Assembly: GCA_963741205.1 (NCBI GenBank)
Contig: CAVUHW010000026.1
Coordinates: 256,001-320,000 of the forward strand
Reading direction: 5' to 3'
Source: Nitrospirota bacterium
GTDB lineage: Bacteria > Nitrospirota > UBA9217
Length of the DNA stretch: 64,000 nt
In this document: positions 1-64,000 of the stretch, piece after piece
How the letters are laid out: every line of letters starts with the position of its first letter
Numbering within the stretch: position 1 is the first letter of the stretch
The notes under the pieces: generated by a model
Database searches by the model: none
The model's input: only the letters and a program-made list of their open reading frames with translations
What the model was told of the DNA's origin: nothing
Program-made: the position numbers and the translations under genes

Positions 1-1829
1 CGGGCGTGAACTCGTCCATGAGCGGATCGATGAGATGGAGCGGTGAGATGTACCGAAGGATGTACCGCTTGCGGCGGAACTCGTAAACGCTCTCCATCTG
101 TTGTTGATCCTCGCCGGCCTTTGTAAGCAGCTCGCGGATGATCCCTGAGTAGATCATCGAGGTATTGCCCTCTCCCGCGACGAGCGTTATGTCCTGTCCC
201 TGTTTCAGGATTTCCGTCGCCCCGGGCATATTCACGAGAGTCGGCACTTTCAATTCCCGGCAAAGCGCCGCCATGTGGCTGGTTTGAGAGCCCGTCTCGG
301 TTACAATCGCGGCGACATAGGGCATGGCCCTGACAAAGAGCGAGGAATCATGAGGAGCGACCAGGATGGCCCCTTTCGGGATGGTAGCGATATCCTCGGG
401 ATTCCTGACAATAAAGACCATGCCGGCGCCGATGCCGCGCTGGACCACCATGCCGCGGTCTTGCGCAAGAATGGGGTGGTCTGTCGTAGAAGCGGCACTC
501 ACGCCCTTTGCCGGATCGGAGGCTTGATCCGCGGCCTGAACGTTCAAGGGACGGGCCTGGAGGATAAAGATCGCGCCTTTTTTATCGACGGCCCATTCAA
601 TGTCCCGGGGACTGCCGAAGTACCGTTCGATGGTCATGGCCTGTCTTGCCAGCGTTACTATTTGTTCAGGAGTGAGACAGGGCCGCGCTTGCAGCTCGTC
701 GGGGGTCTGGACCTCGACCGTCCCGCCCTTTGCGCTGCTCACGATCATGGATTTTTTAATGCCGTAGGTTGCCCGCACGAGTTCAGGGTCCGTTCCCTTT
801 TCGAACAACGTACAGGTCTGTCTCCGTCTTGCCTTCGACGATCGCTTCTCCCAGCCCCCAGGCAGCGCTGATGATCAGCCTGTCACGGTCGCCTTCCGGT
901 GTCGTCGAATAGATGACTCCGCTCGTCTCGGCCCCGACCATGACCATGCAGCCGACCGCCATTTTGAGCGCACTGATGTCATAGCCCAGCTGTTGCTCGT
1001 AGGCGACAGCCTTGCCCGAGTAGAGGCTGGCAACCACCTTTCGGTACGCCCGCTCCACTTCCTGGAGATCCAGGGAAACATTCAGGACGGTCTTGAACTG
1101 GCCGGCAAAGGAATGGCCGCCGTCCTCCTCCCCGGCGCTGCTCCGGAGCGCGAGGAAGGAGCCGTTGTTGCGCCTGCGTATCTTGTCCAGGGCCTTCTGG
1201 ATCCTGCGGCTGACCTCCGGAGGGATTTCTCCATGAAGGATGAGCTCCTGAAGTTCCTGGAGGGCCGAGTCCGACAACGAGGAGTCCTTCGTCAGCTGTT
1301 CGATATGGCCGTCAAGGCGATTATGTTTGACGAAGGCATCAAACCCCGCGGTCGTGATGACGAAGCCGTCGGGGACCGAAAGGTGCAACTGGTTTTTTAC
1401 CTCGGCGAGGTTGGCGTTCTTGCCGCCCACGATCTGCGACACACCCCAGGGGATCTCTTCGAAAAACAGAACGGGCGCCCCTGCCGCCGGCAACGCCTCG
1501 TCCACCATGCTGCTGATCAGGGTGTCGATGTGTTCGAAGGCTTCGCGCAGCCGTTCGTACCTGCCCTGCGTGAGCGCATCGAAAGCACGGAGCGAATTCT
1601 CCATGTCGTTCCTGAGGGAGGCATAGGCCTTTTTAACGTAAACAATATCGAAGAGATAGTCGCCGCCCAGCTTTTCGCCCATGTCCGTTATGGTTTCCAG
1701 TGCGCGGTTGTTGCTTTCGAGTACACCCTTGAAGCGGTCGAATATTGCCCTGAACGCAGCGGGATCGGAAGGGAACTTCCTGCGGGAGAAGGTCCGGGAC
1801 AGGGAGGATACTATGGATTTTATGTCCAT
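1..1829 (-). CDS. PEP/pyruvate-binding domain protein (PEP synthase/pyruvate-water dikinase-like); frameshifted, 3' end beyond window
   Basis: ORF 783..1829 has GGKNANL, VPDGFVIT, ALRSSAGEEDG..SFAGQF and AWGLGEAIVEG motifs. Downstream frames give the phospho-His domain motif GSQTSHMAALCRELKVP near 190-300. Confidence 0.85.
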
Positions 1830-1945
1830 GGGGTGTTTCCTGGTCTTTCTCTTGTGTCATACCTGCGAAAGCAGGTATCCAGCCTGCACCCGGCGTCTAC
1901 TAGTGCGAGAGCACGAGTGCAGAATGGGCTTCACCATGCAAGGAA

Positions 1946-1988
1946 TGGAGCCTGCCCCAGCATGATTCTAGCCGGGGCGGGAATGACA
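1946..1988. repeat. Partial CGTC/REP-type palindromic element (right arm with nested hairpin)
   Basis: ...cctgccccagcatgattctagccggggcgggaatgaca matches the copies at 13957 and 63784 in reverse orientation. Confidence 0.6.
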
Positions 1989-2041
1989 AAAAAGGGTGCG
2001 CTCGGGGATGACGACCAAAAGAGTACGGCATCGCGCCTGCA

Positions 2042-2411
2042 TCACGCCGTGCCGAGCGCCCGTCTGATCGACTCCTTCAGTTCCTTGATCTTGACCGGCT
2101 TGGGGAAAAAGTCGTGCACGTCCCCCCGGAGCGCCTCGATCGCGGCGTCGAGATTGGCGAAGGCCGTGATCATGATCACCGTCGTGGCAGGGTAGCTCTT
2201 TTTACGGTCCGGAGCACCTCCATGCCGTCGATGCCCTTCATCTTGTAATCGGTCACGACAACGTGGAATTTTTTTTCCTTCAGCCGCGTCAGCGCCGGCT
2301 CGGCATTCAGAAAGGTCTCGACCTCGTAGCCTTCCTGTTCGAGCGACAATTTCGCCATGTCGCCCACGATCTTCTCATCGTCAATGACCATGATGCTGTA
2401 TCATTATCCAT
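2042..2411 (-). CDS. Single-domain response regulator (REC), frameshifted
   Basis: VIDDEKIVG...VVTDYKMKGIDGMEVL, then VIMITAFANLDAAIEALRGDVHDFFPKPVKIKEL in a shifted frame. Confidence 0.9.
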
Positions 2412-2430
2412 TATTGCTTGTCTCCTCTTT

Positions 2431-3836
2431 TTACGCATGACTCATGAACATGGGCAGCTCGATGGTAAAGGTCGTGCCGACCCCCACTTTGCTCTCCACC
2501 CTGATCTCGCCTTTATGGTTTTTTATGATGCCGTAGCTGACCGAAAGCCCCAGGCCCGTCCCGCCCTCGCCCTTGGTGCTGAAAAAGGGATCGAAGATGT
2601 GCGGCAGGAACTCGGGGGGTATGCCCTTGCCCGTGTCCATCACCGTGATCTCGACGGAATCCCCGCCCTTCCCTGGCCGTCGACGCGATAAACAGCCTTC
2701 CTCCCGCGGTCATGGCCTGGACGGCGTTCGTGATGAGATTGACGAGCACCTGCTGGATCTGGTGCTCGTCGATGAACAGATGCGGCAAGCCCGCTGTCCA
2801 GATTCACCATGGTCTCGATATTCGACACATCGATCATGTTCTGGACCAGCGTGAGCGTCTTCTGGATCACGCTGTTGATGTCCGCTTCTTTCGGGTTGCG
2901 CGTCCTTGGGCTTCGAAAAGTCCAGAAGGTTCTTGACGATCTTGCGGATTCGCTCGGTTTCCGCGTCCACCTTGTTCATGAACTCCGATCCGGTCCTTTT
3001 CGCTCAGCTTCGGCGTACAGCTCCGCATAGGTCTGGGCGATCATGGAGATATTGTTCAGGGGATTGGTGATCTCATGCGCGACGCCGGCAGTGAGGATGC
3101 CGAGGGAGGCGAGCTTCTTGGACTGGATGATCTCTTCTTCCCGGTGCGCCAGCTCCTCGGACATGGAATTGATCGCCGTGATGACCGAGCCAAGCTCGTC
3201 CCTGGACTGGAAGCCTTCGATCCGGTTGAAGTTGCCCTCGGAGATGGACTTGGTCAGCTTTTCGATCTGCCCTGAGCGAGCGCACGATCTTCTGCGAGAT
3301 GAAATGGCTGATCAAAAGCGCCGAAACCAGGATGGCCCAGAAGGAAAAGATCAGGATGTGCTTCGAGCTCAGGATGATGTCGTTCACGCGTTTTCGCTCG
3401 AGACGCGTGATGGAATCGGAATATTCCTTCAGTTTCCTCCCCGCCGCCCGGATACTCGCCTCCAGCTCGGGGTCCTGGAGGCTCTTGCGGTCCGCTTCCT
3501 CGATGACCTTCGATAGAACTTCAGATGGGATTCGAGCTGCCTGAGGTCGGTCTCTCCGATCGCCCGGATGATGTCGTCTTTCGCGGCCTTGATGGTCTCC
3601 TGCGTGGCAAGGATCTTTTCCTGGATCTCGGCGAGCGCTTTTTTGTCATGGTACAGGAAATAATTCTTCTCCGACAGCCTCATTTCGAGGAAGGACGCGT
3701 TCAGATCATCGGCGATCTCCACGAACCGGAGCTTCGTCAGTACCAGGCTCATGTTCTGAAAGGCGAAAAAGCCGATCAGGATGATGAAGGCGCCGTTGAT
3801 GATGTTCGATATGATGAGTTTGTTTTCTATTTTCAT
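2431..3836 (-). CDS. Membrane HAMP-domain sensor histidine kinase, split by several indels
   Basis: N-terminal TM and periplasmic domain, second TM, H-box [13 protein letters not shown]-box [14 protein letters not shown]-boxes DTGKGIP and GTGLGLS in successive fragments. Confidence 0.9.
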
Positions 3837-3873
3837 TGTGCGGCCACTTGCTGTGATCAGATAATATTTTGAT

Positions 3874-4019
3874 CGTCATTCCCGCGAAAGCGGGAATCCA
3901 GCGACTTCCCAGACTAAGACACATCCTGCACTCGCGCTGCCGCACACCCTGCATTCGCGGCGTAGCTCTCATGATCGCTGCTCGTCTGCATTTCCCGATA
4001 GAAGCATTCGGGAATGACG
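3874..4019. repeat. CGTC-tagged REP doublet (dRS3-like ATTCCC-N8-GGGAAT core)
   Basis: cgtcattcccgcgaaagcgggaatcca ... ttcccgatagaagcattcgggaatgacg form inverted arms. Confidence 0.85.
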
Positions 4020-4020
4020 T

Positions 4021-5262
4021 TTAGCACTCACATCGGCACCGGGACTCCGGGATCTCCGCCTGTTCCTTCCTGACCGGCAAATACCACAGGAGGCCGTCCA
4101 CGGCCATGAAGACGCCGGCCGCAATCAGAAGGACATCGAAGGCGGTAAGCAGGCTGAACCCGAAATAGTGCATAAGCCCGAGCCCGACGCTCGTAAAGGA
4201 CACGCCGGTCCGGATAAACGCCAGACCCGTCCGCGCGCGGGCGTAGATCGTGCGGTAGCAGGCGGCCACGGTGCGCTGCGCCGCGAGCACGTTCCGTCGC
4301 CGCGCCAGGTGCGTGCGTTCCCTGCTGGCCGGCTGAGGGATAGAGAATGGTGCTGTAGCCGCCGATGCAGTCGCCAAGCCGGGCGAGCATGGTCCCCTTC
4401 GTCGGCCGCTCGATGCTGCAGTGGTCAAGGTCGTGGTAATTCTCAAGGAACTGCATGGTCGCCGACGTCACCTCAATGAGCGTCTGGTGGCCCGGCGTGC
4501 TCATCCTTGTTCTCCGCACGTTGAGATACCCGGTCAGCCCGAAGACGCCAAGGACCGCGCCCGCCGCGATCATCAACCAGTAGAAGACGGGGAGGATGGC
4601 GCCTGTCTGGCGGGTCCTCATGAGCACGATCGGACAGGGCGATGAGGCCCAGCCCCCAGCGGAGGATGGCGAGGTCCGTCCTGCCCTTGGCCAGATCGTT
4701 CCGGTAGCAGGCGAGCCTCGTCCTCCAGTGGGCCATGGTATTGCGCCAGAAGGCGAGGCCCGTCCGCTCCGTCCCGATCAGAAGGCCGGGTTTCGCATGC
4801 AGGTAATCCTGGATGAACCACTGGATATCTTCTTCGAGCGCCACCCAGAATTCATACCTCTCGGCCTTGATGGAGCGTCTTGACCTCCTCGAACATACCG
4901 CGGGTCCTGCGGGTTTGCCGCGGCTATAACAACCGTGTCGCCGTCATGGATGATCGGGAACCACTGGCTGAAGGAAAGCCGCTCGCTGTCGAGGCCCTCC
5001 AGGAAGTTCGGGAGGGATGGGCATCCGCTCGTCATATTCCACAAAGGGGCAGTTATAGTATTCCGACAGCGCAGCCAGGAGGTCCTTTTTCGCAACACCG
5101 TACTCCCGCATCAGGACCTGCTCGAGCTCGATGCCGCGGGCAACGGCAGTGCGTTCCGCGGCTCGCAGCCCGGCCTCCGTCAAAACGCCCCAGTCGAGCA
5201 GAATAAGGAACCGTTCGGCCTGCTGCCTCGGATTCTATATCATATGCGATCTTAGACGTCAT
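4021..5262 (-). CDS. GspE/PilB N-terminal (T2SSE_N/MshEN-like) domain plus 2 DUF202-like membrane repeats (paralog B), frameshifted
   Basis: Joined fragments: LLAALSEYYNCPFVEYDE..WFPIIHDGDTVVIAAANPQD, then two [LAxxRT]n-G+2TM repeats. Start overlaps the 3' end of paralog A. Confidence 0.75.
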
Positions 5263-6901
5263 CGTGACTGAACACCGCCTTTTTCCATGATCGGGCGGGC
5301 TTGCCGTAATCCGGGACCGCGATCTCCATTTCGCCGTAACAATAGGGAAACTGTTCCCGCGTGCGTTCGGCCGGAATATGCCAGAAGAGCCCGTCGGCGA
5401 TAAAGAGCAGTGCCCGCAATGATCATCGCTGCGTCGAAGACGGTCCAGAGGACATTTCCGGTCCCGAAATACACCAGGAGCCCCAGACCCACGGCTGAGA
5501 TGCTCATCCCCGTTCTGAGGAGCGCCATCCCCGTCCTGGAACGGGCCATGACCGTCCTCAGCCGGGCCATGACGTTTCGCCGTCTCCGCAAGGAGCGTGC
5601 GCTCCAGGGCAAGGCCCGTCGTGGCCCATATCCCGGGCGAGGCAAACCCCTTGACAGGGGGAGCTGTCCGCAAGGGGCTCGGAGCCGTCATGCCTGAACC
5701 GGGGAGGGAACACAACATCCCAGATGCCGGACTTATGCTCCGTTCTCTTGACGGCCTCACTGCTCTCCCGGCCCGCGCGGCGTCCGGGAAGATACCAGTA
5801 AAAACCCTCCGCCACCATCAGTGATCCCTGCAAGGATAAGCGCCGCGTCCGCAATGCTCCAGGGCCCGGCAGGGAACTGCCTGAGGAGGGCGACACCGAG
5901 CCCGATAAAGGCGAACCCCGTGCGCGTAAACGAAAGCCCCGTGCGCGACCGCGCCATGAGCGTCCGGTAGCACGCGAGCGCCGTGCGTTCTTCGGCAAAG
6001 TCCGTGCGGTCGCTTGCCAGGAACCTCCGCCGCATGACCGGAGAAAGGCTGTTCCACCCGCTCCGGAGCTCGTCCGCGCCCGGCGACCTCGGCGCTCCTC
6101 AGGAAAGACCGGATCGTCGCCGGGGTTTGACACTTCGAGCACCGTCGTCCCGCCCGTAGGCTCCGTTGATCCGCAGACGACCAGCTTCTTCCCGACCCTG
6201 CGGGCGGGCAGGTACCACTTGAAGCCGTCTACGGCCATGACGAGCCCGTGACGCGAACAGGAGCCCTTCGACGACAGTCAGATATCCAAGGCCGAAGACC
6301 CTGAACAGGACGAGCGAGATCGTGATGAAGGAGACGCCGGTGCGGAGGAAGGCAAGCCCCGTCCTGCCCTTCGCAAGCGAGGTCCGATAGGAGGCAAGCA
6401 TCGAACGCCGGTCCGCGAGAAAGGTGCGGACCTTGGCAAGCGGCGTCCTGCCGCCGGCGGGGGGAAGCCGGGATTGAGGTCCTGATTGTGTTCTATGATC
6501 CTGACGAGGTCCGACGGAAGGGCGACTTTGAAGTCGATCTGACTTACACCGAGGGTCTTCCGTACATCATCCAGCACGGCCGGATCGTCGGGACGGCAGG
6601 CGATGACCTCGGCGCTGTCCCCTGTGATCGACAGGGGAAGCCAGAGCGCGCGTTTGAGCCGCTCCATGTCCATCCGCCGTGTGATCTGCTGAGAAACGAT
6701 GACACTTTCGTCATACTCCACGAAGGGGACGCCGTAGTATTCCCCGAGACAGAAGAGGACCTCATGCCTCGGCACTCCCCTCCGGAGAAGCAATTCCTCG
6801 ACAGGAAGGGACGATTCGCCTGCATCACGGACTACGCTCTCCAGGTCCTGCGCGGAGATCTCGCCGCGGCTGACGAGCCTATAATATTTACTTTGCTCCA
6901 T
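5252..6901 (-). CDS. GspE/PilB N-terminal (T2SSE_N/MshEN-like) domain plus 3 DUF202-like membrane repeats (paralog A), frameshifted
   Basis: VLFCLGEYYGVPFVEYDE..WLPLSITGDSAEVIACRPDD, followed by three repeats such as FAEERTALACYRTLMARSRTGLSFTRTG+2TM..DG.WYLP. Confidence 0.75.
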
Positions 6902-6916
6902 ACGGATATAATACCA
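6902..6916 (-). promoter_or_regulatory. Extended -10 (TGgTATTAT) 6 nt upstream of ATG; putative leaderless promoter
   Basis: Minus strand reads tgg-TATTAT-atccgt-ATG with no Shine-Dalgarno. Confidence 0.5.
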
Positions 6917-6967
6917 CGTGGCGGGAACACCGTATCAAAGGAACGCCGTGCAGGAACGTGCGGAGGA

Positions 6968-7157
6968 TCAGGACTTCTTTTCTTCCTTATTATCCAGCGA
7001 AGGGGCATCCTGGCCGTCTTTCATGGCCTTTCTTGAACTCCCGGATGCTCTTGCCGAGCCCCTCTCCGAGCTCCGGGAGTTTTCCTGGTCCGAAGATGAT
7101 CAGGACGATCAGAAGTATCAGGATCAGGTGCATCGGCTGCATTAAACCTTCGAACAT
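6968..7157 (-). CDS. tatA: Twin-arginine translocase TatA/E subunit (1-nt indel)
   Basis: [43 protein letters not shown], translated manually; absent from the ORF track. Confidence 0.9.
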
Positions 7158-7177
7158 GATCTTGCTCCTTTATTTCC

Positions 7178-7600
7178 TCACAACCCGACGACATACACCG
7201 GGCAGGTCGCTCGGTCGATCACCTTCTCCACGATGTGATCGCCGAAAAGCCTGGTGAAGATGCCCTTTTTCTTCTTCGATCCCATGATGATGAGGTCGCA
7301 TTTTTCCTCTTCCGCGACCTCGACGATCCTGTCCGGCACGTCCCCTGACTCCAGCCGCGTCTTGACCATCGCGCCCTCGGCCTTCGCGATCTTGTTGATA
7401 TCGGAGACGGCCTGGGCCCCGCCGTCGTCCAGCACGTCGTTCAGGTTCTTGATGCCGGTCAGGTTCAGGTCGCCCTCGAACGGCTGGACCACCTTCACGA
7501 CGGTGATCCAGGTCCGCTCGTCCTGGGCCAGCTTGATCCCCTGCTTCAGGACTTCCTTGGAACCATTCAGCGCGATAAGAACTTTTCTATAGCCTTTCAT
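7178..7600 (-). CDS. Universal stress protein (single USP domain)
   Basis: YRKVLIALNGS..GDVPDRIVEVAEEEKCDLIIMGS..ATCPVYVV. Confidence 0.93.
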   Translation of the reverse strand: MKGYRKVLIALNGSKEVLKQGIKLAQDERTWITVVKVVQPFEGDLNLTGIKNLNDVLDDGGAQAVSDINKIAKAEGAMVKTRLESGDVPDRIVEVAEEEKCDLIIMGSKKKKGIFTRLFGDHIVEKVIDRATCPVYVVGL

Positions 7601-7727
7601 GTCGGTTCACTCCTTCATACTGAACTATCGAAAGTACGTTACTGGATACTGATGCTATACTGCTCTAGACATCGGATGCGGAATTGCCAACTTATTTCAT
7701 CACATCCTGATCGATCCTCCGCTGCAT

Positions 7728-8592
7728 CTACTTCGCGATCAATATCGGGCACGTGGCATAGGCGATGACCCGCTCCGCCGTGCTCCCCATGATCGCCTTG
7801 TCCACGCCGCTCCATCCGTGGGTCCCCACGACGATCAGATCATGCTTCATCGTGTCGGCGATCTCCACGATCTTGTCGCCGGCGTGGCCTTCCTGCACGA
7901 CCGCCTTGATCTCCACCCCAAGCGCCGAGGCGAGCTTTTTCGCCCCTTCTACGATCTTCTCCGCCTCCTGGAAAAGGCTTTTCTTGACGGACTCGGTCTT
8001 GAAGAAGTCCATCATTTCCTCGTAGCGGGGGATCACATAGAGGACTGACACCTCTGCGCCGTCCACCTTCGACAGTTCGCAGGCCCGCGTCAGCGCCTTC
8101 TTGCTCGATTCGGAGCCGTCAAAGGGGACCAGCAGGGAATGGTAGCTCCCGGTGCATTTGGAGCACGGCTTCTTCACCACCAGCACGTCGCAGGGCGAAT
8201 TCAGGATGACCTGCGAGGTCACGCTGCCCATGAGCAGCCGTTTGAGGCCCTTCCTCCCGTAGGTCCCGAGGGCGATCAGGTCCGCGTTGTTGCCTGAGCG
8301 CCGTTTCCACGATCACCTGGGGCGGCTCGCCTTCGCACACGAGGGATTCGACATTTCCGTTCAGGCCGAACTCGGATTTGATGTCGTTCTTCGCCAGCCG
8401 GCATACCTGCGTGCCGATCTCGAACCGCCTTTCCATCTGCGACGGCAGGATGGCGAACTCCTCCTGGTCGAAGTACACCGCATGGACCAGATGGAGTTTC
8501 CCGCCGTGATTTTTCACCCAGAGCGAGGCTTCCTTCAAGGCCGCCTTGCTCGATACCGACTCATCATATCCGACGACAATGGAGTTGTACAT
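7728..8592 (-). CDS. Tandem-domain universal stress protein, frameshifted
   Basis: MYNSIVVGYDES..GEPPQVIVE, then MGSVTSQVILNSPCDVLVV..GSTAERVIAYATCPILIAK. Confidence 0.9.
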
Positions 8593-9401
8593 TAATGAGA
8601 ACCTCCGCCTTTCCTGAACACCAGGCTCACGCCGAAACCCGCTCCCAGCGCGATGCCGATGGAGAGGATACCGTAGAACGCCGGCGTTGTTCTTCGCCAT
8701 GGTAGCGAGCGTCTTGACCATGCCGACCTGCTCGACGTTCACCTTGGACTCGGCCTGCTCCACGACCTTGCCGTTCTTTACCGCATAGACCGTGACCAGA
8801 TAGTCGCCGGGCGCGGCCTGATAGGGCCAGTCGGTCAGAATGTAATATTCCTGCCGCCCGTCGGCGTTCGTCTTTGTCTCGATCTTTCCGAACGATGTGG
8901 CGTAGACGTGCGAATCTTCCTTGAACTTCACGAACTCATCGAACCATTTGGCCTTTTCTTCCTCGTTCGCGACCGGGGTTATCTCAACATGTTTCTCCAG
9001 GGCGGGGTATCCGATCGTATATTTTTCCAGTTCTTCCCTGCTCAGGATATCTTCCAGGCTTTTTCGTGCTGAAGACCGCGTAGAAGTTCGGGACATGCTC
9101 GAACTTCAGGGTCCCCACGTTCATCCAGAGCATGCCGCCCGACCTTGCCCTTCTGCTTCAGCGTCTGGTGCCCTTCGGGGGCGGTTATCTTGATGACCAG
9201 GTCCACGCCCGGATCCGACTCGCCGCGGACGCTCACGGTGCTGCCGTGATAGAAGAAGTCGATGGTGATGTGGTCATGGTTCGCCCTTGCCGTCAGCATG
9301 GCCGACGCCGTTCCCGCAAACCCGAAGGATAAGAACCAGTGCCAATACGGCGATTGCCGTAATTCCCCGATTTCGTGATTCCGCATTCCGAACTTCTTCA
9401 T
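8592..9401 (-). CDS. TIGR02186-family transmembrane protein (TSUP partner), frameshifted
   Basis: Signal peptide, ITIDFFYHGSTVSVRGE, LKQKGKV.G..WMN and a C-terminal TM; directly after the TSUP gene. Confidence 0.8.
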
Positions 9402-10330
9402 TTAATGTCCTCCCGCCTGCGATATGAGTAATGACGGTGTCAAGGTAAGTTCGAAAACGATCTTCACGGTCACGGCGAGCACGATCCCCGCGAGAAGGAT
9501 CTTGAGCTGGTCGGCCTTGAGCTTCCGGCCGAACACCGCTCCGATCTGGGCGCCGACGGTGGAACCCGAGGAGCAGCAGCACCGCCAGCACGAAATCCAC
9601 GCTGTGGTTCGTATAGGCCTGCAGGAACGTCACCTCGATGCAGGTGAAGAGGATCTGGAACAGGCTCGTTCCGACGACCACATGCATCGGCATCCGGAGC
9701 ATATAGACCATGATCGGCACCATCAGGAACCCGCCGCCCACGCCCATGATCGCGGCAAGCACGCCCACGAACGCTCCCGAGAACGATCGGCACGAGGACG
9801 GAATGGGTGATGCCGGACTTCTCGAAACGGGTCTGGAGCGGGAGCGACTTCAGGAACCTGCCCACGGCCGATTCTTTCTCTTCCTTTACCTCAACGGCCT
9901 GCGCGCCCTTTTTCTTCTTCATGCTCTGGAGGCTTTCGATGAACATGTAGCCGCCGACGATGCCGAGCATGAGCATATAGGTCATCTTGATCACGAAATC
10001 GGCGTTGCCCATGGCATGGAGCAGCTTGATCGCCTGAACGCCGACGATGCCGCCCAGGAAACCGCCTACCAGAAGGTAAAGCCCCATCTTGAAATCGACG
10101 TTGCCGACCTTCCAGTGCGCATAGGTGCCGGACGTAGACGCGGCCACGATCTGGTTCGAGTCGGTCGCCGCCGCCACGGTCGAAGGAATGCCGAACATGA
10201 TGAGAAGCGGCGTCATGAGAAAGCCTCCGCCCACGCCGAACAGGCCGGAAAGCAGCCCCACGGCAAGCCCGAGCCCCACAGGGACCAGGATATTGATACT
10301 TGTCAATGCCACCGGTAAATACAAATGCAT
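9402..10330 (-). CDS. Sulfite exporter TauE/SafE (TSUP) family transporter, frameshifted
   Basis: MHLYLPVA..GLLSGLFGVGGGFLMTPLL and second repeat AAIMGVGGGFLMVP..VVGTSLFQI. Confidence 0.92.
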
Positions 10331-10441
10331 TGTCTCAACTCCTTTTCTTCGAATTTAAAATACGGTGCTCTTTTCAGCCGCCGTTCTCCGCACAAACGGT
10401 TAGTTTTTTTTGTAATACCCTTAATGATAAAGTTCAGTAGG

Positions 10442-10936
10442 CTACGCCATCGCGGCCTGTCTCGTCATGGTCACGATCGGACGCGACGCCGTCCGGACAA
10501 GACGGTTCAGGTCCTTGGCTGAAACATTGCCATTGCCGGTCACGGCGGGGCTCAGCACGACCTTGTCGATTCCCGCATGGTTCTTGAGAAACGTCCGGAT
10601 GCCCGATACCGCATCGAGGTCCGTTTCCTGAACGCCCACCTGGATGCCTTCCCGTCGGCATTTATCCATGAGCACGGAGAGCAGCTTTTCATACTGCCGG
10701 CCGGAATCGGCGGAATCGCCCGACATAATCTCGCGCGCCGTCACGTGCTCATCTGCCTCGGCAAAGCTCACGGCCGTCATCAGGTCCCCGAGCCTGTCCA
10801 TGAGCTTGCTCTTCTTCTGAACCATAAGAAGCGTGATGTCCTCGTACATCGCCTTGGCCAGTTCGATTGCATACGATACGCCCTCTTCCAGATTCTCATC
10901 CCGGTAGGTGACGAACAGCAACTGCCTCTTTCCCAT
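10442..10936 (-). CDS. Hypothetical protein, degenerate USP-like alpha/beta fold
   Basis: MGKRQLLFVTY..EGVSYAIELAK..RPIVTM; aggagg RBS; first gene after the sigma54 site. Confidence 0.7.
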   Translation of the reverse strand: MGKRQLLFVTYRDENLEEGVSYAIELAKAMYEDITLLMVQKKSKLMDRLGDLMTAVSFAEADEHVTAREIMSGDSADSGRQYEKLLSVLMDKCRREGIQVGVQETDLDAVSGIRTFLKNHAGIDKVVLSPAVTGNGNVSAKDLNRLVRTASRPIVTMTRQAAMA

Positions 10937-10978
10937 TGTAGTGGCCTCCTTTAAATTCGGAATACTGCCATGGTTAAT

Positions 10979-10995
10979 AGCAACTGTGATGCCAA
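10979..10995 (-). promoter_or_regulatory. Sigma54 (-24/-12) promoter
   Basis: TTGGCATCACAGTTGCT matches TGGCAC-N5-TTGC spacing. Confidence 0.8.
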
Positions 10996-11318
10996 TGCAT
11001 AACATGTTGTAATTACGAGGGAATATGCGTGGAGGCTTTTTTATCGCCGTTTCATATTTGAACGCACGTGAAACACTGCAGGATAGACGAGTAGGGAGAA
11101 CAGGTGGTGAAAAGAGGCGGAAGGCCTTTGTTTGCAGGCTTAAACTCTGTGATAAAAAAACCGGCCTGACACGGGAAGGGAATTTTCACCCGTCATTTCG
11201 TGTTTCAATATGGAACAGGAAACTGCTTTGCAATTGTAAAATTATCTGGTAGGATGGAAAAACGATCTTGACGCGGATACAAAGAGGACTAAAGAAGGCT
11301 TAATTTTGAGAGGAAACC

Positions 11319-11929
11319 ATGGCGGAAGCGAACAACCCCGGTGAAGACAAAGCATGGGAGGTCCTTGCATCGATGAGTCCCGACGCAGTCTGCAGAGCGG
11401 CGGCTGTGGCTTATGATGCCGGGACGAAAACTTACCTGATAAAGTCCTTCGGCATGGATTTCAGCGTTTCTCCGCGAACAAAGACCATATCGAGCACTGC
11501 TGCGGGAAGCCCGGTCCTGCTCCAGAGGCTCGGCTATTTTTCCCGGCTCTCGGTACTCTGGTATCTCGTAAGCGTCAAGGACATTGCCTGCACAGGCAGG
11601 CCCGTCAAGCTTGAAAATATTCCCGGCGGAGATATCTTCACGAAGGGATCGCACGTCCTGCCGCTCGACCAGGTGGCCCGGAAATACGGCAAGGACAAGG
11701 CGGGATTTATCGAAAAAGCAAACCGCCTCGGCGGAGAGATCGTGCGGGGGGAGATGCTTCGATCCGGCTTTTACCGCTGCCGCGGATACCGGTCGTCCTG
11801 ACGCTCTGGCTGGAGGATGAGGAGTTCCCTCCGCGAGCAGACCTTTTTTTTGATTCCACCTGCAGCATGCAGATGCCCACGGACATGCTCTGGTCCGTCG
11901 CGATGATGAGCATCCTGATCATGCTGTGA
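11319..11929 (+). CDS. DUF3786-like domain protein, frameshifted near 11750
   Basis: LSVLWYLV..IPGGDIFTKGSH, continuing LPLPRIPVVLTLWLEDEEFPPRADLFFDS..PTDMLWSVA. Confidence 0.75.
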
Positions 11930-12035
11930 AATCATACTGTTAGCTTGGAGGTTGGGCAAAAGCATCTTTGCACCGCGACTTTTCGCGGCAGTTTGGTACT
12001 CAAGCAGCCATCTCAATAACGGTCTGACCTGCCGA

Positions 12036-12401
12036 CTACCGCGATATTCTCAGCCTGCCGGACTGGAATACACAAAACTTTCCGGATAACTTGTCCTCGT
12101 GGTCACGCAGGATGGTTTTAACCGCTTCAACTTTTTCGCTACCGTTCGCGTCTTCAAGCCTGAGGATTAAAACACCGGAATGTGATTTCCCGGATTTAAA
12201 CACCAAGCTCGCCGAAAATCCTTATCCGATGATCACAACCATGCGCGACTCGGAAACGGCCATTTTCAGAATTATTCCGTCCGCCGCCTTCGGATCGCTA
12301 TCGCGCACAGCCTTCATGTCATAGCCGTTGTCCTTGAGCCATTGCTCAACTTTTTTGCCGACACCGACATCGATGAGAAATTTCAGTTTGTGTCGCGGCA
12401 T
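12036..12401 (-). pseudogene. DUF5615 PIN-like protein (in-frame stop from compensating indels)
   Basis: LKFLIDVGVGKKVEQWLKDNGYD..D..IL..A..ESRMV..[DKDFGEL]VFKSGKSHSGVLILRL. Confidence 0.7.
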
Positions 12402-12472
12402 GGCGTTATCACCTCATCGCCGCATTATTTCGTAATGCTCCAGATGCGTCCTTTGCGCGCTTTACGGAGTCG

Positions 12473-12772
12473 TCACAATTTGAGCAAAACTTTGAAAAAC
12501 CGGTTCATGATAAGGCCGGCCGCGGCTCCCATCAACGCGCCGAACCCCGCAAGGAAAGCCATCACGACTACCAGGACGAGCGTGACGGCGAAATAATTCT
12601 GGCCGCAGCTCTGGCCGAACATTCTGGTCACATCCTTTGCCGCTGCATCGTGCCAGGTCCCCTGGAAGGTATCGGAGAAAAACAGGTCCATGGACAGGGC
12701 GATGCCCAGCGTAACAAGCGCGCCGAGAACCGCGCCGATGAGGACGGCCTTCTTAAGTCCCTTGTCGCTCAT
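12473..12772 (-). CDS. Small 2-TM membrane protein
   Basis: Two hydrophobic helices, typical codon usage and an RBS. Confidence 0.7.
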   Translation of the reverse strand: MSDKGLKKAVLIGAVLGALVTLGIALSMDLFFSDTFQGTWHDAAAKDVTRMFGQSCGQNYFAVTLVLVVVMAFLAGFGALMGAAAGLIMNRFFKVLLKL

Positions 12773-12900
12773 GGATCACCCCATGATCATTTCGGATTGC
12801 AGAATTTGACAGGATTCGGGCGAGTTGTTGCGGCTGCGCATCGCGAGTTGCAGTTCAAAACGCCATAACTCCGCATTCCCCCAACTCCGCATTCCGCAAT

Positions 12901-13555
12901 TTATTTTAAAATCTCCCCCGTCTTGCGCGACCAGAGGAGCAGGTCCAGATGGTCCATGTCGATACCGATCTCTTCAGCAAACCGCTCGAGTTTTTTCTCT
13001 ATGGCGAGATAGCTCGCCCGGCCCGTCGGACGCGCCTTTTTGCCGATCACGCCCAGTTCCCGGAGACTGTTCACGATGTGCTTGTCCAGGATTGCGTAAC
13101 CCGGAAACCCTATATTCCGGAGAAAATGGCTCGCCTCCTTGTACCCCAGCCCCTTGATTGATTTGTTTTGCGCGAAATAGTCGCGACGGGCGTCCCGGCT
13201 TTCAAAGGACGCGAGAAGCTCGCGGAGCTTCATCCCGCAGGCCTTGTTGAGGTATTCACGCGTCTGGACGATGTACGACGGCCGCAGACGCCAGAACCGG
13301 ACACGGTGCGCCTCGGCGCGACTCTGCAGCTCTAATTCGCCGCCCGTGTGAAGGAGATCCTTCAACGCCGCCACCGTGCGCATGCCCATCTTGGCGCTGC
13401 TGCCCGCGGTCAGGATGCAGTAACAGAGCTCCTCGAAGATTGCACGGTCGCCTTTTTCGTAGACCCCCCTGAATTCGGCGAGGCGTTTGACGATGACCGG
13501 CTTTTTTGCGCGATAATCTTTTTTCAGCTCACGCGGTGAATTCTTTTCCAGGCAT
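12901..13555 (-). CDS. ogg: 8-oxoguanine N-glycosylase/DNA lyase (OGG2 type); 5' end affected by an indel
   Basis: FEELCYCILTA, HhH motif IKGLGYKEASHFLRNIG, AILDKHI and C-terminal GEILK. Confidence 0.88.
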
Positions 13556-13901
13556 GGTAACCGCCCTTAAGATTGTAAAGGTTCTTGTAGCCCATCCCCA
13601 TCAACCGCTTGATGGCCCAGATGCTCCGGCTGCCGTTCTGACAGAAGACGACGAGTTCCTTGTCCTTCTTGAGCTTCTTGATCTTTTCGCCGATGTCCGA
13701 AAAGGGGATATGGATCGCGCCCGGGATATGGCCTTGCTCGTACTCCTTATCGGTGCGGACATCGAGGATCATGATCCCTTTCTTCTGGTCGAGTTCCTTC
13801 GGGGAAATCTGCTTAATCCCCAGCCGGCTCAGGTAGCCGAAAAACTTGATGATGAGGTAGAGCGCTGCGATGACGATCAGTACCGTTGATGCGGTATCCA
13901 A
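13524..13901 (-). CDS. Membrane-anchored rhodanese-like protein
   Basis: ILDVRTDKEYEQGHIPGA..VFCQNGSRS..LKGGYHAW with an N-terminal TM. Confidence 0.9.
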   Translation of the reverse strand: MDTASTVLIVIAALYLIIKFFGYLSRLGIKQISPKELDQKKGIMILDVRTDKEYEQGHIPGAIHIPFSDIGEKIKKLKKDKELVVFCQNGSRSIWAIKRLMGMGYKNLYNLKGGYHAWKRIHRVS

Positions 13902-13956
13902 AATGCCTCCTTAAATGATTGACAGTCTCAAAATAATAACGACAGAACAATTAAGA

Positions 13957-14051
13957 TGTCATTCCCCCTGCTTTAATCATGCTGGGGATCTGAGCGGGAA
14001 TCCATTTTTGTCATTAAACAATGGATCCCCGAGAGGCATTCGGGGATGACA
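13957..14051. repeat. REP doublet with nested hairpin
   Basis: tgtcattccccctgctttaatcatgctgggg..gcgggaatcca..tggatccccgagaggcattcggggatgaca. Confidence 0.8.
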
Positions 14052-14079
14052 AACTCGTTTGGATTCGATGTACTCCAAC

Positions 14080-16262
14080 CTATAAACTCCGAACTTCCGT
14101 CGACGCTGTCGGCAGCTCGATGATGAACCGGGCGCCCTGGGGCGCGTTTTGCTCGACGCGTATCGATCCACTGTGGTCCTTGATGATCCTCTGCACGATG
14201 GCCAGACCCAGGCCGCTTTTCTTCTTCTTTCTTGAAAAATCGGGCTCGAACAGTTTCGGCACGTCCTCGTCCGCGATGCCGCACCCCTCGTCGGCTATGT
14301 CGATCTGCGCCCTGCCGGGTCCGGACATTTCCGCCGTCAGCCATATCCTGCCCTTTCCGCTCATTGCCTCGACGGCGTTCTCGAAGAGGTTGATGAAGAC
14401 CCGTTTCATCTGCTCGCGGTCGAGCAGCACGTCGGGCATGCCCGGCGCGATTTCCTTGATGACGGTGATATCCTTATGCGCCCCGCTGTAAAGCTGCGCC
14501 ACGCCTTCCAGAACCGGCGCAGCGGCTGTGGTGTCGGATTCGAGCTGGGCATCCGGGCGAAATTCGCGAATTCATCGACCAGCTTCCGCAGGCCGTCCGC
14601 CTCCTGTACGATCGTCCGGCTGCACTCCTCGAACACCGCATCGAAATCGGGGGCGCCCTCGGCGTGTTTTTTCCGAAGGCGTTCGGCCGAAAGCTTGATC
14701 GGCGTCAGGGGATTCTTGAACTCGTGGGCTATCCGGCGGGCGACGTCCTGCCAGGTCTCGGCCTTTTTCGCGCGCAGCAGCTCCGTCATGTCGTCGAAGG
14801 TGATGACGGACCCGATGGGGGTGCCGCCGCCGTCCCTGAGCGCGGTGATGCGCATCCGGAGCGTCAGCATGCGTCCGCGGACATTGAGCGACAATTCCTC
14901 CTCGGCCCGGCCTTTGCCCTCTTCAAGCTTGCGGAAGAGGCTGCGGATCGGGTCCAGCTCGATGAACCCGAAGGCCGCGTCATACCTCTTGCCGAGCACG
15001 TCCTTTTCCTGGATGTCGAGGATCTCCGACGCCGACTGGTTGACGGTCGTGATCCTGCGCCGACCGGTCGATGGACACGACGCCCGTATCGATGTTCGAC
15101 AGGATCGTCTTCTTGTAGTTGATTTCCTGTTCGAGCTGCTCACGGGAGTTCTTGAGCTCCCGCGTCATCACGTTGAAGGAATCGACGAGGACGCCGACCT
15201 CGTCGCCGGACTTCTCGTCGATCTGGTAATCGAATTTTCCCGCGGCCACGGCCGCGGTTCCCTCCGCCAGCTTCCTGATCGGCACGGTGATGCCGGCGGC
15301 GACCCGGAGCGCCACCCAAATGGCTGACAAGAGGAGCGCCAGAGTCACGGCAAGAAATCCGAGCCGGTAGGCAAGCTTGATCGGCTCCTTCTGCTTGAAC
15401 GCTGAACGGTATTGCGAATAGCCTGCGCGGATTTCGTCGGCCTTCGCGGCCAGGTTCGGGGGGATATAATAACTCACGGCGATTGCCGCCGCCACCTTTT
15501 TCCCCTCCTGGGTTTCAGGGAGCGGGACAACCACCCGCATGACATCCGCCTTTTTCGCTGTACCCGACAGATCAGCCGAGTCCAGCGACGGCAAAAGCCC
15601 GCGCAACCAGAGTCCGTCGACGTCTGGGTAAAGGTCTCCGGTGGATACTGATTGGTGACGATGACCACCGTGCGCTTGCGCGGGGAGGTAAAGAGCTCGA
15701 TCGAACCCAGGCCGTACTCCTCCGCTTTTTTGGCCAGATACTCCTTGATCACCTCATTCTCGAACCGGGACAAAAGCCGCCCCTCGACCATCTGTTTGCT
15801 GATCTGCCTGCCGAAGATCAGGGCGTCCTTCTGGAGCCGGTCGTAATATTCCTGGGTGAGCGAAACGGAGTCCTTTAATGAATTTTCGATACGCAGACTG
15901 AACAGCCGCTCGATACTGCTGGTAAACATGCCGCTCCCGATGATGAAAAGGAGGATGGGGGGGATGAACGAAAGGCTGACAAAGGCAAAAACAAGTTTCG
16001 TCCTGAACCGGGCGCCGAGCACGCCGTGTTTTCGCTCAACCGAGAGTTTCCACAGGCTCTTGGCGATCATGAAGACGACGGCCGCAAGGAGCAGGAAGTT
16101 CGCGTTGATGAGAAGGATAATAAGGAGGTTGTCCGAAAGCGGACCTCCGAAACCCCGGTACTTGAGCTGGAGTATGATCGCGACAGCCGTCAGGACCAAA
16201 AAACCGAAGAGGTATATTACGCCTCTCCATCCTGCTTGGCCTTCCTTAGCGTTGGTCACCAT
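14080..16262 (-). CDS. NtrY-like sensor histidine kinase (TM-HAMP-PAS-HisKA-HATPase), frameshifted
   Basis: LGARFRTKLVFAF, HAMP DEVGVLVDSFNVM, WQDVARRIAHEFKNPLTPIKLSAERL and SGLGLAIV. Confidence 0.9.
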
Positions 16263-16418
16263 GATATTCGCAGAATACCAAAAACCCCCTGCAAAAGCAA
16301 TACCTGGTTTAGGCTCATCCTGATTTATTCTCTTGACAAACAAGAGGTTTCTCGTATATCTTAGGAAAAAATGGCCCTCGCTGCTCCTCAAAGAGGAAGA
16401 ATAAATCAGGAGGCAGGA

Positions 16419-17673
16419 ATGACCACAAAGCCGAACGCCGTTATCCAGGCAGCATGCATTTCTCTGCTCCTCACGCTCCTTCCGGGGACCGCTGTTCCCC
16501 AGGAGCCGAAGGAGGCTGCAGGGGGATCGGCGCAGCTGAAGTCGGAAGCATCCATGACCCCTTCCGCAGGGGTTGGTGAGCCGCAGGCGACAGCAGCGAA
16601 GCAGGAAGGGGCGCCTACCCCCGCTGCGGAACCCCTTGCTCCCGAAGCCGAGAAAGCATCCGAGTACACCATCAAGCCGGGCGATACGCTCTGGGATATT
16701 GCGAACACCTTGTTCAAGGACCCGTTCCTGTGGCCCTTCATCTGGAAGGCAAACCCATCCATAACCAACCCCGACCTGATCTACGCCGGAAATAAACTGA
16801 CCGTACCAAGCCTCGCGCCTATCGAGCGGGCCATGCAGGCCCCTGCCGGACCCTCCCCGGTCGCGGAGGCAGTCCCAGCTCCGGCACCCGAGCCGAAACC
16901 GCAGGAGGGAATCTCCGCAGCCCGGCCGCTCCAACCCAAGCCGCCCGTCCCTACTCAAGAAGAGGCGCTGACCGGGGGCGAAAAGATCATAGTGCCCGAA
17001 GAAGAGGCGCAGCCGGTCACCGACAAATACTCCTTCCTCAGTGCGGGCTTCGTGAATGACGCGGAGAGCACCGGCACGATCGTTGGCCCGAAAGAGCACG
17101 TGAAAGACGATCATGGGATATGATGACGTCGTCTATGCCAGGTTCAATTCCAACGACAACGTGAATATCGGCGATAAATTTCTCATCTATGCGCCTCTTC
17201 AGTCAGTGAAGCACCCCCAGACCGGCAAGCCTTACGGACGGCTTATCCGCGGCCTGGGCATTCTCCAGATCACGGCCAAGGACCCCGCGGCCGACGTGGT
17301 CACGGCGCGAATCACGCTTTCCTTCGATGCCATTGAAGGGGGAAGCCTGCTGACGCCTTACCAGGAGCCGGTGCTCGTTTATCAGTCCCCGGAAAAGAAG
17401 GCTAAGGACATCTCGGGGTATATCCTGGAGGTGACCGACCACCGCACCATCAACGGCCAAATGGACATCGTGTACCTGGACAAGGGGAGTGCTGACGGCG
17501 TTGATCCCGGGGATAAATTCGTCGTCTACGCGGAACCCGTACAAAAGGGTTACCCGAGGGAAATGGTCGGCGAGGTACAGGTGTTTCTGGTGAAGGAACG
17601 CACTTCAACGGCCGTGGTGAGAAAAAGTTTGTATGCCCTGTCGAAGGGACAGCCGGTGGATTTCAAGAAATAG
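16419..17673 (+). CDS. Secreted LysM peptidoglycan-binding protein, frameshifted near 17110
   Basis: Signal peptide, YTIKPGDTLWDIA..WPFIWKANPSITNPDLIYAG, and a C-terminal beta domain with VYLDKGSADGV. Confidence 0.85.
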
Positions 17674-17788
17674 AAGAAAGATGACTGTTGCGGGTCTGCA
17701 GCGCTGGTATCGAGGTGCTGGGTACAAATCCTGCACGCACATAACTCGCAACTCGCAGTCCACGTCAACTCGCAATCGCATTTCACCG

Positions 17789-18322
17789 CTACTTCATAAA
17801 CAGAAAGAACCCGTTAAAGAAGTACACGAGGCCAGCGCAGCCGGCGGCCATGCCGAGGAACCAGAAGTACTTCTGCTTCATCAGGGCCGCGATGGATGAA
17901 AGCAGGATCGCGATCTGGAGGAACATGGCGGCCATGCCGAACGCTCCGGAATGTTTCTGAGCATCATCGCGCCTTGCTTCGAGCTCTTCGGCCTTTTTCT
18001 TGATGTCCTCCTTTTCCTTTTCGTATCGTTCGATCTTCTCCTTGTATGCCGCGATCCGCTTCTCGTAATCCGCGACCAGCGCCTGGGACGGCCTCATCGC
18101 CTTCAGGTCCATCTCGAACTTCTCTTTCTGAAGATCATAGACATACCCCTTGATGCTCTTCGACTGGAAAAAGGCCCACTGGTCCGAGGCCTGCGACTGG
18201 GACATCACCGCCTTGGATCCATATCCTCCGCCCTTCAGCGTTGAGAGTGTTGCGCACACGGCGAAGACCACCGTCGTCAGCGCCAGATAGTTGAGCCATG
18301 GTTCTTTTTTTTCGTCCGCCAT
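17789..18322 (-). CDS. DUF4337-family membrane protein
   Basis: ALTTVVFAVCATL..ASDQWAFFQSKSIK..LQIAILLSSIAAL. Confidence 0.8.
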   Translation of the reverse strand: MADEKKEPWLNYLALTTVVFAVCATLSTLKGGGYGSKAVMSQSQASDQWAFFQSKSIKGYVYDLQKEKFEMDLKAMRPSQALVADYEKRIAAYKEKIERYEKEKEDIKKKAEELEARRDDAQKHSGAFGMAAMFLQIAILLSSIAALMKQKYFWFLGMAAGCAGLVYFFNGFFLFMK

Positions 18323-18576
18323 TATAGTCCTCCGCAAATATCAATGATGTTATGCGGCCACATACTACCCAAATCGGCTTCGTTAGTCAAGACCGTCCTC
18401 AAGCCCGGGTGTGGCAGGCGAGCGAAGTATATGCTACTATATTTAGAAGATATATCTTCAGATCCGTCATTCCCGAGATGTAAATCAACTATCCTTCTCC
18501 GAACGAATCTATCGGAGATAGAATTATTCGGCCGGAATGCACAAACACGGTTTTTCGTATGATGGGGGAACGACGC

Positions 18577-19665
18577 ATGATCATCGGAGTGCCCAGGGAA
18601 ATCAAGACGGAAGAGTTTCGTGTAGGACTGACCCCTGTCGGAGCAAGGGAACTCGTTGAAAGCGGCCATGCGGTTGTGGTGGAGACGGGCGCGGGTGAGG
18701 GCAGCGGTTTTACCGACGACGAATACAGGAGGGCCGGCGCTGAAGTCGCGGCCCGGGAACCGGTCTTCAGCCGGGCGGATCTGATCGTCAAGGTGAAGGA
18801 GCCCATTCCACCGGAGTACCGTCTCCTGCGCGAAGGCGCGGCGATCTTCACCTATCTCCATCTGGCGCCCAACCCGGAGCTGACGAAGCTCTTGCTCACA
18901 AAGAAGGTCACCGGCCTTGCCTATGAGACCCTTGAACAGGGCGGGAAACTTCCGCTGCTTGCCCCCATGAGTGAGATAGCCGGCAGGATGGCTCCGCTGA
19001 TGGCCGCCTTCTATCTCCAGAAGTTCAAGGGGGGCTCGGGCGTCCTTCCCACCGGCGTCTCCGGGGTCCGCCCGGGAAAGATCGTGATACTCGGCGCAGG
19101 GGTCGTCGGCGCTAACGCGGCCCGCGTCGGCATCGGCCTCGGAATGGAAACCGTCGTGATCAACAAAGACACGGCCGGACTCACGCGGATCGACGAGCTT
19201 TTCAAAGGCCGGGCCCGGACCCTGCCCATGTCGGTCCACGCCCTGGAGGAAGAGATCATCGACGCGGACATCGTAATAGGCGCCGTGCTGGTCCCCGGCG
19301 GCAGGACGCCGGTGCTGATAACGCGGCGGATGCTCGCGACCATGAAAAAGGGTTCCGTTATCGTGGATGTGTCCGTGGACCAGGGCGGATGCATCGCAAC
19401 CTCACACCCTACCACGCATGACGACCCTGTATTCGTGGTGGACGGTATCGTTCACTACTGCGTGGCCAACATGCCGGGTGCATATCCAAGGACATCTACC
19501 CTCGCGCTCACAAACGCGACGCTGCCCTTCATCAGAATCATTGCGGAAATCGGCATTGAAAAGGCCGTGCAAGAGGACCCGGTTATCATGAGCGCGTTAA
19601 ATACCTATCACGGAAAGATTGTAAACAAGGCGCTGGCGGAGTCGCTGGAGTCTTCGGCGCCTTGA
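18577..19665 (+). CDS. ald: Alanine dehydrogenase
   Basis: MIIGVPREIKTEEFRV, IFTYLHLA, PMSEIAGR, DQGGC and HYCVANMPGA. Confidence 0.97.
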   Translation: MIIGVPREIKTEEFRVGLTPVGARELVESGHAVVVETGAGEGSGFTDDEYRRAGAEVAAREPVFSRADLIVKVKEPIPPEYRLLREGAAIFTYLHLAPNPELTKLLLTKKVTGLAYETLEQGGKLPLLAPMSEIAGRMAPLMAAFYLQKFKGGSGVLPTGVSGVRPGKIVILGAGVVGANAARVGIGLGMETVVINKDTAGLTRIDELFKGRARTLPMSVHALEEEIIDADIVIGAVLVPGGRTPVLITRRMLATMKKGSVIVDVSVDQGGCIATSHPTTHDDPVFVVDGIVHYCVANMPGAYPRTSTLALTNATLPFIRIIAEIGIEKAVQEDPVIMSALNTYHGKIVNKALAESLESSAP

Positions 19666-19790
19666 TGACCGCTCGGCTGAATCATTGGAGAGAAGGCAGG
19701 CAAGACGCAGGAGAGTATTAATAAATTGAGAGCACTTAACTGTATGAGAAATCAAACAGCAAGACCCTTCCGGAACCAGTGGGGGCAATC

Positions 19791-20124
19791 ATGATTAATC
19801 GCTCTGCTTTAATTATTCGGGCAAAGCCGCCATTTCTAGCGTGGATCAAGTCACTGCCCGATCCCGCTGATGCTAACTCTGGAGGAGGTTAACCAGGATA
19901 ACACGGTCTATCTTTTATCGGACTCCTCATATTACGATGATCAGGACGATATCTTAGGACAATTCTATAACCTGATTTTTGAAGATCAGCTAAGCGGATG
20001 GTGGACGGACGTGGCCGATTGGCCGCCAAATCGAGATCTTGCTGTATTTAAGGAATGGTTCGGTGTGGAATTTCACTCATCAGTGCTCGATCTCGTCGAT
20101 GCCCCCCTGGAAGATGATGAGTAA
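19791..20124 (+). CDS. Conserved hypothetical acidic protein, frameshifted
   Basis: MINRSALIIRAKPPFLAWIKSLPD joined to NTVYLL..IFEDQLSGWWTDVADWPPNRDLAVFKEWF. Confidence 0.65.
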
Positions 20125-20400
20125 TCGTAACAAACATTTTAATCAAAATGTAGTCTTTGATACCTTCCTCAAGCTGGTTGAAGTTTCCGTCCTTTGAAAC
20201 TCCTGGAGTTACGACCTCTGTTCGTTATCATATCTATCCATAAGACCCAATCACAAACTCAGTGATAGAAAAAGTATTTAGGCAATAATCAACCTTGCCA
20301 GCCGAAGCGTTTTGCATCTCCATGAAAATAAACCTTCGCTTCTCACTTCTGCAAAAATTTGTCATTATCTGTTTCCAGCAAATTCAGCACTGTTACCTTT

Positions 20401-20416
20401 TGGCACGCGTCCTGCA
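20401..20416 (+). promoter_or_regulatory. Sigma54 promoter
   Basis: TGGCACGCGTCCTGCA has GG/GC at canonical spacing, about 40 nt before the ATG. Confidence 0.75.
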
Positions 20417-20456
20417 ATAACCCAGGCAAGACTGAACGAAAAAGGGGGACACGAAA

Positions 20457-20771
20457 ATGAAGACCACAATGACAAAACAGGGTGCTTACATCGGCGCGGG
20501 AGCGGGACTGGTAGTATTCGCGCTGTTCGGACTTTTACCCGGCAGCCTCCTTGGAGGCGCGGCAGGCATCAGCTTCGCGGGGATGTTCTTAGGGCTTCCG
20601 CTTCACCCGGGGCTGATATCCAGGGCGATCGTGCTTGCCGGCATGCTCGTGGGCGTCCTCGTTTCCGGCATCGCGATCGTAACGGCGTCATCCACCATCG
20701 GCTGGCTTGCAGGCGCCGTGGTTGGGTCAACTGTACAGGAAAAAAATATGGCTTCGGCCGAAAGGAGATAA
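20457..20771 (+). CDS. Gly-rich small membrane protein (paralog 1)
   Basis: GAYIGAGAGLVVFALFGLLPGSLLGG; strong RBS. Confidence 0.8.
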   Translation: MKTTMTKQGAYIGAGAGLVVFALFGLLPGSLLGGAAGISFAGMFLGLPLHPGLISRAIVLAGMLVGVLVSGIAIVTASSTIGWLAGAVVGSTVQEKNMASAERR

Positions 20772-20773
20772 TC

Positions 20774-21088
20774 ATGAAGAACGAAACAGTCAAGACGGGA
20801 ATGAAGATAGGAGCAACAGTGGGAGGGCTGGTATTTCTGGTGTTCGGCATCATGCCGGGGTTCTACTTCGGGTCTTTCGGGACGTTGATCCTGCTTCAGA
20901 AACTGATGGGCGGCACCGTTGAGCCGACACTCATCGCACGGGCACTGATCGTCATGGGCATCATGGTCGGGATCACCTGCGCGGCTGCGGTATGCCTCGT
21001 GGTCGGCGGCCTCCTCGGTACGGCTATGGGCTTTATCGTGTCAGTGCCTTCGGCAATACGGGCGAAACAGGCGGCGGAAAAAGCTTAA
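20774..21088 (+). CDS. Gly-rich small membrane protein (paralog 2)
   Basis: GMKIGATVGGLVFLVFGIMPGFYFGS aligns by eye with paralog 1; aaggag RBS. Confidence 0.8.
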   Translation: MKNETVKTGMKIGATVGGLVFLVFGIMPGFYFGSFGTLILLQKLMGGTVEPTLIARALIVMGIMVGITCAAAVCLVVGGLLGTAMGFIVSVPSAIRAKQAAEKA

Positions 21089-21178
21089 CACATCCGGAGG
21101 CGCGTGTGACGCGCCGGTCCAACGTAATCTTGGTAGAGATTTGGATTACGCTTCGGAATAATCGTTGGAGGGTCGGCA

Positions 21179-21616
21179 ATGCCAATCGATATTAGAGTTC
21201 TGCATGACGGCGTGGGTATACGGTATGTCTGCCATGGAACAGTGAGAGGTAAAGACTTCATAGATGCCAACAGACGACTTCTCCATTTTAAAAAGCTTTT
21301 AATACGGGCGAGATATGGGATCGTAGATGAGACGGCAAGTGTCGACATTCAAATGTCCGAGTCAGAAATGCTGACGATAGTTGCGCAGAATAAAAAGATA
21401 GCCGGTCTCGTTTCACCTGGGGCCGTTGTCGCTGTAATAGCCAAGGGTGATTACGCTTTTGATCTTGCTCATATCTGGGAATCATTCATTGAGCATACAG
21501 GTTGGGAAACCATGACATTTAGAACCAAGTGGCAGGCAGAAAGTTGGATCAAAGAAAAGGTAAAAGCTGATTGTGGAATCGATTTAAACTTTCAATTATC
21601 AGAACAAAAGATGTAG
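21179..21616 (+). CDS. Hypothetical protein (possibly SpoIIAA/STAS-like fold)
   Basis: Clean ORF with ggagg RBS; VAVIA..F....QAESWI pattern. Confidence 0.6.
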   Translation: MPIDIRVLHDGVGIRYVCHGTVRGKDFIDANRRLLHFKKLLIRARYGIVDETASVDIQMSESEMLTIVAQNKKIAGLVSPGAVVAVIAKGDYAFDLAHIWESFIEHTGWETMTFRTKWQAESWIKEKVKADCGIDLNFQLSEQKM

Positions 21617-21895
21617 ATGGGCGGTCAAAGAACACCATCTTTCCGTTACCGTTAAGGCTTCCGTTCTTTGAAACACATAAACTTTCAACCCGCATACGAT
21701 AACGCCCAGCCGCAAAATGACCAATCGGTTATTGACAATCCATGGCATCAAGCATATATTCGTCCAAGATACCGTGAGTATTTTCGAATGTTCACTGCTA
21801 AACTCGGGAACAGTTCAAGTCCGATGATATTGTATACATAGACCATTCCTAATAAATATAAGGTTCAATAATAACATAATGTTCGACGAGGTGTA

Positions 21896-23639
21896 ATGGA
21901 GAACAAAACTATTAACAAGAGAACATTGTTCAATAGAGACGGATCTCAGACAGCGGAAATTCTTACTGTTGTTTTGAACAATATTGCGCAGGGCATGGTC
22001 GTTGTCGGGCCAGACTATGCCGTGCTGGCATTCAACAAACAGTTGGAGACACTTTTTGGATTGCAGCAGGGAGCACTCGAGGTAGGCCGTGATTTCAGAG
22101 ATGTTCTCAAGGTATGGGCTGATGTAACGGGGCAAACACAGGATATCCTTAAACAGACTTTGCGAGAGCTTGATCAGCCCAATCCCTTTGAAATTGAATT
22201 TCCGCAAACGATACAAGGGGTTAATCAATGGTGCCTGCTGTCCCATAATCCTTTGCCCTCAAAGGGATTTGTAAGGACATATTCTGACATCACCGCGAGG
22301 AAAAAGGCGGATGAGCAGCATAGGTATGATGCCTTCCACGATCCCCTGACAGGCCTTCCGAACCGGGCACTTTTCATGGACCGGCTCCAACACGTCATCA
22401 CCGCGTCTCAACGACGGCAGGGCACTTCTAACTATGCGGTCTTTTTCCTCGACATGGACCGGTTTAAGATCATCAACGACAGCCACGGTCATACCGTCGG
22501 CGATCAACTTCTCGTCGTCGTCGGTCGCAAGCTGGCCGATTGCATCCGGCCCGGAGATACCATCGCGCGGCTGGGTGGTGATGAATTTGCCCTTCTCCTG
22601 CAGAACATCAACGATCCCGCTTACACGGTCAACGTCGCCGAGCGGATCCGGGAAAAATTGGCAGCTCCCCTCGATATCAAAGGCCATAGGATATTCACGT
22701 CGATCAGCATCGGAATCGCCTTAGGCTCGGAAGGCTATGAACGGCCGGAACAAGTCCTGCGCGACGCGGACATCGCGATGTACGAGGCAAAAGGACGGGG
22801 AAATGCATCGTATGAGATCTTCGATATCAGGCTGCATGCCAATATCCTGGACCGAATGCAATTGGTAGCCGACCTGAGGGGAGCAGTCGACAATAAGGAG
22901 CTTACTCTCTACTATCAGCCCATCATCGACCTGAACACGCAGCAGTTGAAGGGATTTGAGGCACTCGTCCGATGGAATCATCCGAAGCGCGGGCTTATCT
23001 ACCCCATGGAGTTCATCCCCTTGGCAGAGGAACAGGGACTCATCTACCAGATCGGAGCATGGATTCTTCACGAAGCCTGCCGCGAGCTGAAATTGCTCCA
23101 GACGCGGTACCCCTCGCCAGCAGCCGCTTAATATGAGCATCAACATTTCAAGCAGGCAATTCTCTCAGCAGGACCTTGTCGGCATACTCTCCGAATGTCT
23201 CACAGAGACGGGCGTTGATCCGCACACCGTGATATTGGAAATCACCGAGAGTATGATCATGGAGAACGTCAGTGCCGCCGTGGAGACAATGAACCGCCTG
23301 CGCAACATGGGCGTACAGATCCATATTGATGATTTCGGCACCGGGCATTCTTCACTGGGCTACCTCCAACTCTTTCCGGTCAGTGCGCTCAAGATCGACC
23401 GCAGTTTTATCAACAAACTTACCACGAGCGGTGGCAATCAGGAAATCATCACACACATTGTTTCCTTGGCCAAGAGCCTGAATTTCGAGGTGATTGCCGA
23501 AGGAGTCGAGATGGAGCATCAATTAGCCAACATCAAGAATTTGCACTGCGGCTACGGCCAGGGTTTCCTCTTTGCCCGTCCCATGGCTTTTAATGCAATA
23601 GACGCGTGGATGCAAGAGCAGCAGCATCATCATCTATAA
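21896..23639 (+). CDS. PAS-GGDEF-EAL diguanylate cyclase/phosphodiesterase, frameshifted near 23125
   Basis: HDPLTGLPNR, RPGD I-site, RLGGDEF, FEALVRW, DDFGTGHSSL and IAEGVE. Confidence 0.93.
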
Positions 23640-24234
23640 GCCATATTTAAATATTTCAAGCACTTCTTCCCGATGTTCTCGGCAGTTGCGTCTTTTTGAA
23701 ATTTTACATAATTAACTAAAATGCATAGTTTGGATTATTGAAATAAATTTTTTGTCTTTTTTATACGTAAAAGCGTATACAGTTAAATGCAATATGCGGC
23801 AATCCACAATAATAAAATTTTCCCCTTGCGGTTTGGAAATTCCTCGGCTATAGTAAGTACTAGATTGAGAATGATCGGGGGGAAAATACTCGTTCATAAA
23901 ATTACCTTGGGTTTTGAGGGAGAGGGACCACTTGTAAGAGCGCCGTCTATAAGATGCGGTGTGCAAGCCCTCAACAGATTCAGAGAGGGTAGCCTGAAGC
24001 GTCTGCTGCGGCAAATAAGTTTGGGATTAGCCTCGAAATCATCAAAACCCAAGGTATCTTCATTCACTGCACTTCACTAAAGACCCATCCTTTGTGCTTT
24101 ATCTTATCGCAAAATTCCTTTATACTTTTTTACGTTCAACAATATCTTGTTGAGACCTGTCCATTTTGCGTAGACAACGAGGATAAGACACCTTCACCTA
24201 TCGCCATAATTCCCAATCGGAGGATGATTCATCG

Positions 24235-25233
24235 ATGACCTATCTCCTCAAACCTTTAAAAGTGCGTGCAATGAACTTGGCCGGCAGGCTGGTCATGCCG
24301 CCGATGGCGACAGCAAAAGCCGAACCTGACGGAAAAGTCAGCCAGGCGCTTCTCGACTACTACGAGGAAAAATCCCGTGGCGGCTATATTCCATTGATCA
24401 TCATCGAGCACAGCTATATAACCCCCGACGGAAAGGCAAGCGATAATCAGCTTTCCGTTTCCGATGACGCCGCGATCCCGGGTCTGCGCAAATTAGCGGA
24501 TGTCATTCACCGGAATGGATCAAAAGCCGCAATGCAGATCAATCACGCCGGAAGCGCGGCGCTAAAGGAAGTCACGAGAACGACACCCCTGGCTCCTTCG
24601 GCAACAGCGAATCCGAGACGCGGCGACATGCCCCGCGAACTTACGCAGAAGGAGATCGGCGAAATCGTGAACGCCTTCAAAGACGCTAGCCGCAGGGTCC
24701 AGGAGGCAGGCTTTGACTCTGTGGAAATACATTCCGCTCATGGATACCTTCTCAATCAGTTCTTGTCTCCCCTGACAAACAAACGGACAGACGAGTACGG
24801 CGGAAACATTTCCAACCGCATTCGTATTCATTTGCAGGTCATCGAGGCGGTACGCTCGGCAGTCGGGCCGGATTTCCCCATTCAGGTACGGTTAGGTGCT
24901 TCGGATTACACAGAAGGCGGAACGACAATTGAAGATAGCAAAATTGCCGCCCGGGCATTTGAAAAGTCAGGTGTGGATATCATTCACATTTCCGGCGGGT
25001 TTGTCGGATATACTCCCCCCGGCCTCACCGGCCAAGGTTACTTCGCTCCCCTCAGCGAGGCGATCAAGAGCGCTGTTTCCATTCCCGTAATCCTTACCGG
25101 CGGGATTACCGAAGGAGAAGCTGCAGAGAAGTTCTTGATGCAGGGGAAAGCAGACCTGATCGGCGTAGGAAGAGCAATTCTGCAAGACAGCACATGGGCG
25201 AAGCGTGCAATCGAAAATCTTCGATCGACGTAG
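24235..25233 (+). CDS. NADH:flavin oxidoreductase (Old Yellow Enzyme family)
   Basis: VMPPMAT, QINHAG and EIHSAHGYLLNQFLSPLTNKRTDEYGG. Confidence 0.95.
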   Translation: MTYLLKPLKVRAMNLAGRLVMPPMATAKAEPDGKVSQALLDYYEEKSRGGYIPLIIIEHSYITPDGKASDNQLSVSDDAAIPGLRKLADVIHRNGSKAAMQINHAGSAALKEVTRTTPLAPSATANPRRGDMPRELTQKEIGEIVNAFKDASRRVQEAGFDSVEIHSAHGYLLNQFLSPLTNKRTDEYGGNISNRIRIHLQVIEAVRSAVGPDFPIQVRLGASDYTEGGTTIEDSKIAARAFEKSGVDIIHISGGFVGYTPPGLTGQGYFAPLSEAIKSAVSIPVILTGGITEGEAAEKFLMQGKADLIGVGRAILQDSTWAKRAIENLRST

Positions 25234-25334
25234 AGTTTCATTGAAACGCCGGTAATTTGGATGCTGTGAAGAGGTAGTCGCAGTATTGTAAACTTATTGA
25301 GCTTCGCTTGTTAACGAAAACAGGAGGATATCGG

Positions 25335-26060
25335 ATGAGATCAATCGCTCGAATATCACTACTCGTTGTGCTGCTGACCCTGTCCGGAACAAATATTTTC
25401 GGTCTCGATAAGCAGGATGCAAAAAAAGCGCCTCCCCAGGGCAGCACCGCGGTCCTGATTGAGCCGGCATTTACCATTAATCCCTCCAGGACAGCGGTAC
25501 TCATCATGGACTATGAGAACGATATCGTAGGTATGCTTCCCGAGGACGTCCGAGGTCCGTTGATCGAAAAAGCAAGTGCAATACTCAAGGAAGCGCGGCA
25601 GGCAAAGATTCAGATCATCTATGTCGTAGTCCGGTTTCGCGACGGCTACCCCGAGGTCAATCTGCAGAACAAGCTATTCAGCAGTTTGAAACAGTCAGGC
25701 CGACTTGTTGAAGGCACGCCGGGTGCGGAAATAGAAGCGAGGGTAGCGCCGCAACCGGGAGATATCGTGGTCACGAAGCGACGGGTCGGAGCTTTTTCCA
25801 CAACCGACCTGGAAACGATACTCCGGTCAAAGAATATCAACAAACTGGTTTTATTCGGGATCTCGACAAGCGGCGTGGTCTTGTCAACTGTCCGCTGGGC
25901 CGCCGATATGGACTACTCGCTGGCCGTTGTGTCCGACGCCTGCGCCGACCGCGATCCCGAAGTGAACCGTGTACTCATGGACAAGGTTTTCCCGTGGCAG
26001 GCAACGGTCGTAACCAGCCACGAACTCCTGAAGGCCATCGGCGCCAGGGATATAAAATAA
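25335..26060 (+). CDS. Isochorismatase-family hydrolase with signal peptide
   Basis: TAVLIMDYEND, VTKRRVGAFSTTDL, GISTSGVVLST and DACAD. Confidence 0.88.
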   Translation: MRSIARISLLVVLLTLSGTNIFGLDKQDAKKAPPQGSTAVLIEPAFTINPSRTAVLIMDYENDIVGMLPEDVRGPLIEKASAILKEARQAKIQIIYVVVRFRDGYPEVNLQNKLFSSLKQSGRLVEGTPGAEIEARVAPQPGDIVVTKRRVGAFSTTDLETILRSKNINKLVLFGISTSGVVLSTVRWAADMDYSLAVVSDACADRDPEVNRVLMDKVFPWQATVVTSHELLKAIGARDIK

Positions 26061-26183
26061 TCCGTTCGTTTTCTTCCGGAACTACACGGGAGTTTCACTT
26101 TCTGAAAATTTTCCTTCAATTGCGGATTAGTTAGTGTACTAAACATCCAGCCATTAAACCACACCTGGTTCATGGGGTTTTGC

Positions 26184-27308
26184 ATGTCAACTGTCTATTT
26201 CTCTTCTGCCCGCACGCTCCGCTGGGACTACAACCACAGTATCCCCGGAAAACTCGAAACCCTGATCGGGAAGATGGGCTTCTCTGCGCGCTTCGGGGAA
26301 GACGAATGGGTCGCGATCAAAACCCATTGGGGATCGCATGGAGCCTTCCGCATTGTCCCGCCGGTCATGATCAGGAAGGTCGTTGAGGCTGTTCAGGCAG
26401 CGGGAGCGAAACCGTTCGTCACGGACACGGTCAGGATCATGGGTCTCGATTACCTTGAGGTTGCAAACCAGAATGGGCTCAACCACCTCTCCTGCGGCGC
26501 GCCCGTGGTCCTGGCTGACGGGCTTTACGGTAAGGACAGCATCCTCGTCAAAGCAGGTCCGATCCTGGGAGAGATTGCCGTGGCCTCGGCTATCCATGAC
26601 ATTCCCGCCATGGTCGTCTGTTCCCACACAAAGGGCCATATCAACGCGGGCTATGCGGGCGCTCTGAAGAACCTTGCCATGGGCTGCGTGAGCTCTCGCC
26701 ACCGGCAGCACGGATGGAAAAAGGGACGCGGCGGAATGCACTGCCACGGCGAGATGGGGCTTCAGTGGGACCCCGAGGTCTGCACTTTCTGCGAACAGTG
26801 CAAGAACATCTGCCCCCTCCATGCCATCGATTTCAAGGAAGGCGCATTCGTTGTCGACGAGAACAACTGCTGGCATTGCGGGCGTTGTTCTCGGGTGTGC
26901 CAGGAGGGAGCGCTCACGCTGCCGCAGGATGACGTGACCTTCCAGAAGAGCCTTGCCGAGGCGGCTGCCGCGGTACTTTCCACATTCCAGAAGGGCAAGG
27001 TCGTCTACATCAACTTCCTCTATGCGATCCAGCCCGAATGCGACTGCATGCCTGTAGCGGACGTGCCGGTGGTCCAGGACCAGGGCATCATGATATCAGA
27101 CGATATCGTCGCCATCGAGCAGGCGTCTCTTGATATGCTTAGGACCGCCTTCCCGCTTCCCCAGTCCGCGGCCGAAGACCTCGGGCTCAAACCCGGAGAC
27201 GATGTGATGGCGAGGCTCAACCCCCGGCCCATGCAGATCCAGATCGATGAAGCGGAACGGCTGGGACTGGGGACGAAGGATTACGAACTGGTGAAGGTGG
27301 AACCGTGA
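26184..27308 (+). CDS. DUF362 domain protein with 2[4Fe-4S] ferredoxin domain
   Basis: VAIKTHWG, SHTKGH..GALKNLAMGC, CTFCEQCKNICP, CWHCGRCSRVC and PECDC. Confidence 0.9.
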   Translation: MSTVYFSSARTLRWDYNHSIPGKLETLIGKMGFSARFGEDEWVAIKTHWGSHGAFRIVPPVMIRKVVEAVQAAGAKPFVTDTVRIMGLDYLEVANQNGLNHLSCGAPVVLADGLYGKDSILVKAGPILGEIAVASAIHDIPAMVVCSHTKGHINAGYAGALKNLAMGCVSSRHRQHGWKKGRGGMHCHGEMGLQWDPEVCTFCEQCKNICPLHAIDFKEGAFVVDENNCWHCGRCSRVCQEGALTLPQDDVTFQKSLAEAAAAVLSTFQKGKVVYINFLYAIQPECDCMPVADVPVVQDQGIMISDDIVAIEQASLDMLRTAFPLPQSAAEDLGLKPGDDVMARLNPRPMQIQIDEAERLGLGTKDYELVKVEP

Positions 27309-27409
27309 GAATCGGAAGGTAAAAGCCAGAATTAAGAAATTAGATGACAGAAGACAAACAAAATATGCTATATTTCAAATGTTGTCTTGTAGGCTTCAAG
27401 CTGGATTCC

Positions 27410-27479
27410 GACTTCTGACTTCTGACTTCTGACTTCTGACTTCTGTCTCCTGACTACTATCTTCTAACTCCCGACTCCC
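27410..27479. repeat. Heptamer tandem repeat (GACTTCT)5 plus 5 degenerate units
   Basis: Read directly; degenerate complementary heptads lie upstream at about 27310-27356. Confidence 0.9.
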
Positions 27480-27490
27480 GAGGTTTTCCA

Positions 27491-28918
27491 ATGTCCAAAC
27501 GCACCAAGATCATCGCCACCATCGGCCCAGCGTCGAACTCGCCCGCAATCATCGCCAGGCTCATCCGCGCAGGCATGGACGCGGCAAGGGTGAACTTTTC
27601 CCACGGCGAATGGGAGGACCACACGAGGCGCATCAGGATCATCCGGCAGGAGGCTGAAAAGGCAGGAAAACAGATCGCCATCATCCAGGACCTGCAGGGT
27701 CCGAAGCTGCGTGTCGGCGTCATGGAGAATGACGCGGTTACGCTGAAGCGCGGGGACATGTTGACCGTGGCTTTAAAAAATATCACGGGAACAAGCCGCA
27801 TCATTTCCATGACCTATCCTCGGCTGACGAAAGATCTGAAAACCGGCGACGCGATCCTTCTGGACGACGGCAGGCTTGAGCTTGCCGTCATGAAAAAAAA
27901 TGTCGCCGGCCTTGTCTGCAAGGTAGTCCGGGGCGGCATTCTCAAAAGCCACAAAGGGGTCAATCTGCCCGGCGCAAAGCTTTCGCTTCCCTCTCTTTCA
28001 CGCAAGGACAAAGCGGACCTCCGTTTCGGCATCGCCCAGGGAGTGGACTATATCGCGCTTTCGTTCGTGCGCAGGGCCGACGACATCGACTCGACGCGCC
28101 GTTTCCTGAAAGCTCACGGCGCGGACATCCCGATCATCGCGAAGATAGAAAAAGCCGAGGCCGTTCACAACCTCGAGGAGATCATCGAGGCGGCCGACGG
28201 GATCATGGTGGCTCGCGGCGACCTGGGCGTTGAGATGTCTCCCGAACAGGTGCCGCTGCTTCAAAAGAAGATCATCGCTGCCTGCAACCTGGCCGAGAAG
28301 CCGGTAATCACCGCCACCCAGATGCTCGAAAGCATGATCGAGAACCCCCAGCCCACGCGTGCGGAGGCCTCGGACGTCGCAAACGCCATCCTCGACGGCA
28401 CGGACTGCGTCATGCTCTCGGGCGAGACCGCCATGGGCAAGCACCCGGTCCAGGCGGTGGAGGTCATGGCGAGGTTCGCCATGCAGGCCGAGACATCCCT
28501 CGCGCCCTGGCCGCCCGATGCCCACATCTCCGGACCTGACGTGAGCGTGGCCCACGCCGCCTGCCGCGCGGCTGAAGAGCAGCACGCGCAGGCAATCGTG
28601 ACCTTTACCCAGTCCGGTTCCACGGCGCTCCGGGTCTCGAAACACCGCCCCCGGATGAGTATAATCGCGCCGACGCCTTTCGATCAGGTGGCGAGAAAGA
28701 TATCGCTCTACTGGGGTGTGACGCCCATCCTCGTGAAAGCCAAGCGCACCACCGACGACATGATCGCGAGCGTCGAGCGCGCCATGCTCTATCACAAGCT
28801 GGTCAGATCGCACGACCTTATTGTCATCACTGCAGGCGTGCCCATCGGCGTTGCCGGCAGCACGAATATGATGAAGATCCACCGCGTGGGGGAGGTCAAG
28901 GGGCTGGAAACACGGTAG
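27491..28918 (+). CDS. pyk: Pyruvate kinase
   Basis: RTKIIATIGPAS, RVNFSHG, IIAKIEK, MVARGDLGVE, TATQMLESM and MLSGETA. Confidence 0.98.
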   Translation: MSKRTKIIATIGPASNSPAIIARLIRAGMDAARVNFSHGEWEDHTRRIRIIRQEAEKAGKQIAIIQDLQGPKLRVGVMENDAVTLKRGDMLTVALKNITGTSRIISMTYPRLTKDLKTGDAILLDDGRLELAVMKKNVAGLVCKVVRGGILKSHKGVNLPGAKLSLPSLSRKDKADLRFGIAQGVDYIALSFVRRADDIDSTRRFLKAHGADIPIIAKIEKAEAVHNLEEIIEAADGIMVARGDLGVEMSPEQVPLLQKKIIAACNLAEKPVITATQMLESMIENPQPTRAEASDVANAILDGTDCVMLSGETAMGKHPVQAVEVMARFAMQAETSLAPWPPDAHISGPDVSVAHAACRAAEEQHAQAIVTFTQSGSTALRVSKHRPRMSIIAPTPFDQVARKISLYWGVTPILVKAKRTTDDMIASVERAMLYHKLVRSHDLIVITAGVPIGVAGSTNMMKIHRVGEVKGLETR

Positions 28919-28988
28919 ACCCGGGCAGTGGTTTTCTGTTATAATGGCGATTATTGCGGACCCCTCGATCAAACCGCAGAGGTGACGT

Positions 28989-29420
28989 ATGAAAGTAAGA
29001 GCATTGCTCGAGTCCAAGGGAAAAGATGTCGTATCCATTGATGCCGAAAGTTCAGTGGAGGACGCCATCAGGTCCATGAACTCCAGAAAGATCAGTGCCA
29101 TCATGGTGACCAAGAACGGTAAGACGACCGGCATCTTCACGGAGCGGGACGTCGTTCGGAGCTATATATCCTCGAACGGCAACAGCTTCAAGAACATGAA
29201 GGTCGGCAATTTCATGGTGACCGATCTCATCGTTGCGGTGCCGGACGACGATGTGGAGAACAGCGCGGTGATCATGATCGAAAAAAACATCCGCCATCTG
29301 CCCGTCATCGAAAACAACAAAGTCGTCGGAATGCTGTCTATCCGCGATATCATCCAGACCCAGGTTAAAAAGCTCACCGCCGAGATCCATCACCTGAAGG
29401 ACTATATCACCGGTTTCTAG
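28989..29420 (+). CDS. CBS-domain pair protein
   Basis: GIFTERDVV and IRHLPVIENNKVVGMLSIRDII. Confidence 0.93.
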   Translation: MKVRALLESKGKDVVSIDAESSVEDAIRSMNSRKISAIMVTKNGKTTGIFTERDVVRSYISSNGNSFKNMKVGNFMVTDLIVAVPDDDVENSAVIMIEKNIRHLPVIENNKVVGMLSIRDIIQTQVKKLTAEIHHLKDYITGF

Positions 29421-29596
29421 AGACGGCAGGCCTTTTCGACCCGGCAGGAGTCTTACTCTATCGCCTGTCCACGGGGATTTTCATGCCGCATGCGGTCCCC
29501 GTGCCTTTCATTGCTTGTCGCCGGGCTTCAAAACCACCACCGCCGCAAAACCGAAGAGGTTCCTACCTGATAATCCGATGTTACAACCGACGCTTC

Positions 29597-29636
29597 AAAA
29601 AAAAACCGGGGACCCTGTAGGGGGTACCCCGGTTTC
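29597..29636 (-). terminator. Intrinsic terminator between convergent genes
   Basis: A-tract followed by aaaccgggg...ccccggttt hairpin. Confidence 0.75.
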
Positions 29637-29657
29637 TGCTTTCTCGTCCGGTCCTGT

Positions 29658-29960
29658 TTACTCTTCGTCGTAGTTCGGGTTCGCCGGTTTACGATGCTTC
29701 GCGAGGTAATCGTGACTGAATGCCGGGATCACGCCTTTTTCTCCGTTCTGGGGATGGATCATGCAGCGATAGGACACCATTTGCCCGACAGACTTCATCA
29801 TGTGGTCCCAGCCCTTCTTAAACAGCGTGCATTCGTTATTGAAGCAGACCCAAAGATAGGGAGACTCCCAATCCAGGTGGCGGGCGTCCATTTGCTCCAT
29901 GACCTGCTGGCAGTGCGGACAGGTCGGGGCCTCGGTGACTTTCCAATTTGTCGTGTCCAT
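29658..29960 (-). CDS. Small Cys-rich zinc-finger-like protein
   Basis: CPHC..WVCFNNEC; ggagg RBS. Confidence 0.75.
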   Translation of the reverse strand: MDTTNWKVTEAPTCPHCQQVMEQMDARHLDWESPYLWVCFNNECTLFKKGWDHMMKSVGQMVSYRCMIHPQNGEKGVIPAFSHDYLAKHRKPANPNYDEE

Positions 29961-30114
29961 TACAACAACCTCCGTGAACCGTCAATCAAAGAATGGGTTA
30001 TTATACGTCGCAGCATCTTCCTTTGCAACAGGAAAAGCCCGGCAGTCTTCTGAAAATATCTCTTGAGCCTTCGTTGCGGGCTCGTAGCGAAGCTATCTCA
30101 TTTTCAATCTATTC

Positions 30115-31245
30115 TCATCGCCTCATTCTTTTTGCCATCTCCCTTCGCGCTATAAATATGTCAAAACGAGCGAGCAGGCAGTAGCTGAACCGTTCCTTCA
30201 ATTTCTGGATCATGGGACGGTTATGCCACTCCTCGATGCCGATGCGGACGGACTTCGTGAGGTCTTCCTCAAAATCAGCGCGGGCCTGGGCTGCGAGCTT
30301 GGGATCCTCCACGATCGCCACCAGTTCGTAGTTGATCCTTCCGCTCCGAATATCCATGTTCGCGGACCCCGCGATCACGGTATCGTCGGCGATCGCGATC
30401 TTGGAATGCATCATGGAAGGCGTGTATTCCCATACCTCGACGCCGGCCCTGAGAAGCCTGCCGTAAAGGCCTCGCGCGGCCCAACGCGTGATGGGGATGT
30501 CCGTGTGCAACGGGACCATGAGCCTGACCTGGACCCCGCGCCGAACCGCGCGTTTGAGTGCCCGCAGCATCCTGCCGTGCGGGTAAAAGTAGCCCATGGC
30601 AAGGTCGATCGTTCGCTTCGCATTCTTTACCACCTGGCGGTAGGCCCTGCGCACAGGGCGCATCGGATTTTCCGGCCCGCTCTCGAGAAACCGGACGGCG
30701 CCGGCCGTTCTCCTCCTGGCCCTGTGTTCGCGCGGCAACGGGGAGAACAGCCTGCGAAGCGGTGAACCTGCAATGGCCCACATCCGGGAGAAGGATCGGC
30801 GCAGACCGGCGACCTCGGGTCCTTCGATTTTCAGTGCGTTGTCACGCCAGGGAAGCTCGTTGTTCGCCCCCCGAAAGTACTCGTTGGAGATGTTCAACCC
30901 CCCAAGGAAGGCGATGGTGTCGTCGATCAGCAGTAATTTTCGATGATTGCGGAATGGAAGGAACCCCTTTGAAAGAGGACGGAACCAGCGGACCGCCCCC
31001 CCGGCGGCGCGAAGTCCGTCCCAGAATGAGTCCGGCAGGTTCCAGGAGCCCCATGCGTCAACGAGGACCCTGACCTGGAGGCCTCTACGCGCTGCCCCCA
31101 CGAGGCGGTCGCGGAATTCAGAACCGGTCTCGTCATCGGCCATAATATACATCTCGAGCGAGACGGACGATACGGCGCTTTCCAGAGCGGAAAACATGGC
31201 CGGAAAGGCCTCGGCGCCGTTTCTAAGGAGCCGGACGGTGGTCAT
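30115..31245 (-). CDS. Cardiolipin synthase-like phospholipase D (ClsB type)
   Basis: Two HKD motifs, RNHRKLLLID and MHSKIAIADD; WRD; no N-terminal TM. Confidence 0.9.
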   Translation of the reverse strand: MTTVRLLRNGAEAFPAMFSALESAVSSVSLEMYIMADDETGSEFRDRLVGAARRGLQVRVLVDAWGSWNLPDSFWDGLRAAGGAVRWFRPLSKGFLPFRNHRKLLLIDDTIAFLGGLNISNEYFRGANNELPWRDNALKIEGPEVAGLRRSFSRMWAIAGSPLRRLFSPLPREHRARRRTAGAVRFLESGPENPMRPVRRAYRQVVKNAKRTIDLAMGYFYPHGRMLRALKRAVRRGVQVRLMVPLHTDIPITRWAARGLYGRLLRAGVEVWEYTPSMMHSKIAIADDTVIAGSANMDIRSGRINYELVAIVEDPKLAAQARADFEEDLTKSVRIGIEEWHNRPMIQKLKERFSYCLLARFDIFIARREMAKRMRR

Positions 31246-31391
31246 AGGGAGTACTGAATCATGGGAAATTGAAGGTTGAACATTTGAAATTGGAAACTGT
31301 TCAAAAACGCAATGTCATACGTGACTCGTGGGGTTCCTTTTGAAATTTCGATTCTTCAATTTCCAATTTACAAATCGCGCCTCGCGCAGCG

Positions 31392-31865
31392 CTACATGTT
31401 CTCAAACGTGTAGTCCACCTTCATCTTCATGTCTTTTCTGAGCGTGTGGTAGACCGAGCAGTACTTTTCGTGCGAAAGGGAAATGGCGCGCTCGAGCTTC
31501 TTCTCCGTGAGTCCCGTACCCGTAACCGAAATGATCATCTCCATCGACGTATAATACTGGGGCGGCGTGGGATTTCTCTCGCCCACGATGTCCATCTTAT
31601 ATGTTTTGATTTCGCACTTCATCTTCTTGAGGAACGAGACCATGTCGATCCCCATGCAAGCAGCGACGGAGAGGAGGAGCGTCTCGGTCGGCGAGCAACC
31701 CCACTGCTGCTGCGCGTCGAACTCCACCTCGTAACCCCGGTTTGTGCGGCCGATGAAGATCAGTTCCTTGTCCCAGGTCAGGGTCGCCTTGTTCACCTGG
31801 GAAATCTTCGATTTGTAGACATCGAGTGATTCTTCGAGTTCCTTGACTTCCTTGTCATCCGCCAT
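31392..31865 (-). CDS. OsmC family protein (YhfA-like)
   Basis: SPTETLLLSVAACMGID..SHEKYCSV. Confidence 0.9.
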   Translation of the reverse strand: MADDKEVKELEESLDVYKSKISQVNKATLTWDKELIFIGRTNRGYEVEFDAQQQWGCSPTETLLLSVAACMGIDMVSFLKKMKCEIKTYKMDIVGERNPTPPQYYTSMEMIISVTGTGLTEKKLERAISLSHEKYCSVYHTLRKDMKMKVDYTFENM

Positions 31866-31902
31866 CCGTTGCTCCTTATTGAAAAGATTTCGTTTTTCTG
31901 TC

Positions 31903-31971
31903 TGTCATTCCCGCGAAAGCGGGAATCCATTTATTAATAAAATTGGATTCCGGGTCAAGCCCGGAATGACA
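31903..31971. repeat. REP doublet
   Basis: tgtcattcccgcgaaagcgggaatcca..tggattccgggtcaagcccggaatgaca. Confidence 0.88.
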
Positions 31972-32049
31972 ATTAAAGTGATGGGACTTACAACACACAA
32001 CCCTCGGTAATGTCGTTTCCTTCTCTTCGAACTATGAACCCTGCACCGA

Positions 32050-32370
32050 TTAAGGCATTCGAGGGCGGGCTTCGAACTTTTCTTTGAGATACTCCAGGGC
32101 TTCCTCTTCTTTTCCCGCCTCCACCTTGAGGACGTAGGTCTTAATGGCCGCCGGTTCGAGCCCGAGGGAAAAGGCATCGTAGGTGGCTCGGATGCCGCGA
32201 GAGCCGAGGAAACTTACGAGGTCCAGCATGATCGAGTCGTCGTATCCCCTGCCCGTGTCTCCGCGAAGCACTTCCACAAAATCGACATCAACAACGGGCT
32301 CTTCGGAGCTCCCATCTTTCCAGACGTCTCCGTATTCCCAGCCTTCTTCGTCCTGATCATCGCGCTTCAT
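32050..32370 (-). CDS. Hypothetical acidic protein
   Basis: Clean ORF with typical codon usage, co-directional with its neighbours. Confidence 0.65.
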   Translation of the reverse strand: MKRDDQDEEGWEYGDVWKDGSSEEPVVDVDFVEVLRGDTGRGYDDSIMLDLVSFLGSRGIRATYDAFSLGLEPAAIKTYVLKVEAGKEEEALEYLKEKFEARPRMP

Positions 32371-32383
32371 ATCATGCCCCGCC

Positions 32384-32954
32384 TCAAGGCGCCTGCCTGC
32401 GCTCGTAGATGACGGCGCCTATGACTTTTGCCAGATCCTTATTCGTGTACGGCTTGACGAGGACCCCGGAAAATCCGTAACCCTGGTAGTCGGATATGAT
32501 AGGGTCATCCGAATAGCCGCTTGAAACGATGGCCTTCACATGCGGGTCGAAAGCGAGCAGTTCCCTGATGAGTTCCTTGCCGCCCATCTTTCCCGGGACC
32601 GTCAGGTCCGTGACGACCGCGTCAAAGGGGGCGCCGGACTCATGTGCTTTCTTGTACGCGTCAAGCGCCTCTTCACCGCTTGGGACGGAAACGACGCGGT
32701 GTCCGAGGTACTCCAGCATATCCGCTATGACGGCCCGTATGGTCGTCGTCCATGAGAAGAATGCTTCCCGTGACGCTCAGGGACGGTCTCTCAGCGGTCC
32801 GTTGCGTGTTTCGCTTTTCAAGGACCGCGAGGCAGATAAATCGTAAACGTCGTGCCCCCATGTCAGTTTCATCCAGGCCTTCCGCGGCCTCGCGGCATTC
32901 CTTCTCCGGGTCCCGAGGCGAATTGTTTTTGCCCTTATTGTCCGTAAAATCCAT
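32384..32954 (-). CDS. Response regulator (hybrid-kinase-type REC domain with N-terminal extension), frameshifted
   Basis: ILLMDDD joined to MLEYLGH..DAVVTDLTVPGKMGG..IVSSGYSDDP..LVKPY. Confidence 0.8.
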
Positions 32955-33009
32955 GACGGATTATAGCTTTTTTTCTGTCTCTTCGCAAGAGTTTCGGGGA
33001 CGTGTTTCT

Positions 33010-33180
33010 TTTCCAGCAGCTTCGCCGACGGACAGGAGAAGTTTAATAACAGCCTCCGCTCGGTGGGATAGAGCATCGTTCATGAGAGGAACAACCTCCG
33101 GTGAGTCCAAGCGATCGTAGCCAAGCCATTGCCTCACGTGAGTCCGGTTTTTCTGCTCGATGTAAACATTATCCTCTTTA
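33010..33180 (-). mobile_element. Transposase/integrase-core remnant (IS fragment)
   Basis: EDNVYIEQKNRTHVRQWLGYDRLD..LMND..LLNF resembles the NDNAHVEQKN..VR..GY.R motif of rve-type IS transposases; no start codon or ends. Confidence 0.7.
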
Positions 33181-33251
33181 ATTAAACACGCATTATGAGT
33201 CAACGATACTTTTAGTAACACTTATTGTGAGTAAATTCGTATCGTCATGCC

Positions 33252-33280
33252 TTGACTTGATCGAACAACGTTCCTATAAT
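33252..33280 (+). promoter_or_regulatory. Sigma70-type promoter
   Basis: TTGACT-17 nt-TATAAT. Confidence 0.75.
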
Positions 33281-33476
33281 TCTTACGAGCTCCCGCGAAG
33301 CGGCGCAAGAAGTAACATTAAAAAACGAATCCGCCAGAGCCAAGAGCGAATCACTGAGAGCGCTTGGAAACTGTCGTCGCATGCGCGCATCAACGCGCGG
33401 TCACTTCCCGGGTTCAACCTGCAATATCCGGTGAAACATACCCGCGTCCGACAAGGCGCGAAAAGGATTGGCGTTA

Positions 33477-34151
33477 ATGAGAAAGCTGAGAGCTGTGGTT
33501 ATTGATGACGAAGAGATTATCGTGAACCTGTTCAAGGATTTTTTCTCCACCAGGGGATATGCGGTGCTTTCGTTTACCAGGCCTGTTGTTTGTCCGCTTC
33601 GCGATGTGAAGGGAAATCTCTGCAATTCGGATTACCCTTGTGCTGATGTCATCATCACAGATTTCAAAATGCCCGGCATGAACGGTCTTGAGCTGCTCCA
33701 GGAACAAACCAGGCAAGGATGCAAGTTAAGGCGCGAGAACAAAGCTGTTATGTCGGGGTACCTTGATGCGGAAAGTCACCGGAAGATTCTACAACTGGGA
33801 TACGCATTCTTTCATAAACCGGTCGACTTTTCCAAATTGTCGGCCTGGCTGGATGAGTGCGAAAAAAGGACAGATTTGTCGCTGCCGTTAGGCTCCCGGA
33901 GAAAAGAAACGCGGCATTCAACTCATTATGCGGTGCAGTGTCTGGTGGATCAAACGGACGAAACCGTGGACGGGATAACCGTCGATATCAGCAACAGCGG
34001 GCTCTGCCTCAAGCTGACGAAACCTCTCATCGCAGATCAGACAGTAAACATCAGAACGGCGTCCGCTCTTTTCGCATGCCGTATCGTATCGGTGCGGTGG
34101 GTGAGTATGAATCCGGACGGCTCGTATCTGGCGGGATTATCCTGTCAGTAG
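33477..34151 (+). CDS. Response regulator REC plus PilZ domain
   Basis: VIDDE, IITDFKMPGMNGLEL, FHKP; PilZ motifs RRKETR and DISNSG. Confidence 0.88.
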   Translation: MRKLRAVVIDDEEIIVNLFKDFFSTRGYAVLSFTRPVVCPLRDVKGNLCNSDYPCADVIITDFKMPGMNGLELLQEQTRQGCKLRRENKAVMSGYLDAESHRKILQLGYAFFHKPVDFSKLSAWLDECEKRTDLSLPLGSRRKETRHSTHYAVQCLVDQTDETVDGITVDISNSGLCLKLTKPLIADQTVNIRTASALFACRIVSVRWVSMNPDGSYLAGLSCQ

Positions 34152-34293
34152 AATCCCACATAAGCTCGGTTAGCATCGGTACACGTACTTCAGCAACACA
34201 GCGCCTGTTGTTTTTGCCGTTCACCTTTGATATACTGACACGCCATAGAGCTTGTAAGTTCTAATACATATATCTTAAAAGAGGAGGGACAAG

Positions 34294-34485
34294 ATGGAAA
34301 ATAATTTACGTGAGGAAATTGCAAAGGTGGCCTTTGACCTCCACCAGAAGCGCGGATTGGTTCATGGAAACGATATGCAGGATTGGCTTGAGGCTGAGAG
34401 AATCGTATTAGCTCGTTCTGAAAAGGGTACCGAAAAAGAGAAGGCAAAAAAGTCGACAAAGACCGCACTTAAGAAAAGAAAATAG
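34294..34485 (+). CDS. DUF2934 domain protein
   Basis: EEIAKVAFDLHQKRG..GNDMQDWLEAE. Confidence 0.85.
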   Translation: MENNLREEIAKVAFDLHQKRGLVHGNDMQDWLEAERIVLARSEKGTEKEKAKKSTKTALKKRK

Positions 34486-34543
34486 ACTCTTCTGATGAGC
34501 AGGAGCAAGAAGGATTTTTGAGATAGTCACGCTGAGTTCGCCT

Positions 34544-35599
34544 CTACCGTTTCGGCAAGGAGAAACTGAACGTGCTGCCTATTTCGGGGGTGCTTTCCAC
34601 CCAAATCCGTCCCCCGTGCGACTCGATGTTCGACCTGGCAATGAATAATCCGAGCCCGGACCCTTTTGAGTCCCGGCTTACTCGATAGAATGCGTCGAAT
34701 ATAAAGGGTAGCTGTTCTTTTGAGATGCCTCTGCCCGTATCGGCCACGGAAACAAGTATCGCGTTGTCCCTCTCGGAGATCCTGACGCGGATGGTTCCGC
34801 CCATGCTCGTATATGCTACTGCATTATCCAGGAGGTTCGAAATGATCCGGTCTATCATCGACGGGTCTGCCAGGGTCGACGCAGGGACTTCTCCGGAGAC
34901 TTCAAAGAAGACAGCTATGTTCTTCTTGTCCGCCGCTACTTTCGCGGCCTCGATATTTCTGCGTACGGTCTCTTCCACGTTGAACGGCCGGAATACCGGC
35001 ATATAGGCCTTGGCCTCGATCCGGGAGAATTCGAGAAAGTCCGCCAGCAAGTCCGACACCTTGAAAAGTTCTTCCCGTATGGTTTCGAGATACTTTCTCT
35101 GCTTCTCCGTGAGCACGCCGGCTTTGTCCGAAAGAAGACGCGCTAGGAATCCTCCCGAGACGGCAACCGGATTTTTCATATCGTGAGCGAACATCGACAG
35201 GATGTTCTTCCGGGCCCGTTCCCTTCTCTTGATGTCCGTGACGTCCCTAAAAAGCTCCAGGGCCCCCGCAAGCTCTCCGGCATCGTCGTAGAACGGAGAG
35301 GCCGTCACGGTGACCGTGATATCCTCGCCGCTCTTCTTCTGCGCCGTGACTTCCACGGCAATGATCCGTTCCTGCTGCATGAGAGCCTGCTTAATGAAAA
35401 GACAAGAATCCCCGTCGTGAGCGACGTGGAACATATTCATGTGCGGCTTGCCGACTACCTCGTCTCTCGAATAACCCGTTATCTCTTCCGCGGCAGGATT
35501 GAAATCAGTAACGATGCCGTCCTTGTCGACCAGGGAAAAGCCGATGGGAAGGTTTTGTATGACGGTCTCGTAAATTTTATGTTTTTTCATTGCTGTCAA
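34544..35599 (-). CDS. Cytoplasmic PAS sensor histidine kinase
   Basis: FNPAAEEITGY PAS domain; FAHDMKNP; NLLDNA; DTGRGI; GSGLGLFI. Confidence 0.93.
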   Translation of the reverse strand: MTAMKKHKIYETVIQNLPIGFSLVDKDGIVTDFNPAAEEITGYSRDEVVGKPHMNMFHVAHDGDSCLFIKQALMQQERIIAVEVTAQKKSGEDITVTVTASPFYDDAGELAGALELFRDVTDIKRRERARKNILSMFAHDMKNPVAVSGGFLARLLSDKAGVLTEKQRKYLETIREELFKVSDLLADFLEFSRIEAKAYMPVFRPFNVEETVRRNIEAAKVAADKKNIAVFFEVSGEVPASTLADPSMIDRIISNLLDNAVAYTSMGGTIRVRISERDNAILVSVADTGRGISKEQLPFIFDAFYRVSRDSKGSGLGLFIARSNIESHGGRIWVESTPEIGSTFSFSLPKR

Positions 35600-35840
35600 T
35601 TCTCCGGAATTGCTTCAATATCTCCTTCGATACTATACTATACCACCTTCTGTTATCAGGATTCATCGCCGGTGCAGATCAGCGCGGACGGAAGACCGAC
35701 GGATGAAATAAGCCCGATTTTATCCCTGTGGAGTTTACCCCGTTCGAGAAAGCCGGGCCTCCGGCGTGATTGATTTCTGCCGAATAAAGGTGATGCAGAG
35801 CCGCCATGCGCGGGTGCAAGAAAAGCCGTTCTCTAAGGGG

Positions 35841-35869
35841 TTTACGTCCCTGTCCCTCCGCGTTATAAT
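35841..35869 (+). promoter_or_regulatory. Sigma70 promoter directly before ATG (leaderless candidate)
   Basis: TTTACG-17 nt-TATAAT-6 nt-ATG. Confidence 0.6.
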
Positions 35870-35875
35870 AGTTTC

Positions 35876-36688
35876 ATGAAAACGAAACCGGCAACCGCCC
35901 CACAGTTCATGATCGCCGCAGAACCGTATTATCTCCCCGTAGGCAAGGAAGTGGAGCTCTTCGATGCCGCGTACCGGCACCAGATTCCCGTGCTCCTGAA
36001 AGGTCCCACGGGCTGCGGCAAGACTCGGTTTATGCAGTATATGGCCTGGAAGCTCAGGCGGCCGCTCGTAACCGTCTCATGCCATGACGACCTCACAGCC
36101 TCGGACCTCGTGGGGCGCTACCTCGTGCGCGGCGGGGAAACAGTCTGGATGGACGGGCCGCTCACCACCGCGGTGAAGACCGGCGGGTTTTGCTACCTCG
36201 ACGAGATCGTGGAGGCGCGGAAGGACACCACCGTGGTAATACATCCGCTGGCCGACGACCGGAGGATACTTCCCATCGAGAAGAAAGGAGAGGTCTTGCA
36301 TGCCCCTCCGGAGTTTCTCATCGCTATCTCCTATAACCCCGGCTACCAGAGCGTACTCAAGGACCTCAAACAGAGTACCCGCCAGCGGTTCCTCGCCATG
36401 GAGTTCACCTATCCCCACCAGGAGCTCGAAGCCGAGATCGTGATGCATGAGTCCGGCGTGAACGAGGACACGGCGAAGCGGCTCGTGAGCTTCGCCCAAA
36501 AAACGCGGAACCTCAAAGACCGGGGATTGACCGAGGGAGCGAGCACCAGGCTCCTGGTCTACGCGGGCAAACTTATCACCGCCGGGATCGACCGGCAAAA
36601 AGCCTGCGAGACTGCTGTGGCCCAGCCGCTCACCGATGACCATGAGATGCTGGGATCGCTGGCTGAGATCATCAGCGCGCTGTTTTGA
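35876..36688 (+). CDS. CbbQ/NirQ/NorQ family MoxR AAA+ ATPase
   Basis: [45 protein letters not shown] and STRLLVYAG. Confidence 0.95.
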
Positions 36689-36769
36689 ACCAATATCTAT
36701 GATGCAGGATTCACGATGCATGATCCATGATAACAACATCCTGTATCATGCATCCGGTATCGGTGTCAC

Positions 36770-39023
36770 ATGAAGCATATCTCCGATAAGCAGACCAAAG
36801 ACCTGCGCACGGCCTTCGTCAGGAATCTGGACCTCGACTTTTTCGAAGAAGACGAGATTGAGTATGTTCTGGGGGAGATCGACTCCTTCGAACAACCTGC
36901 GAGACAGAAGGTCCTCGCCCTCTGCCTCGCCCTTTCGAGCGCCAGTTCCTCCCTTGTGCCCCGCGTGCTCTCCCACATCAGGTCCGCCTCGGAGTTGCTG
37001 CCGATCGAGGACCTGGACCAATGGGTAAGCACGGCCTTCGACCTTCTCGATTCGCAGGGAATCGACCAGGCCCTGGCCTTCCTCGGGAAGATCAGCGAAG
37101 CTGAACTTGCCGCGTTTACAGTCCCCGAAGGGGTCAGTTTTCGCGATACGGCCGCAACGCTCGAAACATTCCTGCGGGGAATGTCCGGACTCGACCTCAA
37201 GGTGGCCCCTGACCATGACCAGTATACGGACACCGTAACCGTCTATTTCCCTTTCCTGGTGAACAAGTTTCCGGAGCGAGCGAAGAACGTTCTCCTGTAC
37301 AAGCTCTCCGCCGCGTATGCGTGGGCCCAGATCTCCCAGGGGACCCTCACCTTGGACGTGGACGTTTCGGCGCTTACGCAGCGCTTTCCGGACTACCCGC
37401 TGGACCATCCGGACATCGACGCCTTTTTTTCTCAATTTCCCGATCGGGAACTGGCCGTGGACCTCTATACAATCCTCGAGGCGTTCCGGCTTGAGCCGTT
37501 CCTCCGGAGGGAGCTTCCCGGACTCATGAGAGAGGCCGAGGGCATCTTGCCGGCCTTGTTCGAGGACCGGCCCGGGCTTGACAAATTATCGGAAAAAACC
37601 GCGTTCGTCGAGGCGCTCTATCAGCACTTCCTGGGAAAGCGGACAAGGGGCGCACCCCCTGGAGCGTACAGGGACTCCCTGAAGAAACTTCGGGTCCTTG
37701 CCCAAGGCCCCGGCGTTAACGAGGGCATCGATGCTCTCATTCGTTTGTACCGCGCGGCCACGGCCCTCGCGGGCGCATACGAGCCGCGGCAGCCGCTGCC
37801 CTTCTTCGGAACGATACGGCCGGAAAAGGTATCGCGCGCGCAGAACGAGCTAAGACAGGCGCGCAGAGCGAAACTCGAAGCACTGGTCACGAGGCTGATC
37901 GATTTGCCGGAGGCCGGGCCGCGGGAACGGACCATTGCTGAACCCCTCCCCCGGGAACGCAGGGCCGGAGCCGGAGAAGGAGTATCTCCTGATCAGGGGG
38001 AGGCTCATCGAGATGGACGAGGAACTGAAAGAGGTGATCGAGAAGCGTGGCGGAGTCCCCGGCGGCATCCTGGTGAAGGGAAACGAGATGGGCGGCGGGA
38101 GCCCGGTGAACCTCACGGACCTCATCGAGGAGGAAGAAGTTGCCGGGACAGGAGGCGGGATCAAATACGATGAATGGGACTACAAAAGAGGAGGCTATAG
38201 GAAAGGCTGGTGCAGCCTGTACGAGCACGACATCCATCCGGGCCACGAACCAGTCGTGGAGCAGACGCTCAGAAAGTACGGAGGATACGTGAACGTGCTG
38301 CGGAAGAAATTCGAGCTTTTGAAGCGGGAGCCGCGGACGCAGCGCCGCCAGAAGGATGGTGAAGACATCGACCTCGACGCCGTGATCGAGGCCTTCTCGG
38401 ACATGCGCGCGGGACTCTCGCCAACGGAGGACCTCTTCACGAGACTCGACCGCGCGGAGCGGAACATTGCGGTGTTGTTCCTCATCGACATGAGCGGGTC
38501 CACCAAGGGATGGGTAAACGAGGCGGAGAAGGAGTCCCTGGTACTCATGGCCGAAGCGCTGGAAACGCTCGGAGACCGCTACGCGATATACGGGTTCTCG
38601 GGCATGACCAGGAACCGGTGCGACCTGTACCGGGTGAAGGGTTTTGACGAGCCGTACGCCGAGAGCGTGAAACGGCGCATCGCGGGGATAGAACCCAAGG
38701 ACTACACGCGTATGGGCCCCTTTATCCGTCATGCCGTAAAAGTTCTCAAAGCAGTGGAAGCGAGGACCAGGCTCCTCATCACCTTGAGCGACGGCAAGCC
38801 CGAGGATTGGGACGCCTACAAGGGAGATTACGGCATCGAGGACACCAGAAAGTCGCTCCTGGAGGCCCGCGAGCAGGGCATCCACCCCTTCTGCATCACC
38901 ATCGACAAGGAGGCACAGTCCTATCTCCCCCACATGTACGGCGAGATCAACTACATCTTCATCGACGACGTGCGCAAGCTCCCGAACAGGATTACGGAGA
39001 TCTACCGGAGATTGACGTCGTAA
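36770..39023 (+). CDS. NorD/CbbO-type VWA domain activation protein, frameshifted near 37950
   Basis: YDEWDY, DGEDIDLDA, MIDAS DMSGST, YTRMG and LSDGKPED..Y.G.YGIEDTR. Confidence 0.9.
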
Positions 39024-39094
39024 GCACGTAAGAGGCGAAAACAGACCGTAAAGAAGCGAGCCCCATTCCCCCTCTTCATTGGTATAATTGTTTC

Positions 39095-40805
39095 ATGTCC
39101 CTCTTTGAACGCACGTGGATCCAGCCATTCAAGAGGATCATTGAACTGCTTGACCCCACTCGCCTGTCTCTACCATCGTTCCTTGCGGTGTCCCTTGTTC
39201 TTTGGGCCATATTGACTTTGTCCAGTCTCGGCGTCGCTCCACTTTTCGATTATGATGAGACGGCGCATGCCCAAACTGCCGTGGAGATGCTGAGGGATGG
39301 AAAGTGGCTGCTCCCTACCATGAACGGCCAGCCGTTTTATGAAAAGCCGGCCTTCCTGTTCTATTTCATGAGCGCCTCCTTTACGCTCTTTGGCGAGAAT
39401 GCCTTCGCCGCCAGATTGCCATCTGCCCTGTTCACGCTCGCTACCGCTCTTTATTTATATTACATGGGCAGGCGCATCGGTCGGTCCCAAGTGGGTATGA
39501 CAGCTGCGCTGATCTACCTGAGCATGCTCATGCCGGCTTTACTCGCTCATGCAGCCATCCTTGACGCCACGTTAAACTTCTGGATCGCGGTCAGCGTAAT
39601 GAGCTTCTTTCTATGGCGACAGAGCGGACGGCTTCATGATGCTGTTCTTTCCATGCTTGCCGCAGGGATTGCGGTGAGCGTCAAGGGGCCGGTGGGGGCG
39701 GTCATTCCTTTCTTGGTCATCATTTTAGACCGCCTTGCAGCTGAGGATTTTGCAAACAGCCTGCACCTCTTTCCCTGGAAATGGGGAATACCGGCGTTTT
39801 TTGCGGGAGCACTGCCGTGGTATATGCTCGTGAGCGTAAAATATGGTTTTGGATTCCTCAGAGAGTTCATCCTGGTTGAAAACGTTCATCGTTTCACTCA
39901 TGCCATGGAAGGGCACGGCGGCGGCTGGTATTATTATCTTCTCATCCTCATTCCGAGTACCCTGCCCTGGGTTGCATGGCTTCCCTGGTGGTTGAAGCAG
40001 TCCATAAGCCGCTGGACAGACCGTGATGATCTTGGCCGGATATCGCGCATGAGCTTGATTTGGACGACAGCAGTCATTACCCTCTTTTCCTTCTCACAGA
40101 CCAAACTGCCGCATTATATATCAAGCATCTATCCGGCAATGGCGCTGGGGATCAGCGCTCAGTGGTACAGGCAAGAGCCTGGTCGTTCATGGATCCGCGC
40201 AGCAATGCTTATAGTGATGATTGTCTGTATCCCTCTTGCTCTGGCGCTTATGGCGCTGCCGAATCTTTACCCATATATCGCGGGCATGGTAAAGCACCCG
40301 CACGCTGTAGCCATCATGACCCAGGGTTTCCGGCCAAGCTTCTGGATACCTGCTGCGGGGGCAATCTTGTTTGTTTCGCTCTTCTGCCTTCTGTGGCAGA
40401 CGAGGCATTCACCTTCGAGCACGGCGCTAACCCGGTTTATCCTGCTCGGCCTTCTTCTGCAAGCATCCCTGATCTGGTCAATTGCACCATGGACCGGCCG
40501 TCTCATGCAGAGCGCAGCTGCTCGATATCGCAGCGAAGATACGTACATATCCTCCTTCGGTGCCTGTCTACAGCGTGGTCAATTGTCCGTCCGTTTCATT
40601 TTACAGCGGACGCTCTTATCATGAAATGAAAGCAGGAGACCTTGAACAGCTCGCCTCCTCATCCGCCCCTTACTTATTAATAGCCCGCACGACAAGCAGC
40701 GCAGACATGTCATTTCTGCCTCTTGAGGTAGTTGTAAGTGATAAAGATTTTGTTCTATTCCGGAATGCCCGCGCACATCATTCAGACCATGTGCATTCCG
40801 ATTAA
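39095..40805 (+). CDS. ArnT-like GT39/83 glycosyltransferase, frameshifted near 40510
   Basis: FDYDETAHAQ..EM, YEKP, AARLPSAL, KGPVG and KLPHYI. Confidence 0.88.
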
Positions 40806-40920
40806 TTTTGGACGTGATTCTGAATAATACCGGACAGACAATCGGTTTTATCCCATACGAAAAAGGGGCATGAATAAATACGTGAGGTAAAATCCCGCAG
40901 CGTCTATCATAAATATCGAT

Positions 40921-42178
40921 ATGACCTCCTCTCTCGATTCACATGAACCACAGGAGATTCTCCGGCACCGTCCGTTTGTCCTGTTCTGGTTTGCACGGGT
41001 GGCGTCCATGGTCGCCTTCCAGATGCAGGCCGTTGCCGTGGGTTGGCAGATCTACGCCCTCACCGGCAGTGCGTTGTATCTCGGCCTCGTCGGGCTTGCG
41101 CAGTTCCTGCCCATGTTCCTCCTGACGCTCGCCGTGGGTCACGTTGCAGACCGGTATGATCGCCGATCCATTGCACGGCTCTGTCAGATCATAGAAGGCC
41201 TGGCCGCGTTCGCGCTGGCTTGGGGGAGCGCCGCCGGCTGGCAGAGCAAGGAGACCATCCTCGTAATCATGTTCGTCATCGGCGCCGTGCACGCCTTCGA
41301 AGGGCCGACCATGCAGTCGCTCCTGCCCGGACTTGGTACCGGTCCCGCTTCTTCCGCGGGCGCTTGCCTGGTCCGCGTCGGCAATGCAGACCGCAACCAT
41401 TGTCGGGCCTGCACTCGGCGGTCTCTTGTATACCGTAGGCCCGACCGAGGTCTATGCAGCGGCTGGGCTCCTGTTTCTGGTTGCAAGCGCATTTCTCGGG
41501 CTCATCCGCTCCGTCCGCGCTCCCGTCATACGCGAACCTGCAAGCATCAAATCGGTGTTCGCCGGCATCGCCTTCATCCGCAGTCGCCCCGAGATCTTCG
41601 GCGCCATATCCCTCGACCTCTTTGCCGTGCTTTTGGGCGGTGCTACGGCCCTCTTGCCGATCTATGCCCGTGACATCCTGATAACCGGACCGTGGGGGCT
41701 GGGCCTTCTCCGTTCGGCGCCTGCGGTGGGCGCCCTCGCCATGTCCCTTTTCCTGGCGCGCCATCCGCTCAAGCGCCGCGTAGGAAGGACGATGTTCAAT
41801 GCCGTGGCGATCTTCGGCGTCGCAACGATTGTGTTCGCTCTGTCGACATCCTTCCTCCTGTCCCTGGCCGCCCTTGCCGTGCTCGGAGCCGCCGACGTGA
41901 TCAGCGTCGTCATCAGACACTCGCTCGTCCAGATCAAGACGCCAGACGAAATGCGGGGCCGGGTAAGCGCCGTTAACTCCTTGTTCATCGGAACATCGAA
42001 CCAACTGGGAGAGTTCGAGTCAGGAATCACCGCAGCCTGGTTCGGCGCTGTTTTCGCCGTTCTCATCGGCGGAGTCGGCACGCTCATCGTCGTAGCGCTC
42101 TGGATGCGAATATTCCCGCAGCTCCTTCAGACCGACACCTTGGATTCGGGGAAGGATCATCCAGAAATCTTGACCTGA
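40921..42178 (+). CDS. MFS transporter (EntS/DUF894-like), frameshifted near 41335
   Basis: GHVADRYDRR, ISLDLFAVLLGGATALLPIYA and TPDEMRGRVSAVNSLFIGTSNQLGEFESG. Confidence 0.92.
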
Positions 42179-42362
42179 TAAAACCTGGCATTACTGATCG
42201 AGTGGAACTCAATACAGCTAATTATTGATCGGCGGTTCCTGGCAATGGATCTCTGCAAAGTTGCTGCTGCTTTCCAGAAGATTTGAACGGGGCATTATTC
42301 AAATGACCGTCGGTTTCAGCCGTCCTGTGGTTGCGACAGACAGGTTTTGTTATTTGACGCAA

Positions 42363-43130
42363 TTACAGATTGAGATGTGAATGAGCGTAGCGCAACGGAT
42401 CTGCTGAGACCTTGATCACGCCTTCAAAGGGCGCACCCATCTCTAACAGAATAAATATAGCTGTACCAACAGACAGCGCACAAACGAAGAGGACCGCGAG
42501 GACCATGGCGTTCCTCGGGGCAAACAACCCAAAGCTCACGAATATGATCGTGAGCCAGAACAAGAGAATCACAAGGAACGGAACAGGAACTGACGTCTCC
42601 GTGTCTGTGAGCACAAGCCACCTCTCTTGCAACAAGGCCTCGATGAGGTTGCGCGCACGGGACTGGAGTGCCCGCTGGGAGTCGTCCTGTGGCTTTAGAT
42701 TGTTGATTGCGTTTGCGACTTTCTCCGCCGCGAACCCTGATTCCGAGCGCATCGAGTCCAAATTTCCTGGCTTGGATGAGCCCTGCGGCCAAATCAAGTC
42801 GATCCGGGCCCCGATCACTTGGTGCAAACCCTTGCGAATATCAGCAGTCTCGGAGCCATAGCGGGCAAGTACACGGTCGAGCGTGAGGATGTTAACGGCG
42901 GTTTGTTTCACGGCTGTGTTCACTGCATCAAAGGAACTCTTGGCTGAAGCAGTGACGAGGCCAAGAACGAGCGCGGTCATCGTGGCGATGAGCCCGATGC
43001 CGACCTTTACCGTGTCTCGCGACTCAGCTTCGAAGTGATGTCCTGGCAGGGCTGTGCGCAACCACATTCCGAGCAGCGCGCCGCCGAAAGTACATGTGAA
43101 CGTGATCATGCCGATAATAGTAGGATTCAT
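42363..43130 (-). CDS. DUF4239 (bestrophin-like) membrane protein
   Basis: GLIATMTALVLGLVTASAKSSFD..LDRVLARYG..IFILLEMGAPFEG. Confidence 0.75.
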   Translation of the reverse strand: MNPTIIGMITFTCTFGGALLGMWLRTALPGHHFEAESRDTVKVGIGLIATMTALVLGLVTASAKSSFDAVNTAVKQTAVNILTLDRVLARYGSETADIRKGLHQVIGARIDLIWPQGSSKPGNLDSMRSESGFAAEKVANAINNLKPQDDSQRALQSRARNLIEALLQERWLVLTDTETSVPVPFLVILLFWLTIIFVSFGLFAPRNAMVLAVLFVCALSVGTAIFILLEMGAPFEGVIKVSADPLRYAHSHLNL

Positions 43131-43439
43131 GGTCCTGCCTCCAACTCCGCCTCGCTGCCTAAACAAGTAAGTATCGTAAGTACCGTGCCCCCCTCGCAAA
43201 CACCGGATTTCGGATATTGGTGAGTTTGTGAGAAGCTATGCGTGTCATGAGTTTATGATACCAAAACCAGGGGGAATTGGGTAACACTGATCCCTCAATG
43301 GAAGATGGGAGAAAGATTCGCAAGACAATAACTTCGAAATGAAGTTGACAATGTTTCACCGCATGAGAAATCCAACGGCATAGGGTGGAAATGTTGAAAG
43401 TTACCGAGTGAATATTGAAGGATTCAAAAGGATTGGAAC

Positions 43440-43467
43440 ACACCCGGCTGTGGAATAAGCCGGGTGT
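43440..43467. terminator. Stem-loop downstream of cytochrome gene
   Basis: acacccggct-N8-agccgggtgt. Confidence 0.55.
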
Positions 43468-43487
43468 CAGGGATTTAAAGGTATTTA

Positions 43488-43964
43488 TTACTTCAAAGGT
43501 TTAGAAAGAACATAGTCCCTATCTTTCGCGCCTTCGTGGCAGGAGAGGCAATCCTTTTTAGGGTCCTTGTCGAGCATCTTGCCGTCCGCGCTGAAAGCAT
43601 ACCACTCCCACCCGCCCGTTTGCTGCATCTTGGAATTTTTCTTCATGACTGGGAAGAAGGCGCGCTTGCCCTCGTTCAAAATGCCTCCGCTCTCTACAAT
43701 TTCATAAACTGCGTCCACGATGACGGTTCCGTCAGGATATTTCCCGCCCTTTTCGAATGCTGCAAGCCCTTTACTATTCATGTAGAAGTGATGGATGCCA
43801 TGGAGCGGATGTTCCTTGTCGGTAACGATCAGGGAGCCGATATGCCGGTAAGTCTCCCAATCCTTGGGAAGTACCATGCCCTTTTGCGTCTCGGCCGATA
43901 CGGCGACGACGAGCGCACCTAAACTAAAATAGATTGCCGTGATGAAGATGAATAATTTTTTCAT
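43488..43964 (-). CDS. Cytochrome P460 family / cytochrome c'-beta, periplasmic monoheme
   Basis: Signal peptide, YPDGTVIV, VMKK..TGGWEW.AF and C-terminal CLSCH..DYVLS. Confidence 0.88.
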   Translation of the reverse strand: MKKLFIFITAIYFSLGALVVAVSAETQKGMVLPKDWETYRHIGSLIVTDKEHPLHGIHHFYMNSKGLAAFEKGGKYPDGTVIVDAVYEIVESGGILNEGKRAFFPVMKKNSKMQQTGGWEWYAFSADGKMLDKDPKKDCLSCHEGAKDRDYVLSKPLK

Positions 43965-44127
43965 AGTCTGCCTCCTTGATATTGGATTCCGTAAATCGCA
44001 GCGAATGAACCGCTGGCTGAGATATTGCCAAGTTTACCATCACATTCTGCATTGTTGTTGCGCTGTGTTCTTCGTCCGGTGCGAGGGCGTTGTATATTCA
44101 GGCGAAGCTTCGGCTGCCGCGGGAGCG

Positions 44128-44799
44128 TCAGAACCGGAATCCCGCCTTCAGGGCAACGGTCGTGCCGTCAAGGTCGACGGTCGTGCCGAGAACCTCGCTC
44201 TTCATCACGAAATACCTCCCTTCGAGCCCGACGACAAAGGCACCGAGATTGACGTCGACCCCCAGCCCGCCCTGATACCCGAGGTTTGCCTTGGTCGTCG
44301 AAGCCGATCCGACCTCGATCTTATTGAAATACAGGCCGCCTCCCAGCAGGACATACGGCTCGACTATGGCGATCGGTATGCCGAGCCTGAGGGACAGGTT
44401 CAGAGGGATCGAGTGGACCTTCGCGTTGGTAGAGAATAACTTCCCGTCCGTCGACATATATCCGAGGCCGAGCTCAGCGCCAATATAGGGATTGAACTTG
44501 CCGCCGTAGGCGATCTCCCAATAGGTGCCGGTGCCCGAGTCCTTGACATCCTTTTCTTTCAGCGACCATTCGCCGCCCTTGATGACGAAGTAGGAAGTCC
44601 TGTCATCCTTCTTCGGCGCGGCGGCCGGCGCTGCCGTTGCCGCCGCGGAAGCTGCAGGAGCGGCTGCGGACGTTCCGGTCATCGTCGAGGTCACCGCGGA
44701 CGCAGGAGCCGGAGCTGTTTCCTGGGACAGCGCGGGCGAAGCCGCGATCATGATCCCGCCGATGGACATCCCCATTATTGTCACTATCATTCTCTTCAT
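44128..44799 (-). CDS. Outer-membrane beta-barrel protein (OmpA/OmpW-like) with Ala/Pro linker
   Basis: Signal peptide, alternating beta strands, PYVLLGGGLY and terminal GFRF. Confidence 0.85.
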   Translation of the reverse strand: MKRMIVTIMGMSIGGIMIAASPALSQETAPAPASAVTSTMTGTSAAAPAASAAATAAPAAAPKKDDRTSYFVIKGGEWSLKEKDVKDSGTGTYWEIAYGGKFNPYIGAELGLGYMSTDGKLFSTNAKVHSIPLNLSLRLGIPIAIVEPYVLLGGGLYFNKIEVGSASTTKANLGYQGGLGVDVNLGAFVVGLEGRYFVMKSEVLGTTVDLDGTTVALKAGFRF

Positions 44800-44937
44800 C
44801 GGGGTTCTCCTTTTTTCTCTCTCTATATCACGGTCTTCCGGTCGCATTGACGTTACCGGTCTTGTGGGCTTGGCTTTATCGGCTCCTACCTGATTTGTTT
44901 GCCGCGTGTGTTGTTGTTGTTGTGTGTGTGTGCGCGG

Positions 44938-46576
44938 TCACGTATTGCAGACGATATTGGCGAGTTCCTTCGAAAACGTTTCGATAGTTGACGGAATAGT
45001 CGATGGGGCATTCGACGAGGACCACGGTTTTGAGCGAGAAGGCCTTTCGCAGGACCTCCGACAGGTTATCGCCCTCCTTGACCTTCATGCCGACCGCACC
45101 GTAGCTCTCCGCGTATCTTACGAAATCCGGGTTCGTATACTCGAGCCCGAAGGCGGGATATCCCTTTGCCTGCTGCTCCCACTTGATGAACCCGTAGGCA
45201 TTGTCGTTCAGGACAAGGCAGACAAGGGGAGTATCGTACCTGAGCGCGGTCTCGAGCTCCCGCGAATTCATCATGAACCCGCCGTCCCCCACGACGGCGA
45301 GGACGTTCCGGTCGGGCTTGACCATCTTGGCCGCGATGGCCGCGGGAAGACCCGCGCCCATGGTCGCAAGGGCGTTGTCCAGGATGAACGTGTTCGGTTT
45401 GTAGGTCCGGTAGAGCCGGGAGAACCACAGCTTGTAGATCCCGTTGTCCAGCGTCAGGATGTCCTCGTGCGACATCACCTCGCGCACCCGCCATACGACC
45501 TCCTGCGGGCGTGGGGGGATACTGCTTCTTAAAATCCGAGGAAAGCTTCTTGTCCAGAAATTCCCGGATCGTTCCTGAAGGTCTCGCCCGTTCTTCCTGC
45601 CCGCGACCAACTCCCCGAGCTGCCGGAGCGAGCAGGAAACATCGCCGATGACCTCGATGTCGGGATCATAGTATTTATCGACGACCGCTTCGGAGAAATC
45701 AATGTTGATGATCTTCTTGTCGAGGTCCCTGTTCCAGACGTACGGGGGGTACTCGACGATGTTGTACCCGATCGTGATGATCACGTCCGCCTGGTCGATG
45801 CCGCAGTTGACGTAATCGCGCCGGTGCATGCCCGTCGCAAAGAGGCTGTATTCCGACGCGTCGCTCAGCACGCCCTTGCCCATCTGCGTGTGCACGGCGT
45901 AGATGCCGGTCTTTTCGATGAACTGCATCAGATGCCGGGTGATCAGGTTCCGGTTCGCGCCCGACGACAGGATGATGAGCGGGTTCTTCGCCTGGTTGAT
46001 CATCGAGGCCGCCCGCATGAGGGCCTTGGCGTCCGGCGCCGGCCTCCTGACGAGCCCCCGTTTCTGCACGCACGCATCGGTCTGGCATCCCGCAACGTCC
46101 TCGGGGAGCTCGATATGCACTGCGCCGGGACGCTCGGCCTGAGCGAGCTTGAAGGCGTTCCGGAGGACCGTCGGGATTTCGCCGGGGTCGACGATGGAGA
46201 CGGAGTTCTTGGTGATGGGCCGCATCAGGCTCACGACGTCGATAAGCTGGAACCGCGCCTGCCAGTTCGACCTGACCGCCTTCTGTCCCGAAATGGACAC
46301 GAGCGGCGCGCCGATGAGCTGCGCGTGCGCGACGCCGGTCACCAGGTTCGTCGCGCCGGGGCCGAGGGTCGAGAAGCACACCCCGGCCTTTCCCGTCAGC
46401 CTGCCGTACGTGGCAGCCATGAACGCCGCGGTCTGCTCGTGGCGCGTGATGACGACCTTGATCTTCGAGGTGCGCAGCGATTCAAGGAAATCGAGGTTCT
46501 CTTCCCCGGGCAGGCCGAAGATGTACTCTACCCCTTCTTCCTCAAGCTGCCTCACGAACAGGTCGGATGCCTTCAT
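44938..46576 (-). CDS. ThDP-dependent acetolactate-synthase-like enzyme; probable 2-oxoglutarate decarboxylase (OgdA-like); contains indels
   Basis: GVEYIFGLPGEENL, RHEQ, STLGPGATNL and GDGGFMMN..LND; no ilvH neighbour; adjacent to SSADH. Confidence 0.8.
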
Positions 46577-46708
46577 GCGGACTCCTCTATAATAAAACGA
46601 AGGAGGAAGGTGGACAGGTACGCAGGTCAGTCAAAGCTTCTCGCTTGGACGTGTTGACGTTACATTTTTTCGTCCCTCGTCACCTTCGTCTCTCATCCCT
46701 CGTGTTCC

Positions 46709-48211
46709 TTACTCCCTCACAACCACTGTCTTAACGTTCACGAACTCCTTCAGCCCGTAGTGCGACAGCTCCCTGCCGATGCCGGACTTCTTCACTCCGC
46801 CGAAGGGCAGCCGGGGATCGGACTTCACCATGTCGTTGATCGCGACGGTCCCGCTCTCGATCCGCGCGGCAAGCCGCTCGGCCCGCTCGATGTTCCTGCT
46901 CCAAACCGAAGCGCCAAGCCCGTATTCGGTGTTGTTCGCCGCCCTGACCGCCTCGTCCTCGTCCTTCACCACGATGATCGGCGCGATGGGGCCGAAGACC
47001 TCTTCGGTCAGGACCTTCATGTTCGGCTTGGTATTGATCACCATGCAGGGCGTGAAGAACAAACCCTTCGTGAAGGTCTGTCCCGCCGAGAGCACCCTGG
47101 CCCCTTTCGCCTTTGCGTCCCGCAGCTGTTCCTTCAAGCCATCGAGGATATCCTTCCGCGCCACGGTGCCGATGTCGGTGGTCTCGTCCATGGGATCGCC
47201 GAGCTTCATTTCCTTGAGCCGCGCCAGGAAATGCCTGACAAACTCGTCGGCCACGCTTTCCATGACGATGAATCGTTTTGCCGCGATGCAGCTCTGGCCG
47301 GTGTTGATCATGCGGGCATTAGCCGCCATACGGCCCGCCTTTTCCACGTCTGCGTCATCCAGAACGATGTACGGGTCGGAGCCGCCCAATTCGAGCACAA
47401 CCTTCTTGATCCTCCTGCCCGCATGGGCCCCGATCTCCTCGCCCGCCCGGTTGCTTCCGGTGAGCGACACGGCATCGACAAGGTCGTCATCGATGAGCCT
47501 CAGGGCTTCCGCAGCGTCGATCAGCGCCGTTTTGAACACGTTCTCCGGGAAACCTGCTTTGGTAAAGGCCTCCTCGATCGCCAGCGCCGTCTGCGGCACG
47601 TTCGACGCATGCTTCAGCAGCACAACATTCCCCGCTGTGACCGCGGGAACGCCGAACCGGAAGGCTTGCCAGAACGGGAAGTTCCAGGGCATGACCGCCA
47701 GCACGATGCCGAGGGGCTGGAACATGACATAGCTCTTCTTTGCCTCGGTCTTGATCTCCTCAGGCTTAAGGAACGAAACGGCGTTCCCGGCATAATAGTC
47801 CGCAAGCACCGCGCATTTTTCAACCTCGGCAAGCGCTTCCTTGATGGGTTTCCCCATCTCGCTCGTCATAAGCTCCGCATAGCGCCGCTTCTCGGCGCGC
47901 AGCACCTCCCCGAGCTTCGTGAGGAGAATCGCACGGCCCGCAACTGGCACGTCCCGCCACTTGACGAAAGCATCACGGGACTCTTTCACCTGCCCGTTCA
48001 GTTCCCACGTAGTCATGAGCGGAAACTTTTTCATCACCTCTTCGGTGAAGGGATTGATCGAATGCAGCTTCTTCGGCGTCTGCTGTGTTTTTGATATCGC
48101 AACAGTTGCCTTCATAATTTTCACCCCCTTTTTCGGGGACACAATATTTTTCGCCCTTGCTCGTTGTGTTCCTGCTTTCCTTTTCTCAACGCTTGTTTTC
48201 TTCGTTGACAT
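46709..48211 (-). CDS. NAD(P)-dependent succinate-semialdehyde dehydrogenase (Sad/SsaD type)
   Basis: VMPWNFPFWQAFR, LKHASNVP, LELGGSDP, NTGQSCIAAKR and PFGGVKKSGIGRELS. Confidence 0.9.
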   Translation of the reverse strand: MSTKKTSVEKRKAGTQRARAKNIVSPKKGVKIMKATVAISKTQQTPKKLHSINPFTEEVMKKFPLMTTWELNGQVKESRDAFVKWRDVPVAGRAILLTKLGEVLRAEKRRYAELMTSEMGKPIKEALAEVEKCAVLADYYAGNAVSFLKPEEIKTEAKKSYVMFQPLGIVLAVMPWNFPFWQAFRFGVPAVTAGNVVLLKHASNVPQTALAIEEAFTKAGFPENVFKTALIDAAEALRLIDDDLVDAVSLTGSNRAGEEIGAHAGRRIKKVVLELGGSDPYIVLDDADVEKAGRMAANARMINTGQSCIAAKRFIVMESVADEFVRHFLARLKEMKLGDPMDETTDIGTVARKDILDGLKEQLRDAKAKGARVLSAGQTFTKGLFFTPCMVINTKPNMKVLTEEVFGPIAPIIVVKDEDEAVRAANNTEYGLGASVWSRNIERAERLAARIESGTVAINDMVKSDPRLPFGGVKKSGIGRELSHYGLKEFVNVKTVVVRE

Positions 48212-48341
48212 CCGTCGTCCTCCATGATTTCTAATCTCAGCGTTTAAAGCTCATGGACCGAAAGAAACCGAGCCTTAATTCCGCATCCGCTGCGCCCACG
48301 TTACGATGCCTGGCACGGTTGAATTCCGCACTCGCATCAGA

Positions 48342-49523
48342 TCACTTCCTCTGCCCGATCGGCTCATAGGCGCAGCCGGTCTTGCCGCAGTAATTGCCGA
48401 TATACTCCGACGACGGCCGGTAGAGGGCCGGCTTTTCCTGGGCGTCGCCGAACTTCTCCTCGATGATATGCGCGGTCCAGCCCGCGATCCGGGCCACGGC
48501 AAAGACCGGCGTCATGAGATCGTGCGGAATGCCCATCATATGGTAGACCGGCGCGCTGTAGAAATCGACGTTCGGCTTGATCGTGGTCTTGCCCCGTTTG
48601 ACGAACTCGGCCACGGCCGCCTCCTCGATCTGCGTTGACAGCCCGCACCACTGTTCCTGTCCCGTCTTCTTGCCGATCCTGAAGCACATGTCCTTCAGAA
48701 ACCGCGCCCTCGGGTCAGTCGTTTTATACACCGCGTGGCCCATACCCATGATCTTCTGGCCGCTGTCGAGCTGTTTCCTTACCCACCCGGCAACGTCCTT
48801 CTCGTGCTCCAGTTCCTGGAGCATCTTCATGACCTGCGCATTCGCCCCGCCGTGAAGGCTGCCGGAAAGTGCTCCCACGCCCGCCGCAACGCCGGCGTAC
48901 ATGTGCGCGCGCGTGGATACGACCTCGCGGCACGCGAAGGTGGACGCATTGAAGGAATGATCGGCGTGAAGCAGGAGCGCCGTATCGAGATCATGCGCGA
49001 TCTCCGCATCGGGATAGGTCCCCTTGAGAAGCCACAGAAAGTTTCCGGCATGGGACAGGTTTTCATCGGACGGCAGCGGCTCATGCCCCCTCCGCAGCCG
49101 GTCCCAGCCTGCCACGATCATGGGAATCCGCGCGATAAGCCTGATGGCCTTGGAGATGTTCGCCTCCCTTGTTTCCGACTGCAAATCGGGGTCGGCCGTG
49201 GCCAGGATCGGGATCGAGGCCTGGAGCACATCCATGGGATGGGATGTCTTCGGCAGTTTCCTGAGGCTGTCGAAAACGAACGACGGAAGCTCCCCCGCCT
49301 CGATCAGCTTGCGCTTGAAATCCTCGAGCTGCTCCTCGTTCGGCAGCGCGTCGTGAAGAAGCAGATAGGCCGTTTCCTCGAAGGTCGAGTTCCGCGCCAG
49401 GTCCTCGATGCGGTACCCGCGGTAAATAAGGATGCCGTTCTCGCCGTCCACGTGGGATATCTTCGTGTCCGCCACGGTCACGCCGCGAAGACCGATGTTC
49501 TTTACTTTCAAGGCCTCTGGCAT
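48342..49523 (-). CDS. gltA: Citrate synthase
   Basis: GLRGV, LHADHSFNAST, GSLHGGAN, MGMGHAVYK..DPRA and PNVDFYS. Confidence 0.95.
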   Translation of the reverse strand: MPEALKVKNIGLRGVTVADTKISHVDGENGILIYRGYRIEDLARNSTFEETAYLLLHDALPNEEQLEDFKRKLIEAGELPSFVFDSLRKLPKTSHPMDVLQASIPILATADPDLQSETREANISKAIRLIARIPMIVAGWDRLRRGHEPLPSDENLSHAGNFLWLLKGTYPDAEIAHDLDTALLLHADHSFNASTFACREVVSTRAHMYAGVAAGVGALSGSLHGGANAQVMKMLQELEHEKDVAGWVRKQLDSGQKIMGMGHAVYKTTDPRARFLKDMCFRIGKKTGQEQWCGLSTQIEEAAVAEFVKRGKTTIKPNVDFYSAPVYHMMGIPHDLMTPVFAVARIAGWTAHIIEEKFGDAQEKPALYRPSSEYIGNYCGKTGCAYEPIGQRK

Positions 49524-49717
49524 CGCAGCCTCCCTTTTGGCTCTTTTATGTTTGAGATCGCACCCATAGTGACGCCTTTCTTGAAGACCGGTCACGACCG
49601 CATGAGACCCTTCGCAAGGAAGGGCTTGAGGATGGATAAAGATTCTAAGAACCACTTAATCTTCCCTTAAGAGTCGTCTTACTTCGAGTTGGCATGCGGC
49701 TTAAAATTTCATAAGCT

Positions 49718-51663
49718 TCATGCCTTTACCAGCAGTTCCTCTTTCACAAAATTCAGCGTCCCGCCGGCCAGCAGATGTTTTCTCTGGCGGTCGGACACGT
49801 CCAGAATCGTCATGATCACCCTGCCGTCGACCTCCACGGGTATCTCCCGGTCCCCCCGTTCGATCCGCTTCCGCACATCGGGAAACACGACCTTCGTCCC
49901 TTTCTTCAGGAGGTCATAGTCCTTCGGGTCCTTGAAGGTAAGCGGGAGAATGCCGAAGTTGCAGAGATTGGACTTGTGGATGCGGGCAAAGCTCTTGACG
50001 ATCTTCGCGCGGACGCCCAGATACCGGGGAGCAAGCGCCGCATGTTCGCGGCTCGACCCCTGGCCGTAGTTCTCGCCGCCCACGACGACCACCGTGCCCC
50101 TCGCCTTGCACTCCTTCGCGAAATCGGGGTCGACCTGCGAGAACACGAACTCGGCCAATGCCTCGATATTGGAACGGAACGGCAGCACCCGGTTTCCCGC
50201 CGGCATGATCCCGTCGGTGGACATGTTGTCTCCCACCTTCAGCACCACCTCGGCCGCGAGCGTGTCGGGAAGCGCGTCGAGCTCGGGCAGCGGCTTGATG
50301 TTCGGCCCGCGCACGATCTCCGTCCCGGCAAGTTCTTCGGACGGGAAGAATGATAGACCTCTCATCGATCACATACTGTTTCGGGTCCTCGATTCGGGGA
50401 TACGCCATTTCCTTCGCAAGTTCGCGGGGATCGGTGATCACGCCTTTTAGCGCCGCCGCGGTCGCCGTCTCCGGCGAGCAGAGATAGACCTGGTCGTCCT
50501 TGGTGCCCGCTCCTGCCCGGGAAGTTCCGCGGGAAGGTGCGAAGGCTCACCTCGCCGGTGCCGGGCGCCTGGCCCATGCCGATGCAGCCCTGGCAGCCGG
50601 GTTCATGCACGCGCGCGCCCGAAGTCAAGAAAGCGAGGAGCCCGCCCGCCTGATACACATTTTCGAGCACCTGCCTGCTGCCGGGGTTCACGTGGAACGA
50701 CGTATTCGGGATGAACGCGCCTGCCTTCCAGCATCCTGGCCGAGACCATCAGGTCCCGGAAGGACGAGTTCACGCTGCTGCCCACGATGGCCTGGTCCAC
50801 TTTGATGCCGGCGATCTCGCGCACCGGCACCACGTTTCCGGGCGACGACGGCTTGGCGATCAGCGGCTCGAGCTTCGACAAGATCGATCTCGGCGTGTTC
50901 GTCATACTCTGCGCCCTCGTCGGCGGAGAGCGGGACCCAGGCATCGCCCCGGCCCTGGGCATCAGGTATTCCCGGGTGCGCTCGTCGGACGGAAAGATGG
51001 AGGTCGTGGCCCCGGTCTCGGTGCCCATGTTGCCGATGGTCTCCCGGTCCGTGGCGGACAGGGTCGGGACCCCCGGGCCGTAGTACTCGATGATCTTGCC
51101 CACGCAGCCCTTGACGTCGTAGCGGCGCAGCATTTCGAGGATCACGTCCTTGGCGCTCACCCAGTCGGGAAGTCTGCCCGTGAGCCTGACGCCGAGCACC
51201 TTGGGGCAGGGGAGATGATAGGGATAGCCGGCCATGGCCAGGGCCACGTCGAGACCGCCCGCGCCGATGCCGAGCATCGAGACGCCGGCGGCGCCGGGCG
51301 TATGGCTGTCCGCGCCGAAAAGGGTTTTGCCCGGAACGCCGAAGCGCTCCATGTGCACCTGGTGCGAAACTCCGTTGCCCGGCCTGCTGAAATGGAGGCC
51401 GTATCTGGACGCGGCGGTCTGGAGGAATTTGTGGTCGTCGGCGTTCTTGTTATCGGTCTGGAGAAGGTTGTGGTCCACGTACTGCGCCGCAAGTTCCGCC
51501 TTTACCCGGTGAGGCCCAGGGCCTCGAACTCGAGCATGGCGAGCGTGCCGGTCGCGTCCTGGAGCAGCGTGTGGTCGATCCGGATGCCGATCTCCCTGCC
51601 GGGTACGAGTTCACCCTCCACCAAGTGGGCTTCCAGTATCTTATAAGTAAGGTTTTTTTGCAT
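49718..51663 (-). CDS. Aconitate hydratase (single-chain, about 640 aa), multiple indels
   Basis: QDATGTLA, DHNLLQ, GADSHT, CQGCIGMG, RTFPRNFPGR and NYGQGSSREHAALAP. Confidence 0.9.
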
Positions 51664-52090
51664 GCTGTTCCCCGCCCCGGTCAGTAAATTATTTTTTAAT
51701 TTGGACTGAATTTATCCCTTTTAGAGGGGCCGATCTTCTGCATTTTCCTAATTCATTTTACCACAATTTGCCAGGCAAGGCGCGCCTCCGATAAACGGTA
51801 CGTTTGGGGAAAAAGAGGTTTTTCGCGCCTACCTTGGTCACGATGATTTATATCATTCAAGTTCTTTCTCTTAACACGGCATCCTGGAGTTTTGTTCTGA
51901 CTAAACCATTGAGTGACCCTGATCCGGTCAACTGGCAAGGAGTTAGAAGCTTAATTTCCCATGAGAATACATCAAGGATTGACCTGCTCGTTCAAAGTGA
52001 GCGGCTCAAAGTGAACATAATGCTGCGTTTAACCGTATTTTCAGTGTTATAACTAATTGTTTTCCTAAAGATAGTCATTCTGCAAATCTA

Positions 52091-52106
52091 TGGCATAAGC
52101 ATTGCT
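52091..52106 (+). promoter_or_regulatory. Sigma54 promoter
   Basis: TGGCATAAGCATTGCT. Confidence 0.75.
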
Positions 52107-52262
52107 ATAAATAAAAGTGGAAGACTTTCGATATTCGTAAAAAAAATGATTTACCCAGGATAAGGAACACAAGGGGGTGTAATTCCCAGATTCTCATTCA
52201 TGAGATTTCACACCCGAGCCGGCATCAAGTCCGGCTCTTCCTCTCTCAAATGGAGGGTAGAA

Positions 52263-53538
52263 ATGAAAACATTCAAATCATATATGATAATCACCGCGGC
52301 GCTTACAGTATTGACCATGGGCCTCGCCCATTGCAGCAGCGGCGGTAATAGTGGGTCATCTTCTTCCGATAAAAACGGGGATGGCACTGCCAATACTCTC
52401 TCGGGCGTTGCCGCAGCGGGCGCGCCTGTTGCGTCCGCAACGATAACCCTGAAGGACAGGAAAGGTTCCCTGAAGACCAGCGTCACGGGAACAGACGGCA
52501 AATATTCGTTCGACATAACAGACATGACAGCGCCGTTTCTTCTCAAGGTCCCGTCGGGCACCGGTCGATCTTTACAGCGTGGCAACCTCATCAGGAACAG
52601 CCAATATCCACCCCTATACGGATCTCATCGTAAGGAACTGGTACGCGGTCAAGGGGAGCGATGTGGAGACGGTTTTCGACGAGCACGGGGGCACTTCCCT
52701 CGCCACCGACCGCGGCTGATATATCGACGATTGAGACCGCTGTAAAGAGCATCATGAAGACCTGGCTTCAGCAAGAAGGCCTTGATGAGTCGTCCTTCAA
52801 CCTTATCACCTCGTCCTTTGACGCTAACAGCGTCCGGGTTCGACAAAATCCTGGACATGACAATGGTTGAGATCGATGCTGCGGGCCAAGTAACTGTGGA
52901 AAGCTGCGACCCGGCAACCGGTCTTGACGGTACTATGGTTGCAACGAACATCACAAAACTGGCGGCAGCCGATACGGCTCCACCAAGTGATCCCGCCGGT
53001 CTTATAGCGACAGGAGCCGATAAAAACAAGATCGTCTTGCTGTGGAACGCCTCGACTGATGACATCGGCGTCGCGGGATACAATATTTACAGGGGTAATA
53101 CAAAGATCGGGAAGTCCCCTGCCCTGATTTATACGGATTCCGCAGGGCTTGAGCCCTGCACCGAGTACTGCTATCAGGTTGAGGCATTCGACGGGGCGGG
53201 GAATGTATCCGCCAATAAGAGCGGCCAGGCATGCGCCTTCGACCCTCGCGGAATTCGGACACAGCGCTCCCTCAACGCCTTCCAATCTGACCGCAACGGC
53301 CTAGCTACCTCGCAGATAAGCCTGTCGTGGACGGCATCTACGGATGATTTAAGCAACTGACGGTTACAAAGTATACCGGGACGGTAATAGGATCGAATCG
53401 GTAGCAATTCCTGCAACGAGCTTCGTTGATGATAAGAGGCTTTCCGCACATACCCAATATTGCTACACCGTGAAGGCCTTTGACGCAGCAGGGAACAATT
53501 CCCCGGACAGCAACCAGGTCTGTATAACGACGCCGTAG
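52263..53538 (+). CDS. Surface lipoprotein with prealbumin-like domain and two fibronectin type III repeats, frameshifted
   Basis: LAHC lipobox-like motif, LSGVAAAGAP, WNASTDDIGVAGYNIYR..YCYQVEAFDGAGNVS and a second repeat ending YCYTVKAFDAAGNNS. Confidence 0.8.
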
Positions 53539-53653
53539 GCTCCCGTCCGCTGCTTACTATTCAAGACATCCTCAGGAACGCCAAAGGGGATATTGAGTAT
53601 CTTCGAATCAATATCCCCTCTCTCGACAGCTGCCTCACGACAGTGTTCCGCCT

Positions 53654-54094
53654 TCACGCCGCTTTGCGAACTTCGCAAGTCCCCACAAGCGCCTTGGACA
53701 GGTCTGCCGTGTCATAGTAATTACGTAACCGTTTTATCTTGCCGTTCGCCAGCGTACATACCATCACCCAGTTGATAAAAAACTCGCATCCCGTGGTGCT
53801 CGCCATGCCGCGTGACGATCCTTCGACGATCACGTAGTCATTCTGGGCAGTATAATGTGCCGGCTTTATTTCGATTGGTTTAACCTTTGAAAAGGCTTCT
53901 TTGAAAAAACTGGAGACTTCCGCGCGGCCGTGTCTGGGCTTTGCCCATGATATGGCTTCGCTCATGGTATTCGTTACCGGCGACCACCAATCACAGTCAT
54001 CTGCCACGTAGTTCAACAGGGCCTCATAATCTCCCTTTTTACATGTTTCAAAGATGTCTTTCATGGTCTGTATATTTTTTTCCTGGAGTGTCAT
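53654..54094 (-). CDS. SnoaL/NTF2-like protein
   Basis: VADDCDW, HGRAEVSSFF and GKIKRLRNYYDT. Confidence 0.88.
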   Translation of the reverse strand: MTLQEKNIQTMKDIFETCKKGDYEALLNYVADDCDWWSPVTNTMSEAISWAKPRHGRAEVSSFFKEAFSKVKPIEIKPAHYTAQNDYVIVEGSSRGMASTTGCEFFINWVMVCTLANGKIKRLRNYYDTADLSKALVGTCEVRKAA

Positions 54095-54217
54095 GGCAAT
54101 TCTCCTTTCTTCTTATATTGCATCACGAAATAATGACCCTGTCAATCGGACCCAAGTCGCATCTTTTTTGATGGTAAGTAATATGTCGTACATAAATAAC
54201 AGGAAGGGAGTTGGGGC

Positions 54218-54370
54218 TCAGAAATCGATCCCCTTCTGGGGCTCGATATCCTTACGGAAGGCATGTTTGATCTCCCTCACTTCGCTGACCGTGTCCGCCC
54301 GTTCAATGATATCGGGATGGGCGTCCCTGCCGGTCAGGATGAGGTGCATCAGCGGAGGCTTGGTGTATAG
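54218..54370 (-). pseudogene. 3' fragment of cob(I)yrinic acid adenosyltransferase (CobO/BtuR)
   Basis: KPPLMHLILTGRDAHPDIIERADTVSEVREIKHAFRKDIEPQKGIDF*; no 5' part. Confidence 0.85.
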
Positions 54371-54472
54371 TTTGAGTTATTTCGCGCTTTCCGGATATTC
54401 CAGAACATCAGCTTTTTCCATACGTATGTTCGCCCTTCTCATGAACGTTGAACGACGTTATTGACATCCATT

Positions 54473-54886
54473 TTACGAAACCGGTTTTCCGCTGTTTCTC
54501 AGATGGGACAGGAAGGCCGCGATCCTGTATCTCCGATCGGCGAACCAGCGATAAGCCATGCGGGATAGTACCCCCGCTCCCGGCATTTTGAACAATGGCG
54601 CGAAAATGCGATAGCCTTTGAGGCGCGTGAAGATCTCGGGCAAGGCCTTTTCCCCCACAAGCACCGTGCCGTCACCAAGAACGAGGTGCATGGCGTTCAT
54701 GCACGCGGCCCGTTCCACCCCCGGGTACCGTGAGGCCATTGTTTCCGACTGGCACGGCAGCATTTCGAATGAACCGTCGACCTCATTCTCTCCGATCCAC
54801 TTGACCGTGCCTGAACATATCGGACAGCTCCCGTCGAAAATCAGCGTTGCCTTCAGCCCCTCTGTTTTTTCCTTACCCTGTTTCAT
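54473..54886 (-). CDS. DUF393/DCC1-like thiol-disulfide oxidoreductase
   Basis: LIFDGSCPIC..AYRWFADRRY. Confidence 0.9.
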   Translation of the reverse strand: MKQGKEKTEGLKATLIFDGSCPICSGTVKWIGENEVDGSFEMLPCQSETMASRYPGVERAACMNAMHLVLGDGTVLVGEKALPEIFTRLKGYRIFAPLFKMPGAGVLSRMAYRWFADRRYRIAAFLSHLRNSGKPVS

Positions 54887-54976
54887 TGGAGATTGCCCCG
54901 GCGCGGGAATGCCCTTAGCAGTAGATGTACAACCGCGAGACCTTCGGCTTTTCCAGCCGGTCCTGTCATTGCCGCG

Positions 54977-55029
54977 AAAATAAAAAAAAGGCCGAGCGCG
55001 CGATTCTTGTATCCTTCGGCAGCTCGGCC
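54977..55029 (-). terminator. Riboswitch expression-platform terminator
   Basis: ggccgagc...gctcggcc followed by a long U tract; overlaps the 3' side of the aptamer. Confidence 0.75.
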
Positions 55030-55095
55030 ATCTTCTCCTCGTGAAGATTCGTGACTTTCCGTCCCCTCCTTGCGGAGGGTTTGGCTTTATCGGGA
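55012..55095 (-). ncRNA. c-di-GMP-I (GEMM-I) riboswitch aptamer
   Basis: GAUAAAGCCAAACCCUCC-GCAA-GGAGGGGACGGAAAGUCAC...GAUGGCCGAGCUGCCGA has the P2 GNRA loop and GGACG.AAAG junction. Confidence 0.92.
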
Positions 55096-55241
55096 CTGTT
55101 TTCTGTATTAAGCCTGAGTTCCTCTCTTGGCACCGACTTATTGCCGCCCCTTATCCATGCTGCGAACTCTTCCCCGCTTAGCTTCCCGCCAATCGGATAA
55201 CATCCATCCTAATTAATATATAGCTCCGGCCCGACTTGCTG

Positions 55242-55757
55242 TCAAGAAGCGGCGGGTCTGCCTGGCATTGCTGCGGCGGCCCCATGCCCCGAACCCGCAT
55301 GTGCCGGCGAGATCACGACGCCCTTCGCTCCTGCTGCTCGGCAACCCCCCTGAAAGTCCCGCTCGATGTTCCTGATGAAGTCTTCCCGGCGCTTTTTGTA
55401 ATAGCGGGTCTTGACGCCGGTGTATATGCGGTAATCGATAAAAAAGTAAAGCTCGAAGCTGCTTACCGCGACGGCGGTCATGACAATGGAGCTCTTCAAT
55501 TTGAACAGTTCCCGGTGTGCCTCAAAATCAATCGCGACAAGCCCGATGACGACCAGGACCAGGGCGCAGAGAATAAAAAAGAAGATTGTAAAAAATCTCC
55601 GCTCCAGTTCCATGAACTCGACAGACTCAACGTAGTCGAACAGCCTCCCGGCCCTGGACTCGAACGTTGCCCAGTCGCACTTCCCGGCATAATAGAGGAG
55701 AGCCTTCCGGTGGTTTTCCACCTCCTGATTGAACCGTTCGGCAAGTTGCCTCTTCAT
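55242..55757 (-). CDS. Hypothetical 2-TM membrane protein
   Basis: Clean ORF, aggtg RBS and two hydrophobic segments. Confidence 0.7.
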   Translation of the reverse strand: MKRQLAERFNQEVENHRKALLYYAGKCDWATFESRAGRLFDYVESVEFMELERRFFTIFFFILCALVLVVIGLVAIDFEAHRELFKLKSSIVMTAVAVSSFELYFFIDYRIYTGVKTRYYKKRREDFIRNIERDFQGGCRAAGAKGVVISPAHAGSGHGAAAAMPGRPAAS

Positions 55758-55802
55758 ACGACATCACCTGCCCTTTCCTTAATAATATACGGTAGGGGCT
55801 CA

Positions 55803-56150
55803 TCAACAGTGCCCGCCGATCTTTTCTCCTTTTGCCGCCGCGACATACTCCATGATCTCTTCGGGACCGCATTCAATGCAGCGGTCAATCCCCTGGATAA
55901 TTTGAATATCCTCGCACTGCGTGTAAGCCCGTTTGAGCCCCGGATCGCTGAGCCGTTTGAGCACAAGGGACTTGGGCCTTATGTACGTGCTGCTGCAGTT
56001 CATGCAGATCCAGATAAAGTTCTGCTTAGCGGTCTCCAGGCACTTCTCGCACACGAAGACATGCTGCCCCGGCGCGATTTCCGCCTGAATCGTCGTCATT
56101 CCTACTCTGCATACCTGACAGAGCCCTTTACTGTTCAGATAATCTTCCAT
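55803..56150 (-). CDS. Cys-rich protein with four CxxC motifs
   Basis: CQVC, CEKC, CMNC and CIEC; gggggaa RBS. Confidence 0.75.
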   Translation of the reverse strand: MEDYLNSKGLCQVCRVGMTTIQAEIAPGQHVFVCEKCLETAKQNFIWICMNCSSTYIRPKSLVLKRLSDPGLKRAYTQCEDIQIIQGIDRCIECGPEEIMEYVAAAKGEKIGGHC

Positions 56151-56315
56151 AACTTCCCCCTTTGGACCAAGAGAACCATGTCTGTTGTATCACCTAAACC
56201 CTTGGTATGTTCTCGATCCACAAAAGGCTGCGATCCCGCTTCAGTCGGGAGTGCTTAAAACAACGGCTGGACATTTCTGCCCACTAACAGCATTACTTAT
56301 ACTAAAATAATATAT

Positions 56316-56331
56316 AGCAATTAACGTGCCG
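56316..56331 (-). promoter_or_regulatory. Sigma54 promoter
   Basis: CGGCACGTTAATTGCT. Confidence 0.75.
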
Positions 56332-56555
56332 GTGCCGAGTGAGAGACTGTCAAGGCTTTCGGCTGAAAACTGAATAACATATTTTTCACATTATCAATGA
56401 GATATTCCGCAGTATAACTACGTGTTCATAAGCAAGGGGAGGCGTGTTCAGGGAAGGTATATCAAAATGGATAGGTCAAAATAGGACACAGTGGGTAATA
56501 ATTGTTACATTATTGACATAGTTAAAAAGCGGATTGTTGGAAAGATATCCGATGC

Positions 56556-57827
56556 TCATAAATTCCCGCGCAATCTTTCCGCGTTCAGTATCCTCTTGAC
56601 CGCCAGTTCATATGCCGCCTTGCGCATGCGGCACCGGGCCTCGCGGCAATGGCCGCTGACGTCATTATAAGCGGTGATCATGATCTCCCGGAGGCGCGAC
56701 AGGACTTTCTCCTCCGGCCACGTATCGTTGCTCAAGTTCTGGCTCCACTCGAAGTAGCTCACCACGACACCTCCCGCATTCGCGAGAATGTCCGGGATGA
56801 GAAAAATATTTCTGTCGAACAGGATATCGTCCGCGGCCGAGGTCGTCGGTGCGTTGGCGAGTTCCAGGATGATCTTTGCCTTCACGTCTTTCGCATTATT
56901 CGCATCGATCTGGTTGGAAAGCGCCGCGGGGACGAGGACGTCGCAGTCGACCGTCAGAAGCTCTGCGTTCGTGATTTCCTGTGCGCCCGGGAATTCCGCT
57001 ACGCTGCCCGTCTGCTTCTTGTGCTCCATCACCGCCGGAATATCGAGACCTCCGGGATCCAGAACGCCGCCTTTCACGTCGCTTACGGCGATGACACGGT
57101 ATCCCCGTTCGTGAAGGAGCCTCGCGGCGTTCTCGCCCACGTTGCCGAATCCCTGCACTGCCACGCGCAGTCCGCGGGGCTCCATCCCCTGTTCCGCGAG
57201 GGCCTGCTCGAGCACATGGATCCCGCCCAGGGCGGTGGAATACCTTCGCGCTACGATGCCTCCCAGCTCCGGCGGCTTGCCCGTGACCACGGCGGGCGAA
57301 TGCTCGCGCCTGATCCGCTCGTACTCGTCGAGGATCCACGCCATGATCTGCTCGTCGGTGTAGACGTCCGGCGCGGGAATGTCTTTAAACGGTCCGATAT
57401 AGTCCGCGATGGCGCGGATGTACCCGCGCGTCACGAGTTCGAGGTCCCGCCGCGAAAGGTCCATGGGATTGACGACAACGCCGCCCTTCGCGCCGCCGAA
57501 GGGGATGTTCACAACGGCGCACTTGAGCGCCATGAGAAAGGCGAGTTCGCCCGCGTGGTTGGCGTCCATCTCGGGATGGAAGCGGATGCCGCCCTTGGCC
57601 GGGCCCCGCGCATCGTTGTACAGGACGCGGTAGCCGGTAAAGATCTGCGTCTTTCCCGTGGTCATCTTCACCGGAAAGCTGACGGTAAAGGACTGCTTTG
57701 GAACGGACAGCAGGTCCAGCTCGTCCTGCGAGAGGCCGAGGTCCGCGTAGATGTTCTGGAGCTCCGTCATGCCGAGGCTGCGGAGGTCCTGCTCGTCGCG
57801 GTGTAATCGGTCATGGTCACGTTGCAT
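56556..57827 (-). CDS. gdhA: Glu/Leu/Phe/Val dehydrogenase (glutamate dehydrogenase)
   Basis: GPAKGGIRFHP, FGGAKGG, DIPAPDV, QGFGNVG and ANAGGVVVSYFEW. Confidence 0.93.
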   Translation of the reverse strand: MQRDHDRLHRDEQDLRSLGMTELQNIYADLGLSQDELDLLSVPKQSFTVSFPVKMTTGKTQIFTGYRVLYNDARGPAKGGIRFHPEMDANHAGELAFLMALKCAVVNIPFGGAKGGVVVNPMDLSRRDLELVTRGYIRAIADYIGPFKDIPAPDVYTDEQIMAWILDEYERIRREHSPAVVTGKPPELGGIVARRYSTALGGIHVLEQALAEQGMEPRGLRVAVQGFGNVGENAARLLHERGYRVIAVSDVKGGVLDPGGLDIPAVMEHKKQTGSVAEFPGAQEITNAELLTVDCDVLVPAALSNQIDANNAKDVKAKIILELANAPTTSAADDILFDRNIFLIPDILANAGGVVVSYFEWSQNLSNDTWPEEKVLSRLREIMITAYNDVSGHCREARCRMRKAAYELAVKRILNAERLRGNL

Positions 57828-57830
57828 GGA

Positions 57831-59383
57831 TTACCTCGGATGAATGAAGTTCAGGTATGCATTCGCAAGTGGCATCGGAGTCAAGGAATACATCTTCATG
57901 ACGTCAACTTGCTCCTCGCTATCATTCGGGCATGCCGAACTGTGCCCTCGAACTATTGCTTTAGTCAATCCCGTCTTCTTCGCCGCATCGGCGACAGCGG
58001 CGGAAACGGACGCAACGACGGTGCGGTCGAAAATGCTCGGGATGATGTAATCCTCGTGCAGTTCTTCGGTAGCGACCGTATGGGCGATGGCGTGGGCAGC
58101 CGCGAGTTTCACTGCCTCGTTCACGCCCCGCGCCCGAACGTCCAGAGGCCCCGGAAGATGCCGGGGAAGCCGAGCATATTGTTGATCTGGTTCGGGTAGT
58201 CGGACCTTCCCGTTGCCATGACCCGCGCCAGCGAATGCGACCTCTTCAGGCGAGATCTCCGGGTCGGGATTGGCAAGGGCGAACACGATGGGGTCCCTGG
58301 CCATCTTGCGTACATCGTCGGCGGTGATGACGTTCGGCGCGGAAAGGCCGATGAACACGTCGGCGCCTTTCATAGACGTCCGATATGCTTCCCCTGCACC
58401 TCGCGCGGATTGGTTATCTTCGCCAGTTGCCGCTTGTAGGGGTCCATGCCGTGCTTCCTGCCGGCATACAGGGCGCCGGTCCTGTCACACACCGTGATGT
58501 CCTTTACGCCAGAGGCGAGGAGTATCCTGGTCACGGCCGAACCTGCAGCACCCGCGCCCACCACGACGACCTTGAATTTTTTCAGGTCCCGTTTCAAAAG
58601 CCGCGAGACGTTGATAAGCGCCGCCAGCGCAACAACACGACGTCCCGTGCTGGTCGTCATGAAACACGGGGATGTCGAGCAGTTTCCTGAGCCTGCTCTC
58701 AACCTCGAAGCAGTGGGGCGCGGAGAAGTCTTCGAGATTGATGCCGCCGAATGCCGGCGCGATGTTTTTCACCGTGGCCACGATCTCATCCACATCCTTG
58801 GTCGCGAGCACGATCGGGAACGGCGTCGATGCCGGCGAATTCCTTGAAGATCATGGCCTTGCCTTCCATGACAGGAAGCGCCGCCTCGGGCCCGATGTCG
58901 CCGAGGCCCAGGACCGCGGTGCCGTCGGAAATAACGGCGACGGAATTGCCTTTGATGGTGTAGCGGTAGGCATGCTCTTTATGCTCATGGATGTCCATGC
59001 AGACCCGCGCCACGCCCGGCGTATAGACCTTGGACAGGTCGTTGCGGTCCCTTACCGGAAGCTTGTTCCTGATCTCGATCTTGCCGCCCTCATGGGCGGA
59101 GAAGGTGCGGTCCGAGACCCTGATGACCTTGACGCCCGCCACGGTCTTGATGGCCTTTACGATGGCTTTTTCGTGCATCCTCGTTCTGGGCGTTCGACGG
59201 TAACGTCCCGGATGATCTTGCCCTTCTCCACGCGCACGATGTCCACGGAGCCCAGGTCTCCGCCGGCGCTCGAAATGGCCGTTGCGATCTTCGCGAACAT
59301 CCCGACCTGTTCTCGATCTCGACCCTGATGGTGATGCTGTAGCTGGGGCTGCAGCTGTATCCGGGCGTGCACACGTTGTCCAT
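57831..59383 (-). CDS. NAD-dependent malic enzyme with N-terminal ACT domain, multiple indels
   Basis: [15 protein letters not shown] domain, [30 protein letters not shown] and NQINN. Confidence 0.9.
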
Positions 59384-59586
59384 GGCGTTTCTCCTTTACC
59401 ACTTATTATAGATTCAATCCCGGCGATGGTCAACTCACGGCCGCTCATACATAGTATACATGTACTGCTGCTCAAGAGGGTTAACATCCTTTTATAAAAA
59501 AATCACCGTGCAAAAATCGGATAAAGTATGTATAATTGTAACCATTGTCGTCAGGACCATCGATCAACCGACCATTGAATATCGTT

Positions 59587-60981
59587 ATGACTGACTACCG
59601 CATCGAAAAAGACTCTCTCGGCGACGTACGGGTTCCCTCGGACGCGCTCTACAGCGCCCAGACCCAGCGGGCAGTCGAAAACTTTCCCGTTAGCGGCATC
59701 CGCTTTCCCCGGGTTTTCATCAAGGCACTCAGCCTCATCAAGGCGACGGCCGCTGAAGTCAATGCCGGCATGGGACTGCTCGATGCCGGGATCGCCCAGG
59801 CTATCTTCGATGCCTCCCTCGAAGCGGCCGACGGCAAATGGGACGAGCAGTTTCCCCTCGATATCTTCCAGACCGGATCGGGAACGTCGACGAACATGAA
59901 CGCCAACGAGGTGATCGCGACGCGGGCGACGCAGCTTCTCGGCAAGCCGGATAAGCCGGTCCATCCCAACAATCACGTGAACATGGGCCAGTCGTCCAAT
60001 GACGTCATTCCGGCAGCGATCCACGTAAGCGCCTATCTCGAAACAAGCGAAGTGCTCATTCCTGCGCTGAAGCATCTTCACAGCGCGCTCAAAAAACGGG
60101 AAGCGGAGTTTCATGATATCGTAAAAACCGGGCGCACTCACCTGATGGACGCCATGCCTGTGAAGCTGAGCCAGGAAATCGGCGGATGGGCCTTCCAAGT
60201 GCAGCAGGCCATCGAACGCATTGAATCCACGCTCCCCCGTCTTGCGAAGCTTGCCCTCGGCGGCACTGCGGTCGGAACGGGCATCAATGCACCCAAGGAA
60301 TTCGGGAAGATCGTAGCCCAGCGGCTTGCCGGCAGGACGAACCTGCCCTTCAGGGAAACAGACAATCACTTCGCAGCACAGGCGACCATGGACACTGCTG
60401 TGGAGCTTTCGGGCCAGTTGAAAACCACGGCCTCTTCATTCATGAAGATGGCAAACGACCTGCGCTGGATGAACAGCGGGCCCATTGCCGGCCTCGGCGA
60501 GATAGCGCTTCCCGCCCTGCAACCCGGTTCGAGCATCATGCCCGGCAAGGTGAACCCGGTCATGTGTGAGATGATGATGATGGTGTCCGCCCAGGTCACG
60601 GGAAACGATGCGACAATCGCTATCTGCAACCAGCAGGGGAATTTCGAGCTGAACGTCATGCTGCCGGTCATTGCCCATAATCTTCTTCAGTCCGTCACGC
60701 TGCTCGGAAACGCATCCCGCCTGCTGGCGGACAAGGCAATCGCCGGTTTCACCGTGAACCGCGAGCGCATCGCGGGACTCGTGGACAAGAACCCGATACT
60801 CGTCACGGCGCTGAATCCCGTAATCGGGTACGACAAGGCGGCACAGATCGCAAAGAAGGCTTATGCCGAGGGCCGGTCCTTAAAGGAAGTTGCCGCAGAG
60901 ATGACGAACCTGTCCAAAGAAGAGCTGGACAAATTGCTCGATCCGAGGCCCATGACCGAGGGCGGGATTAGCGTCGCATAG
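59587..60981 (+). CDS. fumC: Class II fumarate hydratase
   Basis: QTGSGTSTNMNANEV, GRTHLMDA and GSSIMPGKVNP. Confidence 0.96.
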   Translation: MTDYRIEKDSLGDVRVPSDALYSAQTQRAVENFPVSGIRFPRVFIKALSLIKATAAEVNAGMGLLDAGIAQAIFDASLEAADGKWDEQFPLDIFQTGSGTSTNMNANEVIATRATQLLGKPDKPVHPNNHVNMGQSSNDVIPAAIHVSAYLETSEVLIPALKHLHSALKKREAEFHDIVKTGRTHLMDAMPVKLSQEIGGWAFQVQQAIERIESTLPRLAKLALGGTAVGTGINAPKEFGKIVAQRLAGRTNLPFRETDNHFAAQATMDTAVELSGQLKTTASSFMKMANDLRWMNSGPIAGLGEIALPALQPGSSIMPGKVNPVMCEMMMMVSAQVTGNDATIAICNQQGNFELNVMLPVIAHNLLQSVTLLGNASRLLADKAIAGFTVNRERIAGLVDKNPILVTALNPVIGYDKAAQIAKKAYAEGRSLKEVAAEMTNLSKEELDKLLDPRPMTEGGISVA

Positions 60982-61047
60982 GGCAGAGTGGCGAAGCAGG
61001 CCCCCTTTGCTCCATGCTCTTTGCAGATGAGCTGAAGGATAACAATC

Positions 61048-61717
61048 ATGTTTCTCCCAACATCCACCGTCGGCAGAAAAATCATCATGGCCATTACCGG
61101 CCAGATCCTGGTCTTCTTCATCGTCTTTCATATATCCGGCAACTCGTCGATCTTTTTCCACACGCTCAACGCCTATGTCGTATTTCTCCACTCCCTTCCC
61201 GTTGTTATCTGGGGCGGCCGGCTCTTCCTGCTCGCCGCCTTCGGCCTTCATCTCTGGTACGGCGCCGTATTGAAGCTCGAAAATTATGAAGCGAAACCTC
61301 AGCCCTATGCGGTTACTCACTATTATCAGGCCACCTTCGCGGGCAGGAATCAAATCTGGACCGGCGTTATCATCGCGGCTTTCCTCGTGTACCATCTTCT
61401 CCACTTCACGCTCCAGGTGACGAACCCTATCTATCGCGGCAGTCTCCAACAAGGACGCCCTCGGCAGACCGGATACGCTCATGATGGTGGTCAGAAGTTT
61501 TCAGAATATCGGAATTTCAGGAATCTACCTGCTGTCTCTTGCCGCCCTTGGACTGCATCTGCTCCACGGCATCCAGAGTTCATTCCAGTCCTGGGGACTC
61601 ACAAACGACCAAACGCTGCCGGTCATTGAAGCATCGGGAACCGCGGCTTCTATCGCACTCTTTTTCTGGTATTGCGCGATCCCGGTTTCGATTGTGTTGG
61701 GGATATTTAAGGGATGA
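61048..61717 (+). CDS. sdhC: Succinate dehydrogenase/fumarate reductase cytochrome b subunit, frameshifted
   Basis: VGRKIIMAITG..FHISGN..HLWYG..YHLLHFT..HLLHGIQSSFQS. Confidence 0.9.
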
Positions 61718-61846
61718 GATGATCCGATAGCAGCCATTCCCACACGGCAGGCATGGATTTTCTCTTTTTCACTTCCTGGCTTTGTGCGAGACAGGTTTTA
61801 TGCGACGTTGTCATATTCAGTTCTCGTTATCTGGAGCTTATCAAAG

Positions 61847-63760
<1,914 letters not shown>

Positions 63761-63783
63761 ATTGCGGAATGCGCAATAAAGGT

Positions 63784-63872
63784 CGTCATTCCCGCCCCTG
63801 CTTTAAGCATGCTGGGGCAGGCTCAAGCGGGAATCCAGGGTCTCTGGAGTCCGGGTCAAGCCCGGAATGACA
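63784..63872. repeat. REP doublet with nested hairpin between sdhA and sdhB
   Basis: cgtcattcccgcccctgctttaagcatgctggggcaggctcaagcgggaatcca..ccgggtcaagcccggaatgaca. Confidence 0.85.
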
Positions 63873-63889
63873 GTCGGGATGATTCTTTT

Positions 63890-64000
63890 ATGAACTTAAC
63901 CCTCTATGTTTGGCGTCAAAAAGGCCCCAAGGACAAAGGCAATCTCGTCCGGTACGAAGCAAAGGACATCAGCTCAGACATGTCCTTTCTTGAAATGCTC
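63890..64000 (+). CDS. sdhB: Succinate dehydrogenase Fe-S subunit (partial)
   Basis: [25 protein letters not shown]; follows sdhA. Confidence 0.9.

Follow-up and report, generated by a model that had tools for sequence, protein, structure and literature searches.

Genes A and B, two overlapping genes on the minus strand of the window (a 64,000-nucleotide stretch of a Nitrospirota contig), are genuine membrane-protein genes whose products join an N-terminal MshEN domain to DUF202 hairpin units and lack an ATPase domain. No published description of this architecture was found, and the earlier note's remark that it knew of no such description agrees with our literature search, which found no MshEN-DUF202 combination. 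Together with the genes downstream for a histidine kinase (HK), a response regulator (RR) and a PEP-synthase-like (PPS-like) dikinase, genes A and B point to an undescribed bacterial transport module, and we put it at an even chance that the two proteins form a 1:1 pseudo-pentameric pore that is run as a module with these three partners.

Domain content and conservation of genes A and B

Pfam searches of the open reading frame fragments identify MshEN (PF05157) in gene A with 48.4 bits and an E-value of 9.3e-13 (6278-6901, minus strand), a weak MshEN match in the gene B region (E 0.0066; 4778-5098), and DUF202 (PF02656, gathering cut-off 23.4 bits) at 6099-6401 and 5757-6035 with 24.9 and 29.4 bits, respectively. 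Two further DUF202 matches, one of 18.3 bits at 5259-5645 and one of 20.8 bits at 4021-4446, lie below the cut-off. Intact homologues show the same domain content, which supports the earlier reading of A and B with their frameshifts joined: all five A homologues scanned contain MshEN and three DUF202 stretches (37.8-55.9 bits), and an intact B (L006, 409 aa) contains MshEN (E 1e-10, 41.9 bits) and one DUF202 stretch with a borderline score of 23.5 bits. The closest intact A homologue (P0001) is 95% identical across the N-domain. A profile built from the units themselves finds three in A and two in B, the first unit of B being detected by this family profile only; with the Pfam cut-off also passed, the three and two DUF202-like units of the earlier note are borne out. 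The unit profile also picked up P0201 and P0213, which are coiled coils and count as false positives.

No T2SSE ATPase domain is recognised by Pfam in the window fragments, the five A homologues or the intact B, and the NCBIfam PilB model is matched only at positions 4-139, with scores of 20-25 bits where the cut-off is 675. The Pfam results on fragments and intact homologues thus uphold the description of two overlapping paralogous genes with a GspE/PilB-type N-domain and no ATPase, and it also proved correct that T2SS and pilus genes are lacking nearby, none being found in the ~6 kb that flank A and B on each side. For annotation, A and B should be labelled neither as secretion ATPase fragments nor as pseudogenes. 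The two genes overlap, with the ATG of gene B at 5262-5260, 11 nt ahead of the gene A stop. Gene B ends at 4021 as read, versus 4028 in the frame that matches its homologues ('...PVPM' and stop), and its true stop is probably at 4028-4030.

Table 1. Features of the A-B locus in the window; unit boundaries are approximate.
Feature	Position	Strand	Description
Gene A	5252..6901	-	MshEN/GSPII-like N-domain and three DUF202 hairpin units; ~547 aa with 1-nt insertions read through
Gene B	4021..5262	-	MshEN-like N-domain and two DUF202 hairpin units; ~400 aa
A MshEN/GSPII-fold domain	6467..6901	-	Pfam E 9.3e-13; degenerate c-di-GMP motif
A unit 1 (approximate)	6185..6457	-	Unit profile, P0001 residues 149-239; AF2 helices 152-203, 209-237
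A unit 2 (approximate)	5768..6041	-	Unit profile, residues 287-377; AF2 helices 287-341, 348-387; Pfam DUF202 29.4 bits
A unit 3 (approximate)	5351..5636	-	Unit profile, residues 421-515; AF2 helices 423-477, 482-515
B unit 1 (approximate)	4502..4778	-	Unit profile, L006 B residues 162-252; divergent, alone below Pfam threshold
B unit 2 (approximate)	4054..4332	-	Unit profile, residues 309-401; Pfam 20.8 bits (fragment), 23.5 bits (intact B)
Histidine kinase (TM sensor, HAMP, HisKA, HATPase_c)	2410..3836	-	Pfam on L006 orthologue; frameshifted here
Response regulator, single-domain (receiver only)	2054..2418	-	L006 orthologue
PEP-synthase-like dikinase	1..1811	-	First ~600 residues inside window; C-terminal end beyond window start

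At E <= 1e-3 there are 149 related proteins, the best 120 of which all combine MshEN with DUF202. Alignment columns are on average 67% identical in A and 66% identical in B, and the B reading frame is 397-421 aa long in 76 of 79 instances. Of 80 related loci, 79 have gene A followed by gene B, but five of the 80 have an A-A'-B arrangement, so that the number of genes does not guarantee a total of five units. The proposal that A and B always occur together in a 3+2 count thus stands for their co-occurrence and fails for a strict total of five units. In one singleton protein (P0218), all five units are found within a single chain. An open reading frame fusing B to the HK (L081, one of the 80 loci) may be the product of a frameshift and was set aside.

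The predicted A:B ring and its gene neighbourhood

The AF2 model of A (pLDDT 81.7, pTM 0.76) contains three long-helix hairpins, and in unit 1 a long Arg-Thr heptad helix continues into TM1 and is followed by TM2. Prediction of the A:B complex gave ipSAE values of 0.78, 0.78 and 0.79 versus 0.00 for the best control; the ipSAE mark was calibrated on solved complexes, 58 of 80 of which reach it, and on mismatched pairs, of which 2 of 110 do. Contact agreement between the runs was at least 65%, with a partner pLDDT of at least 65. The predicted interface pairs A 152-202 with B 310-363 and A 423-476 with B 148-213 through contacts spaced i/i+3/i+4/i+7, giving seams between A unit 1 and B unit 2 and between A unit 3 and B unit 1. 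These would be exactly the two seams that a closed five-unit ring needs, and the complex model supports binding of A to B, although a model already familiar with VTC-like rings might also produce this result. Unit 2 of A contacts B in the model at 283-290 only, immediately ahead of its long helix, and the contacts at the A3-B1 seam are about five residues away from the homologous register. The pseudo-pentameric channel put forward in the earlier note is thus favoured by the model as regards A:B binding and the ring seams, and loses its strict count of five to the A-A'-B loci. Among 65 units from 13 loci, arginine columns spaced at multiples of seven residues are invariant at R10, R17, R31 and R38 and nearly so at R24.

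Where loci leave room 3' of A-B, the HK is present in 60 of 68 (directly after B), the RR in 56 of 67 and the PPS-like gene in 48 of 55, a conserved association that the earlier note does not mention. Across 301 genomes, A is found with a PPS-like orthologue in 46 and alone in five, a PPS-like orthologue alone in four and neither in 246, at an orthologue cut of E <= 1e-98 that was chosen after the score gap had been seen, and these co-occurrence counts are phylogenetically non-independent. Pfam identifies the ATP-grasp domain (PPDK_N; 1.4e-75) and the phospho-His mobile domain (PEP-utilizers; 2.6e-19) in the PPS-like orthologue, and the NCBIfam PEP synthase model scores 329 bits on the gene against a cut-off of 598. 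For its C-terminal ~300 residues, no counterpart emerged among Pfam families, PDB sequences or PDB folds (Foldseek), and the PEP/pyruvate TIM barrel of PEP synthase/PPDK is not recognised in them; in the ESM Atlas this domain matches unnamed Thermodesulfobacteriota clusters only (0.90-0.92), and a related domain is present in 104 of the 301 Nitrospirota genomes sampled. A fusion family in another lineage (P0148) joins a single DUF202 unit to a receiver (REC) domain as identified by Pfam; eight full- or near-full-length loci were found, and in all five with room downstream the PPS-like gene is immediately next. Two other fusion candidates were rejected. P0273 (MshEN, DUF202 and REC) is 98% identical over its first ~256 residues to a 566-aa A protein (P0275) and is probably a deletion or chimera, and P0232 (DUF202, half of REC and PPS-like) looks like a deletion variant and shows gene order only.

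For pore function, anion selectivity, the roles of the RR and dikinase, and the cargo, we infer the following scheme. A and B would be co-translated inner-membrane proteins pairing 1:1, with their three and two hairpins closing into one ring. In each hairpin, a helix of ~52-55 residues would lead into another membrane helix. The long helix would begin with ~30 residues that form an Arg-Thr heptad stalk in the cytoplasm, and its remainder would be TM1. The five long helices would make the inner ring, in which the invariant arginines would be stacked as five or six positive rings. The yeast VTC polyphosphate channel has two such basic rings, and the longer stack proposed here could form a cytoplasm-facing, anion-selective vestibule and pore. 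The five arginines of each ring may instead be neutralised by adjoining Glu or Asp residues and serve packing only. The two MshEN/GSPII-fold domains, which have lost the c-di-GMP motif, are most likely cytoplasmic docking or regulatory modules. The membrane HK would sense a signal and phosphorylate the single-domain RR, the RR would control the pore (an RR-type domain being fused directly to a DUF202 unit in another lineage), and the dikinase would use ATP via a phospho-histidine to make or load a phosphorylated or anionic cargo.

The invariant arginine columns, which face both adjacent helices and would be costly for a plain anchor, argue against a signalling scaffold in which the A/B ring would act as an anchor or sensor in the membrane without letting anything across, its Arg-Thr coiled-coil stalk and MshEN domains serving to recruit or regulate the RR and dikinase. 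The sole DUF202 assembly of known function is moreover a channel that needs its basic TM1 residues (available part of PMC9911596). We consider such a scaffold unlikely, if still a serious possibility: the genes are tightly linked to a two-component system, DUF202 is fused directly to REC, the periplasmic loops span just a few residues, GSPII/MshEN N-domains are known docking modules (for example PilB-N with PilZ; 7lko, a Foldseek match), and two relatives (P0141 and P0146) have about 20 Arg-Thr heptads, which fit a stalk better than a pore.

If A and B do form a pore, A-B and the dikinase could be a bacterial counterpart of VTC, in which the dikinase would use its phospho-histidine to build or load a polyanion rich in phosphate, either polyphosphate or some phosphorylated polymer, for export across the cytoplasmic membrane via the Arg-Thr-lined five-helix pore under HK-RR control. 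We regard this as improbable; if true, it would provide a polyphosphate route of its own for a clade with no detected PPK1 or PPK2. Neither enzyme was found in this genome or in 10 high-quality relatives (five with and five without A/B), and since both are missing in carriers and non-carriers alike, this is uninformative on function.

The N-terminal domains and the integrity of the genes

Foldseek matches the N-domain of the A model to PilF GSPII-B (8pdk, 4.5e-5), MshE (5htl, 2.3e-4) and XpsE (2d28, 1.8e-3), with TM-scores relative to the target of 0.63-0.73 for PilF GSPII-B, MshE, PilB-N and XpsE-N. By Pfam and Foldseek the A N-domain thus has its fold in common with the MshEN/GSPII domains of MshE, PilF, PilB and XpsE; unlike these, A and B have no T2SSE ATPase and no c-di-GMP motif, and are fused to DUF202 hairpins. 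The glycosyltransferase NfrB is reportedly another fusion of MshEN to a non-ATPase protein. Occurrence of MshEN outside ATPases, such as in glycosyltransferases and other proteins, is already described in the available part of PMC5013675.

The earlier note had proposed gating by c-di-GMP through the MshEN domains. The binding motif, taken from PMC12943098 and PMC5013675, is present in none of the 30 A and none of the 33 B sequences in its strict, loosened or Wang-2016 relaxed form, and dropping Gly3 recovers one of the 30 A and none of the 33 B sequences. A polyanion channel gated by c-di-GMP binding is therefore very doubtful: the two-motif signature is missing and the same fold occurs in degenerate domains of the XpsE type (2d28), even though the N-domain fold is nearest to c-di-GMP-bound PilF GSPII-B and to MshE by Foldseek and GGDEF genes are numerous in the genome (23 matches).

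There are at least six frame switches in gene A and at least four in gene B, and the A match in this genome (G000) contains three TGA and one TAA stops. The neighbouring genes compared (PPS-like, RR, HK, double-USP, Alph_Pro_TM and TauE) are all frame-broken likewise. Related contigs, ~90% identical and obtained from three DNA runs and one RNA run, are each one base shorter at eleven sites (4336, 4629, 4878, 4900, 5230, 5411, 5584, 5821, 6086, 6106 and 6248/6249). The 50 other genomes with a match have a stop-free full-length A match, with a few partial or adjacent matches containing a stop, and A matches are present in 12 of 14 same-genus genomes, the full-length ones being stop-free. Because the neighbours are equally broken, the related contigs are without the extra bases and the orthologues are intact, the breaks in A and B are most likely assembly errors (1-nt insertions) and not pseudogenisation. 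That the frameshifts are real and A and B are pseudogenes in this organism, as at least 10 frame switches within 2.9 kb might suggest, is hardly credible when every compared neighbour is broken in the same manner, contigs from four runs have no extra base at exactly those places and same-genus genomes carry intact copies. The runs contained only 5-7% of the sampled words and so represent relatives, not this organism, and are therefore uninformative on habitat or expression level; the contigs from the RNA library cover 22 of 30 bins, which is no proof of transcription.

Comparison with YidH, OprP and VTC

DUF202 is widespread in bacteria. We know of no experiments that assign a function to any bacterial DUF202 protein, and to our knowledge the eukaryotic VTC is the only DUF202 assembly whose function, that of a channel, is understood. 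The single-unit DUF202 proteins of the YidH type belong to the same Pfam family as A and B and have the same ERT/RT signature on TM1; unlike A and B, they have one unit, no N-domain and no Arg-Thr stalk, YidH being ~115 aa long. For the YidH-like protein of this genome (L001), the four best matches in PDB are all Vtc1 chains, though weak (E ~0.4). E. coli YidH emerged from a screen as a candidate D-alanine exporter, failed a transport assay and is unconfirmed (available part of PMC10299036).

The structural likeness of the membrane part of A to VTC that had been expected did not emerge from Foldseek: VTC chains are absent from the listed matches of the whole A model against PDB, in which the N-domain was matched instead, and the membrane part has weak ABC-transporter matches only (E >= 0.04). 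Profiles of A, B and the units also match no VTC chain among PDB sequences at E <= 10, and their Kelch, TetR and malate synthase matches were dismissed as chance. An arginine ladder that passes an oxyanion between sites along a conduit is found in the phosphate-selective porin OprP, a trimeric beta-barrel of the outer membrane that is not homologous to A and B, and the analogy is one of principle only.

VTC is a 3:1:1 pentamer whose pore is lined by five TM1 helices, as the earlier note had correctly recounted, with basic rings at K24 and R31, seven residues apart on TM1 (PMC9911596 and 10.1101/2023.01.27.525886, available parts); these basic TM1 residues are required for translocation (PMC9911596). 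Several features set A and B apart from VTC. The VTC units have three membrane helices, whereas those of A and B have two, each pair being followed by a soluble linker in the AF2 model of A, and since the third helix is missing, so is the arginine of the E30-R83 ionic lock of Vtc1; the position aligned with E30 (Pfam coordinates) is Ser, Gly or Ala. In place of two basic rings, five to six Arg rings are predicted, on a cytoplasmic extension of ~30 residues. Two polypeptides carry the units in tandem, three in A and two in B, and the enzyme that accompanies them is a PEP-synthase-like dikinase. SPX and TTM domains are not detected by Pfam in A and B or in the genes around them.

The VTC channel (Vtc1 x3, Vtc3 or Vtc2, and Vtc4; PDB 7ytj and 8i6v) nevertheless belongs to the same Pfam family, DUF202, and shares with A and B a pseudo-symmetric ring of five units, three alike and two different, which for A and B is a prediction of the model. 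The inner ring of VTC TM1 helices has basic residues seven apart and the long helices of A and B likewise carry arginines, Vtc1 K24 and R31 corresponding to R312 and R319 of P0001 in Pfam coordinates. In both systems the channel, putative for A and B, adjoins or is fused with an ATP-using enzyme. The A/B family thus offers a tractable bacterial case of DUF202, with a predicted five-unit ring encoded 3 + 2 in two genes, proposed pore-lining arginines that are invariant, and defined partners (a kinase, a regulator and a dikinase with a new substrate domain) that narrow the search for a cargo. If the ring and its coupling are true, there would be a role for the large 'PEP synthase-like' family with the uncharacterised C-terminal domain, and the pairing of an ATP-using enzyme with a DUF202 pentameric pore would either predate VTC or have arisen independently.

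Gene pair A and B and their relatives

Genes A and B form a tandem pair on the minus strand at 4021-6901, where they are split into many short ORFs, with at least six frame switches in A and at least four in B. Pfam searches of the ORF fragments identify MshEN (PF05157) at the 5' end of gene A (E 9.3e-13), a second, weak MshEN at the start of gene B (E 0.0066), and four matches to DUF202 (PF02656), two of them over the 23.4-bit cut-off; no ATPase domain was found in the A/B fragments. The intact homologues agree, bearing out the earlier description of two MshEN-type genes without an ATPase but with DUF202 units.

Locations of the features discussed (window positions unless a contig or locus is named; G000 is the window's own genome)
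Feature	Location	Strand
Gene A	6901 to 5252	minus
Gene B	ATG at 5262-5260, within the last codons of A; ends at 4021 as read, or 4028 in the homologue-matching frame	minus
tatA-like gene	6990-7157	
TauE/SafE, Alph_Pro_TM (TIGR02186), double USP, single USP	7178-10330	minus
GGDEF-domain gene	~22331-22804 (G000 C26:278331-278804)	plus
Members of the PPS-like C-terminal domain family in G000	C14:82530-83324; C14:77089-77652	
MarC-like/DUF202 ORF	L001 (G000 C30:27520-30678), ORF 841-1728	
870-aa B-type ORF	L081:7580-10192	

The same frame-switching is seen in every neighbour compared (PPS-like, RR, HK, double USP, Alph_Pro_TM, and TauE). In every one of the contigs of ~90% identity, drawn from three DNA runs plus a single RNA-library run, one base is missing at 4336, 4629, 4878, 4900, 5230, and 5411, with further one-base gaps at 5584, 5821, 6086, 6106, and 6248/6249, and these coincide with the places where A and B switch frame. 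Six-frame searching of 301 genomes from the phylum shows that full-length A matches in other genomes have no internal stops and a few partial and adjacent matches have one stop each; the match in the window's own genome has three TGA and one TAA. The similar breakage of the neighbours, the related contigs without the extra bases, and the stop-free full-length matches elsewhere argue that in the organism A and B are most likely intact, the single-nucleotide insertions belonging to the assembly. Such insertions are frequent across window positions 1-10330, and gene calls in the window need frameshift-aware reading.

A search with the A N-domain returned 149 proteins at E ≤ 1e-3 among 1455 candidates, the best being 95% identical. 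All of the 120 best-listed relatives carry MshEN and DUF202, nearly all are 539-589 aa long, and MshEN plus three DUF202 stretches are present in five of five A homologues scanned with Pfam. Conservation is strong, with a mean column identity of 67% across 30 sequences. Of the 301 sampled genomes, 51 have gene A; carriers make up 36 of the 63 genomes in the family to which the window belongs and 12 of the 14 in its genus. Several other families in the sample have none (0/50, 0/28, and 0/25). Scanning one genome per species gave 187 relatives, and the best 80 loci, which were retained, are almost all from Nitrospirota, Thermodesulfovibrionales or Dissulfurispiraceae MAGs; Dissulfurimicrobium and Syntrophobacteraceae are also among the source names of relatives.

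A B-type gene lies directly after A in 79 of these best 80 loci, and in the remaining one the sequence stops 86 nt past A. B comprises MshEN (E 1e-10) and two units, the first of which is divergent and detected only by the family's own unit profile. Its ORF is 397-421 aa long in 76 of the 79; of the other three, one is truncated where its contig ends, another is split, and the third, of 870 aa, continues into the kinase. This last ORF, at locus L081, contains the B N-domain, the first unit and HAMP-HisKA-HATPase_c, and represents a fusion of B with the kinase or else a frameshift from sequencing. Five of the 80 loci (L021, L025, L031, L047, and L051) have two A-type genes ahead of B (A-A'-B), so although a 3 + 2 unit count is the rule, the total of five is not fixed by gene number alone. 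The proposal that A and B always occur together as 3 + 2 thus stands for their co-occurrence but not for a strict total. The tandem A-type genes may be alternative three-unit partners of one B, comparable to the alternative Vtc2 and Vtc3 subunits of VTC, the yeast polyphosphate polymerase/translocase.

Predicted architecture of the A:B complex

In an AF2 model of A (pLDDT 81.7, pTM 0.76) a GSPII-fold N-domain precedes three hairpins, and every hairpin consists of a long helix (52-55 residues) and a second, also long, helix after it. The hydrophobic part of each 52-55-residue helix is confined to its C-terminal ~23 residues, and its first ~30 form a cytoplasmic extension. All the soluble parts share one face of the membrane, and on the opposite face the loops are a few residues long. 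Among 65 units from 13 loci, four Arg columns at multiples of seven residues are invariant and a fifth is nearly so, Thr usually stands next after each ladder Arg, and three Gly columns are also invariant.

Complex prediction used the pair from locus L006, each chain being supplied as an alignment, together with three controls. The A:B complex gave ipSAE values of 0.78, 0.78, and 0.79, against 0.00 for the three controls; such a score measures how confident the model is, and knowledge of VTC-like rings may have contributed to it. Of 80 solved complexes, 58 attain the A:B mark, as do 2 of 110 mismatched pairs. Contact agreement between runs is at least 65%, and partner pLDDT is at least 65. In the model the long helix of A unit 1 (152-202) contacts that of B unit 2 (310-363), and A unit 3 (423-476) contacts B unit 1 (148-213), with contacts spaced i, i+3/4, i+7; A unit 2 meets B only at residues 283-290, just ahead of its long helix. 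A closed order A1-A2-A3-B1-B2 requires exactly these two seams with A unit 2 off the interface, and the predicted contacts therefore fit the five-unit ring that the earlier note envisaged. The ladder Arg and the Ala four residues on occur in both kinds of seam, so the contact lists suggest that both residues would point to the ring centre. The register of the A3-B1 seam is ~5 residues off the homologous register.

With Foldseek the A N-domain matches PilF GSPII-B (8pdk, E 4.5e-5), MshE (5htl), PilB-N (7lko), and XpsE-N (2d28). Gating by c-di-GMP had been proposed for these domains, but this is not supported, because none of the 30 A and 33 B sequences carries the binding signature, whether searched with the strict pattern, a loosened one or the relaxed PHI-BLAST pattern of Wang et al. 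(motif definitions from PMC12943098 and PMC5013675). By analogy with PilB-N and PilZ, a docking role may be suggested. G000 has 23 GGDEF matches, among them the GGDEF-domain gene in the window.

Conserved neighbours and fusions

Both the window and L006 have the gene order TauE, Alph_Pro_TM, double USP, USP, (TatA), A, B, HK (histidine kinase), RR (single-domain response regulator), PPS-like (PEP-synthase-like dikinase). Counting only loci with enough flank, HK (60/68), RR (56/67), and PPS-like (48/55) genes follow directly downstream of B. Upstream of A, single USP (40/76), double USP (43/70), Alph_Pro_TM (46/67), and TauE (43/64) recur in ~53-69% of related loci with room, and the downstream block is thus the tighter of the two.

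The 863-aa PPS-like protein contains PPDK_N and a phospho-His mobile domain, with a C-terminal alpha/beta domain of ~300 residues where the PEP/pyruvate barrel would stand; this domain has no match in Pfam, PDB sequences or PDB folds. It has 104 matches in the 301 genomes, 50 of them at E ≤ 2.8e-98 with the following one at 1.8e-64, and these 50 were taken as orthologues, a cut set after the score gap was known. A and an orthologue occur together in 46 of the 301 genomes, A alone in five, the orthologue alone in four, and neither in 246, although the genomes, where related, do not count as independent samples. Among the five A-only genomes, four have at least 330 contigs or are at most 78% complete; the fifth is 98% complete in ~170 contigs. 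The C-terminal domain also marks a larger paralogous family, with forms of 850-900 aa and 1060-1090 aa at 30-45% identity.

Among 1.84 billion representatives, the unit profile matched 3094 proteins at E ≤ 1e-3, of which 175 reach E ≤ 1e-10, the top matches being A-type (three stretches) and B-type (two). A further family fuses one unit, preceded by extra Arg-Thr heptads, to a receiver (protein P0148, Response_reg E 1.2e-27 and DUF202 E 4.9e-6; P0274 is similar). It is encoded at full or near-full length in eight metagenome loci, and in five of five with room a PPS-like gene lies directly downstream, whose product aligns end to end with the Nitrospirota protein at ~31% identity. In two other proteins, P0141 (294 aa) and P0146 (373 aa), an unbroken run of ~20 Arg-Thr heptads leads into a single unit; such a run would form a basic coiled-coil stalk of great length. 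P0218, a 476-aa singleton of eukaryote-like composition from one 2020-nt Logan contig, has five units in one chain and is possibly a single-chain pentamer. Two further candidates, P0273 and P0232, resemble products of deletion and carry no weight here.

Interpretation and comparison with VTC

The best-supported account is a conserved three-part module. A and B would form a pseudo-pentameric, Arg-lined DUF202 pore; a two-component system, its receiver sometimes fused to a pore unit, would control it; and the dikinase with its novel substrate domain would supply or energise an anionic, probably phosphorylated, cargo. Within this account the ring is predicted, and transport and cargo are inferred; a scaffold formed by A and B without transport is a serious rival. 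Neither PPK1 (PF02503) nor PPK2 (PF03976), the polyphosphate kinases, was found in G000 (84% complete) or in ten relatives that are 98-100% complete (G013, G095, G090, G238, G042, G005, G015, G024, G069, and G103), five with A/B and five without. This is compatible with polyphosphate as cargo but gives the idea no support, because the result is the same with and without A/B.

Database names for A/B-type proteins are 'DUF202 domain-containing' or 'YidH family'. Our literature search found no paper combining DUF202 with MshEN, T2SSE_N or GSPII, and the DUF202 literature found does not, in its available portions, treat the function of a bacterial member. The DUF202 pentameric channel is known; the A/B architecture and its partner set are undescribed in the literature found.

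According to PMC9911596 and 10.1101/2023.01.27.525886, VTC is a pentamer of 3:1:1 composition arranged as Vtc3-Vtc4-Vtc1-Vtc1-Vtc1, with fifteen helices and a pore lined by five TM1 helices; polyphosphate translocation needs two basic rings (K24/K698/K622 and R31/R705/R629), and an 'ionic lock', E30-R83, lies between subunits. SPX-VTC-DUF202 is the make-up listed for Vtc4-type proteins in PMC12388464. Fold-level likeness of the membrane part to VTC is not demonstrated, since a Foldseek search with the whole A model did not return VTC, and PDB profile searches with A, B or the unit profile did not detect VTC chains by sequence. For the only other DUF202 match in G000, the YidH-like L001, the four best PDB matches are Vtc1 chains, only at E ~0.4, in an alignment running through 'ANERTFLAW' versus 'ANERTFLSW'. 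In L001 a MarC-like membrane ORF continues into a canonical YidH-type DUF202 'MANERTFLAWVRT', and is either a fusion or a further frameshift.

In Pfam coordinates, Vtc1 K24 and R31 map to the successive ladder residues R312 and R319 of P0001, the closest intact A, and the E30 position is Ser, Gly or Ala in A/B units. A/B and VTC thus have in common the DUF202 family, a five-unit logic, and heptad-spaced basic rings. However, A/B have two helices per unit, neither the ionic lock nor an SPX or TTM domain, and three to four additional Arg rings on a cytoplasmic stalk.

What the first reader, a model, noticed from the sequence alone, without database searches (positions are those of the whole stretch)
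44938..51663. Cyanobacterial-type TCA bypass (2-oxoglutarate decarboxylase + SSADH) co-oriented with aconitase and citrate synthase
Seen: a co-directional run acn-gltA-SSADH-'ALS-like' with no ilvH/ilvC/ilvD. The ThDP enzyme starts GVEYIFGLPGEENL..RHEQ..YGRLTGKAGVC.STLGPGATNL. Established: in cyanobacteria, an enzyme annotated as acetolactate synthase (OgdA) and an adjacent succinic semialdehyde dehydrogenase (SsaD) close the TCA cycle in place of 2-oxoglutarate dehydrogenase and succinyl-CoA ligase. Inference: this non-cyanobacterial organism runs the same shunt, encoded with core TCA genes, so an automated 'ilvB' label would be wrong.
Basis: partly seen in the sequence, partly recalled or inferred. 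Interest (0 to 1): 0.72.

Follow-up and report, generated by a model that had tools for sequence, protein, structure and literature searches.

The report
Likely 2-oxoglutarate-to-succinate bypass genes, Nitrospirota
Two neighbouring genes in an uncultured Nitrospirota genome, one that databases call "acetolactate synthase" and one a succinic-semialdehyde dehydrogenase, most likely form the coenzyme-A-free shortcut from 2-oxoglutarate to succinate known from cyanobacteria, a known pathway in a new host with no enzyme assayed.

Summary
On the minus strand lie a ThDP enzyme (44938-46576), an aldehyde dehydrogenase (46709-48211), citrate synthase (48342-49655) and an aconitase (49718-51663). No ilvN/C/D lies beside them. 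The aconitase is broken into three frames and the ThDP gene has one frameshift at its 3' end; these are probably assembly indels.

The reading is partly supported. The dehydrogenase is an SsaD-type SSADH. Its best solved relative is the Synechococcus PCC 7002 enzyme, and all succinic-semialdehyde, catalytic and NADP residues are kept. The ThDP enzyme belongs to NCBIfam NF006187 and lies outside the AlsS and IlvB clades. A true ilvB-ilvN pair lies elsewhere. No sucA, sucCD, recognisable 2-oxoglutarate:ferredoxin oxidoreductase or glutamate decarboxylase was found. The four-gene order is kept in 9 of 9 relatives' loci. Fumarase, sdhCA, glutamate dehydrogenase and malic enzyme lie within 12 kb.

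Against it:
- No cyanobacterial OgdA sequence could be obtained, so the key phylogeny was not run.
- The window enzyme sits in a different subclade from the best proxy for OgdA.
- It differs at 5 of 11 docked active-site positions.

Non-cyanobacterial cases are already in print, and this scan noted the same pair before on other DNA, twice in Nitrospirota. Verdict: new member of a known kind.

The parts
44938..46576 (-). ThDP-dependent enzyme of NCBIfam NF006187 (labelled 'acetolactate synthase large subunit'); candidate 2-oxoglutarate decarboxylase. The ORF as read runs to 44876, because a one-base frame change near 44982 replaces the last 14 residues.
   Evidence: NF006187 768.7 bits (cut-off 509); AlsS and IlvB models are below their cut-offs. 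Three ThDP domains. Homologs are 544 aa. C-terminus is in the other frame. Trees.
46709..48211 (-). SsaD/Sad-type NADP-dependent succinic semialdehyde dehydrogenase.
   Evidence: Best solved relatives are 3VZ1/3VZ3/4IT9 at 440 bits. PMC7510979 names 3VZ3 as Synechococcus PCC 7002 A2771. W130, N131, W135, R139, K154, S157, E228, C262 and S419 are all kept. NF006915 scores 518 bits, below its cut-off of 730.
48342..49655 (-). Citrate synthase, type II. Relatives are 405-409 aa, so the true start is probably some 30-45 codons inside this ORF.
   Evidence: TIGR01800 427.4 bits (cut-off 421.3); PF00285 434 bits. Relatives' lengths. A second, weaker CS-like gene lies in a methylcitrate-like cluster on C13.
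49718..51663 (-). Aconitate hydratase of the 647-aa PRK07229 type, read in two frames with three frame changes near 51511-51517, 50709 and 50500.
   Evidence: Pieces match NF005558 positions 63-323 and 441-644. Mapped against an intact 647-aa relative. Relatives' contigs differ by one base at 51510, 50705 and 50506 (table 4).
56556..57827 (-). Glutamate dehydrogenase (glutamate to and from 2-oxoglutarate).
   Evidence: NF040817 467 bits, below its cut-off of 750; no rival family scores higher.
57831..59487 (-). Malic enzyme, in fragments (two ORFs in different frames).
   Evidence: NF009501 matches to profile positions 256-408 and 19-108.
59545..60981 (+). Class II fumarate hydratase / aspartase family protein.
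   Evidence: TIGR00979 574.8 bits (cut-off 664.75); NF008909 (aspartate ammonia-lyase subfamily) 536.8 bits (cut-off 510).
61048..61629 (+). Succinate dehydrogenase / fumarate reductase cytochrome b subunit, b558 family.
   Evidence: TIGR02046 93.7 bits (cut-off 96).
61784..63760 (+). Succinate dehydrogenase / fumarate reductase flavoprotein subunit.
   Evidence: NF005749 1145.6 bits (cut-off 866); TIGR01811 918.8 bits. The same gene lies about 20-30 kb from the ThDP gene in G001, G002, G004 and G006.

Best explanation
The ThDP enzyme (44938-46576) decarboxylates 2-oxoglutarate to succinic semialdehyde and CO2. The enzyme encoded directly upstream (46709-48211) oxidises the semialdehyde to succinate with NADP+, using Cys308 as nucleophile and Glu274 as base (window numbering).

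Together they carry carbon from 2-oxoglutarate to succinate without coenzyme A or ferredoxin. They stand in for 2-oxoglutarate dehydrogenase and succinyl-CoA synthetase, which this genome and most of its genus lack. The pair sits in a block of cycle genes with citrate synthase and aconitase; fumarase and succinate dehydrogenase lie 12 kb away. Isocitrate dehydrogenase and malate dehydrogenase are elsewhere in the genome.

Shown: gene identities, family membership, SSADH residues, gene order, and absences in the genomes searched. Inferred: the substrate of the ThDP enzyme, co-transcription, and that the cycle runs closed.
For: 1. The dehydrogenase is an SsaD-type SSADH. Its best solved relatives are 3VZ1/3VZ3/4IT9 (440 bits). 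PMC7510979 identifies 3VZ3 as Synechococcus PCC 7002 A2771, with the SSA carboxylate at W135, R139 and S419 (passages). All nine listed residues are kept.
2. In Synechococcus, ogdA-ssaD (A2770-A2771) is an operon (PMC5160925, passages). Here the two genes are co-directional and 132 bases apart.
3. The ThDP enzyme scores 768.7 bits on NF006187 (cut-off 509) and is below the cut-offs of the AlsS and IlvB models. In the tree it lies outside AlsS (SH-aLRT 100) and IlvB (99) (FastTree agrees).
4. Lys at the place of MaKGD K386, which is docked to 2-oxoglutarate, is kept. The AlsS rows have Y, H or Q there and the IlvB rows have Q.
5. The genome has its own ilvB-ilvN pair.
6. sucA was not found in G000. 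It is over cut-off in 0 of 26 family genomes and 0 of 5 same-genus genomes that are 90-100% complete.
7. sucC and sucD were not found in G000. sucC is present in 1 of 5 same-genus genomes.
8. The oxidoreductases found in G000 are VorB-type, IOR and POR. TIGR03710 is over cut-off in 0 of 5 genomes and NF007206 in 0 of 26.
9. Glutamate decarboxylase is found in 0 of 9 same-genus genomes, so a GABA shunt is not an evident source of the semialdehyde.
10. The order acn-CS-ALDH-ThDP is kept in 9 of 9 relatives' 20-kb loci from 5 genera. The ThDP ortholog is in 20 of 26 family genomes.
11. Across phyla, 33 of 80 named loci with an NF006187 enzyme have an SsaD-signature ALDH beside it.
12. The rest of the cycle is present. 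Fumarase and sdhCA are in the window. NADP-IDH is on C21. An MDH/LDH-family gene is on C28.
Against: 1. No characterised cyanobacterial OgdA could be put in the tree.
2. The window clade lies in an 18-row subclade (support 100). That subclade is separate from the Methanoperedens/Methanosarcinales clade, which best matches the published MaKGD residues.
3. At the 11 MaKGD positions the window clade reads N-I-Y-K-A-M-D-[F/Y]-F-E-Y, only 6 of 11 matches. The docked salt-bridge Lys471 is Glu in 120 of 121 close homologs. AlsS rows match 7-8 of 11. Those roles come from docking only, and K386, K471 and Q254 were not among the variants described in section 2.6. Lys471 is also not kept in Methanococcoides, which has an SsaD neighbour.
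4. Other members of the same subclade lack an ALDH neighbour (Caballeronia, Paraburkholderia, Rhizobium pRL12) or have a different ALDH. The family is therefore probably not uniform in function.
5. The pair is not a strict replacement. All 3 family genomes with sucC over cut-off (G032, G037, G043) also carry the ThDP ortholog, and so does G001.
6. G000 is only 84.5% complete, and a VorB-type oxidoreductase of unknown substrate is present.
7. The SSADH scores below NCBI's equivalog cut-off (518 against 730).
8. The aconitase and the ThDP gene carry frame changes in this assembly.
Confidence: 0.62

Rival explanations
1. The ThDP enzyme decarboxylates a different 2-oxo acid (for example pyruvate, 2-oxoadipate or an aromatic 2-oxo acid), and the dehydrogenase oxidises that aldehyde. 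The pair would then be a general oxo-acid-to-acid route that merely lies beside cycle genes.
For: The window clade differs from the MaKGD docked residues at 5 of 11 places, including K471E. NF006187 enzymes pair with two unlike ALDH types. The two fused forms, P0122 and P0180, carry the lactaldehyde-dehydrogenase-like type rather than the SsaD type. This points to several substrates within the family.
Against: The neighbour keeps W135, R139 and S419, which hold the carboxylate of succinic semialdehyde in the Synechococcus structure. 2-Oxoglutarate is the simple ThDP route to that aldehyde. The cycle-gene context is kept in 9 of 9 relatives' loci.
Confidence: 0.15
2. The pair is real and makes succinate from 2-oxoglutarate, but it is a side route (redox balance, semialdehyde removal, succinate for biosynthesis). 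It does not close an oxidative cycle, and the organism runs a branched or reductive pathway.
For: The ThDP ortholog co-occurs with sucC in G001, G032, G037 and G043. Many family genomes carry a roughly 600-aa oxidoreductase alpha subunit that matches the whole NF007206 profile at about 180 bits. The flavoprotein is of the fumarate reductase / succinate dehydrogenase type and its direction is unknown.
Against: In G002 (100% complete, 2 contigs) sucA, sucC and a full OAFO-type oxidoreductase were all not found. Citrate synthase, aconitase, fumarase and sdh lie with the pair.
Confidence: 0.13
3. The ThDP enzyme is a carboligase, as its label says: an acetolactate synthase without a small subunit, or a 2-oxoglutarate-using ligase. 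The dehydrogenase beside it would be unrelated.
For: Its best solved relatives are all named acetolactate synthase: 13bb 390 bits, 9zgl 370 bits, 4rjj 336 bits. AlsS is nested within the same radiation rather than being an outgroup.
Against: It is below both AlsS cut-offs (453.6 against 510; 421.2 against 551.1) and the IlvB cut-off (384.5 against 538.35). It lies outside the AlsS clade, which has support 100. Adjacency to an ALDH is kept across phyla. No ilvN lies beside it.
Confidence: 0.07
4. The cluster is decaying in this strain: the frame changes in the aconitase and the ThDP gene are real mutations.
For: There are four frame changes in 6.7 kb. The runs laid hold relatives, not this strain (share of words at most 0.12), so they cannot show what this strain's DNA reads.
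Against: Frame breaks are seen in other conserved genes of this assembly: a C49 gene in three frames, the C21 aconitase paralog, ilvB on C20, malic enzyme, and a split MFS transporter. All the relatives examined have intact genes. Relatives' contigs from four studies differ from the window by exactly one base at each aconitase junction.
Confidence: 0.1

Closest known systems
OgdA/SsaD bypass of cyanobacteria (Synechococcus sp. PCC 7002 A2770/A2771; Synechocystis Sll1981; Microcystis MaKGD)
   Same: - An 'acetolactate synthase'-labelled ThDP enzyme lies next to an SSADH, as in the ogdA-ssaD operon (PMC5160925).
- The SSADH is the nearest solved relative of the window's, and all substrate, catalytic and NADP residues are shared.
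- The catalytic Glu, the GDGG...NDN motif and the Lys386 equivalent are kept.
- The host lacks 2-oxoglutarate dehydrogenase.
   Different: - The host is a Nitrospirota bacterium, going by the names of close homologs.
- The pair lies within a block with citrate synthase and aconitase.
- 5 of 11 docked active-site positions differ.
- Orthology to OgdA was not tested, and by proxy the enzyme is in another subclade.
Predicted 2-oxoglutarate decarboxylase + SSADH sets in Gammaproteobacteria (Thiomicrorhabdus and relatives)
   Same: PMC9751133 (passage) states that in Thiomicrorhabdus strains the 2-oxoglutarate dehydrogenase is replaced by such a set, which may complete an oxidative cycle. The named loci here also show gammaproteobacterial NF006187 enzymes with SsaD-signature neighbours.
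   Different: Those gammaproteobacterial enzymes fall in the other large subclade, with the V-A-H-K signature. They are about 36-39% identical to the window enzyme.
Catabolic acetolactate synthase AlsS (Bacillus subtilis 4RJJ, Klebsiella 1OZF)
   Same: Same fold and domain order. It scores 336 and 309 bits against the window enzyme and arises within the same radiation.
   Different: The AlsS rows form their own clade with support 100. They have Gln at the places of K386, A408 and K471. The window enzyme is below both AlsS cut-offs.
Biosynthetic acetohydroxyacid synthase IlvB/IlvN
   Same: Same ThDP superfamily.
   Different: TIGR00118 scores 384.5 bits against a cut-off of 538.35. It is a separate clade with support 99. 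The genome's true ilvB lies next to ilvN on C20.

Membership tests
NCBIfam NF006187 (PRK08322, 'acetolactate synthase large subunit') | Whole-protein score over the curated cut-off of 509 bits | tested here: met
   768.7 bits over profile positions 2-539 of 548; repeated on the genome.
Cyanobacterial OgdA / KGD (EC 4.1.1.71) | ThDP enzyme with N, middle and C domains, a catalytic Glu (E50 in MaKGD) and the GDG...N(D)N diphosphate/Mg motif (D435, D462) | tested here: met
   PF02776, PF00205 and PF02775 are present. Glu47 lies in RHEQ; GDGG and LNDN are present. The roles are taken from PMC10418658, section 2.6.
Cyanobacterial OgdA / KGD (EC 4.1.1.71) | Residues docked to 2-oxoglutarate in MaKGD (Q254, V382, K386, A408, L467, K471) | tested here: not met
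   K386 and A408 are kept. V382 is N, L467 is F and K471 is E. The Q254 place, by fixed offset, reads H. The roles rest on docking only.
Cyanobacterial OgdA / KGD (EC 4.1.1.71) | Groups with characterised OgdA sequences in a tree, apart from AlsS and IlvB | not testable with these tools
   No cyanobacterial OgdA sequence could be fetched. 'Apart from AlsS and IlvB' was tested and met. By proxy clade the enzyme is not a sister.
Cyanobacterial OgdA / KGD (EC 4.1.1.71) | Adjacent, co-directional ssaD | tested here: met
   The SSADH gene ends 132 bases upstream on the same strand. The arrangement is kept in 9 of 9 relatives' loci.
Cyanobacterial OgdA / KGD (EC 4.1.1.71) | Converts 2-oxoglutarate to succinic semialdehyde | not testable with these tools
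   This needs an enzyme assay.
SsaD / Sad (YneI)-type succinic semialdehyde dehydrogenase | Catalytic Cys262, Glu228 and Asn131; SSA-carboxylate residues Trp135, Arg139 and Ser419 | tested here: met
   All are kept. The roles come from PMC7510979 passages.
SsaD / Sad (YneI)-type succinic semialdehyde dehydrogenase | NADP-preference residues Lys154 and Ser157 | tested here: met
   Both are kept. The roles come from PMC7510979.
SsaD / Sad (YneI)-type succinic semialdehyde dehydrogenase | Score over an NCBIfam SSADH equivalog cut-off | tested here: not met
   NF006915 518.4 against 730; NF010575 452.7 against 855; NF006916 362.9 against 521.
Catabolic acetolactate synthase AlsS | Score over the TIGR02418 or NF006378 cut-off, and membership of the AlsS clade | tested here: not met
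   421.2 against 551.1 and 453.6 against 510. The enzyme lies outside the AlsS clade, which has support 100.
Biosynthetic AHAS large subunit IlvB | Score over the TIGR00118 cut-off and an adjacent small subunit ilvN | tested here: not met
   384.5 against 538.35. The only ilvN is at C20:329150-329620, beside another ThDP gene.

The most novel reading that the evidence does not exclude
The window enzyme would represent a separate, uncharacterised subclade of ALS-like ThDP enzymes. Its pocket signature is N-I-Y-K...F-E, conserved in 117 of 121 close homologs. This subclade would have been recruited on its own to decarboxylate 2-oxoglutarate. In this Nitrospirota family it would be the only route from 2-oxoglutarate to succinate, built into a block of cycle genes. 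That would give a complete citric acid cycle that needs neither coenzyme A nor ferredoxin at this step, in a lineage usually modelled with ferredoxin-dependent enzymes.
Probability: 0.3. Interest if true: 0.45.

Novelty: new member of a known kind. Interest (0 to 1): 0.3.

Why it matters
If the reading holds, metabolic reconstructions of these soil and sediment Nitrospirota should show a closed citric acid cycle rather than a gap after 2-oxoglutarate. The automatic name 'acetolactate synthase large subunit' would then mislead pathway tools for a whole family of genomes.

The pairing data also show that NF006187 enzymes sit beside two unlike aldehyde dehydrogenase types. The family therefore probably holds more than one activity. 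The window's subclade has no assayed member that I could find.

Tried and rejected
Getting a cyanobacterial OgdA sequence failed by every route.

- A numbering fingerprint from PMC10418658 picked P0196. The single genome-contig scan spent on it showed it to be Rhodobacteraceae.
- tblastn against plasmids with the window enzyme and with P0182 listed no cyanobacterial record. Only 60 of 384 and 25 of 196 records were shown, so others may exist.
- The ESM Atlas look-up on P0130 gave no useful taxa.
- Homolog searches with P0130 and P0182 returned Methanoperedens/Methanosarcinales and then Acidobacteriota, Dadabacteria, Planctomycetota and others. No named cyanobacterium appeared among 120 rows each.
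- Plasmid records of Synechococcus PCC 7002 and Synechocystis PCC 6803 gave only record handles, not genomes.
- The supplement of PMC10418658 holds only model coordinate files. I did not extract a sequence from them.

Other steps that led nowhere:

- The promoter and terminator scan found 4 and 11 sites against 2.6 and 8.1 expected, with none in the gaps between the genes. It says nothing about an operon.
- The sequencing runs hold at most 0.12 of the stretch's words. They are relatives, and I draw no habitat or expression claim from them.
- The Rosetta-stone argument from the fusions P0122 and P0180 is weaker than it first looked. Their dehydrogenase half is not the SsaD type.
- Literature searches: 'PRK08322' returned 0 papers. 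'oxoglutarate decarboxylase' + 'semialdehyde dehydrogenase' + 'Nitrospirota' returned 0. '2-oxoglutarate decarboxylase' + 'Nitrospirae' returned 1, which was irrelevant.


Full report
**What is there.** The window is G000:C26:256001-320000 of a 4.27-Mb, 50-contig assembly rated 84.5% complete. Close homologs of the ThDP enzyme (78-88% identical) carry the names 'Nitrospirota bacterium' where a source names them. Four genes lie on the minus strand:
- a 566-aa ThDP-enzyme ORF (44876-46576);
- a 500-aa aldehyde dehydrogenase (46709-48211);
- a citrate synthase (48342-49655);
- an aconitase of the 647-aa PRK07229 type (49718-51663).

Downstream lie an outer-membrane beta-barrel protein and a cytochrome P460, with no ilv genes.

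**Frame changes.** Against an intact 647-aa aconitase of a same-genus relative, the window's gene changes frame three times, near 51511-51517, 50709 and 50500. The ThDP ORF leaves the frame of its 544-aa homologs after residue 530. The homologs' C-terminus is readable in another frame, which stops near 44938.

Other conserved genes of this assembly are also broken: a C49 gene read in three frames, an aconitase paralog on C21, ilvB on C20, malic enzyme, and a split MFS transporter. Contigs of relatives from four studies differ from the window by exactly one base at 50506, 50705 and 51510 (table 4). Those runs hold relatives, not this strain (share of words at most 0.12). Assembly indels are therefore the more likely cause, but this is not proven.

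**The dehydrogenase.** Its best solved relatives are 3VZ1, 4IT9, 3VZ2 and 3VZ3 (436-440 bits), followed by the Sad/YneI enzymes. PMC7510979 (passages read) identifies 3VZ3 as the SSADH A2771 of Synechococcus sp. PCC 7002. It places the carboxylate of succinic semialdehyde at Ser419, Trp135 and Arg139. It gives Cys262 and Glu228 as the catalytic residues and Lys154 and Ser157 as the cofactor determinants. All of these, plus Trp130 and Asn131, are kept in the window protein. The protein stays below NCBI's SSADH equivalog cut-offs (518 against 730). It is the only ALDH of this type in the assembly; the others are at most 27% identical.

**The ThDP enzyme.** It scores 768.7 bits on NF006187 (cut-off 509). 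It falls below the cut-offs of AlsS (453.6 against 510; 421.2 against 551.1) and IlvB (384.5 against 538.35). No solved structure named 2-oxoglutarate decarboxylase appeared among the 60 rows shown of 72. The best hits are 'acetolactate synthase' 13bb (390 bits) and AlsS entries.

I built two trees from:
- representatives at 50% identity, labelled by NCBIfam;
- named loci;
- orthologs from relatives;
- the genome's own paralog and its own IlvB.

In the IQ-TREE run (67 rows, LG+G4, SH-aLRT), IlvB-type rows form a clade (support 99) and AlsS rows form a clade (100). The window clade sits in an 18-row subclade (100) with enzymes of Caballeronia, a Hyphomicrobiaceae MAG, a Polyangiales MAG, a Patescibacteria MAG and the fused form P0122. 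FastTree on 126 rows agrees. AlsS is one branch within the wider radiation, not an outgroup to it.

**Comparison with the characterised enzyme.** PMC10418658 (sections 1, 2.5 and 2.6 read) lists the residues of Microcystis KGD that contact ThDP and docked 2-oxoglutarate. I read eleven of them by fixed offset from the GDGG motif.
- The Methanoperedens/Methanosarcinales clade matches 10 of 11. It has the same Glu-to-Asp spacing (385) and a Gln at the place of Q254. I use it as a proxy for OgdA.
- The window clade reads N-I-Y-K-A-M-D-[F/Y]-F-E-Y, which is 6 of 11. This signature is found in 117 of 121 close homologs, with Glu at the place of K471 in 120 of 121.
- AlsS rows match 7-8 of 11, with Gln at K386, A408 and K471.
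- The Lys386 equivalent is kept in the NF006187 rows printed, and it is absent from the AlsS and IlvB rows shown there.
- Lys471 is not kept in Methanococcoides either, although that enzyme has an SsaD neighbour.

The lysine roles are from docking; K386, K471 and Q254 were not among the variants described in section 2.6.

**Genome content.**
- sucA: no match in G000; 0 of 26 family genomes over cut-off; 0 of 5 same-genus genomes that are 90-100% complete.
- sucC and sucD: only faint matches in G000. sucC is over cut-off in 3 of 26 family genomes and in 1 of 5 same-genus genomes (G001).
- Oxidoreductases in G000 are a VorB-type enzyme, an indolepyruvate enzyme and a pyruvate enzyme. TIGR03710 is over cut-off in 0 of 5 genomes and NF007206 in 0 of 26. 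Many family genomes outside this genus's complete members, however, hold a roughly 600-aa alpha subunit that matches the whole profile at about 180 bits.
- A true ilvB-ilvN pair lies at C20:329150-331434.
- Glutamate decarboxylase: 0 of 9 same-genus genomes. No aminotransferase is over the GABA-transaminase cut-off in 9 of 9.
- Isocitrate lyase: a full match only in G001, of 5 genomes.
- A second NF006187 paralog (44% identical) lies at C20:222527-224137 without an ALDH neighbour. Its clade includes a Thermodesulfovibrio enzyme that does have an SsaD-type neighbour 70% identical to the window's.

**Surroundings.** The window also holds glutamate dehydrogenase (56556-57827), malic enzyme fragments (57831-59487), a class II fumarase/aspartase family gene (59545-60981), sdhC (61048-61629) and the sdhA/frdA flavoprotein (61784-63760). 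NADP-isocitrate dehydrogenase is on C21 and an MDH/LDH-family gene is on C28. A second citrate-synthase-like gene lies on C13, beside an ICL/PEP-mutase family gene and an aconitase-family gene. This looks like a methylcitrate cluster, which leaves the window's gene as the likely cycle enzyme.

**Conservation.**
- The order acn-CS-ALDH-ThDP is kept in 9 of 9 twenty-kb loci from relatives of 5 genera.
- Among the named loci, 19 carry a ThDP gene at least 70% identical to the window's. All 19 have the ALDH beside it and 18 have citrate synthase next. Some of these are the same genomes as the 9 loci.
- The ortholog is found in 20 of 26 family genomes, including the three that have sucC. The pair is therefore not a strict replacement.

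**Across phyla.** Of 80 named loci with an NF006187 enzyme, 42 have an ALDH in the 4-kb flank.
- 33 carry the SsaD signature. They are Nitrospirota, Thermodesulfovibrio, Methanococcoides, a Hyphomicrobiaceae MAG, and Vibrio-, Francisella- and Legionella-like Gammaproteobacteria.
- 1 is intermediate.
- 8 are of another type, with F, N, H and R at those places. This type scores best on a lactaldehyde dehydrogenase model.

The two ThDP-ALDH fusions among the representatives carry this second type. They therefore link the ThDP family to aldehyde oxidation in general, not to succinic semialdehyde.

[quoted passage not shown] PMC9751133 (one passage) says that Thiomicrorhabdus strains replace 2-oxoglutarate dehydrogenase by such a set. 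I found no paper that links the pair to Nitrospirota (searches; the one hit, PMC6131200, is irrelevant). The library lacks most subscription journals.

This scan noted the same pair before on other DNA. It did so twice in Nitrospirota (e1-931487, e1-3691150) and also in SUP05, Arcobacter, Marinimicrobia and others. Those are unchecked notes and I do not count them as support.

**Verdict.** The gene pair most likely is a 2-oxoglutarate decarboxylase plus SSADH bypass (confidence 0.62). It is a known pathway in a new host. The open point is that the ThDP enzyme belongs to an unassayed subclade with an altered pocket.

Noticed in passing
G000:C20:222527-224137 (locus L141:6516-8168, minus strand): There is a second NF006187 paralog, 44% identical to the window enzyme. 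It has the V-T-C-K...L-K-Y signature and no ALDH neighbour. Its clade includes a Thermodesulfovibrio enzyme that sits beside an SsaD-type ALDH 70% identical to the window's.
   Followed up: partly
Named loci L055-L134; proteins P0122 and P0180: Two unlike ALDH types sit beside NF006187 enzymes. 33 loci have the SsaD type and 8 have a lactaldehyde-dehydrogenase-like type. The two ThDP-ALDH fusion proteins carry the second type.
   Followed up: partly
window 40921-42178 (+), 57831-59487 (-); G000 C49:12278-13385, C21:19244-21058, C20:329832-331434: Many conserved genes of this assembly are split between frames: an MFS transporter, malic enzyme, a C49 gene, a second aconitase and ilvB. This points to indel errors across the whole assembly.
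   Followed up: partly
window 43488-43964 (-) and 44128-44847 (-): A cytochrome P460 family protein and an outer-membrane beta-barrel protein lie directly downstream of the ThDP gene.
   Followed up: no
G000:C13:26455-32491: This looks like a methylcitrate cluster. A second citrate-synthase-like gene (30-40% identical, read in two pieces) lies beside an ICL/PEP-mutase family gene and an aconitase-family gene.
   Followed up: no
G001 (same genus): C9:1067101-1068255 and C1:98897-100144: Of the five same-genus genomes searched, only this one has a sucC over cut-off and a full isocitrate lyase. It also carries the ThDP-SSADH cluster.
   Followed up: no
Proteins P0127 and P0239: Relatives of the ThDP enzyme are fused to other domains: a C-terminal cyclic-nucleotide-binding domain in P0127 and an N-terminal FlK-type thioesterase domain in P0239.
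   Followed up: no
Locus L157 (Rhizobium johnstonii 3841 pRL12) and locus L158 (Sphingobium sp. YG1 pYGP1): Plasmid-borne members about 50% identical to the window enzyme. On pRL12 the gene lies near dctA and a LysR regulator, with no ALDH. On pYGP1 an aldehyde dehydrogenase gene follows directly.
   Followed up: no
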